Shown in pieces: positions 1-44,683 of a stretch of DNA of 44,683 nucleotides. The stretch is from Bacteroidota bacterium (GTDB lineage: Bacteria; Bacteroidota; Ignavibacteria; Kryptoniales; JAKASW01). Both the position numbers and the translations under genes were made by a program. Below the pieces are notes generated by a model. The model worked only from the letters and a program-made list of their open reading frames with translations. It made no database searches and was not told the origin of the DNA. The stretch is from NCBI GenBank assembly GCA_021818875.1, contig JAKASW010000002.1, positions 1 to 44,683 on the forward strand, written 5' to 3'. Position 1 is the stretch's first letter; every line of letters begins with the position of its first letter.

Positions 1-100
1 TCCCACGGTTATGCTGGATGAGTCGAGAGGAAATATCTTCAGCCGAGCCATAGTAATAAGTACCATCCTTCAGACTCTGAAGAACATAGGTGTAGTACCT
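1..100 (-). CDS. GIY-YIG nuclease-family protein, N-terminal part (runs off window; no start codon found)
   Basis: Minus-strand translation of 100..2 reads RYYTYVLQSLKDGTYYYGSAEDISSRLIQHNRG, a GIY-YIG type motif (Y.Y.L...G..YYG...R...H). The frame stays open to position 1. In-frame codons upstream (GCG, TCC, CTC) run directly into the tRNA 3' end at 103 without ATG/GTG/TTG. Confidence 0.45.
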
Positions 101-102
101 CG

Positions 103-189
103 CGGAGAGGGAGGGATTCGAACCCTCGATACACCGAAGCGTATTCCGGTTTTCAAGACCGGTCGATTCAACCACTCTCGCACCTCTCC
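103..189 (-). tRNA. tRNA-Ser (anticodon UGA), type II with long variable arm
   Basis: Reverse complement is GGAGAGGTGCGAGAGTGGTTGAATCGACCGGTCTTGAAAACCGGAATACGCTTCGGTGTATCGAGGGTTCGAATCCCTCCCTCTCCG. It has a 7-bp acceptor stem GGAGAGG/CCTCTCC, anticodon stem CCGGT/ACCGG with loop CTTGAAA, a long extra arm, and T-arm GAGGG-TTCGAAT-CCCTC. CCA is not encoded. Confidence 0.9.
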
Positions 190-809
190 ATGCAAATACT
201 TTCCAAATCCGCGGTTCCGTTGCCAAAAGACAACCACGTTTTTGTCGAACTTGCTCCGAAAGTCTCTACTGAGTGCCACACTCGGTAGCAGATTCTTCTC
301 ACTCTCGCTTTTCAATGAACGTTCCATTTACGTTATCTATCCGCTTCTGCTTCTATGCAATCGGCCGAAGGGAAAATATAAAGTCCTCAGAATGAAAGTC
401 GGAAGTCTCGGATGCGGCAAACTGCAATAGTAAATTACTAAAGCCCGTTACATCATGCAACACGGGCAAGATTAGCGATGCTTCTTCCCACCCGGATTTG
501 ACTCTAGTGTAAGTAATCTAATTTCGGGAGCCATCAGCGCGACAAGTGGTTGCAGATAGAGAAATAATCTGAATGCTTCTGAGGTCTCGATCAATCATCA
601 GTACCCCCATAGAATTCAATGCCTCTCCTGAAATTAATCGTGATATACTCTTTACATATCGCGCTGCTTTGAGGTCAACTTTGGCGAGGAAGAACACACT
701 CGTCTGCAATGTGTTCAAGGAGTCAAATCCTGTAGATCAACTTGGCAACTGACAACAAACGGTTCCTTGGTGCCGCGCCAATAGTATGATCTATGCGGGA
801 AACAAAGGC

Positions 810-1781
810 CTACCAACCATCGATGGCCACCAGCCACTCCCCGTTGACTAGATGAGGATCGACAGTATGCATCCCGTGAGCATTCCAACCGTTCTTTGTT
901 GCTTTGTCCATCTCAAATTGGGAGATCTGCCGCTCCTGGTAGGAAGACTTGGTTATCTCAGTAACCTGGAAAGCCAGAACTTGGAGTCCATATAACGGTT
1001 CATCATCCTGAGCAAAACGATAGAGATTTCCGTCTAGTTCGATCAATCGTCCGCCAGGTCTGGCAATGTGTTTGTTTAGCTTTAAGAGCGGACTCCTGGG
1101 ATGTTGGTGCCATGGCCCTTTGAGTTCGTCGGCGTAGTACAGGTTCAAGACATCGCTGCCAGCAGTGGATACGAACATCCACCATGTACCTTGATACTGG
1201 ATAACGGAAGGATCTGCGAACCTGTACCCCTTCAGCAATTCATGCTCAAACTCCCACCGGCACGGGAATTCGATGGCCCTGTATAGCCTCACAGAAAAGT
1301 CCCAGCTGGATTCAGGTATCATATAGATTTCATTTTCATGTTTGAACACATAAGGATAAGATAGATGAAAAGGCTCGTCGAGTACCACTTGACGATATTT
1401 CCATTCACAGCCATCATCGCTGTCGGCTAGCCCGATTACTCCTTTTCGCTCTTTCGTGGTGAGGGCCTCGAAGAACAAATAGTATCTCGAATTATCGAGC
1501 AACATAAAGGGGTCAGCGACGAATGCTGCTTCGCAGTCTGTCACAGATTGAGCGGTCAGGACGGGATTCCGAACATTTTTCGGAGAATGGAGCCGAAACG
1601 GAGTTTGTCCGGAATAAATCCCGATAGACCACGGTTGCGATTGGGAAGTCCGTTTCCGATGAACTAGCTGTTGAAGCAATTTGTGTGGGAACACGCGGAA
1701 TCGGCCAGCGACAAACCCATAAGTAAAAGCCACGATCAGAATTAGGATCGCAGGCAACAACCAATTTAATTCCCTGGTCAT
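810..1781 (-). CDS. membrane-anchored GH43-like five-bladed beta-propeller protein (GINT1 N-terminal-like domain)
   Basis: 323-aa ORF with an N-terminal TM helix (LLPAILILIVAFTYGFVAG). The body carries repeated motifs (ADPFMLL, YYLFFE, YPYVF, IYMIPE, ADPSVIQYQGTWWMFVS, YYAD) that I recognise from propeller proteins found in polysaccharide loci. The family call is from memory. Confidence 0.5.
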   Translation of the reverse strand: MTRELNWLLPAILILIVAFTYGFVAGRFRVFPHKLLQQLVHRKRTSQSQPWSIGIYSGQTPFRLHSPKNVRNPVLTAQSVTDCEAAFVADPFMLLDNSRYYLFFEALTTKERKGVIGLADSDDGCEWKYRQVVLDEPFHLSYPYVFKHENEIYMIPESSWDFSVRLYRAIEFPCRWEFEHELLKGYRFADPSVIQYQGTWWMFVSTAGSDVLNLYYADELKGPWHQHPRSPLLKLNKHIARPGGRLIELDGNLYRFAQDDEPLYGLQVLAFQVTEITKSSYQERQISQFEMDKATKNGWNAHGMHTVDPHLVNGEWLVAIDGW

Positions 1782-2137
1782 TTAGGTAGAATCAGAATCT
1801 CTGCTCTAGTAACATATTTTCATAGGCCCCAGGCAGGCGGCAACTCGTTCAAGATAGCACACTTGCTTCTCGAAATCAAGAGGAAGGCATGTAGATGTTA
1901 ACTTGGTTTAAAAGATATTCCAGATAAAGAACGCAAAAAGATAGTGAAGGGTTCAACAAGATTGCGCTCGGAAGTTTATCGCGCCCTTTGACTTGGCGAG
2001 CTTTGTGTGCCACCACGCCGACGTTTCGGCATGCAGGTATAATACCGAACTACCCTATGGCCTGTACGCATGTAAAGGAAGCGCGAGATCGAAATTATTC
2101 GCACTCTCTCAGCAGTTCTTCCGGACTCTGAATCCGG

Positions 2138-2755
2138 CTAATCGAGTCTCTTGAAGATTGCGTAGTACGGACCCAAGGGAAGTATGCGGGAAACCTGCCC
2201 GGGCCTTAATCCCACGAGGTCTGACTGAATGTCCTGGGGAAAAGTATGTACGTCAATTTCTCCAAGGTCTCCTCCCCGCAACGTGGAGTTCGGCAGAGAA
2301 TTCATCTGGGCAAGCGAGTCGAAACTGGCGCCGGCTTTCAGAATGGCTTTGATGGAATCAGCCTGCGACTCGGTTAAAAAGACCATTTGTGCCAGGTGCA
2401 CCATGATAGGCGGATTAGCGATGACATGGGCTACCTGGATAATTCTCATCTGAACCGGTACATTGTTGTCCAACGGGGGGGAGTATTTCCATCGCTCGAT
2501 AATGCCTGCTGCAGCAGAATCCCACGCTGGATCTCCGCTCGAGTTGAGGAGGCACACTCGTTTTACCGAGCCATCCTTTGCAATGAGCAATTCAGTCTTC
2601 AGGAATAGATCTTTGCTTCCGTGGGGAGGAACCGGTAAAGCGGGCTTTTCTAGCAAGGTTGGTGGAGTTATTCTCCCTTCCATTGTCCCAAATATTGCAC
2701 ACCCGGAAAACGTCACCGCGAAAGCAACTGCGAACAACCCAATGAATTGTTTCAT
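2138..2755 (-). CDS. lipoprotein with TonB C-terminal-like domain fused to parvulin-type PPIase domain
   Basis: Signal plus lipobox MKQFIGLFAVAFAVTFSGC. The middle segment DGSVKRVCLLNSSGDPAWDSAAAGIIERWKYSPP resembles TonB_C. The C-terminus GGDLGEIDVHTFPQDIQSDLVGLRPGQVSRILPLGPYYAIFK resembles PpiC/parvulin rotamase. Confidence 0.6.
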   Translation of the reverse strand: MKQFIGLFAVAFAVTFSGCAIFGTMEGRITPPTLLEKPALPVPPHGSKDLFLKTELLIAKDGSVKRVCLLNSSGDPAWDSAAAGIIERWKYSPPLDNNVPVQMRIIQVAHVIANPPIMVHLAQMVFLTESQADSIKAILKAGASFDSLAQMNSLPNSTLRGGDLGEIDVHTFPQDIQSDLVGLRPGQVSRILPLGPYYAIFKRLD

Positions 2756-2999
2756 TCTTCCCCCTTTTTTCAGTTTGAATTCATCATAACTTTACGAAAA
2801 ATCGCCCGCAAAAGCAACTTCTATCCCGTGTTAGTAGTGGGCTACTTAGGGATGAGTCCGAGCACGAATTACACGAATTTTGACTTCGTGCAAACCGAAT
2901 AAAACGAGTCACGTCTGAGATTCGTGCCATCGGTCGGATTGAGTTCGTTCGTGATATTAGTGTTCAAAATAGCCCGCTGTCCCCGCGTTCTTCAGACTC

Positions 3000-3060
3000 C
3001 AGGCTGGAAAAAGCCTGCTTACAGGAAATAGTAATAACTTCAGGAGGGAAATGACTCCTG
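3000..3060 (-). terminator. two stem-loops downstream of GH18-1 (candidate terminators)
   Basis: CAGGCT-GGAAAA-AGCCTG at 3000-3017 and CAGGAG-GGAAATGA-CTCCTG at 3041-3060, about 60-120 nt past the stop of the minus-strand GH18 gene. No clean U-run. Confidence 0.35.
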
Positions 3061-3121
3061 CAAAGAATAACCTCCTGGCCCGATTCATAGACATCGCTAA
3101 ATGACCCAGGACCATTTGATA

Positions 3122-4531
3122 CTATTTTATTAGCATTAACTTCCTCGTCACAGCCGACGCCCCGACCTGGAGCCTATAAAAATACACGCCGCTGGGAAGA
3201 TCGCTTCCGTTGAAATCCACAGAGTAATCTCCCGAGTTCTCCGTCCCATCAACAAGTGTCGCTATAATTCTACCGAGAACATCATAGACCGCAAGTTTGA
3301 CGTTACCGGGCTCCAGTAAACGATAGCTGATAGTCGTGGTCGGGTTGAAGGGATTCGGAAAATTCTGAGACAGGAAAAAACTTTCAGGGGCTTGCGGTGG
3401 CACCGTGATGCTAAGAGTGCCGTGCAAGAACTCATTTGTAACGTCGAGGAAGGGATTAGTGCCGGTTTTCGGATCGTAACTCATACCGATTTCGTAGATC
3501 ATCAACCCGCCTAAACCTGTCGAGTCCACGTAGGCAAGCTTTGCCTTTAGTGCGTTGGTGTCGTCATACGATAAGAACCAATCGGCTGTAGCGACAGTTG
3601 TATCGAAACTCAGGTAACCTTCCTCGGCCGAGCTGTCCCAGTGATATAGACTTGGCTTGTAGTACTTTGACATTATGGTTGTGTACGGAATGTCTTGCCT
3701 GAAATTCGTTACGAGGCTTATCGACTGAAAAGGACCGGTGATGCCTTCCCAATATTCACCGCCAGGCTCACAGCCGATAGCTATCTTAGAAGCAGGGACA
3801 CCGACAGACTCGTACCTCTGTACCACGCTATTGATCGAATTCGTTGGGGTTTTATTGTCGAATGCTTCAACGTGGCCGCCAGAGTAAATCGGCGACGAAA
3901 AGTCGGAAAGCCAACCGGGGGAAGGATAACCCATTCCGTACGTCATAAGACCAACCTGGTCGAGGTAGCTCTGGACGGAACCGTAGACCTGGTACGAATT
4001 CCCGCTTGTAGCCGTGAGCAAATACTGAGGTCGTGGCAACCCCTTCCGCAGCGCGATTATCAGGTTTTTCCATTGGGTTGTGTCTTGCGGTTCAAGGAAT
4101 TCCCAATCCACATCGATTCCGTCGAATCCCTCAGTCTGTACGAAATTCTTCAGACTGTCTACAAACACCGGCAAATTTGCCGAATCTGATGCCACCTGGA
4201 AAAGAGACTCGGTATTGGCGGAGCCTACTGTGCAGATCACCTTTACGCCTGCAGCGTGAGCGGCGGAAATAATCTTACGAATGCTTCCGGTGTACTCCCA
4301 TCCCGTCACAAAAAAAGGTGAGGCAGTACTCGGATTTATTGCCATCCAGTCAAGGACCGTCATTCCACTGAAGTCTATTTTCGATATGGGATACGGCCCG
4401 TTGTCATCCTGATTTACTTCCCAGTTTCCAATATAACACCGTATCATGGGGCGCGTCGCTGCTGTAGCAAAGGATGCCATGAAGAACACGATGAAAGATA
4501 ATTCAAAAACCCGTTTCAAAGTGTTGATCAC
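3122..4531 (-). CDS. secreted GH18 glycoside hydrolase (chitinase-like) with T9SS (Por) C-terminal sorting domain
   Basis: GH18 DxxDxDxE motif DGIDVDWE. The C-terminal roughly 85 aa (FPNPFNPTTTISYRL...GVYFYRLQ...KLMLIK) is a classical Por_Secre_tail. I place the start at GTG 4531, with GGAGG 5 nt upstream, which gives signal peptide MINTLKRVFELSFIVFFMASFATAA. The track ORF extends to 4651. Confidence 0.85.
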   Translation of the reverse strand: MINTLKRVFELSFIVFFMASFATAATRPMIRCYIGNWEVNQDDNGPYPISKIDFSGMTVLDWMAINPSTASPFFVTGWEYTGSIRKIISAAHAAGVKVICTVGSANTESLFQVASDSANLPVFVDSLKNFVQTEGFDGIDVDWEFLEPQDTTQWKNLIIALRKGLPRPQYLLTATSGNSYQVYGSVQSYLDQVGLMTYGMGYPSPGWLSDFSSPIYSGGHVEAFDNKTPTNSINSVVQRYESVGVPASKIAIGCEPGGEYWEGITGPFQSISLVTNFRQDIPYTTIMSKYYKPSLYHWDSSAEEGYLSFDTTVATADWFLSYDDTNALKAKLAYVDSTGLGGLMIYEIGMSYDPKTGTNPFLDVTNEFLHGTLSITVPPQAPESFFLSQNFPNPFNPTTTISYRLLEPGNVKLAVYDVLGRIIATLVDGTENSGDYSVDFNGSDLPSGVYFYRLQVGASAVTRKLMLIK

Positions 4532-5269
4532 CAATCCCTCCAAATAGATTTCTCGACGTGAATGTCCATTTCCGATGTTGAGGCCAGGAGAATGTGTGTC
4601 ATGATAATCTGGAAAATAATCCGTAGCGACATTCTGGATCGCCTCGTGCAATCCAGAAGTGAAGTTAAGTCAGTCTCACAAAAGAAGAAACATAAACCCG
4701 TGACGATCTCGATTCAATCTGAATACGTAATTGGCACCTGGTTCGTTTAAGTTGACACTTAAAACCTGAACGCTCTCCTTGTTCTCTAAGTTCACGGAAT
4801 AACCGTGGCTATCGAATCAATCGCTGAACCTTAAGAGCATAAACTAAACTCGACCTGTCTTGCAACTCCTGTCATCGACTTGCACATCTTCTCAGGAACC
4901 CAGGGAACATCGATATGGGTACGCACGCTGTTGAGAGGCGGGCGTTGCAGTTCCTATCCCATGTGTCTCAAGTCACATGCCGCCGAAACTACTTAAACAC
5001 GTTCCCCTTGGGCCATGATGGTAGCAAATATTGCAAGGTAGATGAAATATTTACGCCTGACTTCCGCGATAGCAGTCATGAAGCACCGATTGCCGACCAA
5101 CCTAAACTCTGATTAGAGGGCCGCCATGGAGGTGACGGAGAAAAACGCCATCTTCCTTAATATCCCGGTAACCGCCGGGGTTGACCTGTAGGCATCGGTC
5201 GATTGAGAACCGTACCCCGGGTTGCGTTCATGGAAATGATTTCTGAGACGCCTGCGACGGGTTCGGAAT

Positions 5270-6382
5270 TTATCTTCCCAGATACTTCTTGGTAACTTCG
5301 AGGAATGGGTTGATGCCGGTTTTCGGATCGTAACTCATGCCTATTTCGTAGATCATCAAGCCACCTAAACCCGTTGAGTCTACATAATTAAGCTTTGCCT
5401 TTAGTGCCCTGGGGTCGTCATAAGATAGGAACCAATCGTCTGTGGTGACAGTTGTATCAAAGCTCAGGTATCCTTCCTGTGCCGAGTTGTCCCAGTGATA
5501 GAGATACGGATTATAGTACTTTGACATTATGGTGGTGTACGGTATGTCCTGCCTGAAATTAATAACGTTAGTAATTGCCTGAAACGGACCGGTGATGCCG
5601 CCCCAGTATTCACCTCCCGGCTCGCAACCGATGGCAATCTTAGAAGCTGGCACGCCGACGGACTCATACCCGCGAACCACGTTGTCGATTGAATTCGTAG
5701 GGGTCTTGTTGTCGAATGGCTCGACGTGGCCGCCAGAGTAAATCGGCGAGGAGAAGTCGGAAAGGTAACCGCCGGAAGGATAACCCATTCCGTATGTCAT
5801 AAGACCGACCTGGTCGAGGTAACTTTGGACCGTACCATAGACCTGGTAGGAATTTCCGCTTGTAGACGTGAGCAGATACCGAGGGCGTGGCAACGCCCGT
5901 CTCAGTGCGATTATCAGGTTCTTCCACTGAGTCGTGTCTCGCGGTTCAAGCGGCTCCCAATCCACGTCGATACCGTCAAGTCCTTCGGCCACCAAAAAAT
6001 TCTTCAGGCTGTCGACGAACGCAGGCAGATTTTTCGGGTTTGACGCTACCAGGAAGCGTGACTCCGTAGCAGCAGAGCCGAGCGTGCAAATCACCTTTAC
6101 TCCGGCAGCATGTGCTCTTCTTACAATTTTTTCTATACTTCCAGAGTATTCCCATCCATTGACAAAAAACGGTGACGTCATAGCAGGATCTATTGCCATC
6201 CAATCCAGAACCGTCATTCCACTGAAGTCTATCTTCGATATCGGGTATGGCCCGTTATCGTTCTGATTTACTTCCCAGTTTCCAATGTAACACCGTATCA
6301 TGGGACGCGTCGCGCCCTTCACTGAGCACGCAAGGATCAGTGTTTGGAACAATATTGCAGACAAGAGTTTACGTACGGTCAA
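5270..6382 (-). CDS. GH18 glycoside hydrolase paralogue, probable lipoprotein, no T9SS tail
   Basis: Motif DGIDVDWE. Colinear and roughly 80-90 percent identical by eye to 3122..4531, but it ends right after the catalytic domain. Likely start is TTG 6382 (GGAGG 7 nt upstream), giving MTVRKLLSAILFQTLILAC. The track ORF extends to 6424. It lies 51 nt (from this start) downstream of the GT4 stop at 6434. Confidence 0.85.
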   Translation of the reverse strand: MTVRKLLSAILFQTLILACSVKGATRPMIRCYIGNWEVNQNDNGPYPISKIDFSGMTVLDWMAIDPAMTSPFFVNGWEYSGSIEKIVRRAHAAGVKVICTLGSAATESRFLVASNPKNLPAFVDSLKNFLVAEGLDGIDVDWEPLEPRDTTQWKNLIIALRRALPRPRYLLTSTSGNSYQVYGTVQSYLDQVGLMTYGMGYPSGGYLSDFSSPIYSGGHVEPFDNKTPTNSIDNVVRGYESVGVPASKIAIGCEPGGEYWGGITGPFQAITNVINFRQDIPYTTIMSKYYNPYLYHWDNSAQEGYLSFDTTVTTDDWFLSYDDPRALKAKLNYVDSTGLGGLMIYEIGMSYDPKTGINPFLEVTKKYLGR

Positions 6383-6433
6383 AAGAGTACCTCCGACACT
6401 TCTTGATTCATTGAGCCAGCACAAGATCTCCGC

Positions 6434-7591
6434 TCACTTCTTACCATGATTTCCTGTCGCACGGAATTTTGAAACGGTGTCCTCAACTATGTCTCTCACT
6501 GTTTCGACGAAATTTTCCAGCGTTAAATTTTCCTCTACGAACTTCCTTCCTTCTCGTCCCATTTGATTCGGAATCTCGGGATGTTCCCACCAATATTCAA
6601 TCGCTTCGCGAAGTGCCTTCGGGTCTCCCTGCGGCACGTAGATACCTGTCTTTCCTTCCTCTATTACGTCTCGTTGACCTCTGGTGAGCGAGCACATCAC
6701 TCCCTTTCCCATCGCCATCGCTTCTGTTATCGCATGCGTACCCTGATCGGAGTCCGTCGGTAATAGAGGCACAACCACGAATCTCGATCGAGCATAGAGC
6801 TCTCTCAACTTCGCATGACTCAAAGCTCCGGCGGTGACGTTCGGGGGGAGTGAAGTATCGCTATTGTACACCACCTTCACTGTATCATACACTTTCCTGC
6901 TCCCAGGTGAGGAACCGGTAGCCAGATGACACTTGATGTCAGTGCCTCGCAGCGCTTCGATAAGAGTAGGATAGTCTCTCATTTCCTGTCCGACGGCGCA
7001 AATCGTATCGGTTTCGCCTGGCATTGGTCGATAGAATTTTGTATCGACGAATTGGGGAATCATCCTGATCTTCTCTTCGGGTATGCCGAGCTTGTTTATT
7101 GCGAGGTCGCGATGAGTAGAAGTCCACAGGCACAATGTGGAGATGTAAGGATGTACCATCTTGAGAAGCGGCTCCTTTTTAGATCCTGACGGCCAATACA
7201 TCATCGCAACGTGTGGAAATTTTGAACGAGTGAGCTTCAGCAGGAGAGCAAAAAGGAGAGCGTTTTTGTCCGACCATGATACGACCACGTCAAATTTCTT
7301 CTTTATGATGAACGTCTCCGTGATCTGGGCGATGAATGCTGGCACAAGCTTATACAGCGTCCTTCTCCACCACGGTGGGGTGTGGGAAAGGTAATCTTCA
7401 TTAATCAGCGTCGTGCGTAATGTCCGGTTGAAGAGCATACCTCGTGGTATTTCACCTCGCTCTTCTCTTTCAGGGTCGTATTGTGGAATTCCACTGGAAA
7501 TCAGCAATACCGGTCTAACCTTGATTGGCCTTAACTCGGCCTCGGTATCGTCCGGTTTCTGCTGCTCATCTATTTTTACGTCCGTAAACAC
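6434..7591 (-). CDS. glycosyltransferase family 4 (GT-B), paralogue A
   Basis: C-terminal GT4 signature VVVPLLPTDSDQGTHAITEAMAMGKGVMCS...GKTGIYVPQGDP. GTG start with GAGGAGG 5 nt upstream. Roughly 70-75 percent identical by eye to 8726..9958. Confidence 0.85.
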   Translation of the reverse strand: MFTDVKIDEQQKPDDTEAELRPIKVRPVLLISSGIPQYDPEREERGEIPRGMLFNRTLRTTLINEDYLSHTPPWWRRTLYKLVPAFIAQITETFIIKKKFDVVVSWSDKNALLFALLLKLTRSKFPHVAMMYWPSGSKKEPLLKMVHPYISTLCLWTSTHRDLAINKLGIPEEKIRMIPQFVDTKFYRPMPGETDTICAVGQEMRDYPTLIEALRGTDIKCHLATGSSPGSRKVYDTVKVVYNSDTSLPPNVTAGALSHAKLRELYARSRFVVVPLLPTDSDQGTHAITEAMAMGKGVMCSLTRGQRDVIEEGKTGIYVPQGDPKALREAIEYWWEHPEIPNQMGREGRKFVEENLTLENFVETVRDIVEDTVSKFRATGNHGKK

Positions 7592-7757
7592 GGTTTCCTC
7601 CTCATATTATTGTTTGTGACAAAAATGCTCCTCCTTGCCCATCCATTTCGTGAATCAGTCCTCTGCATGACCCTCTTTCTTCGTTGCAGGAAATGGCCTT
7701 CGTACAGGTGCAGTCCCGTTACTGCTAATCATCTCAATTGCCGTTATAACGCTGCAA

Positions 7758-8729
7758 TTAGATCCTGACATATATGATCAAAGTCGCCACGGCTACCCAT
7801 AGGAAAAGATTGACGATAAGCGAAGTATCGGTAAGCAATGTCTTTGCCACGTCTTCTCCTCCTGCCTTCTTTTCCGTCAAATACAGATACCGAAATATCC
7901 CGTAGAGAACGAAAGGAACGGTGTAAATAAGATGGCGGGTTCCGAATTTCTCGACAGTCTGTGAAGAAATGGTATATAGTGCGTAGCACATAACGGTAGT
8001 TGCAGTCACAATGCTGATCATCTGGTCGAGGAAGTGCGCACTATAGTGTCCGAGGACTGAGCGCGTCTGACTCGATCCGCCAGTTACTGTGACCAGTTCC
8101 GTCGATCTTTTGCTGAATCCCAAAAACAGGGACAACAACAGGGTGCAGAGGATCAACCATTCAGAAATGGGGACATGGATGAGCACCCCGCCGCCGATTA
8201 CTCTAAGCACGAATCCCGAAGCGATGCAAATGACGTCAAGTATCACCACGTTTTTGAGGCCGCGAGAGTAAGAAACATTTATCAGAACGTAGAGAGAAAC
8301 CACGATCCCGAACGAGAGGTTCAGAGCAAATGCCATTATCAAGCCCCCGACCACAAGGACAGCAGCGGCGCCAGCCGCGAGAGCTTTTGAAAGCAGTCCG
8401 GCCGGCAGGGGGCGGCTTGATTTGGTGGGATGCAAACGATCCTGCTCGATGTCCGATATATCGTTATACAAATAGACTGCGCTCGAGACGAGTGAGAACG
8501 AAAGGAATCCCAAAGCTGTGGTCATTAGATCGCCGACGTCCATCAGATGTCCGCCAAAGATGAGAGCGGCGAAGATAAAGAGATTCTTTATCCACTGAAC
8601 CGGTCTGAGTGAGACCACGAGATATTTGAGCTGCTCGGTAAATGGAATTGGTGAAGAGGCTATTTCTGTCTCTTGACTAACGGATCTGGCATCCAGCTCG
8701 GTTGGCTGTTCCATTATGGATATTCTCAC
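7758..8729 (-). CDS. UbiA-family prenyltransferase, decaprenyl-phosphate phosphoribosyltransferase (DPPR synthase)-like
   Basis: Multi-TM 323-aa ORF with RPVQWIKNLFIFAALIFGG and the Asp-rich motif YLYNDISDIEQDRLHPTKSSRPLPAG, typical of the Rv3806c-like clade. GTG start overlaps the upstream GT4 stop (GTGA). Confidence 0.75.
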   Translation of the reverse strand: MRISIMEQPTELDARSVSQETEIASSPIPFTEQLKYLVVSLRPVQWIKNLFIFAALIFGGHLMDVGDLMTTALGFLSFSLVSSAVYLYNDISDIEQDRLHPTKSSRPLPAGLLSKALAAGAAAVLVVGGLIMAFALNLSFGIVVSLYVLINVSYSRGLKNVVILDVICIASGFVLRVIGGGVLIHVPISEWLILCTLLLSLFLGFSKRSTELVTVTGGSSQTRSVLGHYSAHFLDQMISIVTATTVMCYALYTISSQTVEKFGTRHLIYTVPFVLYGIFRYLYLTEKKAGGEDVAKTLLTDTSLIVNLFLWVAVATLIIYVRI

Positions 8730-9958
8730 AGCAGTGACCCGATCCTGCCATTCCTCTTGAACTTTATCGCGGTATCTTCGACAATATCTTTGATTCGATT
8801 TGCAAAATTGTCGAATGTAAACTTCTCCTCCACCAGTTTTCTTCCCTCACGGCCCATGCGCTCGGCGATATCCGGGTGTTCCCACATGTACTGGATGGCT
8901 TCCCGGAGGGCCTTCGGATCACCCTGGGGTACGTAGATCCCGGTTTTTCCTTCAACTATGACATCACGTTGCCCTTCTGTAAGAGAACAAATGACGGCTT
9001 TCCCCATCGCCATCGCTTCGGTAATTACTAACGATCCGTTATCCGAATCGGTAGGAAGCAGGGGAACAACGACGAACCTGGAGCGGGCATATAGCTCACG
9101 GAGCTTTATCGGACTCAATGCGCCGGCCGTGACGTTCGGAGGCAATTCGTTCTCCTGCCGGTAGACTGCCTTTACCGTATTGTGCATCTTAGCTCCTGGA
9201 GACAGCCCGGCAGCAATATGGCACTTTATGTCCAATCCGCGCATCGCTTCAATGAACGTCGGGTAGTCACGCATCTCTTGACCGACAGCGCAAATCATAT
9301 CGGTCTGACGTTGAATGGGATGGAAGAATTCCTGGTCAACCAGATGCGGAATCATCGTGATCTTCTCTGATGGCACACCGAGGCGATCTGTAACGAATTT
9401 ACGATGCGTTGTCGTCCAGAGACACAATGTCGTGATTTGTCGGTGCACGTGCTTGAGCAAGAATGCTTTTTTCGGCTTTGATGGCCAGTACATCATTGAG
9501 ACGTGAGGTACCTTTGAATGAGTCAACTTCAAAAGAAGTGCAAAGAGGAGACCATTCATGTCTGACCATGAAACGATCACATCCACTTTCTTCCTTATTA
9601 TAAATGTCTCGACGACCTGCGCGAATCCCGTCGGGATCCGTCGATAGAGCTGTCTCCGCCACAACGGGGCACTGGAAAGGTAGTTCTCATCTATTTTTAC
9701 AGCGTTCAGTGTGCGTTGAAACAGAGTGCTGCGGGGGACCTCTCCTTTTTGCTCCTTCGACGGATCAGTCGTAGAAATTCCGGGGGAGATCAATAATGCC
9801 GTTTTCAATTCGATATTGTCGAGGCCGATTCTTTCTTCAATTACATCGTTTGTCGGCGGCCGGACAAGATAATTGTCCTTTTGGATTTCATCGGATCTGT
9901 GTGTTTTGATCCCATCGGATATGACAGCTTCGCGCTCTTTCATAAATACCTCAATCAT
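8726..9958 (-). CDS. glycosyltransferase family 4 (GT-B), paralogue B
   Basis: VVVPLLPTDSDNGSLVITEAMAMGKAVICS...GKTGIYVPQGDP. Start is set at ATG 9958 (MIEVFMKER), which overlaps the GT8 stop in ATGATTGA. The track ORF extends to 10003. Confidence 0.85.
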   Translation of the reverse strand: MIEVFMKEREAVISDGIKTHRSDEIQKDNYLVRPPTNDVIEERIGLDNIELKTALLISPGISTTDPSKEQKGEVPRSTLFQRTLNAVKIDENYLSSAPLWRRQLYRRIPTGFAQVVETFIIRKKVDVIVSWSDMNGLLFALLLKLTHSKVPHVSMMYWPSKPKKAFLLKHVHRQITTLCLWTTTHRKFVTDRLGVPSEKITMIPHLVDQEFFHPIQRQTDMICAVGQEMRDYPTFIEAMRGLDIKCHIAAGLSPGAKMHNTVKAVYRQENELPPNVTAGALSPIKLRELYARSRFVVVPLLPTDSDNGSLVITEAMAMGKAVICSLTEGQRDVIVEGKTGIYVPQGDPKALREAIQYMWEHPDIAERMGREGRKLVEEKFTFDNFANRIKDIVEDTAIKFKRNGRIGSLL

Positions 9959-11072
9959 GGTCGACAGGCCGTTCTCTTCCGACCTTCCCAAGTATAGCCA
10001 CATCTTTCGGCAGTAGGCCGATGGCTCTCAGGGAGTTCTTTATGTTCACTTTTGATTTTTCGGGCAAGAGGCTGACAAAATAGTAAAGGAATTCATGCTT
10101 GAAACGGAGAGGGTTGCGTTTAAACGTTTCTGCAAGCACTCTTCTCCTGTACATCTTCTTGTCCCAATAATACAAATGTAGGAGATCCAGTTTCACTTTG
10201 ATTGTATCTTTCAATCCGTCGTAAACGTTCTGGAATCTGGAAATCTCTTGATTGTCGAGCGGATACGAAGGCATTTGCCGATTCGACAGGTCAATCTGAT
10301 CTGCCCGCACAAGATTGGATTGCCATTCCTCATAGAAAGGATTTTCTTTATGCCATGGCTTGTAGTAGCCGCTCAGATGATATAGGCCTTTTTGTCCCGG
10401 CCTAATGAGCGGTGTGTAAACTTCAGAGCCGTTCGGTACACAAATGTTGAAGATTCTGGGTAGTTGTGCCCATTTCTGGAAATAGATATTGAACAGTGGC
10501 TGGTCACCGTTGAATAGCTTTCCGTACTCCTGCAGCAGAGACTTCATTCCGGCGAAGGTCCGATCTCCGTCTATGATATCAGTGTCAAAGGAGCTCCTAC
10601 CCGAGCTGAAACCTGGTTTGCGCAGGTCGAACTGGCTTCGGAGTTTCTCGTACAAGTCTCCGGGCTGTTCACGGATATTATAGCCGACTGCATAATGGTC
10701 CTGGTCGGTTGTGGCAGCGAAGTCTTTTACTTTGGTGAGCTCATCCAGTGATGCCCTGACAACCATATCGGCATCCATGAAAATCACGTGACTCCATTTC
10801 TTGAAGTATGGAGTGAAGAGGTACAACTTGTCCAGCACAACAGAGGGATAATCGCCTAGCTTGTCGGTGAACAATGGCTCGCAGTCGTAAACGATGATCC
10901 CCTTTTCTCGGAACCATGCAAGTTCTTCCTGCGGGACTTGATGAGCCAGAAGAAGATAGTCGCCGGTCCATCCTGAGTTCCAGAATATAGATGAGAAAAG
11001 AGCTTTTGCCTGAACCAGATAATTCTCATTTGCAAGAGTCACAACTACGTTTTTCATTGTTGGCTGTTCCAT
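9951..11072 (-). CDS. glycosyltransferase family 8-like (GT-A, DxD)
   Basis: N-terminal VVVTLANENYLVQAKALFSS and the DxD motif IFMDADMVV, an architecture typical of GT8/glycogenin-like LPS glycosyltransferases. Confidence 0.7.
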   Translation of the reverse strand: MEQPTMKNVVVTLANENYLVQAKALFSSIFWNSGWTGDYLLLAHQVPQEELAWFREKGIIVYDCEPLFTDKLGDYPSVVLDKLYLFTPYFKKWSHVIFMDADMVVRASLDELTKVKDFAATTDQDHYAVGYNIREQPGDLYEKLRSQFDLRKPGFSSGRSSFDTDIIDGDRTFAGMKSLLQEYGKLFNGDQPLFNIYFQKWAQLPRIFNICVPNGSEVYTPLIRPGQKGLYHLSGYYKPWHKENPFYEEWQSNLVRADQIDLSNRQMPSYPLDNQEISRFQNVYDGLKDTIKVKLDLLHLYYWDKKMYRRRVLAETFKRNPLRFKHEFLYYFVSLLPEKSKVNIKNSLRAIGLLPKDVAILGKVGRERPVDHD

Positions 11073-11096
11073 TATTGTCCTTTCACTGATCTACGA

Positions 11097-12005
11097 TCAT
11101 CGTCGAATTAAGGGCTGCTGGATGCCGATCGTCAAAGATCGTAGGACTGCGTCATAAGTCGTCTTTACGGAGATTAAGCTGACAGCATCGTACTTGTATT
11201 CTCTTTGATAAAAATACCGGGATAGCTTTGGTGATATCAGCTTGGTCAGTAGTCCGTAGTCGTAGATTTCCCACGGGCTGGTACACGTAAAGAGGGCTAC
11301 CGTCGGTATTTGAAGCCCGAGCGCGAGATGCATCGGCAGGCTGTCGTTGCAGATTACCAGGCTGTGATTCGAGATGTCACTGATGTGCTCAAGTAGACTT
11401 TGTCTCCACGGAAGTATGTTTACCGTGAAATGTTTGGATAGAAGGTTGACCAACTTGTCGAAATGGGCCCAGTTCTTCATTGGCCACCGTTTGCCTGCGA
11501 ACGGTGCGACAGCAATATCCCCCCTCAACTTACTTTCACGCGGAGGGACAGGTAGAATATATTCTTCACCCGAGAAGGGATGCCCAAGAGATTCAAACAC
11601 TATTTCCTGATAAGAACGTCTGTTTGCCAATTTTATCTGATCGGCCTTTCCAATTCCGTAGCGACTGATGAGGCTCATATCGAACCAGCCGGAGGAATCT
11701 TCGGTGTAGGAGATCTCTCCCTGCTCGTTCAGCATGGCGCCAAAAACATAATCTGAACTGACCCTGGTCGATACTGCTTTGGTTATCTCGAAATCGTCTT
11801 CGAGATTAATCAACCGATCGTAGACAATTCCTTCCGGGATCTGGTCAACTTTCGTGAAAACGTTTCGAACCGGTGAAGGTATGAGATCCCTGTTCTCTTG
11901 ACCTACCAGCCAGTCCACTTCCCACCCCTGGAAGAGGTGCAAGATTGTGGTTGTCCTGACCACATCGCCTGCAGCGCCTAGTTTGACAATCAAAAGTGTT
12001 GGCAT
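11097..12005 (-). CDS. glycosyltransferase family 9 (heptosyltransferase-like)
   Basis: N-terminus LLIVKLGAAGDVVRTTTIL is the characteristic GT9 start. C-terminal LVICNDSLPMHLALGL matches the GT9 nucleotide-sugar binding region. Confidence 0.7.
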   Translation of the reverse strand: MPTLLIVKLGAAGDVVRTTTILHLFQGWEVDWLVGQENRDLIPSPVRNVFTKVDQIPEGIVYDRLINLEDDFEITKAVSTRVSSDYVFGAMLNEQGEISYTEDSSGWFDMSLISRYGIGKADQIKLANRRSYQEIVFESLGHPFSGEEYILPVPPRESKLRGDIAVAPFAGKRWPMKNWAHFDKLVNLLSKHFTVNILPWRQSLLEHISDISNHSLVICNDSLPMHLALGLQIPTVALFTCTSPWEIYDYGLLTKLISPKLSRYFYQREYKYDAVSLISVKTTYDAVLRSLTIGIQQPLIRR

Positions 12006-12064
12006 AAGAGATTACGCTTCCTTGAGAATATTGAGTGTTCTATTGACTTCAGAGTTGGACATAG

Positions 12065-13360
12065 TCAGCGGCCGCGAGACTTCTTCCGCTTGAGCTGGAA
12101 TACATCATGGTACACCTCGTTCAGCTCGTTGCCTTTGTCGGACCAATCATAACTTTCGACGACTGTTCGATATGCATTGTCGCTCAATCTTTTGCGGAGT
12201 TCCGCATCTTCGAGCAGCCTGATCACTTCCCGGGCGAATTCCTCCGGGGATTCTCCGATAAGAACAGATTCATCCTTGACGAGTTTGATTCCCTCGATTC
12301 CAATCGTCGTTGAAACTATGGGCACCTGCATCGCCATGGCTTCGAGTGCTTTACCTCTTATTCCGCCGCCCATCAGCAAGGGGATAACGAACACCTTGGA
12401 TTTTGCAACATAGGGCCGGACATCATCGACAAAACCCGTGACGGTAATATGGTCTGAACTGTATGCGAGGATTTCTTTGGTTGGCTTCGCGCCCACCACA
12501 TAAAATGTTGCATCCGGTTTCGCTGCACGTATCAAGGGAAGGATCTTATCTATGAAATATTTGGCGCCATGCCGGTTTGGATAGTAATCCATCAGGCCGA
12601 CAAAAACGATCCCGTTTGGGTCCTTTTCCACATCCTTCGGGAATTCGAAGAATTCTTTGTCCACCCCGTTCTCGATGACTGAGATGTTTAGATAAGGGAT
12701 AAACTCTCTCCAAATTGCAGCATCCCGCCACGTCGGTGCGATGATGGATCGGAACTTCTTACAATTCGCCAATTCATCTTTCTTCAGCCACTTGGCATTA
12801 ATGCGACTAAAAGCTTTGAACAAAGGCTCGCTTGCTGAGCGGGATATCCTTTCGGCTAAATCGAATTCCACGTTTTGAGTGTCCCCGACGACAAGTGTCT
12901 CTTGGGGGAAGTCATAGAACCCCATGAGCACACTCGTGCAATGGATGAGGTCGAAACTGTGTTTGGCAGTCAGTTCGTTCAATGCCCGCTGCATTTTCTT
13001 ATGGTAGAAGACCGCTCGGGCCTGACTGCGTCCGCGGAGAAATTCAAGAAGGTGGCGAATGATCCGTACCAGCTTAGGTCTCTTGGGATCAACAAATACC
13101 ACCTGCTCACATTTATCGCCATAACTCTCATTAAAACGCTGCTCTTCAGCCCGTGATCCCAGAGCCAAAACTGACACCTTATGACGCGAGAGATTTTCAA
13201 GGAGAAATGGTAGGTTGCGCTTTGTTGAAGAGAGATTGAACGGCGGCGGTTGAGGCGCGCTGTGAAAGACCATCAGAATATTCAGACTCTCGCACGTCGG
13301 CGATGCTTCGCTGCGCACGTTATGGAGTAATTTCATTTGCGACGTTGCTTCTGAACTCAT
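12065..13360 (-). CDS. glycosyltransferase family 4 (GT-B)
   Basis: C-terminal motif VFVIPLLMGGGIRGKALEAMAMQVPIVSTTIGIEGI. Confidence 0.8.
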   Translation of the reverse strand: MSSEATSQMKLLHNVRSEASPTCESLNILMVFHSAPQPPPFNLSSTKRNLPFLLENLSRHKVSVLALGSRAEEQRFNESYGDKCEQVVFVDPKRPKLVRIIRHLLEFLRGRSQARAVFYHKKMQRALNELTAKHSFDLIHCTSVLMGFYDFPQETLVVGDTQNVEFDLAERISRSASEPLFKAFSRINAKWLKKDELANCKKFRSIIAPTWRDAAIWREFIPYLNISVIENGVDKEFFEFPKDVEKDPNGIVFVGLMDYYPNRHGAKYFIDKILPLIRAAKPDATFYVVGAKPTKEILAYSSDHITVTGFVDDVRPYVAKSKVFVIPLLMGGGIRGKALEAMAMQVPIVSTTIGIEGIKLVKDESVLIGESPEEFAREVIRLLEDAELRKRLSDNAYRTVVESYDWSDKGNELNEVYHDVFQLKRKKSRGR

Positions 13361-13385
13361 TTTTCTCTGACCGTCATATAGTTGT

Positions 13386-14798
13386 TCATGTTTTGTTCAT
13401 CGCGGAGCTGCCAATCGGTCGTTCACTGGTTGTCGGCAGATTTTGTCCGGCTATCCGGGAATTGACGTGATGCAATGATCTAAGAGTTATTCTATTTGTG
13501 AGATGCATCAGGAACCTCGGTAAGGCAAGGAGTCGTCCTCTCTCTGAAGCAATCGTGTTGAAGATTGTCCATTCGCACATGATTCTTGAGAGTATGGAGA
13601 ACTGGAGAGAGCCGATCTTCTGTACCATGATCTTCCGGGCGGTTGATCTCCTCGATTTCATTGTGATGCTATAGTTACGGTAGACCGACGGGTTCAACGT
13701 GAATTTATACGCCTCGTCCCCGCGCAGAAGGTCGAACACCTGACAGCCGGAATGGATCGATTTGTCGATCGCATACTGAATCGTTGCAACCCCCGCGCCC
13801 GAGTAATTGGCCGGGCCGGATTCGTAAGTCTTATGCTCGACCCCGCTCAGGTAATCGTAGACTCGCCCGTTGAGGACGAAACCCATGCGGGCTGAGATCG
13901 GCTTGTCCTTATGGTACATCACTTCCATCCAGAGCTTACCGCTACCCGCGAGGGCCTGGACTAAATCATGGAGCATCGATGAAAACCGTCGGTCTGAGAA
14001 AAGTCCCGGATAACCTGCAGAGTTCCAGCGTCTCTGGTGAAGTCCAGACAATATTTGTAATCCATTTTCAAGATCGGGAGTATCCTGTACCTCATCGATT
14101 GAGTAGTCGGGATTATCCAGGTACGTTTTCTCTGAGCGCCTAAGACTTCTCTTTGTCCTTGCCTCAAGAGATGAACGGAATTCTTCAGTTGAGGCCGGGA
14201 GGATTATCCTGGGGCATGCATCCGAAGCTTTGCAGGTCATTGTCACACCGGAAGCCTGCAGTTGAGGGACAACGTGGTTCATTAAAACACCGTCTTCAGG
14301 GACATTTTGAAATTCAATTTCGTCCCAGAGGTCGGAATTGTCTTTCAGAAAATTGGAGATAGAAGCGGCGACCGTTCGTTCGTAACCCTCTGCTGCTAAT
14401 ATATCCAGGTAGTCGGAAGGTCCGTCCCTCTCTAACGAAATCAGGGCTGACTTCTTCAGATGGAGGCCCGACCCGATTAGTTTGAGCTGCGTGACGCTTT
14501 TAAACCTCGCCAGGCTGAAGTCTTCGAGAAAAAATGGAGCGGCTCCGATAAGCCTCCGTCCGTCGCGGACAAGCACGATCAAGAGTCGATTGCAACCGTC
14601 GGAAGCAAAGTACTTCCACCATAACCTTTGCCATTCAAAAGACTGGAAGATGGTTCCCGATGATCTCGATACGAGATCTTCCCATTCCGGAGAGATAGAC
14701 CTGAAAGATTCCAGGTCGGTAACGATGTCGTTGGTTATGTATGCCGGGATTCTGATCGCCGGATCGACCATGATATCGATCATTAACAATCTCCACAA
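13386..14798 (-). CDS. CelD/BioF2-like GNAT acyltransferase (FemAB-like fold)
   Basis: TIFQSFEWQRLWWKYF near the N-terminus and YDYLSG...GVATIQYAIDKSI...FDLLRGDEAYK near the C-terminus are typical of the Acetyltransf_6 / cellulose biosynthesis CelD-like family. Confidence 0.65.
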   Translation of the reverse strand: MWRLLMIDIMVDPAIRIPAYITNDIVTDLESFRSISPEWEDLVSRSSGTIFQSFEWQRLWWKYFASDGCNRLLIVLVRDGRRLIGAAPFFLEDFSLARFKSVTQLKLIGSGLHLKKSALISLERDGPSDYLDILAAEGYERTVAASISNFLKDNSDLWDEIEFQNVPEDGVLMNHVVPQLQASGVTMTCKASDACPRIILPASTEEFRSSLEARTKRSLRRSEKTYLDNPDYSIDEVQDTPDLENGLQILSGLHQRRWNSAGYPGLFSDRRFSSMLHDLVQALAGSGKLWMEVMYHKDKPISARMGFVLNGRVYDYLSGVEHKTYESGPANYSGAGVATIQYAIDKSIHSGCQVFDLLRGDEAYKFTLNPSVYRNYSITMKSRRSTARKIMVQKIGSLQFSILSRIMCEWTIFNTIASERGRLLALPRFLMHLTNRITLRSLHHVNSRIAGQNLPTTSERPIGSSAMNKT

Positions 14799-14815
14799 AA
14801 AGTTGACTCTAGCAT

Positions 14816-15685
14816 TTAGATTCTTCTGTGCTCCATATCGGATTGGACGGATTCCTCGATTTTTGTCTCAAGTGGTACAGCGGTGTGCGTCTTATGCGCC
14901 GAGGATCTAATAGTCTTCCACCTGATCCATCTGTAGTATGCATAGGGCGTAAGCATCCTGATTCCAAAACCAAGGAGATTGCTTTCACTGGTGACTTGTA
15001 TTCGCCGAATGTTGAAGAGATTAGTGGAAAATTTTGGTGGGCCCGAAAATGAGCCACAACCATAGTCATATCCCGCAGTCCTGACCATGCGTTCCAGGTC
15101 CGTGTTTGTTGCACCATACGGATAAGCGAAAGTAGTCACTGGCGCGTGGATCAGTTCTTCAAGCGCCGATTTCGAACCCGCTATCTCTTCCCATGCGTCG
15201 TTGCGTCCGATCGTTGTCAGGTCCACATGCCTCATCCCGTGAGAACCGATCTCGAAACCCATTTTGTGAAGCTCAATCAACATGTCATCGTCGACCAGAG
15301 GCACCTCAGGGTATCCGTCGGATACGTCCCAACGATTTGTCTTCACAGATCTGTCACCGAGCACAAATACAGTCGCCCTTACTCCAAAATCTTTCAGGAT
15401 CGGAAGCGCATGATAAAAGATTTCATTGTACCCATCGTCTAGGGTCAGAATTGCCGGCTTCTTAGGCAGTAGCAGTCTCCCTGTAGTTGCCAGGAAGTGG
15501 TCCTGAAAACTAATAAATGTATAGCCCCACTTTTCCAGCAGCCACAGATGTTTTCGAAGCTCATTTTGAGAAACGCTCCAACGATATTCCCGATCTTTCG
15601 TGCCTTCGGGCAGGACCCTGTGATACATCAGGACTTTTATTTCTGGTGCTGTTTTGGATGGATTCACTTTGAAGTCATCCTTCAT
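14816..15685 (-). CDS. polysaccharide deacetylase (CE4, NodB homology domain)
   Basis: LTLDDGYNE (the TFDDG-type motif), ATVFVLG, GSHGMRHVDL (His motif), FAYPYG. Confidence 0.85.
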   Translation of the reverse strand: MKDDFKVNPSKTAPEIKVLMYHRVLPEGTKDREYRWSVSQNELRKHLWLLEKWGYTFISFQDHFLATTGRLLLPKKPAILTLDDGYNEIFYHALPILKDFGVRATVFVLGDRSVKTNRWDVSDGYPEVPLVDDDMLIELHKMGFEIGSHGMRHVDLTTIGRNDAWEEIAGSKSALEELIHAPVTTFAYPYGATNTDLERMVRTAGYDYGCGSFSGPPKFSTNLFNIRRIQVTSESNLLGFGIRMLTPYAYYRWIRWKTIRSSAHKTHTAVPLETKIEESVQSDMEHRRI

Positions 15686-15730
15686 TCTTTGATGTCCTTT
15701 CCAACTTTCTGAATAGGCTGTCCAGCCATT

Positions 15731-17272
15731 TTAGGCACTCGCTTCACTTCTCTGGGCAAAAATCCCCTTAAGATTCTTCAATGAAAATGCCTTCAGTAAC
15801 CTCTCGATCTCCGCTGGTTCAAACACTTTTGTTAGGATAAGTGATGAACCATAGACCACCGATCCGATTGCCACCTGCGCCAACCACGGAAATCCTAATG
15901 CCTCTCCGCCGAGAATCGCCAGTGCCATAGTGACACCGCACGCGAGTCCTTTCGTGACCGCGTAAAGGAGCTTTCGCGTGAACAAGTCCCGGGGAAGGAT
16001 AAAGACTGTCGCTAGCATGACAAAAAGTTCCGTAACGTCCGTGGCAATGGCCGCCCCTACTCCTCCGTTAGCCATGCTTTTCTGAAAGTAAGGTATCATA
16101 AAAAAATTCAGTCCCACATTGACGAAGATTGCGAGGAATGAGAAGAAGGCAGACCATCGCTGTCTATCCACGGAAATCGTCGTTCCACCCAGGATGAAAT
16201 CGACATAGACGAGTACGATCCCCGCGGCAAAGATCTGCAATATGATTGTCGATTGACTGAATTGCGCGAGCCCGAATAACAAACCGACGATGTCTTTTGC
16301 GAAGAAGGCCAACGCGATTGCGATCGGAATGCCGAGAATGACCATGTATTCGATGGCTTTCCCTGTTGTGTTCCTCATGGAATTGTACTCAAACTTGCCC
16401 TGTCGTGAGAGCACAGGCAGCAACGCTGTCGAGAAAATCAGTGGGAATGTCATCAGGATATCGAACAACTTCGAGGAGGCTCCATACCATCCGACCACGG
16501 ATTTGGGCGTCATCATGGATAACATGAAGGCGTCTATCCGGTAGTACACAATTCCAAAGAAGGAAAGGAGGAAGTATGGGATTCCGGCCTTCAGAAGATC
16601 CACCATTGTTCTGATTCGAATTGAGAAGTGGATCGTCAGAATCTTTTTCAGATACTTTGCATTGATAAGGAAGCTGACGAGAGTACTCGCAGCCATGAGA
16701 ATGACAACGACGACTTCTTTTGCACCCAGCAATAGCGCCGGCACCGCCGTGGCCATGAGAAAGAACCTTCGTGAGGCAGCGGCGACTGAAGGATATTTCA
16801 TCTCCTCGAATCCCAGGAAACAACCTCGAATCAGACTGCTCATCCCTTCCCAGAGGTTCGAGGTGGTGAGGACTAGTATTAGAAGTACCAGGTGCCACGA
16901 GTAACCGGAGAAGATACACAGGCCGATAGTGAGGATCATTGAAAGGAGCCAGAGGATGACGCGGATACTTGCCGAGTGAATGAAAAGCGAGGAAGCATTC
17001 TCTCGATCTATAGATATATGCTTTGGTATGAACTCTTGGCTGCCATAGTCGACAAGCGTCCAGAAGATCGCTTGTATCGACATGGCAAGGAACAACTCAC
17101 CGTAGCCTTTGCTTCCAAGGTAGCGCGGCAAAAAAAACAGGAGAACGAGTCCCGCTACCCAGGTAACTATCTGGGTGGTCATCATGATGGCGGTGTTCTT
17201 AGCCACAGACCTTGTCACCGAATACTCCATCAACTGATTCCATTTCTCGGGCTCAAGCCCATGTGGGTACAC
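15731..17272 (-). CDS. wzx: Wzx-type flippase (MOP superfamily polysaccharide biosynthesis protein)
   Basis: 513-aa protein, hydrophobic throughout (12 or more predicted TM helices by eye), in the position and with the length typical of Wzx. An alternative start at ATG 17230 would remove the 20-nt overlap with wzy. Confidence 0.7.
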   Translation of the reverse strand: MYPHGLEPEKWNQLMEYSVTRSVAKNTAIMMTTQIVTWVAGLVLLFFLPRYLGSKGYGELFLAMSIQAIFWTLVDYGSQEFIPKHISIDRENASSLFIHSASIRVILWLLSMILTIGLCIFSGYSWHLVLLILVLTTSNLWEGMSSLIRGCFLGFEEMKYPSVAAASRRFFLMATAVPALLLGAKEVVVVILMAASTLVSFLINAKYLKKILTIHFSIRIRTMVDLLKAGIPYFLLSFFGIVYYRIDAFMLSMMTPKSVVGWYGASSKLFDILMTFPLIFSTALLPVLSRQGKFEYNSMRNTTGKAIEYMVILGIPIAIALAFFAKDIVGLLFGLAQFSQSTIILQIFAAGIVLVYVDFILGGTTISVDRQRWSAFFSFLAIFVNVGLNFFMIPYFQKSMANGGVGAAIATDVTELFVMLATVFILPRDLFTRKLLYAVTKGLACGVTMALAILGGEALGFPWLAQVAIGSVVYGSSLILTKVFEPAEIERLLKAFSLKNLKGIFAQRSEASA

Positions 17273-18854
17273 CTTTGCCGGTTACGGTTTCGTTAAGTTT
17301 GTTAGCGTCCTTCGATTGACCGGGCGTCGAGCTTTGTTCCTTATCGAGCGCCTTGAGGGTTGGAAGCAATCCACACAGGGTACCAAGCAGGATCATATTG
17401 CGATAGTACGTCAACTGAAGGTCAAAATAGGAAGCTACCATCTGGCTTCCCAGGGCGGTTGCAATCATAAAGGCGATCGACCTGAGATATGGATCCTTGA
17501 GGATTCTCCCCAGACGAGCAGCCTCGAAGACGAGCGCATCTATGAAGAGCCAAAAGATGAAAAAGCCAATTGCCCCCATCTTCACGAGAAGCCACAATAT
17601 TTCATTGTGAGGTATGTAACTGCGCAGAGACCATGGAGAGATTCCCAAATTCAAGTTTATGGGTTGTAAATACTTTTTCCCGAAACCAACTCCGTCAACC
17701 GGGTAGGCTCTCACCGTAGTGGCAAGATCATACCGCTCGATTTGTCTTCCGAGGTTTGAATAATAGCGCTGCCCGGCACCACGCCTGGTATCGGAGAAGC
17801 CTGACTTTATCAATTGTATGACTGCGCCGGCTCTGCCCGTGTCATTCCAGAACACCGCTGTGTATGCGCCGGCAAGAATGAGTAATGGCAAGGCGACTTT
17901 GAAGAGCTTTATTCTTTTCTTCGTGTCGAGCATAACCACAAAGAGAACTATTGCTACGGCGAACCCACCGTAAGCTGCGCGGCGCTGACCGCTATAGAAG
18001 CCAAGAAGCAAGAGTGGAAGCAGCCAGAGAATCACTTTCCGTTGCTTTTCCCTCGCCCCAAACATAATCATTCCCATCAGCATGATTATCAAATCGCCCA
18101 TGAACAGCGGATCCTCGTGATTGGTGAGGACGTCATAACCACGGAATCTGAATCCCAGGTACGCAAAGCGTCCGGCGCCCTGGAATGCCTTGAAGCTCAC
18201 CACAATGATGAACACCCACATGAGTACGTTGAGTTGTTCTCTTGTTTGTATCACTTGCGGGACGAGGAAGTATAATAGAAGGAAATAGGTAAGCGCCCTT
18301 ATTTCCCAGAGCGACTTAAGAAACTCACCGCCGGTACGGAGACCGTGAAATTCTGAAAAAGCAATCCAGAAAGCGAGCAGGATAGCAAAACCCCAGAGTG
18401 GAACTCTTTGGACGTTGGCTTTTCTTCTAACTACCGCGGCAATGAACATTCCCAGGATGATAAGCACCAACTGAATTTCTATGGGATTCATCACGCCTAT
18501 TGAAAGACCGGGCAGTAACGGGCTTTGTTTAAGATTCAGAAAATACCCGGCCGAGTACGTGACGCTGTTCTGGAACGGCATGGCGTTCATGGTCTGATCA
18601 AAAAAAAGGACCATGCCGAACAGGAGATAGAATGCCAGATCCGCTCTGTAGAAAGAAGCGAAAATTATGACAAGGACCGTTATCAACGCAAATCCGTCGA
18701 CTACTTTCCCACCGGTAAGTACCATTATAATTCCGACAGCTACGGATAGCACGACCACCCCTGAGTACCACAGGATCATCAAAGGATCGATAGTACGGAT
18801 AAGTCTGGATATTCTGGCGGCAGATGTCATTGTCAGAGTTCTCGGAGTGCTCAT
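17253..18854 (-). CDS. wzy: O-antigen ligase/polymerase family membrane protein (Wzy-like)
   Basis: 533-aa polytopic membrane protein with a large loop region and an H/R-rich segment (NHEDPLF, GQRRAAYGG), as in the Wzy_C family. Adjacent to wzx. Confidence 0.6.
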   Translation of the reverse strand: MSTPRTLTMTSAARISRLIRTIDPLMILWYSGVVVLSVAVGIIMVLTGGKVVDGFALITVLVIIFASFYRADLAFYLLFGMVLFFDQTMNAMPFQNSVTYSAGYFLNLKQSPLLPGLSIGVMNPIEIQLVLIILGMFIAAVVRRKANVQRVPLWGFAILLAFWIAFSEFHGLRTGGEFLKSLWEIRALTYFLLLYFLVPQVIQTREQLNVLMWVFIIVVSFKAFQGAGRFAYLGFRFRGYDVLTNHEDPLFMGDLIIMLMGMIMFGAREKQRKVILWLLPLLLLGFYSGQRRAAYGGFAVAIVLFVVMLDTKKRIKLFKVALPLLILAGAYTAVFWNDTGRAGAVIQLIKSGFSDTRRGAGQRYYSNLGRQIERYDLATTVRAYPVDGVGFGKKYLQPINLNLGISPWSLRSYIPHNEILWLLVKMGAIGFFIFWLFIDALVFEAARLGRILKDPYLRSIAFMIATALGSQMVASYFDLQLTYYRNMILLGTLCGLLPTLKALDKEQSSTPGQSKDANKLNETVTGKGVPTWA

Positions 18855-18861
18855 CGTAATT

Positions 18862-19029
18862 TTACAACTTTGGCATTTTCATTGTGAACATGTCGAACAC
18901 GACCAGGGCCGTTTGAATCAACGCGATGATTGTAATTAACAAGTACTTTGTCGCTTTCTTGTGCCACTCTTTAGCCCCCAATATTGCTGCGGCTGCCAGG
19001 AAAAAGACTATGGTAAATATTGGCAACAT
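18862..19029 (-). CDS. small two-helix membrane protein (55 aa), not in the supplied ORF track
   Basis: The minus strand reads ATG...TAA as MLPIFTIVFFLAAAAILGAKEWHKKATKYLLITIIALIQTALVVFDMFTMKMPKL. It ends 7 nt before the wzy start and begins 26 nt after the kinase stop. There is no clear SD. Confidence 0.4.
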   Translation of the reverse strand: MLPIFTIVFFLAAAAILGAKEWHKKATKYLLITIIALIQTALVVFDMFTMKMPKL

Positions 19030-19055
19030 AATGTCAACAGATATTTAGCGGATGG

Positions 19056-19829
19056 TTAGAAATCTTTTTCGTCTATTTCGTTCATTACAAATGCAAGGAC
19101 AGTCTCCTGACGAACGCGTCTGAACAATCTACTGACATCTCGTCTCTTCGTTTTCTTTGCTTTGACCACAACGATCAGTCCGGTGAGCTGATTAGCTATC
19201 AACGTCGGGAAAGCTCTCGACTGCACTGCCGGCATATCGACAAGGACAAACTCGAATTCTTTGAAAAGAGAGGTGAGCAGACCTCTGAAAGCAAGGAACT
19301 TTGAAGGCGGAATGACTTTGAGGTTGCCGGCCGGCATTGCGAAGAGATTATCAATTTGGGTAGGAACAACACAGATGTCCTCTCCTACCAGTGCCTCTGC
19401 CAGCCCGGGACCGGAAGGTATTCCGAAAACATTATGGATACGGGGGTTGCTCAGATTCAGGTCGACAACCACTGTCTTTCTGCCGGTACCCAGCGAAATT
19501 GCGGTAGCCAGATTGCAAACTGCAGTTGTCTTTCCTTCGCCTCGATTCGGACTTGTTACCCCGAAGCTCAGCTTGATTGTCCTGTAGTCCTGGGGCAGGA
19601 ACAGGGAATAGTTGAATGAATTGTACAGATTGTATTTTATAATTCTTGTATCTACACTGTCGCCCGGGCTCGTATTTATTCTGACTGGACGCGCGTACTC
19701 AATAGGATATCTTGCATTTCCCCTGATGTGGCCGGACATCGGCTCACCATCTTTGGGGTGACCTGAATCGTCGGGATATTTTGAATCAGGAGTAATCATA
19801 AGAATCGGATCCTCGCCATCATTTATCAA
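19056..19829 (-). CDS. BY-kinase-like P-loop ATPase (CpsD/CapB-type, separate polypeptide)
   Basis: Walker A SPNRGEGKTT, Walker A' VVVDLNLSNPRIH, Walker B FVLVDMPAV. It follows a separate PCP/Wzz gene, as in split Wzc systems. Confidence 0.8.
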   Translation of the reverse strand: MINDGEDPILMITPDSKYPDDSGHPKDGEPMSGHIRGNARYPIEYARPVRINTSPGDSVDTRIIKYNLYNSFNYSLFLPQDYRTIKLSFGVTSPNRGEGKTTAVCNLATAISLGTGRKTVVVDLNLSNPRIHNVFGIPSGPGLAEALVGEDICVVPTQIDNLFAMPAGNLKVIPPSKFLAFRGLLTSLFKEFEFVLVDMPAVQSRAFPTLIANQLTGLIVVVKAKKTKRRDVSRLFRRVRQETVLAFVMNEIDEKDF

Positions 19830-19846
19830 TTCCGCACTCTCTTTCC

Positions 19847-21202
19847 TTAGCTTTCATGGCCAGACTTAGGTGCCGGCAAATAAGCAATTATCGGCTTCTC
19901 GAACACTTCTACATCCTCCGGTATTCTTATCCTCGTGTCGAATAATTCCGTAAGCCCCGCTGCGAGGAGCCCAAGGAACAATCCGAGGCCGAGTCCTCCA
20001 CCGACGATTAACGCCCGATTTGGTTTGGCGGGAACAGTGGGCAGTTGTGGTGGATCGATGACAACATACTGTTCTGCACTGTTTTCCCCTATATCCTGGG
20101 TCGCTTGGGCCTGCTCCAGCTTGACTTTCATTTCGTTGTACAGGTTTTTGTAAATCCCGAAGTTCGTCTCCAGTCCCTGGTCCTGACTTTCTGCGACAGC
20201 CGCGTCTTTGACAGATGTTATTGCATTGTTCCTTAGTTTTTCTAAAGACCAAATCTGGGCCTGTTTTCTGACAAGCTCAGACTTGATTGCGTCGGCGACT
20301 AACCGCACCAGTTGCACCACTCTCGCGCGAGCTGTCTGGACGTCTGGAAACGCCTGAGTGTATTGCTGGGAAAGCTGATCATAGCTCGAAACTGCTTTCT
20401 GCAAGTCCGATTGGTAGGGGACATCCAACAGAGGTATCAGGTACAATTGCGACAAGTCAATATGGCTGCCGGGCGTGGCCTTCTCTGCTGTATCAAGGAT
20501 TGCCAATGCCTGTTGGTAATCGCCCACATTCTGCTGCAAAGTCCGGACTTGCTTGTCGTATTCGTTTATGTTCCCATATAACGTCCTCTGGTCTTCAGGC
20601 AACTGATTGAGGCGAACCTTCAATGCATTCACAAGGACGTTCTGGCTTTGCTCAAATTTGTTCTGCAGTTGATTGAGCTTCTTCTCGTAGAAGTCGACCG
20701 CAAACTTGTTCTTCCTGTTTTCGATGTCTGTTTTGGATCGAATGAATAGCGAGGAAAGTATTCTCACCGCCCTTTGCGCATTAGCGGGGACGGTATCATA
20801 ATATGAAATTGTGAATGAGTCGGAGCTGTTGCGATCAGTCTTGATATTTTTCGATATCTGCTTCACCTCAATGTCTCGAGCTGTCGGGCTTAGCTTGCTG
20901 GTCTGGATACCGAGGCTATCCATCAGTGCTTTGATATTCGGTCTACTGTAGACAATCTCGTTGAAATTCGCCAGCCGGTCATAAGTCCCGGACATGCTCA
21001 TCGCCATCCCGTAGCTTAGAAACGGATTCAGCACCGCATCGTTCTGTACCAGTATAGTTGTAGACGAAACGTATTGGTGTTTCATCAAAAAAGCACCCGT
21101 AGTGCTGATTGCCACGACCAGCAGGGTGGGGACGAGAAATGAGACCTTCCTCCTTCTGAGGAGTGCAAGGAATTCTTCGATCGTGAATTGAGGGTTTTTC
21201 AT
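19847..21202 (-). CDS. polysaccharide co-polymerase (Wzz/GumC-like chain-length determinant)
   Basis: N-terminal TM (FLVPTLLVVAISTTGAFLM), a long coiled-coil periplasmic region, and C-terminal PxPxxP plus TM (PPQLPTVPAKPNRALIVGGGLGLGLFLGLLAAGL). Confidence 0.8.
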   Translation of the reverse strand: MKNPQFTIEEFLALLRRRKVSFLVPTLLVVAISTTGAFLMKHQYVSSTTILVQNDAVLNPFLSYGMAMSMSGTYDRLANFNEIVYSRPNIKALMDSLGIQTSKLSPTARDIEVKQISKNIKTDRNSSDSFTISYYDTVPANAQRAVRILSSLFIRSKTDIENRKNKFAVDFYEKKLNQLQNKFEQSQNVLVNALKVRLNQLPEDQRTLYGNINEYDKQVRTLQQNVGDYQQALAILDTAEKATPGSHIDLSQLYLIPLLDVPYQSDLQKAVSSYDQLSQQYTQAFPDVQTARARVVQLVRLVADAIKSELVRKQAQIWSLEKLRNNAITSVKDAAVAESQDQGLETNFGIYKNLYNEMKVKLEQAQATQDIGENSAEQYVVIDPPQLPTVPAKPNRALIVGGGLGLGLFLGLLAAGLTELFDTRIRIPEDVEVFEKPIIAYLPAPKSGHES

Positions 21203-21303
21203 TCATTTCACCTTTTTCGACAAGAGGCTCAAAGAGTGTGCCGCAGTCACCAGCCAAACTCCGTTGCTTTGTAGCCCTTTGAGGCTAGACCATTGAATGT
21301 GAC

Positions 21304-21348
21304 TGTGTACTTTCTACACCAATTTGTTGAAGTGTGTACTTTGTAACC
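21304..21348. promoter_or_regulatory. direct repeat TGTGTACTTT-N-TA-ACC x2 in the divergent wzz/wza intergenic region
   Basis: TGTGTACTTTCTACACC at 21304-21320 and TGTGTACTTTGTAACC at 21333-21348, with starts 29 bp apart, inside the 401-bp gap between the two divergent EPS units. Confidence 0.3.
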
Positions 21349-21603
21349 ACTCTCCGGGCGTAGACTGTTTCCTATATACACAGGCCAGCGATGAGCAGAC
21401 ACGGAACCCCTTCTGCGTTCTAACGAGTATGCCTGCAATTGAGATTTTGAGGGATTTTCTGCTGCGTTGAGTGAGTCTTTACCATGGCATGAAGGTTGAG
21501 CTATTTCACCAGCAAAGGTTCGTACGAGCATCGTCGAAGAGAATCTCGTAAGTGAACCGATCAGATTGAGCAGTTCCAGAAGTCAGCAAAGAGGAAGAAA
21601 GGC

Positions 21604-22458
21604 TTGAAACAAGTATCCAGGAAATTCTATTCGTTCTTCGGATCAGAAGAAAAATGTTCCATTGAATCGGGGATCCGATTCAATGGAAACCTAAAGAGAA
21701 TACTTAGAGCAAATAAGTGGTCTAAAAATCTCGTCCAGTCTGTGCTTCCGTTGTTGATCTTCACCTTCGTTGTCGCAGGCTGCTCACTGGAGACATTGAC
21801 AAGGCCAGCAGCGAGTGATGCCAACCCGCACGCTTCGACCAACGATCCGGCCGTGGCATCGGATGTCGGAATTTCCCAGCCCACAGATTCCTTGCCGGGT
21901 GAGAACATCATCAGACCTGGCGACCAGATCCAGATCACAGTCTGGGGATATCCGGAGTTCAATACGACGACCACGGTGAAGGACTATGGAACAATAACAG
22001 TCCCCTTGATCGGGGAAGTCATTGCGGCCGGGCTGAACGAGCGCCAACTGAGTGAACAGTTGAAACAAAGATTATCAGAATATGTAAAGGGACAAGTAAG
22101 GCTGACCGTCTCGCACATCGGCATGAACAACCGGGTGAGTGTGATGGGAGCGGTGAATAAACAGGGAAATTTTCCTGTGTTGAGCAACCTTTCTTTGATA
22201 GAAGTGATCGCGGACGCCGGCGGAACTACGTCAAGGGCGGATCTGAGGAATATTAAGATATACCGTGGTGGAATTCATTCTGATGTCCTCGCCGTGGACT
22301 TAACAAGGTACCTCAGGAACGGCGATGTTCAACTAATACCCAGGGTCTATCCTGGCGACACAATCTTTATCCCCGAACAAGAGAATTTCATCAGGTCTTT
22401 TGCCGAATATTCTTCGGAGATCGTTCTCATGTTCGGATTCTTCACACTGATCCATTGA
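21604..22458 (+). CDS. wza: outer-membrane polysaccharide export (OPX/Wza-family) lipoprotein
   Basis: Lipobox LLIFTFVVAGCS, Poly_export motif IRPGDQIQITVWGYPEF...YGTITVPLIGEV, and an SLBB-like second half. TTG start with GAGGAAGAAAGG upstream. Confidence 0.8.
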   Translation: MKQVSRKFYSFFGSEEKCSIESGIRFNGNLKRILRANKWSKNLVQSVLPLLIFTFVVAGCSLETLTRPAASDANPHASTNDPAVASDVGISQPTDSLPGENIIRPGDQIQITVWGYPEFNTTTTVKDYGTITVPLIGEVIAAGLNERQLSEQLKQRLSEYVKGQVRLTVSHIGMNNRVSVMGAVNKQGNFPVLSNLSLIEVIADAGGTTSRADLRNIKIYRGGIHSDVLAVDLTRYLRNGDVQLIPRVYPGDTIFIPEQENFIRSFAEYSSEIVLMFGFFTLIH

Positions 22459-23399
22459 TGGAAATGAACCTAAAGAACCTGTTTTATTTGATGTTATTGA
22501 CAATCATGTTGCCTGGTATTGCCCGCAGTCAGTCAAACACTCAGTACACAAATTTTGGACAATTTGTCCAGGATCCGAATGTGGGGGCACGGAACGCCGG
22601 GCTCGCGAACGCAAACATTGCTGAATATCATGACATCACGTCGATGTATGAGAATCCTGCGACCATCGCTTTCCTGGGAAGTCCCTCCATTGTATTTAAT
22701 CATCTTCAAGGCAGCGTGCGTCAGACGCAGGAGAATCTTGCGTTTCCCATACTCTACGGCCAGAATCAGATGTTGGCGTTTAGTGCACAGGTTTTCAACT
22801 TCGGTGAGTTGGTGCAATCGAATACTCGCGGCTGGCGCTTTGGAATGGAATACGATCTTGCCTATGCGCACAAAGTCACTTCTACCTTGAGCCTTGGAGG
22901 CTTGGCAGCGTTTCAGCGGGGGGTGGTTTCGGGGTACAACCAGGTTACTGCAGCGTCCTACGACATCGGTTTAGATTATGTTCCGTCGGGTGGATTCAGC
23001 TATGGCCTTACTTTCAGCAATCTCGGCACAGGGGTGAATTTTCCTAACGGGGAAACCCTGGCGGTGCAAACTGCGTTGCCCAGAACAATTGGGATCGGGG
23101 CGACGATGCGATTCCCTTCGACGGAATCGATCCTGAACCCGTTCTTAATTATTTCAATGGCGACCGAAAAGACTTTCAATCCCGCACAGAATTTCTATAG
23201 AGGTGCAATCGAGTATATACCGGTCAGTTTCCTTTCGCTCAGGTTCGGCTATGTCGCTGGAGCGGGCTACAACGAGCCGACTTTCGGAATTGGATTACAC
23301 ACGTTTCCTGTTGCGCTTGATGTCGCCCTGTACGAGGTAAGAGAAGTCGGCTCGACTCAACCAATCTTACAAGTATCACTTTCAACAGAATTGTGGTGA
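22455..23399 (+). CDS. PorV/PorQ-like (FadL-superfamily) outer-membrane beta-barrel protein
   Basis: Signal peptide MMEMNLKNLFYLMLLTIMLPGIARSQS. GARNAGLANANIAEYHDITSMYENPATIAFL matches the GARa.aMGgA...D....yNPAgla signature. Alternating beta-strand pattern to the C-terminus. The start overlaps the wza stop (ATGA-type overlap). Confidence 0.5.
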   Translation: MMEMNLKNLFYLMLLTIMLPGIARSQSNTQYTNFGQFVQDPNVGARNAGLANANIAEYHDITSMYENPATIAFLGSPSIVFNHLQGSVRQTQENLAFPILYGQNQMLAFSAQVFNFGELVQSNTRGWRFGMEYDLAYAHKVTSTLSLGGLAAFQRGVVSGYNQVTAASYDIGLDYVPSGGFSYGLTFSNLGTGVNFPNGETLAVQTALPRTIGIGATMRFPSTESILNPFLIISMATEKTFNPAQNFYRGAIEYIPVSFLSLRFGYVAGAGYNEPTFGIGLHTFPVALDVALYEVREVGSTQPILQVSLSTELW

Positions 23400-23502
23400 A
23401 CGTGAAAAGAGATCGTGTTTGTTCTTGGAAAATATCCGTGATAGATAAACGAGGCAGGAGGTTCCTCGATTCCCTGAATTCAAACGGAGAGGAGCAAAGC
23501 GA

Positions 23503-25434
23503 ATGACTGTGATTTTTTGCCTGAGCTTCTTGATAGCGGCAGTAATCTCTCTTTCGATTACGCCGGTCGTGATGAAGCTTGCCTTTGCCATCGGTGCAGT
23601 CGACAAACCGGACGAGCGCAAAATCCATAAGCGTGTAATGCCAAGGCTCGGAGGAGTGGCGGCATTCGGCAGCTTTGCGGCAACTCTGGTCGCATTGCAT
23701 TTCATTTTCCCGATGCTTGACCTGGAAGAGGTGATCACCGACGGGAAGTGGGAGCTGGTTGCAGCGTCGTTTGTGATAATATTGACTTTAGGAGTCTGCG
23801 ATGATGTCTGGACATTGAGAGCCGGAAAGAAATTCCTTGTTCAATTGCTCGCTGGCGCGCTTGTTTACTCGGCTGGATTTAGAATTTCCCAAATCACCAA
23901 CCCATTCAGTGGCGGCCTTTTCAAGCTGGGAATTCTTGCGTTCCCGTTGACTGTGTTCTGGGTGGTCGGCATAACGAATGCGTTCAATTTGATTGATGGA
24001 CTCGACGGTCTGGCTTCGGGAATTTCGCTTATCGCCGGCTTGAGCATCGTAGCGATATCGATTTTCCACCACGATATACAAACTGCCGCTGTTGCGCTGG
24101 CACTTGTCGGGGCCGTGTTCGGTTTCCTTAGATATAATTTCAATCCGGCGAAGATATTTCTCGGAGACTCAGGAAGCTTGTTTCTGGGTTTCACGCTGGC
24201 AATCCTTTCGATCGAGAGCTCCACGAAGGGGTCGACTGCATTCTCCCTGATAGTTCCCATTCTTGTATTGGGAGTACCAATCATGGATACAATTCTTGCA
24301 ATGATTCGCCGGGTGTTGCGCTCTTTCATGCCTGACGATTCATCGCGTCGGAGCCCGGCGAAGAAGCTTCGGTCGATGTTCGTTCCAGACCGGCGGCATA
24401 TCCATCACCAGTTGATGGCGACAGGGCTTTCTCACAGAGATGCGGTGATCGTACTCTACATTGCTTCCTGCGCATTTGGGCTCGGGGCTTTCCTGGTTAC
24501 AGCAGGGAGTCTCAGCACCTTACTTCTTCTGGTAGCGGTCGCCATCATAGCTGAATTCGGCGTGAGAAAACTCGGCTATCGTGAAATGGCTTTCATTCGA
24601 AACGGTCTTCTGTTGCGGCTGTACAGTAACACTTTCTTGCGGTCGTCTATAGCACAAATCGTGCTCGATACATTCTCGGTCTTCGGGGCATTCATTATTG
24701 CAAGGTTGTTTGTGACACCCGGCCATATTTTTTTGTATATGTGGAGGAATTGGGCATTTGCCTTTGTCATTGTGTCTACGATTCAATTATTTGCCTTCAT
24801 CGTAGGCGGGCTATATAAGCGGAATGTGAGTCTCTTCGGATTGGGCGACATGCTCCAGGTTCTTAAGGCTACCTTTGTCGGGGTGATAGCAACCGGTGTG
24901 GCGCTGATGTTTCTTCCCGTGTTCCCGAGTGACATTCGAGTGGGACTCTTTGTCCTCCTCGATTTCTATTTCCTGACTACCATGGTCGCAGGGTCGCGCG
25001 TCGTTTTCCATGCGCTCAACTATGTATTTCATAGAGAGACGGTTGAGGGAAAAAGATCGATCATCTATGGCGCGGATCGCAACGGACTCATCACGCTTCA
25101 GTTCCTTCTTTCACAGGGGAACAGCCGGGGATGCTCGCCTGCAGGTTTTCTCGACGATAATCCGAAACTCGAGGGGAAGTACCTCGACGGATACCCGATA
25201 TTCGGAGGGCATTGGAAGCTTGAGAGTCTGCTGAGAAAAATGGACGTCATGGAAATTGTACTTGCCAGCCAGGACATGAATTCGATTGTGCTTGACAGGA
25301 TCAGGAAGACAGCCTCAGGCTACAATATCCCTTTGAGACATTCAGAAATGAAATTCGACAATGTAGGTACGGAGGCGATGCAGAGTAATTCCGCGCCGGC
25401 TTATCTTGAAGAAAGGACTCCGAAAGCCGCTTAG
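23503..25434 (+). CDS. WecA/MraY-family polyprenyl-phosphate HexNAc-1-P transferase fused to extra TM helices and a CoA_binding_3-like cytoplasmic domain
   Basis: N-terminal roughly 335 aa carry NAFNLIDGLDGLASG, FLGDSGSLFLGF and VPIMDTILAMIRR. The C-terminal RSIIYGADRNGLITLQFLL...PAGFLDDNPKLEGKYLDGYPIFGG...VMEIVLAS resembles the Rossmann-like module found at the N-terminus of WbaP/PglF/CapD proteins. Confidence 0.75.
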   Translation: MTVIFCLSFLIAAVISLSITPVVMKLAFAIGAVDKPDERKIHKRVMPRLGGVAAFGSFAATLVALHFIFPMLDLEEVITDGKWELVAASFVIILTLGVCDDVWTLRAGKKFLVQLLAGALVYSAGFRISQITNPFSGGLFKLGILAFPLTVFWVVGITNAFNLIDGLDGLASGISLIAGLSIVAISIFHHDIQTAAVALALVGAVFGFLRYNFNPAKIFLGDSGSLFLGFTLAILSIESSTKGSTAFSLIVPILVLGVPIMDTILAMIRRVLRSFMPDDSSRRSPAKKLRSMFVPDRRHIHHQLMATGLSHRDAVIVLYIASCAFGLGAFLVTAGSLSTLLLLVAVAIIAEFGVRKLGYREMAFIRNGLLLRLYSNTFLRSSIAQIVLDTFSVFGAFIIARLFVTPGHIFLYMWRNWAFAFVIVSTIQLFAFIVGGLYKRNVSLFGLGDMLQVLKATFVGVIATGVALMFLPVFPSDIRVGLFVLLDFYFLTTMVAGSRVVFHALNYVFHRETVEGKRSIIYGADRNGLITLQFLLSQGNSRGCSPAGFLDDNPKLEGKYLDGYPIFGGHWKLESLLRKMDVMEIVLASQDMNSIVLDRIRKTASGYNIPLRHSEMKFDNVGTEAMQSNSAPAYLEERTPKAA

Positions 25435-25457
25435 ATACCGGAGCGGTCCGATTCGTT

Positions 25458-26540
25458 ATGATGGATGACAAAATACATCTCCAGGATTATTTGAAATCAC
25501 TGGGAAGTGAAGTCTATCCTTATGGAAATGTGTCGCATGGCTTCAGAGACATCCTTTCTTATATCGCAGGCCCGTCCGAAATCCGACCTCCAAATATAGT
25601 AATGCCGTCGTTTGTTCCTGCAAAACTGTTTCGTGCCGTCTCCGCGGCAGGATACATACCAAAGTTTTATGATATAAAAGAAGAATGTAGGTTCGATGCC
25701 GATGAAATCGGGAAGCTAGTCGACGAGAAAACCACTGCAATTTTCGTGATCCACTATTTCGGACATCCTGCAGACATTCGGTCGCTGAAAAAGATTGCTG
25801 TTCGAAAGAATGTAAAGTTGATCGAAGATTGTGCACACGTTTTGATAGGGACAACAGACGGAGAGCGTCTAGGGTCATTCGGTGACTTCACAATCTTCAG
25901 TCCGCGTAAGATGCTGCAGCTGCCGAACGGTGGCTTTCTTGTATCGAGGAATCCTCTTCAGAATTTTGTCCCTTCGTATGACCGGCGGGCAGCTACAATC
26001 CGGAGCTCCTCGACGTTCGTCGGGACGCGAGCCAAACGCCTCTATTTCAAGATGTGCCGGTCCCGCGACCCGCTTCATCTCGCCCGCCTGCCGAGAATCG
26101 GTGAATTCGACCCAACTAAGAATGCCCATTTATCCGTGAAGAGAATGTCGCAAGTGACATCGGCTTATAGCAAGGTCGTCAATATCCGGAAAATCTCAGA
26201 GATGAGGAGGCACAACTACTTCCGCCTGCTCGAAGGTCTGAAGGGTCTCAAATCGGTAAACCCGTTGTACCATGATGCTCCGGATGAATGGGAACCTTAC
26301 AGCTTTCCGATGATAGTCCGCGCCGGCGAACGGAAGGCACTCCAGGAAATGCTGCTGGGGGCAGGAATAAGTTGCAGAACGGGATGGCCTGAGTCTCCTT
26401 TTGTGGATGGCCTGCCGGGTACGACGTTCCTGTCTGAGCATTTGATCGAATTGCCGGTCCATCCGTTGATACTGTCGAGTCAGCTTGACAGAATGGTTGA
26501 AACTTGCAATGAATATGAAAGGCAATCCCTCCGAAAATGA
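25458..26540 (+). CDS. DegT/DnrJ/EryC1/StrS-family PLP-dependent sugar aminotransferase (divergent)
   Basis: IFVIHYFGHPADI, LIEDCAHV, GSFGDFTIFSPRKMLQLPNGGFLV (the position of the PLP-binding Lys). Confidence 0.6.
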   Translation: MMDDKIHLQDYLKSLGSEVYPYGNVSHGFRDILSYIAGPSEIRPPNIVMPSFVPAKLFRAVSAAGYIPKFYDIKEECRFDADEIGKLVDEKTTAIFVIHYFGHPADIRSLKKIAVRKNVKLIEDCAHVLIGTTDGERLGSFGDFTIFSPRKMLQLPNGGFLVSRNPLQNFVPSYDRRAATIRSSSTFVGTRAKRLYFKMCRSRDPLHLARLPRIGEFDPTKNAHLSVKRMSQVTSAYSKVVNIRKISEMRRHNYFRLLEGLKGLKSVNPLYHDAPDEWEPYSFPMIVRAGERKALQEMLLGAGISCRTGWPESPFVDGLPGTTFLSEHLIELPVHPLILSSQLDRMVETCNEYERQSLRK

Positions 26541-26573
26541 TGATTTGTCTCAGCGAACTACAAGGCACTATGG

Positions 26574-27035
26574 ATGACTGAAATCCTCGAGAGTATCCCG
26601 GCAAGCAAAGTAGAATCTGAAGAGATGGTTAACGGTGAAGTCTCGCTTTTGATCACTACAGGTCACGACATATTGAATGCAAGGCAAAAGACACGATGGT
26701 TCGCCGAGCAAATCGGCTTCAGAGGAAGCTGGCCGACCATCCTGTCTACTGTTATTTCTGAGCTTGCACGCAATATCCTCGAATCCGCAAGACATGGCAG
26801 CATTCTGATTCAGTCCGTTCGCAATGGAAACAAAAAGGGGATCCTGATCAAGGTGACGGAGAACTCCGGCAGAGGCCAATTCATCCGGGATCAGGCCAGG
26901 AACAATGCGCCATGGTCGCCTCTCACTGAAATCGCCTCTGTGAAATTTCGCAATGCGAGGAGAGTCGCTGATGGATTTGAAATCGGTTATGACCGAGAGG
27001 GAGACGTTTCTTTGAAAGTTCTAAAGTGGCTGTAA
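26574..27035 (+). CDS. RsbW/RsbT-like anti-sigma regulatory factor (GHKL serine kinase)
   Basis: 153 aa. ILNARQKTRWFAEQIGF...ISELARNILESARHGSILIQ has the E...N N-box pattern of small anti-sigma kinases. The G1 box is degenerate (ENSGRG). Confidence 0.55.
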   Translation: MTEILESIPASKVESEEMVNGEVSLLITTGHDILNARQKTRWFAEQIGFRGSWPTILSTVISELARNILESARHGSILIQSVRNGNKKGILIKVTENSGRGQFIRDQARNNAPWSPLTEIASVKFRNARRVADGFEIGYDREGDVSLKVLKWL

Positions 27036-27102
27036 TGAAAAAGAGTAAAGCTGCAATCTATCTAGAATCACCCGGGAAATTCTTCCTGCAGAGAGGCTTA
27101 TC

Positions 27103-29052
27103 TTGCTAAACCTGACATCCCCGACGGTCAAAACCTCCATAGAGAACGGAGGAAATCATCAAGGAGTTTTCCACCTCAAATTGCTTGTGGCCGCTCCAGG
27201 CAAGTCGGAAGTGAGCCGAATCAGAAAGATCCTGGAAGAGCCTGGCTGCGAACTTACTTTGAAGCAGGTTTCGTCGTTAAACAGCTTTGTGAAATCGGTT
27301 GGTGTAAGCGTGCCCGACCTCGTCATTGCAAATTATAGGTTCCCGGGATTTGAAGGCGTCGAGGCTTTGAAATATTTGCGAGCACGCGATATGAAGATTC
27401 CGTTCGTGGTTGTTGCCGACTCAATGCCTCACAGGGTGGCCGCACGTTTTCTGGAAGAGGGAGCGTCTGCCTGTATTCTCAAATCAGATGCCAGGCAATT
27501 GCGAGAGTTTGTAACCAGCTTAGTGGTACATGAACGACGCTCATCAGGTGACGGCCCGTCAGATCGTCACGAATATTACGAAATGCTTCTTGATATGGAG
27601 AACAGAGTTGGCACCGGGTTTGTCGTTCTTGATGGCGCATCGAAGCGGCCTCTCTATGTCAGCAATGCCTTCAGTCAAATGGTGGGATACCCCGTTGAAG
27701 AGATTCTGAATCTGACAAGCATCGAAGTGCTGCTTCATCCTGATGACACGGATAAGTTTGAGAGGAGGATAAGCAGGCTTTCAAGAAGGCAAGAGAGAAT
27801 GAACGCTTTTGCCGTGCGGGTCACGACAGGCCATGGCAGGACATTGGAGCTGGAATTTATTTCGGCAAATATTATCGAAGATGGCGGTGAAAAGATTGCA
27901 ATGATCGTCAAAGACGCAAACATGGTAAGGCAAAAGGTAAGGGAGAAGAATTTAGACGCCGTCTATTGCGAAATGTGCGACTATGGGCTAGGGTTCAGGT
28001 CGGTGGTGGAAGATGTGAAAGACTACGGTCTCTTTACTCTCGATGAGGACGGGAAAGTCAAGAGCTGGAATCCCGGGATCAAACGGCTATTGGGTTTCAC
28101 CGACAAAGAGATCATTGGAGTCGATCTGATATCGCTTGTCGCAGATAGTTTTGAATGCAAAACCAGACTCGCTTCATTCTTCAACGGTTCGGCTGGGGCT
28201 CGCAGGCTGGAGATGGAATCGTGGATCACACGGAAAGATCATTCGAAGTTCTGGGGAGGTTTTACTTTGACGACTCTCGTAGGTTCAGATCGCGATCTGA
28301 AAGGCTACTCTGTACTCTTGCGGGATCTCGGGCCCCGCAAGCTTGCGGAGGATCAGCTGAAAGAAAGTGAAGCCCAGTTGCATTCTCTCGCCGCACATCT
28401 GCAGACTACACGCGAAGAAGAACGGGCCGACATCGCCAGGCTTCTTCATGATGAATTCGGACAGACGCTAACGGCTTTGAGGATGGATTTGTCCGTCCTT
28501 GGAAGAATGGTATCAAGAACCGTGACTGAATCACTCGGGAGAATGTCTCTCCTGGAGAAGATATCTTCGATCTCTGAGGTGCTTGAAAAGACCATCCGGT
28601 CAACGCGGAAAATAATCACAGACCTGAGACCTGCCGTTCTCGATGAGCTTGGGCTTCTGACGGCAATTCAATGGCTGGTACTTGAATTTGAAAACAGAAC
28701 TGGCATACATTGCATTATAAAGAGACTTCAGCATGACATCACACTCGACTCGAATGCCTCGACAACCACTTTCAGAATTCTACAAGAAGCGCTGAACAAC
28801 GTCATGAGACATTCCGCCGCGACAAGGGTTTCTATTTCAATGCAGGTAGTTGACCAGAATATAGTTCTTGAGATTGCGGACAACGGAAAGGGGATAGACC
28901 CTGACAAACTAAAGGACCCCGCATCTACAGGTATAATAGGAATGCGCGAGAGGGTCCTTTCTCTCGGCGGTGAATTCAAAGTGCGAGGCGAAACTGGAAA
29001 GGGTACGACGCTAAAGGCTCTTATCCCTTACTCCAGAAACCGGGCTGCCTGA
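27103..29052 (+). CDS. sensor histidine kinase: degenerate receiver + PAS domains + HisKA_3 + HATPase_c
   Basis: H-box ERADIARLLHDEFGQTLTAL (NarX/DegS-type HisKA_3), N-box LQEALNNVMRHS, G-boxes DNGKGI and GIIGMRERVLSLGGEF. Two PAS-like segments and an N-terminal REC-like fold. Confidence 0.85.
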   Translation: MLNLTSPTVKTSIENGGNHQGVFHLKLLVAAPGKSEVSRIRKILEEPGCELTLKQVSSLNSFVKSVGVSVPDLVIANYRFPGFEGVEALKYLRARDMKIPFVVVADSMPHRVAARFLEEGASACILKSDARQLREFVTSLVVHERRSSGDGPSDRHEYYEMLLDMENRVGTGFVVLDGASKRPLYVSNAFSQMVGYPVEEILNLTSIEVLLHPDDTDKFERRISRLSRRQERMNAFAVRVTTGHGRTLELEFISANIIEDGGEKIAMIVKDANMVRQKVREKNLDAVYCEMCDYGLGFRSVVEDVKDYGLFTLDEDGKVKSWNPGIKRLLGFTDKEIIGVDLISLVADSFECKTRLASFFNGSAGARRLEMESWITRKDHSKFWGGFTLTTLVGSDRDLKGYSVLLRDLGPRKLAEDQLKESEAQLHSLAAHLQTTREEERADIARLLHDEFGQTLTALRMDLSVLGRMVSRTVTESLGRMSLLEKISSISEVLEKTIRSTRKIITDLRPAVLDELGLLTAIQWLVLEFENRTGIHCIIKRLQHDITLDSNASTTTFRILQEALNNVMRHSAATRVSISMQVVDQNIVLEIADNGKGIDPDKLKDPASTGIIGMRERVLSLGGEFKVRGETGKGTTLKALIPYSRNRAA

Positions 29053-29064
29053 ATTCTGATCGGG

Positions 29065-29697
29065 ATGATTAAGATTATCATTGCCGACGATCACCCCCTG
29101 GTGCGGAAAGGATTGAGAGAAATCCTGGAGGGAGAAATCGATCTCGAGATAGTCGGGGAAGCGGCAAGTGGAGGCGAAGTGTTGGAGGCCGTAAGGCAGA
29201 AGTTGCCCGATGTGGTAATCACAGACCTTTCAATGCCGGGTATGAGCGGCCTGGATATGATAAGCGCCCTGAAGCAGGAGCATCCGAAGCTGCCTGTACT
29301 TGTCCTGACGATGCATCCCGAAGACCGTTTTGCCGTGCGCAGCCTGAAATCGGGAGCGTCGGGTTACATGACAAAAGATTCCTTACCTGAAGAAATAACG
29401 AAAGCCGTGAGACTTCTGGCATCCGGCAAAAAGTACATAACCGAATCCCTTGCAGAGAAACTGGCGATGGAGCTGGACAAGGACATCACGAGAAGTCCAC
29501 ATGAAACGCTTTCGAACAGGGAATTCCAGATAATGTGCGCACTCGCTTCCGGGATGAAAGTAAAAGAGATTGCCGAAGAGCTTTCAATCAGCATTCACAC
29601 CGTGAACACTCATAAGGCAAGGATCATGGAGAAGATGAACATGAAGACAATTCCGGAGCTTACGCTTTATGCGGTTGAAAATCATTTGATCGAATAG
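29065..29697 (+). CDS. NarL/FixJ-family response regulator (REC + LuxR HTH)
   Basis: IIIADDHPLVRKGL, PDVVITDLSMPGMSG (phospho-Asp), C-terminal LSNREFQIMCALASGMKVKEIAEELSISIHTVNTHKARIMEKM. Confidence 0.9.
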   Translation: MIKIIIADDHPLVRKGLREILEGEIDLEIVGEAASGGEVLEAVRQKLPDVVITDLSMPGMSGLDMISALKQEHPKLPVLVLTMHPEDRFAVRSLKSGASGYMTKDSLPEEITKAVRLLASGKKYITESLAEKLAMELDKDITRSPHETLSNREFQIMCALASGMKVKEIAEELSISIHTVNTHKARIMEKMNMKTIPELTLYAVENHLIE

Positions 29698-29725
29698 CAA
29701 GCCCCCATGTCCTATTCGGGAAAGT

Positions 29726-29745
29726 GAACCGGTCCCGCCCGGTTC
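29726..29745 (+). terminator. stem-loop after the response-regulator gene
   Basis: GAACCGG-TCCCGC-CCGGTTC, a perfect 7-bp stem 29 nt after the stop codon. No U-run. Confidence 0.35.
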
Positions 29746-29920
29746 TCCATGAAATGCCACGATCTGTCATGGCGTTCAATAGACCGGTAGAGGGTGCAAG
29801 AATGTTGGCGGGTTGCTGTACTCGAGAATTGCTGCCGGCAAAAATTCAGCAGTTTGAGAAATCCACTAAAGTAAGGACTTGCCGAAAGTTGATTTCGAGC
29901 GGAGGACAATACTGAAGACC

Positions 29921-31738
29921 ATGACGATTACGAATTTCGGGCCGGCTCGCCTCACTATTTCATATGCCTTCACAATTATCGCCGGATTATTGTCGGTCTG
30001 CAATCCTGATCTCCAAAGCGGGCGGGTGTTCGGCGAAAATGTGAAACCGAATCGCCAGTCTTCCTTTTTGACTTCCACCATCCTTTCCTCCGATCAAGAA
30101 AGGAAAGCTATGGGGAAAAGAGCAGGTTCGCGACGCGGCAGGAACACGCTGCCGAGGAATTCGTCCGTGGCTGAAACTGATCGGCCAAAGCCGATTCACT
30201 GCTGGGCAATGAAGATTGGCGGCGACTGGAAAATCAATGGCGACCTTCCGGATGAAGCGCTTGTTATCAGCCTGCAGGGCCTTGTCAACAGGTCAGGTCC
30301 ACAGCTATATCTTCTTTATCCGACGAAAGGGTATGACTATACAAACACCGAAGCTATCATGGCTTTCTACCACAAGTATCATGGTGTCGATCATAAAACA
30401 ATTAAGACTATCCCGGAGGCTTTAGTCAAGTTCCGCAAATACATAAGGGGGTACATCGTTTACGATCCGAAGCTACGGGACTCGATTGTCCTGTCATTTA
30501 CCGCTGCAGGCATCATGGATGGAGTGGTCGTCGCGCCGGAACAAATCCCGATGATGGATTCGTTGGGTTTCAAGATGCTCGTCGATTTTCGCGGGAAGTT
30601 CGAGGGCATGGATACTACACAGATTTACCAGTGGGCGTATAATCACTACTGGAACAGGTGCAGCCACAAGGCACTTGTCTATTTGGGCGGAGCGGAGGGA
30701 GATATAATGCAGCCCGCAATTGCCGACCTCGGAGTAGCGGACCGCCTTTTCTTCTACGATCTGTCAACTGAGCCGGAAGCCGGAACGCAGTACAAACTTG
30801 TCTCAATGCTGTACGGCAAGATGAGACCCTTTTCATTCCTTTTCGGCTGGCATTCGTATATGAAAGATACCGAGGATTCTTATGTGACGCTTGCTTCGCA
30901 CTATGCACTTCGGGTTGAAGGACTAAACACACTTCCGAACATGAGTTTTCACCGATGGATCAAGCTTCCACCCGGTTATAAATTTCATGCTAACCACAGC
31001 GACCTGAAGAATCCCAAGTTGGAGAAAAAGATTTATGTCTCGTTCATTCAGAGCGACGGACTCGGACTTGGTGCATGGCTAAGGCCGGGGCGAGGCAAAA
31101 TCCCGTATGCGTGGGAAGTGAACATGTACTGGTACCACTATGCGCCGGGAATTCTGGAATTCTATTATCATCAGGCATCTCCAAACGATTTCTTTATCGG
31201 ATCACTCAGCGGGCCGAGTTACATGTATCCGAAGGCAATGCCTCCGAAATATCTTCCGACTGCATTGAAAATGGCGTCGAAGCTTATGAAGGATCTGGAT
31301 CTAAACATGTTCGAAATCTATGATGCTTCCGACTCGCTGAACCGCGACTTGCCGAAGAGCATAGTGGATGATTATTTCAAATACATCCCGAATGCAATCG
31401 GGTTTGTGAATGGTTACGGTCCGGCTCACACGTTTGCGGTGAAAGATGGACTCCCGTTTATCTCTTTCGACTACTATCTTCCGCCGACAAGGAAAGTGGA
31501 TGAAGTGGTCGGAGACTTGAAGGAGCTGGCTACCCTCAATCCGAAGCGGCCTTACTTTCTATGCTTCCACGTTCGGGAATACACGGACGTCAAAGGTGTG
31601 ATTGACATAATGAGGCATCTTGGGCCGGAGTTCAAGATTGTGCCCCTCGATGTGTTCATGAAGCTTGCGGGAATGGATCCTACGTTCAAAACACGGTACG
31701 AATCTACGAAACAACCGGTGCAATTGTTTTCTCGATGA
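29921..31738 (+). CDS. GxGYxYP-family putative glycoside hydrolase
   Basis: GSLSGPSYMYP matches the family-defining GxGYxYP motif, and FVNGYGPAHTF also occurs. Start chosen at ATG 29921 (GGAGG upstream, hydrophobic N-terminus). The track ORF starts at TTG 29879. Confidence 0.6.
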   Translation: MTITNFGPARLTISYAFTIIAGLLSVCNPDLQSGRVFGENVKPNRQSSFLTSTILSSDQERKAMGKRAGSRRGRNTLPRNSSVAETDRPKPIHCWAMKIGGDWKINGDLPDEALVISLQGLVNRSGPQLYLLYPTKGYDYTNTEAIMAFYHKYHGVDHKTIKTIPEALVKFRKYIRGYIVYDPKLRDSIVLSFTAAGIMDGVVVAPEQIPMMDSLGFKMLVDFRGKFEGMDTTQIYQWAYNHYWNRCSHKALVYLGGAEGDIMQPAIADLGVADRLFFYDLSTEPEAGTQYKLVSMLYGKMRPFSFLFGWHSYMKDTEDSYVTLASHYALRVEGLNTLPNMSFHRWIKLPPGYKFHANHSDLKNPKLEKKIYVSFIQSDGLGLGAWLRPGRGKIPYAWEVNMYWYHYAPGILEFYYHQASPNDFFIGSLSGPSYMYPKAMPPKYLPTALKMASKLMKDLDLNMFEIYDASDSLNRDLPKSIVDDYFKYIPNAIGFVNGYGPAHTFAVKDGLPFISFDYYLPPTRKVDEVVGDLKELATLNPKRPYFLCFHVREYTDVKGVIDIMRHLGPEFKIVPLDVFMKLAGMDPTFKTRYESTKQPVQLFSR

Positions 31739-31766
31739 TGACTCGCAAAATTACTGGGGTATCGAG

Positions 31767-32327
31767 ATGAGCTTGAATCTGTTTTGTCCTCTTTCCCTTG
31801 TTGTCGCCTTCATGCTGTTTGGCAACAGCTTTCTGTACGCCCAGTCACAAGGTTTCGCCGGTACCTGGAGGTTCGATGAATCATCGAGCAGGAACGTAGC
31901 TGCAGCATTCGAGTCAGGAGACGTGCGGTGCGAGCTGCACATCATTCCTGAAGGCAGCAACAGAATGGTTATCGAAGATCTTGCAGATACCTATGTCGGT
32001 TGGAGAAAGACCGAACTCAATGTTGATTTGAACGGGCCGGAGAGTACTTCGGTCTGGCCGAAAGGAGATTTGCCGTCGTTCAGTTTCGAAGCAGTGGCTA
32101 TTGGGAGAGATCAGGTTGTTAAAACGAAAGCTGTAGAGGGCAAGGACAGATCGGCGTTTGACTTAACTTCGTATTTCAAGGTCCTGGTATCGCAGGGGAC
32201 TTACAATATCGTGCTGCGCAGTCATTATCAATTATCCGCCAACGGCGATACTCTAACGGTCACGGAGACACGTAATTCACGGGAGTACAATGAGCCTGCC
32301 GTGTATGTTTTTCAGCGAGTGAAATAG
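31767..32327 (+). CDS. secreted beta-rich protein of unknown function (lipocalin-like)
   Basis: Signal peptide MSLNLFCPLSLVVAFMLFGNSFLYAQ, followed by GTWRFDES and alternating beta-type sequence. No family recognised. Confidence 0.5.
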   Translation: MSLNLFCPLSLVVAFMLFGNSFLYAQSQGFAGTWRFDESSSRNVAAAFESGDVRCELHIIPEGSNRMVIEDLADTYVGWRKTELNVDLNGPESTSVWPKGDLPSFSFEAVAIGRDQVVKTKAVEGKDRSAFDLTSYFKVLVSQGTYNIVLRSHYQLSANGDTLTVTETRNSREYNEPAVYVFQRVK

Positions 32328-32365
32328 TTGTTCTGAAATTTCTGAGTCGGGTTAACTCTTAGCTC

Positions 32366-33304
32366 ATGAGTGAAAGTCCCAATAGAAAGATAATTGGTCT
32401 CGACATCGGCGGTACTAAGACTGCGGTGGTTTTGGGCACTGCAGAAGGCGAAATTCTCTCCCGCACCGAATTCCCGACAAACGTGAGTAGTCCGTTTGAC
32501 ACGCAGTTTGCCAGACTGTGCTCGGTCGTTCACGCCACACTCGACAAAGTGGGAGGTCCGATATTTGCGATTAGTGTCTCGATTGGTGGTCCCATGGATG
32601 CTTTGGAAGGAATTATCAAATCGCCGCCTAATCTGCCGATGTGGGTCGATGTTCCATTGAAGAAGTTGCTGAAAGATGAATTCCAGCTTCCTGTCTACGT
32701 TGAACACGATGGCAATGCCGGAGCACTTGCAGAGTTTTATTTTGGAGCGGGACGCGGCGCAAACAGCATCGTTTTCCTGACGCTTGGTACTGGTTTCGGA
32801 GCCGGTCTAATTCTCGACCGGAAACTGTATCGTGGTACAAGCTGTCTCGCCGGCGAAATAGGCCACATCAGGGTTGCCGATGACGGACCGGAAGCTTTCG
32901 GCAAGCGCGGCTCGTTAGAGGGATACTGCTCTGGGAGTGGAATTGAAAAACTCGCGACCTTCCTCTTTCCAAAAAGATGGATCACGCCCGTACCAGTTCG
33001 AGAGCTTGCTGAACTTGCGCGGAAAGATGATGCAGAGGCGAAAGCAGTTTTCGACACCTCCGGCAAGTATCTCGGCCGCGCGTTTGCCATATTAGCTGAT
33101 CTCATCAACCCCGAGAAAATTATTCTTGGTGCTCTTGGATTCAGGCTCGGGCCGCTGCTCTTAGAGCCTGCAATGGAGGTACTCAAGAAGGAAGCTTTGT
33201 CGCAGGCAGTCTCATGCTGCCAAATCGTTCCCGCAGAGCTGGGTGAAAAGATCGGCGACGTTGCCTCACTTTGCGCTGCCCTGAACCAGGAAGGGCTGCT
33301 CTGA
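32366..33304 (+). CDS. ROK-family sugar kinase
   Basis: IGLDIGGTKTAVVLG (phosphate-1), VEHDGNAGALAE, GTGFGAGLI, GEIGH. The usual CxCGxxGC zinc motif is degenerate (FGKRGSLEGYCSG). Confidence 0.8.
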   Translation: MSESPNRKIIGLDIGGTKTAVVLGTAEGEILSRTEFPTNVSSPFDTQFARLCSVVHATLDKVGGPIFAISVSIGGPMDALEGIIKSPPNLPMWVDVPLKKLLKDEFQLPVYVEHDGNAGALAEFYFGAGRGANSIVFLTLGTGFGAGLILDRKLYRGTSCLAGEIGHIRVADDGPEAFGKRGSLEGYCSGSGIEKLATFLFPKRWITPVPVRELAELARKDDAEAKAVFDTSGKYLGRAFAILADLINPEKIILGALGFRLGPLLLEPAMEVLKKEALSQAVSCCQIVPAELGEKIGDVASLCAALNQEGLL

Positions 33305-33441
33305 ATCTATACTCCATGTTTGCCGGGCGCCGCCGATAACTCATCAACGGCCTGGCGGGGTTAAACAACAATCGGCCATCGGACACGTAAATTCAAATCG
33401 AACTTTAACTTCTTTATATCTGTGGGCTGACTTCGTTCGAG

Positions 33442-33730
33442 TTGTCTTCATATCTCAAAACCGTGAAGAAGTCGAATGCCTGGGATGAAGCGACCGTCAG
33501 GTCTACCGTCGAATCCATTCTCAATCAATATATTGGCAAGCCACCTGGTAGGGTACACGAGCAAGGATGGCAAAGACTGGTACCTGATAAAAGATTCCGG
33601 GGCGGGTGCAAGAAACAACACACACGCCGGGTACTATTTCTACAATGCAGATTTCGTAAAGCTAAAAATGCTCGGCATCATGGTCAACAAGAGCGCGATT
33701 CCGGATGTTGTGACAAAAATGAGAATGTAA
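33442..33730 (+). pseudogene. C-terminal remnant of a papain-fold (C1/C1B-like) peptidase, frameshifted
   Basis: Frame from 33476 reads ASHLVGYTSKDGKDWYLIKDSGAGARNNTHAGYYFYNADFVKLKMLGIMVNKSAI, matching the pattern H..(V)GY...DG..W..K(N/D)S.G....GY.F at the peptidase C-terminus. Only about 85 codons are present, the upstream part is in another frame, and no catalytic-Cys half is nearby. Confidence 0.4.
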
Positions 33731-34190
33731 AATTGCTTGAACACATTCCAACCATAACACCCCAGCGTGGCTTCGGCTCCCTTTTTTTGTGAGATGCATA
33801 TTGGCGGTAGTCCTCACCTCTTGTCATTCGTGTTTGCCGTCGATGGATTGTCCCCCTTCGCACCGGGGTATTCCTTATCCATTCAATCGTGTGCAAAGTC
33901 CCCAGGCAAGTAGAGTATCTCGAAATTCATGAATCCAAACTTGCCCGTCGACTCGAATTCCGGTCTTATGTCCTCGGGGGCGCCAACGCATGACAAAGAG
34001 AACATAAAGTGGTAAACTTACCTGCCAAGCACTAGAACGACAAGGTCGGAGAGTTGATCCTCGTTGCGGTACTGGCAGGGCACAAAGAGCGTGGCCTCCA
34101 AGAAGGCTCAGTCAGAGGGCAAACCGCATTTGGGTTCAGGATCAGCAGGAAGACAGTGTACAACTTCTACCGACTAAAAGGGAGGATTTC

Positions 34191-34745
34191 ATGAAAGCAA
34201 TGTCCTTAGTCTCGAAGGCGGCCTTAGTGATGGTCGCACTCGCGACGGTGCTCCTTTCGGTAGCGAGCCCCGAAGCGCAAGATTCGCGGGGCGCTCAGCA
34301 GAAGCCAATCGTAGGTTTCTGGACTGTTAAATTCATCGCCAAAGGCAACACCGCGGCCAGCACGGGGTTGCCCCAAGACAAAGTGCCACCCGACGGGGCA
34401 GTGATCGATGATGGCAATCAGCAGTTCCACAGTGATGGAACGGAAATCCACAATTCGGGGACATGACCGCCTGTCACCCAGAGTTACTGCCTTGGAGTGT
34501 GGAAGAAAGTGGGACCCTTCGAGTACAAGCTCAACCACTTCGCGATCAGTTGGAACCCCGACAATACTTTGCTCGGCCGCGCCAATATCCACGAGGACAT
34601 TTTCGTGAGCCACGATCACAATGCTCTTTCGGGAACATTCACGATTGACCAGTACAACACCGCTGGCAAGTTGCTGGTTCACTTTATGGGCCAGATCAAC
34701 GGCAAGCGCATTATGATGTCAACGACTGTCCACGACCTGCTCTGA
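34191..34745 (+). pseudogene. secreted protein of unknown function interrupted by one in-frame TGA
   Basis: ORFs 34191..34466 (signal peptide MKAMSLVSKAALVMVALATVLLSVASPEAQ) and 34497..34745 are in the same frame. Reading through TGA 34464-34466 gives ...HSDGTEIHNSGT*PPVTQSYCLGVWKKVGPFEYKLNHF... with no other stop. Confidence 0.6.
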
Positions 34746-35448
34746 ACCTGGCGTTCCGAGGTGATGCACCAACTGCCAGCTGGGTGAGAATTCCGTACAG
34801 GGACATCGCACAGCATGAGGAGAAGATCTGAGCCTGACGATGGGGCTTGACTGGTGATAGATCTATTCACCAAGCTCCGACGCGGCAGATTCGTTCGGCT
34901 TGTTCTCCGTTTCGCGCGTCAGTTGTGATTCGCACTGCGATGTCCCTCCCATTAACTCATAGAAGTCAGCCATTTTCCCGTGCTGATCGGGTCGCACCGG
35001 GAAAAACAGCCGTTCGGCTGTGATCGTGGACCACCCTTCGGCGAGTGCGTAAGGTCTCCAGGGCTTGATCCGATACGAGCTAGCCAATACGTAGTCCTTT
35101 ATTGCAGGAGTAAAAGAATGAGAGGGGCTCTTTCTCACGGAGTCTTACTGTCCGAAAGAAGACTTGCAAGCGCTGCTCGATGTCTTCGATATTTTCGCAG
35201 GAAAGTGATGGATGTGAACTACGTAATGACGAATCCCGGAAGGTTCGAGGAATAGAATGATCTGGGGGATCATGCGAACGGTCTATATTTTTGCCTACCG
35301 AGGGCAGCAGAATTAATGCGGATGAATTCTCTTCACTGGGTAAGATGGTGGTTGTGGGGCGATCTTGATTAGTAAGATATTAGAGTGAATGATGATAAGT
35401 GACCATCTATGACCGGTGGATAATACTATCCTTCCCCGAGGTTGGTCG

Positions 35449-35958
35449 TCAATTGTCGTGATCTTTTCTCGCCGATGTTGGCTCGTCTCCTTTTACTATC
35501 GGAAAGCCATGGTCAATCCAATCATGGGCGAAGTCTACCGGGATATATAACATCTTAACGTGCCTGAAGCCCAGCTTGGTCAATGTTTTGTACGCCGGTT
35601 TGATGTTTGGGCATTCAGACCACGGGCAGCAGCCACAATAAATCACGATCTCTTTATTCTTCGGGACCATCCTGACAGCATCCTTAAGTCGCTGCAGGCC
35701 TTTTGAAGTCGAGGCCGGTCCTGCCCATCTGGCCCCATCGATATGTCCGCCTTCATACAGGAATTGAAACCCGACCTGGATTACGAGCGGCTTCTCGCCC
35801 GTTTTTTGTGAAAGCAATTTCACAAGCTGTGAGCCTGTTATCGTGCTGTCCGAATTGACTTCGCTCTTCCTGGCGGCACCGTATGAACTCGCGCTCAATA
35901 CAATACTGACGAGCGCTCCCAGCGCGAAAGATACTGCTACATTTTTCAACCTGATCAT
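35449..35958 (-). CDS. secreted rhodanese-domain protein
   Basis: Signal peptide MIRLKNVAVSFALGALVSIVLSASSYGA. Rhodanese-like core HIDGARW...KEIVIYCGCCPWSECPN...LTKLGFRHVKML with an active-site Cys loop. Confidence 0.7.
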   Translation of the reverse strand: MIRLKNVAVSFALGALVSIVLSASSYGAARKSEVNSDSTITGSQLVKLLSQKTGEKPLVIQVGFQFLYEGGHIDGARWAGPASTSKGLQRLKDAVRMVPKNKEIVIYCGCCPWSECPNIKPAYKTLTKLGFRHVKMLYIPVDFAHDWIDHGFPIVKGDEPTSARKDHDN

Positions 35959-36168
35959 TTGTAAAATCCTTTTTTGTCATTTTCCGAAATCATCATACTT
36001 CTAAAACACAATTTTTGACCGCAATGTTCAATGAATATTTAGGTGCGCCCCTCGCTAGTCCAAGAGCCACACGACATTTGTCCGTGTTGCTGGCGTGCAT
36101 CTCGCTAAATTCCACGCGCATTCTGCGGCGCGAGATGGGAACAGCCGTTAAATTTCTCATCCGAGACC

Positions 36169-36621
36169 ATGACGATGGTGCGCGAGTTCACTTTGATGGA
36201 AATGTTCCCGTGGTTCGGAAAATTGTCTGCCGCCGCCGATGTGGAAAAATACGGGTATGAATCTTCGGCGGACAGGCTGGCAAGTGTTACTCTCGACATT
36301 GTAACCAATCTGAAAGAAGTTTACGGCCAGACGTACAGCGTCGAAAAATCGTTACAGTACCTTGAATATAAAAGACGGCTCCTGCAAAGCGTGGTGAGGG
36401 TTGCCGAACAGCTCGAAGGCGTGCTTGTTCCTACACCGATAGGTCCTCAGGTTCCACTCGGTGAGGTGGCACAGATGACCTTTCGCCGCGGCCCGATGTT
36501 CAACCGGACCGAAGGTGCGGTACCGACGATACACGTCTTCGTGGAGCCGAACACTTCCGACATCGGCGGTTACGTTGCTAAAGCGAAGAAATATCTTGCC
36601 GATGGCGAGGCAGAGAAATGA
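36169..36621 (+). pseudogene. internal fragment of a CusA/CzcA-type heavy-metal RND efflux pump
   Basis: QLEGVLVPTPIGPQVPLGEVAQMTFRRGPMFNRTEGAVPTIHVFVEPNTSDIGGYVAKAKKYL matches the conserved periplasmic segment (l.V.tp.G.qvPL..VA.i....GP..I..E.G......V.v...DiG.yV.eA) of pumps that are about 1040 aa. Only about 70-150 codons are present. Confidence 0.45.
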
Positions 36622-36758
36622 ATAGAGAAACTGAATCACAAGCGGCGAAATGATAATGAGATCTTCCTCAGCGACCAGCCGGCTTCGAGTTTTGTTCCTG
36701 AGATCAGGCTAAGTTATTTTTCAAAGATACCTATAGCCTATATCAACCTGAGCTTCAG

Positions 36759-36998
36759 ATGGGTGAGCCAATACATATCGCCGGTGCAGGTCCTGCAGGC
36801 CTGGCTGCCGCTGTCAACCTTGCGAAGGCCGGATACGATACGATGGTACACAAACAGAACAGCGGCGTCGGTCTTAGGTTCGGCATCGCGGAACTCACCC
36901 TGAATCCCTCTCTTAGAAAGAGAGGGACTTTGTGTTCCCCTTCTCTTTCCAAGAGAAGGGGTCGGGGGTTGAGTTTGGAAATCGAGATTAAGAAGTGA
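36759..36998 (+). pseudogene. 5' remnant (about 40 codons) of the FAD-oxidoreductase gene, read through into the DUF559 cassette leader
   Basis: MGEPIHIAGAGPAGLAAAVNLAKAGYDTMVHKQNSGVGLRF parallels the start of 37378..38478. Nucleotides 36768-36811 are identical to 37387-37430. The ORF then diverges and stops at TGA 36996-36998. Confidence 0.7.
36906..36961 (+). repeat. two tandem perfect hairpins preceding the DUF559 ORF
   Basis: CCCTCTCTT-AGA-AAGAGAGGG (36906-36926) and CCCCTTCTCTT-TCC-AAGAGAAGGGG (36937-36961). Confidence 0.8.
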
Positions 36999-37378
36999 AC
37001 CCTGCGATTCCTGAAATTGCCAAACAACTAGCTCGCGATCTCCGACGGAGAGAGACGAGAGCGGAGAAGAAGTTATGGAACATCCTGTGCAATCGTCAAT
37101 TCCTTGGAAAGAAGTTTCTTCGTCAACATCCGATTATCTTCGACTATGAATCCCGCAAACGATTTTTCATCGCTGACTCTTGCTGTCACGAAAACAAATT
37201 AGTCATCGAGATCGACGGGAAAAGCCATGATTATCAGAAGGACTATGATGAGCTCAGAACTTACATAATCAATGGACTTGGATTTGGAATGGTCAGGTTC
37301 CGGAACGAAGAAATCGAGAATGACATTGGAAGGGCCTTGGATGAACTGAGGCGTTTATTGACGAAGGGAGTGATGTAA
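36995..37378 (+). CDS. DUF559 (Vsr-like endonuclease fold) protein
   Basis: LRRRETRAEKKLWNILCNRQFLGKKFLRQHPI...FIADSCCHENKLVIEIDGKSHDYQKDYDELRTYIINGLGFGMVRFRNEEI is the DUF559 pattern. The GTG start overlaps the remnant stop (GTGA) and the TAA stop overlaps the next ATG (TAATG). Confidence 0.8.
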   Translation: MNPAIPEIAKQLARDLRRRETRAEKKLWNILCNRQFLGKKFLRQHPIIFDYESRKRFFIADSCCHENKLVIEIDGKSHDYQKDYDELRTYIINGLGFGMVRFRNEEIENDIGRALDELRRLLTKGVM

Positions 37379-38478
37379 TGACCGACCCAATACATATCGC
37401 CGGTGCAGGTCCTGCAGGCCTGGCTGCCGCCGTCAACCTGGCGAAGGGCGGATACGATATGATGGTACATGAAAAGAATCCGGATGTCGGCATGAGGTTC
37501 AATGGTGATTTTCAGGGAATCGAAAACTGGTCTTCAGAGACAGATGCTCTGCCATTCCTCGAATCCGTCGGAGTTTCAGTGAACCTCAAGTACAATTCTT
37601 TCAACCGGCTTGTGACTTTTGATCCATCGGGAAGAAGGCACGTTGTGAAGTCGAGGAAGCCGCTCTTTTATCTTGTCGAGAGAGGAAATGGGTCCGACTC
37701 ACTCGACCAGAGTTTGAAAAGACAAGCTATCGGAGCCGGCGCGAAGTTCATCTTGAACAAGAGAGCGAAAGAAGCGAAACAGGGGAAGGTGATCGTTGCG
37801 ACCGGTCCGAAGGTGGCCGATGCAATTGCGAAAGGAATCCTGTTTGGGACTTCGTACCCCGACCCTGCGATAACCTTCGCCGACAACCGCATTGCTCCGA
37901 AGGCATACGCATGCCTGCTTGTGAGTGGCGGCAGAGCAACATTCGCAACCTGCCTTTTTGAGGATTTCAAGAACGCGAGAGATTATTTCGAAAGGGCACT
38001 GGAAAGAATGCAGAAGCTGGTCAAGATCGACATTCAATCACCTAAACAGTTCGGCGACTATGTGAATTTCTTTCTAAGACCACGCTTCAAAGGGACCAGG
38101 TTCTCGTGCATCGGGGAGTGCGCCGGCCTTCAGGATGGACCTTGGGGTTTCGGGATAAGATATGCTATAATGTCAGGTGCCCTGGCCGCGCGCAGTATCA
38201 TGAGAGGCCGGTCTTACGAGCGGCTTGCCCGAAAGAAAATGAGTAAGATATTCGAAGTCTCGATCACAGATCGATTTATTTTCTCGCATCTTGGAAACCG
38301 TCGCTACGAAACAGTTCTATCATATGGCGATACACTCGAAGATCTTGTTGAATGGTTGAAGAAGTGGTACAACCCATCGCCCTTTAAGACCGTAGCACCT
38401 CAGGTCACGAAACGCTGGTATCATTCGCGCATCAAACATAATGAGTGGATCTACGGGGACTCAGCTTCCATCCGGTAA
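37378..38478 (+). CDS. FAD-dependent oxidoreductase (geranylgeranyl-reductase-like family)
   Basis: N-terminal dinucleotide fold IHIAGAGPAGLAAAVNLAKGGYDMMVHEK. 366 aa, with C-terminal GECAGLQDGPWGFGIRYAIMSG. Confidence 0.7.
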   Translation: MTDPIHIAGAGPAGLAAAVNLAKGGYDMMVHEKNPDVGMRFNGDFQGIENWSSETDALPFLESVGVSVNLKYNSFNRLVTFDPSGRRHVVKSRKPLFYLVERGNGSDSLDQSLKRQAIGAGAKFILNKRAKEAKQGKVIVATGPKVADAIAKGILFGTSYPDPAITFADNRIAPKAYACLLVSGGRATFATCLFEDFKNARDYFERALERMQKLVKIDIQSPKQFGDYVNFFLRPRFKGTRFSCIGECAGLQDGPWGFGIRYAIMSGALAARSIMRGRSYERLARKKMSKIFEVSITDRFIFSHLGNRRYETVLSYGDTLEDLVEWLKKWYNPSPFKTVAPQVTKRWYHSRIKHNEWIYGDSASIR

Positions 38479-38548
38479 AAGTGAAGCTTCTGATGGACCT
38501 AAGATGCCGGTAGGATAAGAAGCGCAAACTGTTGACACAGGGAAAAAC

Positions 38549-38935
38549 ATGTCTTACTACTTCAGCAAAACTAAGAACGCTCCTTTTGAAAAGGCAATTG
38601 AAGACATCTCGGCTAAATTGAAAGTGGAAGGTTTCGGAACCCTTACCGAAATCGATGTGAAGGAAACTCTCAAGAAGAAACTCGATGTCGATTTCAGGAA
38701 GTACAAGATTCTCGGGGCGTGCAATCCGCCGTTTGCATACAGAGCACTTCAAGCAAAAGATAAAATCGGGACGATGCTGCCCTGCAACGTCGTGGTACAG
38801 GAGATATCCGATGGCACCGTCGAGATCGTGGCAATCTATCCCGTGGCTTCAAGGCAAGCTGTCGGCAATCCCCGATTGGCCGATGTAGCGGAGCAAATAC
38901 GCAGTAAACTTAGGAAAGTGGTTGAAAACTGTTAA
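38549..38935 (+). CDS. DUF302 domain protein
   Basis: FEKAIEDISAKLKVEGFGTLTEIDVKETLKKKLDVDFRKYKILGACNPPFAYRAL...MLPCNVVVQE is the canonical DUF302 pattern. Confidence 0.8.
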   Translation: MSYYFSKTKNAPFEKAIEDISAKLKVEGFGTLTEIDVKETLKKKLDVDFRKYKILGACNPPFAYRALQAKDKIGTMLPCNVVVQEISDGTVEIVAIYPVASRQAVGNPRLADVAEQIRSKLRKVVENC

Positions 38936-39071
38936 ACAGGAGACACGTCTACGACCTCGTAGAGGAGAAAGGTCGACGACTCGACTCGTCGAGAGACAGG
39001 AGAAAGACGGTCTCAGTCCTTCCTCCTTGTCCCTGTTTCCTTCTTCCTCTTTTTAAGAAAGGAGAAATATA

Positions 39072-39293
39072 ATGCACTGGATGTTCCCGTTCTGGGGCGA
39101 TTGGTTTCTAATGCCATTCTGGTGGATCCTCATTATTATCGTGGTGGTGGTCGCGATAAGCCGGAGGCCGCATCATATAAGTCAAAGTCAAATGCCGAAA
39201 GAAGACTCGGCTCTTGAAATTCTAAAGAAGCGATATGCGAGAGGCGAAATATCGAAAGAAGAGTTCGAGGAGAAAAAGAAAGACTTGATTTGA
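39072..39293 (+). CDS. small membrane protein with SHOCT domain
   Basis: TM segment (FWWILIIIVVVVAI) followed by LEILKKRYARGEISKEEFEEKKKDL (SHOCT motif). Confidence 0.7.
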   Translation: MHWMFPFWGDWFLMPFWWILIIIVVVVAISRRPHHISQSQMPKEDSALEILKKRYARGEISKEEFEEKKKDLI

Positions 39294-39316
39294 AATAGTC
39301 CGAAAGCAGGAACTGC

Positions 39317-39661
39317 ATGTCACATGTTGGGCTAATTCTGCCTGTCCTGGGACTCTTCCTATTCTTCTTTTTGCCGTTGCCCATCGCTGGACCACTGTAC
39401 TTTCTTTTACTTGCTTATTCCACATGGAGGTACCGGTCGTTAATAAAATCGAAGCGTAGGCCGGTCACTGCGGGTGTACAGACTCTGATAGGCCGGACCG
39501 CTGAGGTTATAGATGTATCCGGCAGCGGTGCTCAAGTTCTCGTGAACGGTGAAATCTGGAAGGCGAAGGCAACCACTCCATTAACGAAAGGAGGAAAGGT
39601 GAAGATTGTCGGGATTGAGGGGTTGACCCTAATTGTGAAGGCAGATGACGCGGGGAATTAG
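39317..39661 (+). CDS. NfeD-family protein (TM + C-terminal OB fold)
   Basis: Two N-terminal TM helices, then GRTAEVIDVSGSGAQVLVNGEIWKAKATTPLTKGGKVKIVGIEGLTLIV. Confidence 0.7.
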   Translation: MSHVGLILPVLGLFLFFFLPLPIAGPLYFLLLAYSTWRYRSLIKSKRRPVTAGVQTLIGRTAEVIDVSGSGAQVLVNGEIWKAKATTPLTKGGKVKIVGIEGLTLIVKADDAGN

Positions 39662-39776
39662 CTTCCGATGTCTTTTCAAGAATTTTCTGCAATCATGACT
39701 GTTATAAAAAACACCTCTTTGCGTCATTGAAGATGAAACTATGAATTTAAGGAATTTGAATAGGGAGAAATCGATT

Positions 39777-42452
39777 ATGACAAAAGACCCGGTATGCGGT
39801 ATGTCTGTCGATGAATCGACGGAATTTCAATCTGAGTTCGAAGGGAAGAAGTTCTTTTTCTGTTCTGCGGCCTGCAAATCGAAGTTCGACGCCGAGCCGG
39901 GAAAGTATGCTGAGGCACACAAAGAACAATTCCCGGCCGCTCAGCTCAAGAAGGCTACAGCAACCTCGCACGCAGACGGCACACAAAATCTGAAGCTTCC
40001 GATTATCGGAATGCACTGCTCGACATGCGCGGTGACGATTGAGAAGACTGTCGGAAAGTTGGCAGGCGTCGGCCAGGTACACGTGAACATCGCCACAAAT
40101 GATGCGTTCGTGGAGTATGATCCATCCAGGGTAAGTGCGAAAGAGATTTCCGAATCGATTGGTTCGGCAGGCTATCGTGTCGGCAGGGAAACACTTAAGT
40201 TAGGCATTGGTGGAATGTACTGCGCATCATGCGTGACAAAGATTGAAGACGGGCTGAAACGCATACCGGGGGTTCTCACTTCGAGTGTGGACCTTGCTTC
40301 GGAATCTGCAATTATAGAATACGTTCCGGCAGTCGTGCAGATCAAACCCATTAAGGATGTGGTGGAGAAGTTAGGCTATAAGACGTTTGACACTATCCCG
40401 CCGCGTGATGGGATCGAAGGCGAAGAAATGGATGAGACTCAGAAGGCCCATCAGCAGGAATACAAATCGTTGATGCGCAAATTTATCTTCGCAGCAGTAG
40501 TCTCCGTCCCGGTCGTATTCTTCAGCTATCCGACAATTTTCGGAATCATGTCTTTCATGAAAGTCGGGACCTCGTCATTTGAGATCGTATCCATTGCGAT
40601 GGCCGCCGCCACTCTCGCCGTCATGGCCTACTCAGGCGCCCAATTTTTTACAAGTGCCGTTGCAGCCTTCAGGAGCCGCTCTGCAAACATGAATACCCTG
40701 GTAGCAAGTGGCGTCTCCGCCGCATGGCTCTATTCCACGGTTGCCGTGCTTTTTCCTTCGGTCTTTCCATCAAAGACACTCGCGGGCGAGTTCTACGATG
40801 TCGTAGCCGTGGTCATCGCCCTGGTCATTTTAGGAATGGCACTCGAGGTTAGAGCTAAAGGAAAAAGTTCAGAAGCTATCAAGAAACTCATCGGGCTGCA
40901 GGCGAAAACTGCAAGGGTCGTCAGAGATGGAAAAGAGACGGATATTCCCATGGAAGAAGTTGTCCTCGATGATATCATAATCGTGCGGCCCGGTGAAAAG
41001 ATTCCCGTAGATGGAATTGTGACCGATGGAGCATCATCCGTCGATGAAGCCATGATTACCGGCGAGCCGCTGCCTGTCGAAAAAGGTGCAGGCGACGAAG
41101 TCATCGGTGGAACGATCAACAAGACAGGCTCATTCAGGTTCAAAGCGACTAAAGTCGGCAAAGACACCGCCCTGGCTCAGATAATCAACATGGTACAGCA
41201 GGCTCAAAGCTCCAAGGCTCCGATTGCGAGAACGGTTGATAAAGTTGCGAGCTACTTCGCACCTGCAGTGATAATTACCGGGATACTCGCGTTTATCGTG
41301 TGGTTCGATTTCGGTCCGCAGCCCGCACTTGTGTATGCGCTTATCGTTTTTGTGGCAACGCTCGTAATTGCCTGCCCGTGCGCTCTCGGAATTGCCACTC
41401 CTATTTCACTCATGGTTGGAGTCGGTAAAGGCGCCGAGAACGGAATACTCATTCGAAGCGGCTCAGCACTCGAGACAGCGCAGAAGCTCAACGCGATAGT
41501 GCTCGACAAAACCGGGACTATCACAAAAGGCAAACCGGCGCTGACCGACGTCGTTACCGTAAACGGTTTCAAAGAAGATGAGATCCTGAGTCTTGCGGCG
41601 TCGGTAGAGAAAGCTTCCGAGCACCCACTGGCGGAAGCCATCGTAAACGGAGCCCAGGACAGAAAAGTAAAGACAACTGACACCGAATCGTTTAACGCGA
41701 TTCCCGGGAAGGGCGTCGAGGCAAAGGTGACGGGCAAACATGTTCTCCTCGGCAACCTCAAGCTCATGAAGCAGTTCTCGATAGATTCGGCTGCACTCGA
41801 TCAAAAAGTCGGACAGCTTGCCGAGGATGGGAAGACGCCGATGTATGTTGCCGTTGACAAAAAGTTAGCCGGTCTGGTTGCGGTGGCCGATACGGTCAAG
41901 GAAGACTCGAAAGTTGCGGTTGCGCAGCTTCAGAAGATGGGTCTGGAAGTGGTCATGCTAACCGGCGACAACGAGCGCACAGCAAAAGCAGTGGCGCGGC
42001 AGGTCGGGATAACCAGAGTCTTTGCCGATGTTTTGCCGGAAGACAAAGCTCACAACGTCCAAAAAATCCAGATGGAGGGAAAGAAAGTGGCGATGGTCGG
42101 CGACGGAATAAATGATGCACCTGCGCTTGCCCAGGCAGATGTCGGACTTGCAATCGGTACCGGCACCGATGTTGCCATCGAAGCATCTGACATCACACTC
42201 ATAAAAGGAAACCTGAGTGGAGTAGTTGCGGCGATAGATGTATCGCGTGCCACGATGAAGAACATCCACCAGAATCTGTTCGGTGCGTTCTTTTACAACA
42301 TACTTGGGATCCCGATTGCGGCAGGACTGTTGTTCCCATTTTTCGGTATCCTTCTCTCGCCAATGATTGCAGGCGCCGCTATGGCCTTCAGCTCTGTTAC
42401 GGTAGTGACGAATGCGAACAGGCTGAGAGCATACAAATTAAAATTGCAGTGA
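39777..42452 (+). CDS. copA: copper-translocating P1B-type ATPase with N-terminal TRASH/YHS domain and two HMA domains
   Basis: DPVCGMSV...[12 protein letters not shown] (TRASH/YHS), GMHCSTCA and GMYCASCV (HMA), TGEPLP, CPC ([11 protein letters not shown]), [15 protein letters not shown]. Start chosen at ATG 39777 (GGGAG upstream). The track ORF starts at 39741. Confidence 0.95.
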
Positions 42453-42478
42453 TTGAAGCAAATGAGGAGAATAAAGAA

Positions 42479-42856
42479 ATGTCTATAGCACAAATTATCG
42501 TAACGCTTGCCGGTCTCGGATTGATAGGTTTGATTGCCTGGTACTTCTGGTTCTCGGAAAAGAAGGAAACTGTGATTGGAACAGCCGCTTCCGGAATCCA
42601 GGAAGCTTTCATAAAAGTAAAGGGTGGATACTCTCCGGATGTCATCGTTGTCGAAGCAGGCAAACCTGTTCGGCTGAACTTCAACCGCGAGGAGACTGCC
42701 GTTTGCTCGGAGCAGGTTCTCTTTCCGGATTTTGAAAAGCAGGCGACACTGACGCCATTCAAAACGGTGACACTCGAAATCACGCCTGAGAAACCTGGTG
42801 AGTACAACTTCCAGTGCGGCATGGGGATGCTGCACGGAAAGATAATCGCGCGATGA
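42479..42856 (+). CDS. membrane-anchored cupredoxin-like domain protein
   Basis: TM anchor (IVTLAGLGLIGLIAWYFWF), then KVKGGYSPDVIVVEAGKPVRLNF...LEITPEKPGEYNFQCGMGMLHGKI (Cupredoxin_1-type, Cys-Met-His ligands). GAGGAG lies upstream of ATG 42479. Confidence 0.75.
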   Translation: MSIAQIIVTLAGLGLIGLIAWYFWFSEKKETVIGTAASGIQEAFIKVKGGYSPDVIVVEAGKPVRLNFNREETAVCSEQVLFPDFEKQATLTPFKTVTLEITPEKPGEYNFQCGMGMLHGKIIAR

Positions 42857-43112
42857 CGCCGGTTACTTCTGCAAACCTGACGTGCCCGGTCTGTGGAGTA
42901 GTCCAGAAAGCAGAGATGCCGCTAAACGCATGTCAGCACTTCTACGTGTGCACAAGCTGCAAATCGGTTCTCAAGCCGAAGGAAGGCGACTGTCCCGCTC
43001 CGATATTATAGATTATCTAATGATGCGGGATGCCGTAAAGCGGCACTGCGTCTTCTGTTCGTATGCAGACGCGAAGTGTCCGCCGAAACAGATGGAGGCT
43101 CTTGAGGAATAG
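42853..43112 (+). pseudogene. GDCCVxC-family small Cys-rich protein gene interrupted by a 53-nt insert (42994-43046)
   Basis: The upstream half is MTPVTSANLTCPVCGVVQKAEMPLNACQHFYVCTSCKSVLKPKEGDC. The downstream half, in a shifted frame, is CVFCSYADAKCPPKQMEALEE*. Removing 53 nt restores GDCCVFCSY in frame. Confidence 0.7.
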
Positions 43113-43202
43113 TGCGGCGAGGCTGCGACTCAGACTGTCCGGGAATCCTAATGCGCAATTCGATGGGTCCCGGGACCCTTACCGTTAAAGCAAGAATAAT
43201 TT

Positions 43203-43321
43203 TGAAACACATAGACACATAGGGCACATAGTCAATTAATCTCTCTATGTTTTCTATGTTCCTATGTGGTTCAATCTTTTGGGGTCCGTCTTTGCGGTAA
43301 AATCACCGGGGAAGCTTGCTT
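43203..43321. repeat. palindromic CACATAG-array repeat, copy 1
   Basis: CACATAG at 43208, 43216 and 43225. Centre TCAATTAATCT. CTATGT(G/T) at 43245, 43254 and 43262 (a mirror arrangement with 8/9-nt spacing). The conserved tail is GGTTCAATCTTTTGGGG...GCTTGCTTG. Confidence 0.85.
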
Positions 43322-43461
43322 GTCCTGCATCCATGGCCTAAATTCCTGAACGTCATGTCAGATGATGTCCAGGAATGTACAGGTATCATGGCTAGCCAGG
43401 ATTCATGGCGAAGCGATACGCGGGCCGCTTGCACATATTTAACTTATAGGTTAACTTCAAT

Positions 43462-43833
43462 TTGCAGATCAAAGAGTTCGTAACCGGGGAAAAGGCAGAT
43501 ATAGCTGTTCTGGTTGATGAGTATGGTGGATGCGATGTCGTCGATTTCATTGAAAAACTTGGCGAACCTGATCAGAGGAAAGTCATACACCTTTTTAACA
43601 TGTTCTGTGCAAAAGGCGAGATAAGAAACGAAGAGAAATTCATGCATGAGGCCGGAAAAATATTTGCCTTCAAATCCTATTAGGTCAGGATATTGTGCGC
43701 GTTCCTTCCGATTCCGCAGAAGCGCACTGTCGTTCTGTTACACGCCTTCAGGAAGAAGTCTGATAGATTGAAGGAGTCGGACCTGGAGAAAGCGTTGGCG
43801 TTGTATCGGAAAATTATCAGCATGTCAATGTGA
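43462..43833 (+). pseudogene. Gp49/HigB-like (RelE/ParE superfamily) toxin with in-frame TAG
   Basis: Reading through TAG 43681-43683 gives ...GKIFAFKSY*VRILCAFLPIPQKRTVVLLHAFRKKSDRLKESDLEKALALYRKI. The second half is the conserved yRilY.f......vvLLhaF.KKs.k.p..e...A motif. It ends 7 nt before the XRE gene. Confidence 0.65.
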
Positions 43834-43840
43834 GCGTGCC

Positions 43841-44338
43841 ATGGAGCCAAAAGAGAGATTCCGAAAACTCGCAGAAAAATACGATGACGATCCCGAATTC
43901 ATTTACGAGGGATTGGTTCTCCGTATTTCCGAAAGAATAGCAGAGATAATGAAAGACAGCAACCTGACACGGAGCGGTCTTGCTGAGGCTCTCTCATGTT
44001 CGCCTGCTTATGTCACGAAGCTCCTCCGCGGCTCTGAAAATTTGACTCTGAAGAAACTGGCAGAGTTGAGCCACGCCCTGGGGGCGGAACTGTCTGTGGA
44101 CCTGGTCCCGAGAACAAGAGGCCGGCGCCAGAATAAGCTGCACCATGGAGAGTATAACCATGGAGCACGGGTGAGGGGAGTCGTTGCTGAAAAGAGGAAC
44201 AAGCGATGCATAGTTCCTGGTGGCCCCTTCGCCGACGGAAACAATATTGTTCGTGTTGCCCCGCTCTTTTGTATTCCTCAAACAGAAAGAAGAGGCGAAG
44301 CTTGGCATGTGTGCTATTCGATAGCTCCGCAGCTATAG
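43841..44338 (+). CDS. XRE-family HTH protein (HigA-like antitoxin) with a long C-terminal extension
   Basis: LTRSGLAEALSCSPAYVTKLLRGSENLTLKKLAELSHALGAEL is a Cro/C1-type HTH. It sits immediately downstream of the toxin-like gene. Confidence 0.7.
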   Translation: MEPKERFRKLAEKYDDDPEFIYEGLVLRISERIAEIMKDSNLTRSGLAEALSCSPAYVTKLLRGSENLTLKKLAELSHALGAELSVDLVPRTRGRRQNKLHHGEYNHGARVRGVVAEKRNKRCIVPGGPFADGNNIVRVAPLFCIPQTERRGEAWHVCYSIAPQL

Positions 44339-44349
44339 GAAAGAAATAC

Positions 44350-44460
44350 TGAAACACATAGGCACAAAGAGCACATAGTCAATTAATCTTTCTATGTTCC
44401 TATGTGGTTCAATCTTTTGGGTCGCGTCTTAGCGTTGAACAGAGGAGGCGCGCTTGCTTG
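44350..44460. repeat. palindromic CACATAG-array repeat, copy 2
   Basis: Colinear with 43203-43321 (TGAAACACATAG...GCACATAGTCAATTAATCT...CTATGTTCCTATGTGGTTCAATCTTTTGGG...GCTTGCTTG). One right-arm unit (9 bp) is missing and the middle left unit is degenerate (CACAAAG). Confidence 0.85.
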
Positions 44461-44499
44461 CTCAGCCTTCACGACCTATATTTTTGAAAATCACGGCAT

Positions 44500-44683
44500 G
44501 TGAAGTTGATTGATGAATCACAAGTCCGGGGGGCCTTGTTCGTCTGGCTCGAAAAACAGAGCGGGCGGAACGGCGGGATATTCACACGACAGCAGTTGGA
44601 AAACGATTTCACTTTCCGCGGCGAAAGGATAGCTCTTGTCGGACCGACCGGGATTTGGAAACCGAGGCAGTTCGAAGTAATTC
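44500..44683 (+). CDS. partial ORF (runs off window), possibly the N-terminus of an HNH_2-type restriction endonuclease
   Basis: From GTG 44500 the frame reads VKLIDESQVRGALFVWLEKQSGRNGGIFTRQQLENDFTFRGERIALVGPTGIWKPRQFEVI. The pattern F.F.G.R..L.GP.GI.KP recalls HNH-family proteins. This is from memory only, and the ORF is open to the window edge. Confidence 0.3.
   Translation, partial: MKLIDESQVRGALFVWLEKQSGRNGGIFTRQQLENDFTFRGERIALVGPTGIWKPRQFEVI

Follow-up and report, generated by a model that had tools for sequence, protein, structure and literature searches.

A 53-nucleotide two-hairpin module interrupts a GDCCVxC gene and very probably belongs to an apparently undescribed family of miniature mobile DNA elements

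Introduction

MITEs such as the Correia, ERIC, RUP and BOX elements carry terminal inverted repeats and duplicate their target on insertion. Rickettsia palindromic elements (RPEs), which are about 100–150 bp long and occur only in Rickettsia, were reportedly described by Ogata et al. in 2000 as selfish palindromes able to enter protein-coding genes and be translated there in frame. They are cited in PMC3733652, which defines REP superfamilies by a short single stem-loop with an unpaired tag, GTAG or CGTC, at one of its ends, and which reports CGTC-type REPs in Bacteroidetes and Chlorobi without a known transposase. Cassettes of the phage T4 gene 60 type share a set of conserved features (bioRxiv 10.1101/2022.08.31.505936), which we used as the criteria for translational bypass; among them are a mini Shine–Dalgarno sequence placed 5–7 nt ahead of the landing codon and a 3′ gap that is rich in AU and offers no premature landing triplets. 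Such cassettes also have take-off and landing codons matched to one tRNA, a take-off codon within the 5′ arm of a stem-loop, and a priming signal in the nascent peptide.

Here we analyse a 53-nt insert that splits a GDCCVxC gene within a 44.7-kb window, by which we mean the whole stretch of DNA analysed (44,683 nt). The insert works like REPs, RPEs and IS200/IS605-type hairpin elements but departs from each in some of the defining features tested. The locus itself is apparently an ordinary insertion-disrupted gene; what is apparently new is an abundant family of two-hairpin mini-elements that insert seamlessly and have a hot spot in an IS110-family transposase gene.

A 53-nt insert disrupts the frame of a GDCCVxC gene

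The interrupted gene is the third in its operon, after copA and a cupredoxin gene, and the features of the locus are as follows.

39741–42452, + strand: copA-type heavy-metal P-type ATPase with a YHS and two HMA domains, first gene of the operon (NCBIfam TIGR01525, 649 bits; TIGR01511, 615 bits)
42449–42856, + strand: cupredoxin-like protein gene (Pfam PF13473 Cupredoxin_1, E 6.6e-23), whose stop overlaps the GDCCVxC ATG
42853–42992, + strand: 5′ part of the GDCCVxC gene (MTPV...KEGD and the first two bases, TG, of the leading Cys codon in the CC pair); the ORF runs into the insert and stops at TAG 43009–43011 after 52 aa
42993–43045, + strand: two-hairpin, very probably mobile 53-nt module with boundaries T...A, placed by family alignment, covariance models, filled/empty comparisons and the frame restored on its removal
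42993–43030, + strand: hairpin 1, a UCCCGC/GCGGGA clamp closing an AT-rich imperfect hairpin with a TAGAT-T-ATCTA core (RNA and DNA folds)
43031–43045, + strand: hairpin 2, UGCCG-UAAAG-CGGCA, stacked directly on hairpin 1 (RNA and DNA folds)
43009–43023, + strand: TAG (43009), TAA (43018) and TGA (43021), supplied by the module in the upstream reading frame (direct reading)
43046–43112, + strand: 3′ part of the GDCCVxC gene (the C of the split Cys codon, CVFCSYADAKCPPKQMEALEE and the stop), shifted to the −1 frame with respect to the 5′ part

Read directly, the frame that opens at ATG 42853 encodes MTPV...KPKEGDC, ending on TGT 42991–42993, followed by PAPIL and TAG; the second frame starts at TGC 43047 and stops at 43112. 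Because 53 is not a multiple of three and the insert brings TAG, TAA and TGA into frame, the GDCCVxC protein is truncated after GDC and the CVFC...C half lies in another frame. The encoded product is 52 aa long and lacks the CVxC...C half of the signature. Deleting either 42994–43046 or 42993–43045 produces an identical 68-aa protein that carries GDCCVFCSY and matches NCBIfam NF041374 (‘GDCCVxC domain-containing (seleno)protein’) with 92.1 bits over profile positions 2–57 of 58, the curated cut-off being 40 bits. The N-terminal fragment by itself scores 59 bits over positions 2–41 only, and membership of NF041374 holds only with the 53 nt removed; as encoded, the ORF ends in GDC and PAPIL, making this an interrupted member of the family. 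The 47-aa N-terminal part is zinc-ribbon-like.

The earlier note on this DNA had described a split GDCCVxC gene, and its coordinates, two hairpins, three in-frame stops, flanking Cys codons and ACTG repeat all re-read as it had described them. An alignment to intact homologues, which it had proposed as a check, agrees: the motif is contiguous in every one of the best 120 of 350 homologues of the fused protein, and both Cys positions of the CC pair are kept in 119 of these 120. Its parse of the insert as 42994–43046 restores the correct protein, although the T...A ends found throughout the module family place the element one base to the left, at 42993–43045. No second GDCCVxC gene is present in the window, a degenerate split-gene pattern allowing a 27–57-nt gap returned 0 matches to other split GDCCVxC genes in metagenome contigs, and the literature searched held no papers on GDCCVxC. 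Judged from sequence, the gene has most likely been inactivated in this strain by the module.

The insert is polymorphic in an otherwise conserved operon

The nearest named homologues of the window's CopA come from Bacteroidota, Melioribacter, Ignavibacteriales, Calditrichota and Ignavibacteriota, and the window also encodes a T9SS sorting-domain protein; the host is a bacterium belonging to the FCB group. The order copA–cupredoxin–GDCCVxC recurs in two relatives, L002 and L252, with the GDCCVxC gene uninterrupted in both. The more distant of these, L252, has the arrangement regulator–copA–cupredoxin–GDCCVxC and an intact gene of 70 aa. Three other sampled contexts of GDCCVxC homologues have no ATPase within 4 kb, and one of them has a YHS-domain neighbour; the earlier statement that the family usually sits beside P-type ATPases is thus true here and in one relative (L252) but not of these three contexts. 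The locus is best understood as an insertion-disrupted allele of an otherwise conserved copA–cupredoxin–GDCCVxC operon, not as a signal of recoding or of a selenoprotein.

The close relative L002 carries the uninterrupted sequence ...KPGDCCVFCSY and matches the window at 99.5% identity along 3,533 nt that end 12 nt short of the insertion site. Roughly 30 nt upstream of that site identity declines from 99.5% to about 88% and mismatches become dense; the empty allele of L002 is not isogenic with the window. Downstream of the GDCCVxC gene the two strains carry different cassettes. The drop in identity together with the differing cassettes places the 3′ end of the gene on a recombination border or at the margin of a variable region, and imported DNA may have brought the module in, rather than transposition in this lineage. 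The identical insert is found in three other deposited assemblies (L001, GCA_027321765.1; L004, GCA_027400895.1; L003, ERZ27233565).

The insert belongs to a structured repeat family

Within the 44.7-kb window a sequence search found the insert to be unique. A covariance model built exclusively from copies elsewhere, with the window left out, nonetheless assigns it 53.7 bits (E about 1e-16) and detects nothing else in the 44.7 kb. The copies that define this family were collected with a two-stem search pattern (CCCGC, a gap, then GCGGGATGCCG-N5-CGGCA), which gave at least 120 matches in a species-representative genome collection. Most of the matches listed are chance or coding matches in high-GC actinobacteria, whereas about 20 loci differ, lying in metagenome-assembled genomes of Bacteroidota, Ignavibacteriota and Kryptoniota and in one of Thermodesulfobacteriota. 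Beyond what the pattern demanded, these loci share a T that always precedes CCCGC, AT-rich interiors similar in length, and A as the second base of the loop. With a stricter pattern there were at least 120 matches in JGI metagenomes, and the loci listed contain 98 unique copies; the family extends to sediment and groundwater metagenomes. The T before CCCGC is an independent feature in the genome-scan copies only, as the metagenome pattern demanded it; common to genome and metagenome copies are an AT-rich loop of 16–30 nt and a second hairpin that abuts the first.

The unit that emerges is 43–54 nt long and reads U-CCCGC-(AT-rich imperfect hairpin)-GCGGG-A followed by U-GCCG-(YAMRG)-CGGC-A, with the consensus TCCCGC...GCGGGAUGCCGYAARGCGGCA. 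Scanned with cmsearch, 637 kb of these loci contain 131 copies, many of which form clusters, tandem arrays or inverted pairs. All six base pairs of the hairpin-1 clamp are paired in 100% of 100 distinct copies, with changes on both sides at three of the pairs, and the second pair of hairpin 2 departs from G-C, being C-G in 15 copies and U-A in 2. Compensatory changes include UGCCG/CGGCA to UCCCG/CGGGA in hairpin 2, and UCCCGC/GCGGGA to UGCCGC/GCGGCA or to UCCCGU/ACGGGA in hairpin 1. Across both stems 99.8% of cells are paired and double changes occur in 5 of 11 pairs, a level reached by none of 500 shuffles; the pattern used for most copies fixes the stems, and it is the neighbouring copies, picked up by the model, that supply the variation.

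Searches against Rfam matched nothing to the window insert, even with E allowed up to 10, and at 18 loci with related copies no Rfam hit reached the gathering score. Promoter or terminator function of the insert gave nothing above chance. The literature searched describes no matching repeat family, and this family of two-hairpin modules, abundant in Bacteroidota, Ignavibacteriota and Kryptoniota, is apparently undescribed. We considered, and do not claim, that the flanks form an outer stem or that the target is a hairpin loop: flank stems of at least 6 bp occur in 5.7% of copies versus 1.2% of controls, a modest enrichment, and the window flanks need a G-U pair to make a 7-bp outer stem. Possible pairing of the hairpin-2 loop with the target word, likewise considered, gave no clear covariation.

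Modules recur in other genes

One genic target is an IS110-family transposase gene, in which a module lies antisense to the gene at ...ARTxVAK|ELAKIVYY in six loci representing three diverged variants. Exact removal of the module restores the frame and a conserved C-terminal helix in all six, and in one variant the insertion point is shifted by 1 nt. Homologues of the restored protein number more than 3,000, of which the best 120 are all intact, 333 aa long and 78–95% identical; IS110 copies 92% (L245) to 95% identical to an interrupted copy are intact. Between the three variants the module loops are about 80% alike, compared with a divergence at synonymous sites of the gene (pS) of 0.65–0.8. 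The 26 codons downstream of the module have a dN/dS of 0.03–0.13 at a pS of 0.4–0.6. We rejected this downstream purifying selection as a sign of bypass or tolerance, given the abundance of intact master copies and the hot spot: on the simplest reading, the site has been struck repeatedly and the intact master copies carry the selection signal. Module-like hairpins beside an intact IS110 copy were also considered, and they fall outside the conserved ends of the insertion sequence.

Further disruptions are found in a second IS110 gene, at a different position (L240), and in a gene for an integron-integrase-like tyrosine recombinase (L183). An amidase gene (L148) has instead taken up two 48-nt modules in frame, its ORF staying open across both with 16 residues contributed by each (AALRHPAY...); without the modules, the Pfam Amidase match covers 2–444 of 445. 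One other locus, L128, likewise has an in-frame module in an open host ORF. Modules found within IS110, amidase and integrase genes run antisense to the gene and lack matched codons at their edges. The family behaves like other selfish palindromic repeats, being mostly intergenic, sometimes destructive and sometimes tolerated in frame. Such modules can thus break genes or persist as 16-aa in-frame inserts; they will give truncated or missed gene calls in metagenome-assembled genomes, and they make good strain-level markers.

Modules are present or absent from first T to last A without target duplication

Four comparisons of filled and empty sites reveal no target duplication in any. In three unambiguous pairs the filled site differs from the empty one by precisely one module, running from its first T to its final A, and no flank is duplicated; two of these pairs lie inside a repeated intergenic element of about 550 nt in two genomes (alignment A4), and one contrasts an interrupted with an intact copy of an IS110-family element. 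The fourth pair, the window and L002, is ambiguous by one base and compatible with the same T...A ends. In the window, the ancestral sequence would have been GAC-TG^C-TGC-GTC, with the module entering between G and C (at ^) and duplicating nothing.

Read in module sense, insertion sites usually lie just 5′ of CTTTG-like words, with CTTT and TTTG dominating and CTGCG in the window. On the complementary strand the target word is loose, being GCAG in the window and CAAA or AAAG in IS110. Because modules leave no duplication, combine conserved stems with free loops and enter 5′ of CTTTG-like words, we infer that they move as DNA, probably as a folded single strand recognised by its hairpins. The mobilising enzyme would act in trans. 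Among 150 ORFs within 1.2 kb of modules, only IS110 is recurrent (7 ORFs), and six of these seven are the interrupted target genes themselves; the same 150 ORFs include no Y1/HUH protein (Y1_Tnp). Once found, the mobilising enzyme could reveal a new or very reduced system of single-strand DNA transposition.

Alternative readings of the interrupted gene

The earlier note had left three explanations standing: a miniature palindromic insertion that inactivated the gene, an assembly or sequencing artefact, and a coding gap that is bypassed or excised. It had also proposed that multiple copies elsewhere would mark a miniature element, and more than 100 homologous modules in unrelated genomes now do so. 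They support its first explanation, with inactivation itself as the sequence-based part of the claim, and we hold with high confidence that the insert is a copy of a tiny, non-autonomous, gene-free, two-hairpin mobile DNA element that broke the GDCCVxC gene. A chimeric or mis-joined 53 nt might be suspected from the fact that all carriers of the exact allele are metagenome assemblies, but the identical sequence stands in four records from different assemblies (window/L001, L004 and L003), and the architecture of the family, with its compensatory changes, is conserved in many unrelated genomes; an artefact is effectively excluded. It is unlikely that the gene is not dead and that precise DNA excision by hairpin-specific single-strand transposition, or ribosome skipping, yields a GDC(C)VFC protein from the interrupted allele; if true, the module family would be the smallest known bacterial transposable unit sitting harmlessly inside genes. 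A reversible switch, in which the module leaves the DNA seamlessly, restores GAC-TGC-TGC-GTC and toggles the gene within the population, we judge a shade less probable still. Exact loss would restore the gene, since insertion is seamless and duplicates nothing, and there are intact IS110 copies 92–95% identical to an interrupted one; the excess similarity of module loops over synonymous sites fits either repeated insertion or ancestral presence followed by precise loss. The IS110 pattern is, however, more simply explained as a hot spot, with its variant shifted by 1 nt and with the best 120 of more than 3,000 homologues intact.

Translational bypass of the kind known from T4 gene 60 and yeast mitochondrial byps would have peptidyl-tRNA-Cys leave UGU 42991–42993 and land on UGC 43047–43049. 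The flanking codons are indeed synonymous Cys codons (UGU and UGC), the gap of 53–56 nt lies within the known range, and the module is mobile, as gene-60 cassettes and byps are; in the minimum-free-energy fold the last two bases of the take-off codon UGU can pair into a 5′ stem, a pairing that competes with hairpin 2. Landing on UGC 43047 would nevertheless resume at GUC and give GDC-VFC, one Cys short of the motif, whose two Cys positions are both kept in 119 of the best 120 homologues. Take-off is followed by CCC, neither a stop nor rare (9.0 per 1,000 in 26 window ORFs), the first stop coming five codons on; 43038–43044 reads AAGCGGC, so that no mini Shine–Dalgarno sequence (GAG, GGA, GGG or AGG) lies 5–7 nt before the landing codon; and premature UGC landing triplets occur inside the gap at 43024 and 43031. 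No homologue has the gap, as judged from the contiguous best 120 and the 0 split-gene matches in metagenome contigs, and the modules in the IS110, amidase and integrase genes are antisense. The gene-60-like coding gap suggested earlier thus fails on most of the defining features, and we regard bypass as very improbable. Least credible, on a par with the artefact, are intron-like removal of the module from RNA and a −1 frameshift that reads it as an 18-aa insertion. The RNA fold does join the exon ends in a three-way junction, pairing GAAGGCG with CGUCUUC (z −2.2), but complementary flanks are not general in the family (the 5.7% versus 1.2% above), Rfam gives no match to the insert even at E of 10 or less, and modules enter genes in either orientation. 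An archaeal bulge–helix–bulge intron was rejected because such splicing does not apply to a bacterial host, as identified by the T9SS sorting-domain protein and by a CopA nearest to those of Bacteroidota and Ignavibacteriota. Frameshifting by −1 was rejected because no slippery heptamer precedes TAG 43009 and the 18 extra residues of the product would sit inside the metal-binding motif. SECIS-directed selenocysteine recoding was set aside as well, in-frame TAG and TAA preceding TGA 43021 and Rfam offering no match. The preferred reading remains disruption by a mobile module.

Comparison with described elements

Like MITEs, the modules are small, non-autonomous, structured and abundant, and they disrupt or decorate genes. 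They differ in lacking target duplication in the four comparisons, in measuring only 43–54 nt and in having as their sole terminal repeat the 5–6-nt stem word TCCCGC/GCGGSA. REPs and REPINs resemble them in their short GC-clamped hairpins and high copy number, in being mostly intergenic, in forming clusters or inverted pairs and in landing occasionally in genes. The module, however, has no GTAG or CGTC tag at its ends and consists of two unlike hairpins joined head to tail, of which one encloses a long AT-rich stretch, and its boundaries are exactly T...A. No RAYT, the Y1 transposase whose gene REPs flank, occurs among the 150 ORFs within 1.2 kb of modules, the portion of these genomes that was searched.

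PATEs derived from IS200/IS605 elements (Y1 HUH) are likewise free of target-site duplication and built of hairpins rather than long terminal inverted repeats. They too insert by a short preferred word, which for the module lies on the complementary strand, with insertion 3′ of CAAAG-like words, and seamless loss is possible in principle. Described PATEs are 3–6 times larger than the module. Its hairpins are terminal rather than subterminal, beginning at the outermost base on either side, so that the guide and cleavage-site layout of IS608-type ends has no space; its target word, in place of the fixed 4–5-nt word of IS200/IS605-type elements, is a preference only (a right flank of CTTT, TTTG or CTG), and no TnpA is encoded among the 150 ORFs near modules. 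T4 gene 60 cassettes, yeast mitochondrial byps and GC clusters are also mobile hairpin inserts of about 50 nt in coding sequence with synonymous codons at their edges; the gap in the GDCCVxC gene differs in not being conserved among homologues and in lacking most bypass features.

RPEs offer a parallel as selfish palindromes in coding genes that can be translated in frame, as in the L148 amidase. The window module, at 53 nt, out of frame and with three in-frame stops, is not a tolerated in-frame insert of this kind. Other copies of the module do have this RPE-type feature, namely the pair of 48-nt modules in L148 and the one in L128.

Genomic settings of the two-hairpin modules

The two-hairpin modules, a family of probably mobile 43–54-nt repeats, have a landing pad in a longer repeat (about 550 nt) that is intergenic and conserved. 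Several copies of this longer repeat are spread over chromosome OY970334.1 and a second Bacteroidetes MAG. Its ends are long CTTCTTTCTCTG/CAGAGAAAGAAG-type hairpins, and a search of the four loci listed here against Rfam returned no family at its gathering score.

Loci carrying the ~550-nt intergenic repeat
L017 1420–2120
L024 5560–6320
L075 2760–3480
L020 6000–6720

IS110 elements and two-hairpin modules seem to share common neighbourhoods. Module-like hairpins (for example, TCCCGTGGCG...GGATCCCGTACAGCGGGA) are abundant around intact IS110 copies, lying immediately beyond the conserved ends of the element (L245 1290–1340 and 2520–2650), and the interrupted IS110 copy carries additional small hairpin inserts 3′ of its module (L055 3100–3330). 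Modules can also reside within an open coding sequence: a 623-codon amidase ORF (L148, gene orientation 1964–3832) remains open across two 48-nt modules, both translated in one module frame to give 16-aa inserts (AALRHPAY...), similar to Rickettsia palindromic elements.

Variation at and around the GDCCVxC gene

The window and L002, a close relative with an uninterrupted GDCCVxC gene, share 99.5% nucleotide identity until about 30 nt before the module insertion site and about 88% from there on (window 42963–43112), a drop that places a recombination breakpoint within the GDCCVxC gene, near the module. Downstream, two window copies of a repeat of about 170 nt stand one on each side of a small cassette.

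Cassette region of the window
43198–43368, ~170-nt repeat
43462–43683, 73-aa ORF
43841–44338, HTH protein
44345–44506, ~170-nt repeat

The left half of this repeat is a long hairpin in which three CACATAG units face three CTATGTG units, with a DNA fold of −18 kcal/mol (z −6). The right half is present in L002 (3720–3869), where the cassettes, encoding MazE/PIN and PLD, differ from that of the window. The ~170-nt repeats look like the edges of a variable cassette array that starts at the 3′ end of the GDCCVxC gene.

Three other genomes (L248, L249 and L250/L251) contain intact GDCCVxC homologues with no adjacent P-type ATPase, so the link of this family to metal-efflux operons is not universal. 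One of these homologues follows a 58-aa YHS-domain gene; the neighbours of the remainder are unrelated genes.

A DUF559 gene between duplicated gene ends

Elsewhere in the window, a 117-nt direct repeat (85% identical) flanks a DUF559 gene on the left and right, duplicating the 5′ end of an FAD-oxidoreductase gene.

DUF559 locus of the window
36765–36881, 117-nt repeat
36995–37378, DUF559 (Vsr-like endonuclease) gene
37378–38478, FAD-oxidoreductase gene
37384–37500, 117-nt repeat

This flanking repeat suggests that the DUF559 gene is an insertion at the FAD-oxidoreductase 5′ end.
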